Shown: positions 1 through 23,970 of the stretch, piece by piece
Layout: each line of letters begins with the position of its first letter
Numbering within the stretch: position 1 is the stretch's first letter
Virus record (IMG/VR): IMGVR_UViG_2681813429_000002
DNA: 23,970 nucleotides
Strand: one strand, 5' to 3'
Source: a virus
Taxonomy: Duplodnaviria; Heunggongvirae; Uroviricota; Caudoviricetes
The notes under the pieces: generated by a model
Databases searched by the model: none
Told to the model about the DNA's origin: nothing
The model's input: the letters and a program-made list of their open reading frames with translations, nothing else
Position numbers and translations under genes: made by a program

Positions 1-399
1 CCTTTCATGAAAATACGCAAAAGTCGACACACGGCTGTAAGCCACACCCGCCATCGCATACGCGCTGAACCATTCATTCACGCGTACAGACGGCCCCGCC
101 ATCACGCTGAACCAGCGGTTACGCACGGAATCTTCATGCCAGCGGGTATCGCTGTAGCGCGTTTTTTGCTCATCCTCAGCATTGGCATAACTGAAGGACG
201 TAATCAGCCCCAGCGCGTCCGTAAACTCATAACGGTATTTCACGTTAATCCCGTTCAGATCATCACTACCGGGAACGTTCGTCGAGGCATGGAGATACCC
301 CGCGCTCAGCGTGGACTGATGTTCTGCTGCACTCGCTGGCGTAGCAGCGGCGACCTGCCAGACTACTGCGGACAAAATAACAGCACATAATTTACGCAT
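1..399 (-). CDS. lom: Lom/Ail/PagC-family outer membrane protein, N-terminal 133 codons only; 3' end lies beyond the window start
   Basis: Reverse complement of 361-399 reads ATG CGT AAA TTA TGT GCT GTT... = MRKLCAVILSAVV, followed by a signal-peptide-like stretch and beta-barrel-like sequence resembling lambda Lom. Position immediately downstream of J matches lambda. The plus-strand ORF 7..390 in the track is its antisense shadow. Confidence 0.85.
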   Translation of the reverse strand, partial: MRKLCAVILSAVVWQVAAATPASAAEHQSTLSAGYLHASTNVPGSDDLNGINVKYRYEFTDALGLITSFSYANAEDEQKTRYSDTRWHEDSVRNRWFSVMAGPSVRVNEWFSAYAMAGVAYSRVSTFAYFHER

Positions 400-422
400 A
401 ATTACCTCTCGCTTTTCTGCAA

Positions 423-447
423 TAAAAAAGGCGCCATTTCTGGCGCC
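423..447 (-). terminator. Rho-independent terminator-like hairpin between J stop and lom start
   Basis: Plus strand reads A-run, GGCGCC, loop ATTTCT, GGCGCC. On the minus strand this is a 6-bp GC stem followed by a T-run. Confidence 0.5.
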
Positions 448-466
448 CGTATCTGGGTTATAAAAT

Positions 467-3400
467 TCAGCTAATCGTGATGCCTGCAGTGGCTTTCTTC
501 ATCACCACAACCAGCAAATCGCTGATACTTGCTGTGGGATACCAGTTATTTACCAGCCATGCTGACACCGAAAACTCCAGTGTCATGTGACCGTGACCGG
601 CAGGCATATCAATAACACCACTGTAAATCAGCGTATTATCCAGCGCGGTACGGTTATAAATTTCAGCACCGTTTTTCCGCACTATCAGACGGCATGAGGA
701 GTAAATATCAGTATGCTCTTTCTCATGTTTAGCGCCGCTGAATGCCACCGCCGGAATAACAATCTGCCGGTCAAACGGCTGATCGTCATAAACCCTGACG
801 GTAATGGTTCCTGATGGCCACCGCTCCGGTGCACGGGAGTCCCGGGGGAAAGCTTTGCCCACTGTTTTAACGAGATCGCCTTCAATCTGGTTCGCGGACA
901 ATTTTCCCAGAACCCGACAGTTCTCGTTAATCGTGACGTTGTTGAGCGTCCCGGAGTTCGCATTCACGTTACCGCTGATATCGGCATTTTTCGCCGTCAG
1001 CCGCCCGTCCGGTGTCAGGGAAAATGCCGGAGGATTACCGCCGCTGGTAATGGTGGGAGCCGTCAGATATTTCAGGAACACTTCATTCATAAATATCTGA
1101 TCGCCCTGACCAACAAACATCGGCTTTGTGTTGCCATTCGCAGGATTAATCATCGCAATCCTGTCTGCCGCCAGCAGCACCTGACTCTGCATTCCTGCTG
1201 GCGTATTCTCAATACCGGCACCGATACCCGCAATATAAAGGCGTCCGTCCTGCATCTGCTGCAGTTTCACGGCCCACATGCTGTTCAGGTTATTATTTGT
1301 ATCAACCTGAACTTTCTGTATCTGCTGGATTGCCGCACTCTGATTTTCCAGTTTTTTATTGACGGTCTGCGTGATTTCATTGCTGACATTCGTAATGGAC
1401 GTCCTGATTTCAGCCAGGTCCGGCGCAAGCTGACCGTTATCAATCTGCGTCCACAGCTCCTGGGCCAGATGTGTTTTCCCGATTTCTCCTTTGAAAAAAT
1501 CCAGGTAACCTTCCGCATCATCGCTCGCCCGACCGACAGCCTCCACGAATGCCGATTTGCCAACAGTATTCACACTGCGGATATAAAAATAATAATCATG
1601 GCCCGGTTTGATATTGATACTGGCAGCTATCCAGTACAGCGCCGAGCCAAGATAGCGGGCTGCGGTTTCAACCTGCCTGATATCCGCAATCCGCTTTTCC
1701 GAGAACCAGAACTCAAACTGTACCGTCGGGTCATAAACGGCAAGATGTGGCGTTGCGGTTATCTGAAAATAGCCCGGCGTCAGCTCAATCCGCGACGGTG
1801 CTGCCGGTGCGGCAATCCGGAAGGTGGTGGTGGCAGGTTCACCCTGCTGGCCATAGCTGTTTATCGCCCGCACCGTCAGGGTGTATTCCCCGAGCGGCAG
1901 GCCGCTGAAACGGTGCTCCGTGTCTGCGGTGATGGCGGTGGTCACCAGTCTGGCATCCGTTCCCTTACCACTGGTCAGGCGCAGACTGAAGCGCACACCC
2001 TTCACCACCCGCGGCGTGTCCCATTTCGCCTGCGCCAGATACTGGCCGTCAGCTGCGCTCACCTCCACCGTCAGGTGCTGCACTGCCGGTGGGATGACGC
2101 TGTTCAGGGAACCTGACTGCGGCTCAAAGCGGGCACCGTTATCCACGATGGCTTCTTTTTCCGGTACGTGCTGCACCGCCGTGATGGCAAAGGTGCCGTC
2201 CGTGTTTTCCCGGATGGAGACACAGCGGAACAGGCGACGGCGCAGTGACGGCAGGGAGAGTCCCCACACCCCGTATGTCTCCACACCATCAGGCAGGGTA
2301 CTGACCTGTATCCGGTCCGGCGCGGGGTGTGCGGTGATGTCCACACTCACCGGCTTACCGCTGCCGTTAATCAGGTTCACCGCCGATGTACCTGTCTCCG
2401 GCAGGGTAACCTCACGGTCCAGCGTCAGGGTGCGGGTGGCAGCATCAATGGACAGGACACGTCCGCCGGTCAGGGTCCCGGCATAGTCATTATCACAGAT
2501 TTCAATAATGTCACCGGGTGTGTGCCGCAGCCCCTGAGACCCGAGCGTGAAATCCACCGTCTGCGTTTCCAGCAGTTCGGTCTTTATCACCCACAGTCCG
2601 GCACGGTGGGCCTGACCGCGGCTGGTACAGCCGAACGCGTCCATCTTCAGCAGGTTGCGTCCGTAGCGCAGTATGGCTTCCGGGTCTTCCACCAGTTCCG
2701 TGGAGGTCTGCCAGCCGTTCTGCGGGTCGGTGTAATTCACCTCCACCGCCGTGTGCCGGTCCTTCAGGGCACTGAAGCTGTAGCGGAATCCCACGCCGTT
2801 ATCATCCACCACCACATCGCTGTTGGTGTACGGCCACACCACATCCGACGGGCGGTCCTGAACGAACGTCAGCGTCTGACCGTTCCATACCGGCATACAG
2901 CGCATCGCAGAGCAGAAATCACTGAGAACGTCCCACGCCTTACGCTGTTGTGCCAGGTACGCATTAAAGGTCATCCGCGGCTCGGTCCCCCCGAAACCAT
3001 CCGGGACCGTCTGGTCGCAGTACTGCCCGATGGCATACAGCGCCCACTTGTCCACATCCGCCGCCCCCAGACGTTTTCCCATGCCGTAGCGCGGGTGAGT
3101 CAGCATGTCCCACAGACACCAGGCCGGGTTGTTGCTGTATGCCGGTTTCAGACTGCCGTCCCAGATACCACTATACGTGCGTTTTTCCGGGTCATAGTTT
3201 GACGGCACCTGGATGATGCGACCGCGGATATGGTAGTTCACCGTCATCTGCTGGCCGCCGAACTGCTCCGCATCCACCTGCAGCCCCACAATGGCCGTGT
3301 TCGGGTAGCACTGTTTCACATCGATGATTTCGGTGTATGACGACCACAGCGTCTTATTCTGCAGCTGGTCCGTGGTGCTGTCCGCCGTCTCCCTGACCAT

Positions 3401-3940
3401 CCGGATGTTAAAGGGCCGGGGAGGCAGATTATCCAGAATCACCGAGGCCAGGAACTGTGAGGTGGTCTTGCCGTTAATGGTGACGTCCTTTTCTGTCACC
3501 CAGTTACCGTTACGCTGTAACTGAATCAGCAGGCGGACGGATGCCGGGTTACGGTCACCCTTTGAGGTGGTCTCCACCAGTGACTGCACCCCGAAGGTAA
3601 CCCGCAGGCGGTCAATGTTCGCGGACGTAATGGTGCGCGTCACCGGTTTTGCCTTCGTCACTTCCACGCCCAGTCCGGTTTCAGCTCCGGAGGACTCAAA
3701 GCCTTCCGGTGGTGTCTGCTCCTGCTCCCCGGCGCGCCAGACCGCCGTCACACCGTGTATCACGGGATTGCCGTCCGTGTCCGTCAGTGGGGTTTTGTTC
3801 ACCAGAATACTCTGCAGTCCCTTCACCGGACCTTCTATCGGTCCCTCACCAATCGCATCAATCACGCTCATCATCTGCGTGGATTTGAGATTATCCTTCG
3901 CCTCACGAGGCGTGTGTGCCTTACCGCCACCTTTTCCCAT
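467..3940 (-). CDS. J: Host specificity / central tail fibre protein J (1157 aa)
   Basis: Near-collinear similarity to lambda gpJ along most of its length (N-terminus [21 protein letters not shown]..., internal [31 protein letters not shown]). SD GGGGAAGG precedes the ATG at 3938-3940. The last ~40 residues diverge from lambda. Confidence 0.95.
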
Positions 3941-4044
3941 ACAGCCTTCCCCTGAATAAATTAACCGCCACTTGCCATTCCGTACAGAAGTCGGATATCC
4001 TTCGCCCGAAAAGCATGAAACACATTTCTGCCATGCTAAAGAGA

Positions 4045-4078
4045 AACCCCGGTATCAGCAGATACCGGGGTTTTCTTT
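4045..4078. terminator. Strong hairpin (12-bp stem AACCCCGGTATC / GATACCGGGGTT, loop AGCA) with U-rich tracts on both sides; bidirectional terminator-like
   Basis: Perfect inverted repeat read directly from the sequence, followed by TTTTCTTT on the plus strand and TCTCTTT on the minus strand. Confidence 0.45.
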
Positions 4079-4145
4079 CATGCCCACCGATAATCCTGTT
4101 GGTTAAAACCGGTAATGGCATAAAAATTCTGAATATCTTCACATT

Positions 4146-4173
4146 TTCACACACTGACTGTGGCGCTTATAAT
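4146..4173 (+). promoter_or_regulatory. Candidate sigma70 promoter (TTCACA, 16-nt spacer, TATAAT)
   Basis: -35 TTCACA at 4146-4151 and perfect -10 TATAAT at 4168-4173, inside a 340-bp I-J intergenic insert that lambda lacks. Confidence 0.3.
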
Positions 4174-4179
4174 TTCGCT

Positions 4180-4278
4180 GCGTTAGTGTTTTTTTGCCCG
4201 AGTAACAAAAACAACTCCTTAACATTGATCTTCATTTGTCTGTCCCCGCAGCTCCGCGATCACTGCGGGATTTTTTTA
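4180..4278 (+). ncRNA. Candidate ~100-nt plus-strand small RNA, ending in an intrinsic terminator (7-bp stem CCCGCAG / CTGCGGG at 4245-4269, then T7 at 4271-4277)
   Basis: Promoter-like element upstream, GC stem plus T7 downstream, no RBS-preceded ORF, and a CA-rich stretch ACAAAAACAAC. Inferred from sequence architecture only. Confidence 0.3.
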
Positions 4279-4282
4279 TGTT

Positions 4283-4963
4283 TTATCCCTGTCGCCCGAT
4301 AACCACGACCGTTCCGCCCCCGCCTTCATCACGGGTGCTGATGTCCTGGGATATACGGCGGGAGCCAACCAGCATTTCCCCGTAAGGCACCGGCATCGGG
4401 TTCCCCTGGGCAATCATGTTATCCAGCGAGGAAAAGTACGTGTTCTGTCTGCCGTTATCCGTTGCGCGGTAATCCGGTGTTTTTGCCTTCGGGGCCAGCA
4501 TCTGGGCCACACCGCCCAGAATCATGCTGGCTCCAAGTGAAAACAGCATCGTGGTGGCAGAAAAACCACCGGCTGCCAGGGCTGAACCCCATAACGCCAT
4601 TGATGCCCCGGCAGTGAAGAAAGAGCCCACGATGGCTGCCGCCCCCAGCACAATCTGCAGTCCACCCTTTCCGGCCCCGGCCAGTCGCGGCACAATATGG
4701 ATGACCGTTCCCTCACCCAGCTGTTCGTGAAGACGGGCGTACACCGCCTCCGGTGCCGTGTCATAACCGGCAATACGTATCTGGTACCAGCCTTCGTTCA
4801 TCTGACGGCGAAAGCCCGGCACCTGTAACGACAGCGCCCGGATGGCTTCCGCTGCCGTGTTCACATACAGGCTGAGGCGGCGGCCAAATCGTTGTAAATC
4901 CCCGTGAAGGCAGATGCGTGCCAGTGGCGGTGACGCCAGACAGAATGCGTTCGTCGTTGCCAT
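4283..4963 (-). CDS. I: Tail assembly protein I (226 aa)
   Basis: Strong similarity to lambda gpI (ARICLHGDLQRFGRR..., C-terminal Gly/Ala-rich hydrophobic segment). Its 5' end overlaps the 3' end of K, as in lambda. Confidence 0.9.
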   Translation of the reverse strand: MATTNAFCLASPPLARICLHGDLQRFGRRLSLYVNTAAEAIRALSLQVPGFRRQMNEGWYQIRIAGYDTAPEAVYARLHEQLGEGTVIHIVPRLAGAGKGGLQIVLGAAAIVGSFFTAGASMALWGSALAAGGFSATTMLFSLGASMILGGVAQMLAPKAKTPDYRATDNGRQNTYFSSLDNMIAQGNPMPVPYGEMLVGSRRISQDISTRDEGGGGTVVVIGRQG

Positions 4964-5604
4964 TTTTCGGAATACCTCTCCCGTTTACTCAGTTGTTCAG
5001 GCAGATGGTGAAGCAGCTCACCGTTGCCGCAGTAAATGGCGGCATGGTTCGGTACCGAAGCACCAAAGCAGCACAGCAGAATATCGCCCGCCTGTGCAGA
5101 GGACAGGGGCACCCGGTAAAAGCCGGTGACCGCCATATTGTCCAGGTAAAGGTTCTGACCGTTGCGCCACCAGTCATCCTCGCGATGAAAATCCGGCATT
5201 TCAGTCCCCGCCAGATGATAAGCATCCCGGAACAGCGTGTAACAGTCCGTCACCCCGTGCTCAAAGCGCCGTCCTGTCAGATGTGGCACACAGCGGAATT
5301 TGTGAATGTCACCCCGGCAGACCAGCCACCAGGGCAGTGCGCTTTTTATCTGCAGCCGCCGGTCAGCCTCGCTCAGCCAGGGCAGCCCACCGGGATGACT
5401 GTGGACCAGTGCCACAATCTCCCCCTGCATCTCTGCCCGCAGCCAGTCTTCCGGTGCGATACGAAAATACGCCTCCGGCTCTGCAGAAATATTCACACAA
5501 GGGATATACCACTCCCCCTCCGACGTGCTTATCACGAAGCCGCACGACTCCGCAGGCGCACACCGCCGGGCATGCGCCAGAATCGCTGATTCAGTCTGTG
5601 TCAT
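4861..5604 (-). CDS. K: Tail assembly protein K (MPN/JAB plus NlpC/P60-like), 247 aa
   Basis: Start moved to the internal ATG at 5602-5604 (MTQTESAILAHARRC...), matching the lambda gpK N-terminus. Contains the HSHPGG motif. The 334-aa track ORF is an upstream in-frame extension. Confidence 0.9.
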   Translation of the reverse strand: MTQTESAILAHARRCAPAESCGFVISTSEGEWYIPCVNISAEPEAYFRIAPEDWLRAEMQGEIVALVHSHPGGLPWLSEADRRLQIKSALPWWLVCRGDIHKFRCVPHLTGRRFEHGVTDCYTLFRDAYHLAGTEMPDFHREDDWWRNGQNLYLDNMAVTGFYRVPLSSAQAGDILLCCFGASVPNHAAIYCGNGELLHHLPEQLSKRERYSEKWQRRTHSVWRHRHWHASAFTGIYNDLAAASACM

Positions 5605-5614
5605 AAACCGGGAT

Positions 5615-6313
5615 TTACTGCGAAAGTTTATTAATGGAAAGGAAACCGCCAAAATTGCCGACATTCCTGCGCAGTTCACACCCGCGCATGCACTTGCTGC
5701 ATCTGTCCTTACGGATATCCGTGGTGGGGTTGTCGAACTCATCCGCCACCGCAGGACCGTTATACCCGCATTCATCTCCCCGGTAATCCCACATACAGGT
5801 GTTCGCCAGCATGATGCGACCGGGAAACAGCGCCCCATCCGTCTCGGTCGGTGTAGCCAGCACAAACGAGGCCGTCATGGCTGTCAGCTGCGACATCTGC
5901 TCCACCACCCAGCGGTCACTCAGCTCCTGCTCCGGGTCCGCCTCCGGATTGCCCGCAACGAAATTCACCGCATCCAGAAAACGGGCATACACCCGGCGGC
6001 GGACCACCGTGGCCCCCACCAGACTCTGCAGGTCTTCCGCCATCCCGGTGACCAGACCGAACAGATTGGACACCGTCAGCGACGGTCTGGCACTGCTGCC
6101 CTTCCCGCTCATCTCAAAACCGCTGCCGTCAATCGGGTATGCCTGATATTGCCGCCCCTGCCAGGTGACCGGCTCCCCTTTTTCATTCAGCTCATTACAG
6201 AAAAAATACCGCTCACCGCCCTGTACCGTCAGGTCGATTTCCCAGAGTACCACCCGCGGTGACTGCTCTGACTTAACCGACTCGTTCAGACTTTCTTCGC
6301 GAATATCCTGCAT
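5615..6313 (-). CDS. L: Minor tail protein L (232 aa)
   Basis: Same length as lambda gpL and similar throughout. Start overlaps the M stop (TGATG on the minus strand). Confidence 0.9.
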   Translation of the reverse strand: MQDIREESLNESVKSEQSPRVVLWEIDLTVQGGERYFFCNELNEKGEPVTWQGRQYQAYPIDGSGFEMSGKGSSARPSLTVSNLFGLVTGMAEDLQSLVGATVVRRRVYARFLDAVNFVAGNPEADPEQELSDRWVVEQMSQLTAMTASFVLATPTETDGALFPGRIMLANTCMWDYRGDECGYNGPAVADEFDNPTTDIRKDRCSKCMRGCELRRNVGNFGGFLSINKLSQ

Positions 6314-6654
6314 CAGTTCACCACCTGCTCAATCGTACAACTGAAATCACTGTGCCTGGCGTTATCTGTGACGCTCCACTCCCGGCACACCACCCTCACC
6401 GTCAGGTTATGTTTCGGCGGTCGCCACAAAAAGGCACGGTAACCACCATGCCACGATAAAAATTCATCCAGCCAGCGCCGGGTTGGTTCATCCGTCACCC
6501 GGAACACCGCCTGAAACGTCTTCAGTCTGGCATTAAGTCCCGTCGGTCGGCGCTGTTCATAACCGTCACCAAACCGAACCCTCACCACCGACGGTTTCTC
6601 ACTCACCTGCATCCCTTCACGCGGGACCAGATGCAGCGTTTTTATCTCAGCCAC
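6313..6654 (-). CDS. M: Minor tail protein M (113 aa)
   Basis: Similarity to lambda gpM (VRFGDGY.QR, C-terminal EQVVN) and conserved position between H and L. Confidence 0.85.
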   Translation of the reverse strand: MAEIKTLHLVPREGMQVSEKPSVVRVRFGDGYEQRRPTGLNARLKTFQAVFRVTDEPTRRWLDEFLSWHGGYRAFLWRPPKHNLTVRVVCREWSVTDNARHSDFSCTIEQVVN

Positions 6655-9600
6655 TCAGCATTCCTCCGTCACGTCGCATGGACAGCATCACCGCCTGCAC
6701 CCGCTGGTCAATCAGCTGCACAAGACTGCCTGCCGCCTCCGCCCCTATCTGTCCGTTAGCCCCGTCATTCTGAATGGCGATGTGGTAGACCGGGGAATAC
6801 ACCAGACCGGCACTGCCGTTCATACTGCCCACCGCGCGTACGCCCAGCGAGCCATCCGCCGCCCGGGTCAGGGGCATAATGGCTTCAGGTCCGGCTTCCC
6901 CCATCAGCCCGGCCCCTTTTGCAAACGCAAAGTACGTGGGCGTGTCCACAATGCTGTTGCTGTACGCACTCAGGTTTGCCGAGGTATACACGCCGCCTTT
7001 TGCATTGGCCACCGCACCGCCCAGCCAGTCACCAATGCTGCCAATAAATCCTCCCGCACCGGACATACCGTTTGCCGCCGTCTTAATTCCGTTGACAATC
7101 GCAGCATTCATAAGAACTTTTGAGATTTCCTGCAGTACGGATGAGGCCCAGTTGCGCCATTCCACTTTGTTTCCGTTCAGCATCTCCGTGATGTTATTCA
7201 CCATCCCTGAGATACCCTCCGTCGCAAGCTGTGCTGCCTGTGAGGCGTAATCGGATGCATTGTCCACCCAGTTACTGAGCCCCTCCTGCAAGCCTTTCTG
7301 CCAGTCCGCACGCTGCGCATCCGATTCGGCATAAAAGGCTGCCTGGTCCTTAAGGCGTTCGCTCAGATACTGCGCGTTCTGTGCCCGTGCCTGTCTGTAA
7401 AAATCCTCACTGATATCCCCGGTCTGATACTGAGACTGAAGGTCCGCATCCTTCTGGCGGAAGCTGTCACGGATCTGCTGCAACTCCCGCATGCGTTCCC
7501 TGGCTCGTTCTCCCTGCCCGTATCCCAGCAGTTCGGCTTCATTTGATGCACGCGCAGCCACATTATCATTCTTCAGGGTCTCTTCCCGGGATCGCAACTG
7601 TTCCCGGATTTTTTGCTGGTCAATCAGGGCCGCGTTACGCAGCAGTTCCTGCTTCTGCATCTCCGTCAGGGTTTTCAGTTCGCCCTGCGCAGTCTGGTAC
7701 TTCAGCTTCGCCAGCTCTGTATTCTGACCCGCCAGTGCCAGTTGCTCTTTCTGCTGCTTCAGTAGCCGGGAAAAACTGTCTTCCGCTTTTTCCGTCTCTG
7801 ATTTTCCACCCCGGGATTTAGGTTTGTTCGCCTCGTTATTACGCCAGGCTTCCAGAGCATTACTGATATAACGCTGTCTCGCCTCCTGATACGAATCCCC
7901 CACAAAACCAAGGTCATCCGCCGCATACCCCAGCCGGGCACGCTCTTTTTCCTCCCCCTTCAGTCGGGACAGGGCCAGCTCACGTTCTGTTTTTGTCAGG
8001 GCGCTCTGCTGTTTATCATCCAGGGTGGCCTGCGGCAGCCGTAACGGTACATTCACCAGTCCCTGACGCTGCTGAAGCAGTTCATTCCCCAGCCCCAGCA
8101 GACGGTTGAATTCCGTATGCTGACCGTTCATAACCAGCATGGACTGGTACACCTTATTCTGCTCTGCCGCCTGCTGACGAATTAACGCCACACGACGGTC
8201 TTCCAGCCCGGCAAGCACATCCTGAATGGACTGCGCTTTTTCCTGCATCTGTGCCAGACGGGACTGCTCAACGGCAAGCTGCTCTGTTGCCTGAGAAAGC
8301 CCTTCCGTCACGGTCTTCACCGATGTCAGATGGTTTATCATGAATCCGTCACCGGTTGTCCAGCCAGGGTTAGCCAGAACATACTGATATCCAGCGATTT
8401 TTTCCTGCAGGGATTTCACCCGGCTGGCCTGTTCATCAATCAGCCGGTTCTGCTCTGCCAGCGCCGCCCGTGTTCGTCCTTCATTATCTGAGGCTTCAGG
8501 CAAAGACATTGACGGCGTTTTATGCGCGATTTCATCTATCGTCAGTGCATACTGGCGCGCTGACTCCCTGGCCTGCTCCTGATTCTGGTACAGCGTATAC
8601 CATGCTGCTGCCCCCAGCATCACCAGTCCGGGTACGCCACCAACCAGTCCCAACGCACCAGTCATCAGACGTGAGCCCACCGCCGTTGTACTGTTCAGCT
8701 CATTCTGGGCTGCGGTTCTGGCAGCAATATTTCTGTTCAGGCGTTCCTGTGTGGCCGCCAGACGGGCTTCTGCAGCAATCTGCATCTCCGTCCCGCGGGC
8801 TGCCGCCACAGCCTGCTGTGCACGGTACACGGCTGCCCTTGCCCGCGCCGTGGCAATCTGCGTCCCCCTGAGCTGTGCTTCCGCCAGTGCCACTTCATTA
8901 CGTGCTGCCGTCACAAGTCCTGCCGTGGCAGACACCGCTCCGGAGGCCATATTGCCAAAGTACCGGGCAACCCCGACGGCAACCAGCGCCCCCGCGGCTG
9001 TTGCCACATTATCAATATTACCGGCAACACCGTTCAGCACGCCGGAGAGCGTTTTCGTCGCTCCGCTGGCTTCATTCGCGCCACCCACCCAGGCCATAAA
9101 GGCGTTTTCCACCTTTGTGATCCCGTCAGAGACCGTTTCCGGCATGGCGGCATATTCATCACGCAATACCCCCAGCTGGCTGATTAACGCAGGAACGACT
9201 TTATCCGCCGTCAGTTTGCCGTCGTCCGCCATCGCCTTAAGGTCTTTACGGGCCACGCCCATACCCGCAGCCAGTGCACGTACGATCCGGTCTCCGCTTT
9301 CATTGACCGAATTAAATTCCTCACCGCGTAACACACCCTGTGCCAGCGCCTGGCTGAACTGGGTGATCACCGAGCCCGCCTCTGCCGTACTGGCACCGGA
9401 GATTTTCAGCCCCGTGGAAATGGCCTCCGTCACCTTCAGCACATCATCAGCACTGTAACCATATTCACGCATTGAGGCTGCCGAGCGGGCAAACAGGGCC
9501 GCATTATCTGAAAATGCCGTGCCCGTCCGCTGGCTGATATCCATCAGCACTTTCTGTGATGACGAAAATTCATCGGATGACTGCGACGCCTGTTTCAGTC

Positions 9601-9889
9601 GGGCATTCACGGAACTCCATTCATCGGCCAGAGAAATCAGGTGTCCGGTGGCAAAGGCACCTGCAAATGCCCCCGCCGTTCCGGCAGCTGAAGCGCGGAT
9701 TTCCGTCAACTGGCTGTTCAGCTCAGCCAGGGCGCGTCGCTGCACCCGGGCGACTGCGGCAGCCTGACGCCCGCCATTCTGCAGGGTCCGGTAATATTCA
9801 CTGCCCATGCGGGAAGCCCGCTGGATCTCCGACTGGAATGACTGCGAATTTGCCGAAATTTTGATAATCAGTTCACGTAACGTCGCCAT
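6647..9889 (-). CDS. H: Tail tape measure protein H (1080 aa)
   Basis: Very long Ala/Gln-rich coiled-coil-like protein between the G-T chaperone and M. SD GGAGAAAGGTGA precedes the ATG at 9887-9889. Confidence 0.9.
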   Translation of the reverse strand: MATLRELIIKISANSQSFQSEIQRASRMGSEYYRTLQNGGRQAAAVARVQRRALAELNSQLTEIRASAAGTAGAFAGAFATGHLISLADEWSSVNARLKQASQSSDEFSSSQKVLMDISQRTGTAFSDNAALFARSAASMREYGYSADDVLKVTEAISTGLKISGASTAEAGSVITQFSQALAQGVLRGEEFNSVNESGDRIVRALAAGMGVARKDLKAMADDGKLTADKVVPALISQLGVLRDEYAAMPETVSDGITKVENAFMAWVGGANEASGATKTLSGVLNGVAGNIDNVATAAGALVAVGVARYFGNMASGAVSATAGLVTAARNEVALAEAQLRGTQIATARARAAVYRAQQAVAAARGTEMQIAAEARLAATQERLNRNIAARTAAQNELNSTTAVGSRLMTGALGLVGGVPGLVMLGAAAWYTLYQNQEQARESARQYALTIDEIAHKTPSMSLPEASDNEGRTRAALAEQNRLIDEQASRVKSLQEKIAGYQYVLANPGWTTGDGFMINHLTSVKTVTEGLSQATEQLAVEQSRLAQMQEKAQSIQDVLAGLEDRRVALIRQQAAEQNKVYQSMLVMNGQHTEFNRLLGLGNELLQQRQGLVNVPLRLPQATLDDKQQSALTKTERELALSRLKGEEKERARLGYAADDLGFVGDSYQEARQRYISNALEAWRNNEANKPKSRGGKSETEKAEDSFSRLLKQQKEQLALAGQNTELAKLKYQTAQGELKTLTEMQKQELLRNAALIDQQKIREQLRSREETLKNDNVAARASNEAELLGYGQGERARERMRELQQIRDSFRQKDADLQSQYQTGDISEDFYRQARAQNAQYLSERLKDQAAFYAESDAQRADWQKGLQEGLSNWVDNASDYASQAAQLATEGISGMVNNITEMLNGNKVEWRNWASSVLQEISKVLMNAAIVNGIKTAANGMSGAGGFIGSIGDWLGGAVANAKGGVYTSANLSAYSNSIVDTPTYFAFAKGAGLMGEAGPEAIMPLTRAADGSLGVRAVGSMNGSAGLVYSPVYHIAIQNDGANGQIGAEAAGSLVQLIDQRVQAVMLSMRRDGGMLSG

Positions 9890-9906
9890 TCACCTTTCTC
9901 CGGGCG

Positions 9907-9928
9907 TAAAAAAACCGCCTCAGCGGTT
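9907..9928 (-). terminator. Hairpin terminator/attenuator between the T stop and H start (A7, AACCGC, loop CTCA, GCGGTT on the plus strand)
   Basis: 6-bp stem with an A7 run on the plus strand, so a T-run follows the stem on the minus strand. Near-identical to the element at 17562-17582. Confidence 0.4.
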
Positions 9929-9936
9929 CTCATCAT

Positions 9937-23970: not shown

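Follow-up and report, generated by a model that had tools for sequence, protein, structure and literature searches.

The promoter and terminator unit that lies on the plus strand between tail genes I and J of the window (the whole stretch of viral DNA that was analysed, 23,970 nucleotides) is, to judge by its sequence, PasB, a described prophage-encoded Hfq-dependent sRNA of pathogenic E. coli. We consider it very likely that positions 4146-4277 (+) are the PasB gene in its A27 allele, and that the RNA acts as an Hfq-dependent regulator in trans. Because the unit corresponds to a known sRNA the element is already known rather than new, and the locus here holds nothing new in kind. PasB was discovered by Hfq RIL-seq and Northern blotting in EPEC E2348/69 (Pearl Mizrahi et al., Sci Adv 2021, PMC8550237) and its distribution has been surveyed since (Zhu, Shabalina and Storz, bioRxiv 2026, 10.64898/2026.05.13.724894).

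The whole window is the minus-strand late operon of a lambdoid prophage, which runs from the holin (23795) to J (3940 to 467) in the order holin, endolysin, Rz, HNH, terminase, head genes, tail genes and J. From the holin gene down to the PasB unit the distance is about 19.5 kb. From the ORF calls and the PHROG matches, tail genes I and J are separated by 342 non-coding bases (3941-4282), while in lambda 60 bp separate the end of I (15444) from the start of J (15505); an insert of 340 bp between genes that are nearly contiguous in lambda, as the original prediction had it, is therefore present. The nearest records for the spacer are EHEC PPompW-type prophages and phage ASU11, which are 100% identical across it; in ASU11 gene I is annotated as tail tip assembly protein I. 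The features of the spacer and its flanks are as follows.

467-3940, minus strand: gene J, central tail fibre and host specificity, 1157 aa (phrog_31, E = 0; related phages annotated alike)
3941-4119, no strand assigned: left module of 179 bp, without an alignable counterpart in E2348/69 and nearly invariant wherever present
4044-4079, no strand assigned: bidirectional terminator-like hairpin outside PasB, with a 12-13 bp stem, an AGCA loop, an A-tract 5' and a U-tract 3'
4080-4121, minus strand: second stable hairpin of the left module, AUGCC-AUUACCGGU...AUCGGUGGGCAU on the late-sense strand
4122-4145, plus strand: conserved block AAAAATTCTGAATATCTTCACATT ahead of the promoter, with little or no change in any promoter-bearing copy
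4146-4173, plus strand: sigma70-type promoter, -35 TTCACA (4146-4151), 16-nt spacer and -10 TATAAT (4168-4173), 11/12 consensus positions
4180-4194, plus strand: predicted 5' leader of the primary transcript, GCGTTAGTG and a U-run, missing from the mapped 83-nt species
4195-4277, plus strand: PasB sRNA, 83 nt, with 82/83 bases as in E2348/69 PasB and ends transferred from the mapping in E2348/69
4216-4233, plus strand: probable seed, PasB nt 22-39, UCCUUAACAUUGAUCUUC, which includes the family-invariant AUCUUC box
4221, plus strand: allelic position 27 of PasB, A here and C in E2348/69
4245-4277, plus strand: intrinsic terminator and likely Hfq-binding 3' end, with a 7-bp stem CCCGCAG/CTGCGGG, an 11-nt loop, an A and U7
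4283-4963, minus strand: gene I, tail assembly, 226 aa, convergent with PasB (phrog_32 and phrog_4244, E = 1e-79 to 1e-87)

In E2348/69 PasB (E2348CN_0006) has been mapped to the minus strand of NC_011601.1 from 1466343 to 1466261 (83 nt), in prophage PP6 of this EPEC O127:H6 strain between E2348C_1436 and E2348C_1437, and it was detected with the Northern probe AATCCCGCAGTGATCGCGGAGCT (table S6, PMC8550237). The probe matches the window at 4250-4272 on the minus strand with 0 mismatches, where 0 matches are expected by chance. The only mismatch to the mapped 83-nt RNA is at position 27, where the window has A4221 and E2348/69 has a C. Over 4122-4282 just two positions differ between the two, A4221 being one of them, and the identity extends past the stop codon of I. 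In E2348/69 the tail assembly gene and gpJ are likewise on the strand opposite PasB, the same arrangement as in the window. The two loci thus share the promoter, the terminator, the I-J slot, the antisense orientation and the exact probe match; they differ in that the spacer is 240 bp there and 342 bp here, and in that its left part here is another, highly structured 179-bp module.

The near-consensus sigma70 promoter that had been claimed, TTCACA-16-TATAAT at 4146-4173, is identical in the window and in E2348/69, with 11 of the 12 consensus bases in both. The GC stem and T7 that had been read as an intrinsic terminator at 4245-4277 are confirmed as a 7-bp stem followed by U7, and an intrinsic terminator is a feature given for all Pas sRNAs (Zhu et al. 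2026). At gathering thresholds Rfam 15 gave no match in the whole window, and a permissive scan of 3850-4400 gave only chance-level sub-threshold matches (such as SSRC34_2, STnc310 and CopA). PasB apparently has no Rfam family, so the lack of an Rfam match says nothing about identity. A literature search with the probe, terminator and hairpin sequences returned no papers.

All of the expression and interaction data are from E2348/69, whose allele has C at position 27, inside the predicted seed. There the size of the Northern band was corroborated and the stability of the RNA depends on Hfq, with log2 fold changes upon hfq deletion of -6.8 in the activating and -2.4 in the non-activating condition (PMC8550237). 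The baseMean values were 482 and 1082 for PasB, compared with 4.8 for I and 15 for J (PMC8550237), which makes PasB 30-200 times as abundant as the flanking tail-gene transcripts and indicates that its transcription is independent of the silent late operon. The claim of an sRNA with its own promoter, antisense to the late operon, expressed in the lysogen and similar to sRNAs described from pathogenic E. coli is thus borne out by PasB, through the Northern blot, the Hfq dependence and the abundance in E2348/69. By analogy, we infer that the copy in the window would be expressed in the same way.

The transcript of about 100 nt that had been proposed is longer than the RNA mapped in E2348/69, which is 83 nt and equivalent to 4195-4277. 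A start at G4180, 7 nt past the -10 box, would give a transcript of 98 nt, and the GCGTTA and the T-run of its leader are kept in all variants. In E2348/69 the most 5' RIL-seq read start is equivalent to 4194 and the mapped 5' end to 4195, within the U-run. The difference between the predicted 98-nt and the mapped 83-nt RNA could possibly reflect either RNA processing or a coverage artefact. In the 98-nt form the U-run and an A-rich tract could form a putative 5' hairpin, which is 82% paired, though this is low-complexity sequence and the value is not clearly above that of controls.

A promoter scan of 1.5 kb gave 3 promoter-like sites where 0.7 were expected. Across the PasB family the -10 box is TATAAT, AATAAT, GATAAT or TATCAT. 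Within the conserved upstream block lies a CRP-like sequence, TCTGA-N6-TCACA at 4128-4143, which agrees with TGTGA-N6-TCACA at 9/10 positions; 0.77 such sites per window are expected by chance. Its half-sites are fixed across copies while the spacer between them varies, and its centre at -44.5 falls outside both standard CRP promoter classes. We treat this putative CRP-like operator upstream of the PasB promoter as a lead only.

The fold of PasB consists of the terminator only (MFE -14.5 kcal/mol, z = -0.8). The MFE and consensus structures agree in pairing 4245-4251 with 4263-4269, followed by T7 at 4271-4277; a terminator scanner gave an alternative 6-bp register at 4253-4269. The U-tract of PasB is listed as 7 in table S5 of PMC8550237. 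In 14/14 aligned variants the stem is invariant while the loop is variable, and since the stem never varies covariation is uninformative and lends no support.

RIL-seq identified 37 PasB interactions (about 40 RNAs), and in at least 98.7% of the chimeras that contain PasB it is the second RNA (PMC8550237). The partners in the activating condition include bfpB, bfpI, ler, perB, ftsZ, galE and rplX, while those in the non-activating condition include E2348C_2648, the napF 5'UTR, map, yhhX and hflX as well as fabR, the nlpD IGR, espC, cesD2, the tolC 5'UTR and others (PMC8550237). The top partner is a plus-strand RNA at 743482-743611, with 774 chimeras in 3 libraries and an odds ratio of 25, and a copy of it in PP5 accounts for a further 54 chimeras (PMC8550237). 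In prophage PP2, we find the locus of the top partner flanked by the genes for the SASA esterase and the class II holin. No common target motif was found for PasB by Pearl Mizrahi et al. (PMC8550237).

To locate the seed, the length of complementary runs in 12 RIL-seq partner regions was compared with that for shuffled PasB bodies. Unrestricted RNAduplex on long targets gave duplexes with giant loops and was replaced by windowed duplexes and these run-length tests. The napF 5'UTR contains a 16-nt run complementary to nt 24-39 of E2348/69 PasB, a length reached in 0/300 shuffles, and in fabR an 11-nt run pairs with nt 22-32 (p about 0.04). For 10 of the 12 regions complementarity did not exceed that of the shuffles; these include the top partner, for which the windowed duplex is predicted at -23.6 kcal/mol and the longest continuous run is 9 nt, not above chance. 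ATCTTC is unchanged in all variants gathered by BLAST, and the seed has been placed just upstream of the terminator (Zhu et al. 2026). The seed of PasB is probably at nt 22-39, where it would cross the allelic position.

PasB and PasB-2 are separated by one change, at position 27 (Zhu et al. 2026), and it is at this PasB-2 site that the allele in the window, as read from its bases, is altered. A27 shortens the predicted duplex runs from 16 to 13 for napF and from 11 to 8 for fabR. As both of the significant runs cross position 27, the PasB alleles may differ in their target preference.

In the mechanism that we favour, PasB would have a sigma70 promoter to itself and be transcribed from it when the late operon is off. 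Its transcription would be convergent towards gene I and would stop at the 7-bp stem and U7, which would also serve as the Hfq anchor. The body, predicted to be essentially unstructured except for the terminator, would base-pair in trans on Hfq, most likely via nt 22-50 (UCCUUAACAUUGAUCUUCAUUUGUCUGUC). Its partners would be host and horizontally acquired mRNAs, together with the abundant pre-holin RNA of other resident lambdoid prophages.

The PasB unit is found in 1612/5426 complete E. coli genomes (about 30%), carriers among them including ST131 and O157:H7 strains, and it is covered to at least 80% in 1445/5426; this last count and the transcript in E2348/69, seen by Northern blot and RNA-seq, place the unit clearly beyond chance. 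Among species-representative genomes outside E. coli it was seen only in E. albertii and in a few short, contamination-like contigs, in line with published work that confines PasB to Escherichia and Shigella. A distant BLAST search found the same I-J spacer unit at 74-78% identity in 127 further phage records, named carriers being BP-4795, 2851, CP-1639, 1720a-02 and Stx1, Stx2a and Stx2c phages, and scanning IMG/VR with a pattern yielded 42 distinct variants in the same slot, over more than 120 loci. The fixed parts are the upstream block GAATAAAAWTTCTGAAWWTCTTCACATTTT, GCGTTA and the U-run, an A-rich CUCC motif, the AUCUUC box, and the terminator stem and U-tract; the RNA body and the terminator loop are variable.

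The units of Stx and other lambdoid phages share with PasB the slot, the orientation, the upstream block, GCGTTA and the U-run, the AUCUUC box, the terminator stem and the U-tract, but have a strongly different 5' body and terminator loop. Their -10 box is TATCAT or AATAAT, and the BP-4795 type has a poor -35. No published name or expression data were found for these PasB-like Stx-phage variants. Of three E. coli relatives (90-92% identical overall), two have the left 230 bp unchanged and the third has a single 1-bp deletion there; nearly all of the other differences lie at about 4152-4250, which covers the promoter spacer and the body of the transcript, and a few are just past the terminator. 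That the differences are mostly confined to the promoter spacer and the body indicates that the body of the RNA has been replaced or has diversified.

This pattern could be taken further, to the I-J spacer being a diversifying sRNA slot, with PasB mediating cross-talk between co-resident prophages and the allele at position 27 shifting the host targets, a combination that we regard as rather doubtful. If it were true, swaps or mutations of the body would retarget the RNA, with the AUCUUC box, the terminator and the promoter block kept fixed, and the slot would belong to lambdoid, largely Stx-type, phages. The principal in vivo partner would be the non-coding RNA upstream of the holin of other resident prophages, and PasB might for example tune lysis genes or late genes that belong to a rival phage. 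Stx1a phages (including Stx1_14040) and phage 434 carry the partner sequence at 99-100% identity, and a prophage record with exactly the spacer of the window, PPompW_14040, carries the same strain number in its name as Stx1_14040.

The left module behaves as a separate entity. It is present in 1446/5426 genomes, is at least 99% identical in 1442/1451 E. coli records, and is 100% identical in relatives with a strongly different sRNA body. The strong hairpin with a 12-bp stem that had been noted is present: AACCCCGGTATC and GATACCGGGGTT (4045-4056 with 4061-4072) enclose a 4-nt loop, with TTTTCTTTC on the 3' side, and the folding of 4040-4080 gives -24.7 kcal/mol (z = -8.1, with 0/200 shuffles as stable). 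The original prediction treated this hairpin (4045-4078) together with the promoter and terminator unit, but it belongs to the separate 179-bp module that is missing in E2348/69. On the late-sense minus strand CTCTTT follows the stem of 4045-4072, and 4036-4121 folds on that strand into two hairpins (-41.3 kcal/mol, z = -6.4). The region of the second hairpin scored 27 bits against Rfam SSRC34_2, below the gathering score of 48. E2348/69 and BP-4795 have different hairpins and late-sense-strand T-runs at the equivalent place. As hairpins occur at the same place in all three spacer types, a late-sense terminator before J would be common to them, and it seems most likely that the left module is separate from PasB and acts as a late-sense terminator just before J. 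In the lysogen it could shield J and the cargo genes beyond it from transcription, with Q-modified polymerase able to read through, or it could end a second small RNA.

A rival reading is that PasB acts mainly in cis, pairing with the I-J junction of leaky or induced late mRNA and causing cleavage or termination that would uncouple J and the cargo genes from the upstream tail genes. We judge this to be unlikely. The only stretch of the window's late-sense RNA that can pair with the PasB body over 10 nt or more is the antisense site itself, at 52/52 nt (the motif of the top partner was not found in the late mRNA of the window), yet RIL-seq recovered some 40 trans partners and no chimera with the I-J region, E2348C_1436 or E2348C_1437, in a lysogen nearly without late transcripts (baseMean 5-15). 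Pairing in cis would leave the body free to vary, which fits its hypervariability, but the AUCUUC box and CUCC would be unnecessary for it, so that their retention points to another constraint. The presence in all spacer types of a late-sense terminator-like hairpin between the sRNA gene and J suggests a control point; the J ribosome-binding site, however, is about 240 nt away from the paired region. The preferred reading remains that of PasB as a regulator in trans.

A CA-rich tract was also part of the original prediction, which saw in it a site for pairing with the GU-rich seeds of other sRNAs. The tract, ACAAAAACAAC, is present (4205-4215) and stays unpaired when the 83-nt RNA is folded, but its pairing with seeds such as that of GcvB is unsupported. 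For PasB to be a sponge, this tract would have to titrate GU-rich core sRNAs such as GcvB in the manner of AgvB. Prophage anti-sRNAs of such a kind are known (PMC4104026), and the abundant chimeras of PasB with another non-coding prophage RNA make titration in general possible. No significant GcvB::PasB chimera was listed in either condition, however, although chimeras of GcvB::SroC number 945-1222 per entry, and the idea of a sponge is therefore unsupported. The GcvB R1 target consensus CACAACA, which AgvB mimics, is missing from 4180-4277, few parts of the family are as poorly conserved as the tract (variants have AUAAGAAUAAU or AAUAAAAACAAAAC), and the second place of PasB in chimeras is that of regulators rather than of sponges. 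We hold a sponge of this type to be highly improbable.

Identity with AgvB itself was rejected: its gene is found 3' of PR', the RNA measures 51-60 nt (as does AsxR), and its Rfam model finds no match here; neither RF02702 nor RF02703 (AgvB/AsxR) gave a match, at the gathering threshold or at E-values up to 10. PasB shares with AgvB and AsxR of EHEC (Tree et al., Mol Cell 2014, PMC4104026) that it is prophage-encoded, Hfq-bound and expressed in the lysogen, and that its 3' part is conserved and its 5' part variable. The AgvB/AsxR genes are a convergent sRNA pair at a moron site 3' of PR' (PMC4104026), whereas the PasB unit lies between I and J, and in its behaviour PasB is a multi-target regulator, unlike AgvB and AsxR. 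With PasA, PasC, PasD1, PasD2 and Esr41 it has in common the dependence on Hfq, an intergenic location in lambdoid prophages, and both core and accessory targets. The genes of those five are near the Q, esterase and holin region and are linked to each other, while PasB lies among the tail genes of the late operon and is inherited on its own, and many of the genomes that carry it have no other Pas gene. No sequence similarity was detected between PasB and any of the five, and the Esr41 model RF02676 gave no match.

That the spacer might encode a peptide, instead of or besides the RNA, was considered for three candidate ORFs.

about 4236 to 4168, minus strand: candidate ORF of 22 aa, MKINVKELFLLLGQKNTNAAKL
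3921-4154, minus strand: candidate ORF of 77 aa from the ORF list
3916-4302, plus strand: candidate ORF of 128 aa from the ORF list

Related ORFs are auto-annotated in phages ASU11, 1720a-02 and PhiR12_4, and the difference at position 27 is synonymous in the 22-aa ORF (GTT versus GTG), but we find a small protein scarcely credible and reject the spacer ORFs as genes: roughly half of the variants, the commonest (n = 28) among them, have ACG in place of the ATG of the 22-aa ORF, indels shift its frame to give unrelated C-termini of 22, 31 and 32 aa, and the 77-aa and 128-aa ORFs have no PHROG family match and span the left module, which is unrelated sequence in E2348/69 and has a 1-bp deletion in one relative.

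PasB is among the most widespread accessory sRNAs of E. coli, and in EPEC it contacts the mRNAs of the master virulence regulators ler and perB, of the bundle-forming pilus and of the effectors map and espC. The locus described here offers several experimental handles on this RNA, namely the likely seed at nt 22-39 over the allelic site, the putative CRP-like operator and the 98-nt versus 83-nt 5' end. Further handles are provided by the large unnamed family of Stx-phage variants and by the dominant partner RNA from other prophages.

The PasB promoter in the window is preceded directly by a candidate regulatory element.

4128-4143: CRP-like site TCTGAATATCTTCACA, immediately upstream of the PasB -35

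This site agrees with TGTGA-N6-TCACA at 9 of 10 positions, a match for which 0.77 occurrences per window are expected by chance, and is centred at -44.5 relative to the predicted PasB start. Across the aligned promoter-bearing copies its half-sites are unchanged while the 6-nt spacer is variable, and the block that contains it is more highly conserved than the core PasB promoter. The EPEC strain E2348/69 contains more PasB in LB than in DMEM (PMC8550237).

Nineteen copies of the PasB family (L029, L038, L076, L085 and 15 other loci) gave no match to the promoter pattern with TTCACA. Most of these have an unrelated sequence, TCAGGTAAGGGGCGGGCCCCTTACC...CTCTCTGA, in place of the promoter block, with the junction directly before GTTAATG, and such copies may be promoterless or driven differently. 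Some viral contigs from IMG/VR carry two differing copies, 225-670 bp apart (L065 4419-4692; L074 323-1042). Sequence of the family was also seen on short contigs (genome_contigs) from assemblies labelled as Parendozoicomonas haliclonae, Streptomyces flavalbus and a Clostridiales MAG (L023, L026 and L027), which are most likely contaminated with E. coli phage DNA. A locus from a Clostridia MAG (L024) was rejected as a family member, its pattern match being attributable to chance only.

The top RIL-seq partner of PasB in E2348/69 is a non-coding RNA 5′ of a class II holin gene (PMC8550237).

2683-2880 of comparison locus L017 (E2348/69 PP2 743482-743679), + strand: partner RNA region

The 3′ end of this RNA has a terminator-like stem followed by a T-run; no corresponding family was found in Rfam. 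Phage 434 matches the region at 100% identity and Stx1a phages, Stx1_14040 among them, match it at 99%. The window's spacer is present at 100% identity in PPompW_14040, a prophage record with the strain number of Stx1_14040 in its name. In Sakai (NC_002695), two 49-nt Hfq-bound clusters, each with ~33 million reads, have been described as EcOnc11 in Sp10 (1946819-1946867, - strand) and EcOnc10 in Sp12 (2234239-2234287, + strand) (Tree et al, 2014, supplement; PMC4104026); conceivably, these are sRNAs of the I-J spacer.

Beyond J there is a further reading frame, to which no PHROG family could be assigned.

7-390, + strand: 127-aa ORF, convergent with the end of J

Prophages of the PPompW type carry cargo genes, such as T3SS effectors, in the region past J.

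The left part of the I-J spacer forms a separate unit, with no counterpart in E2348/69.

3941-4119: left module, 179 bp
3972-4001, + strand: weak promoter-like site, TTGCCA-18-TATCCT
4045-4072 and 4080-4121: two very stable hairpins inside the module

Of 1451 E. coli records, 1442 have the module at 99% identity or more, and it is near-constant even where the neighbouring sRNA body is strongly divergent. It could be the source of a second RNA of ~70 nt (4008-4079), or could act as a late-sense terminator ahead of J.
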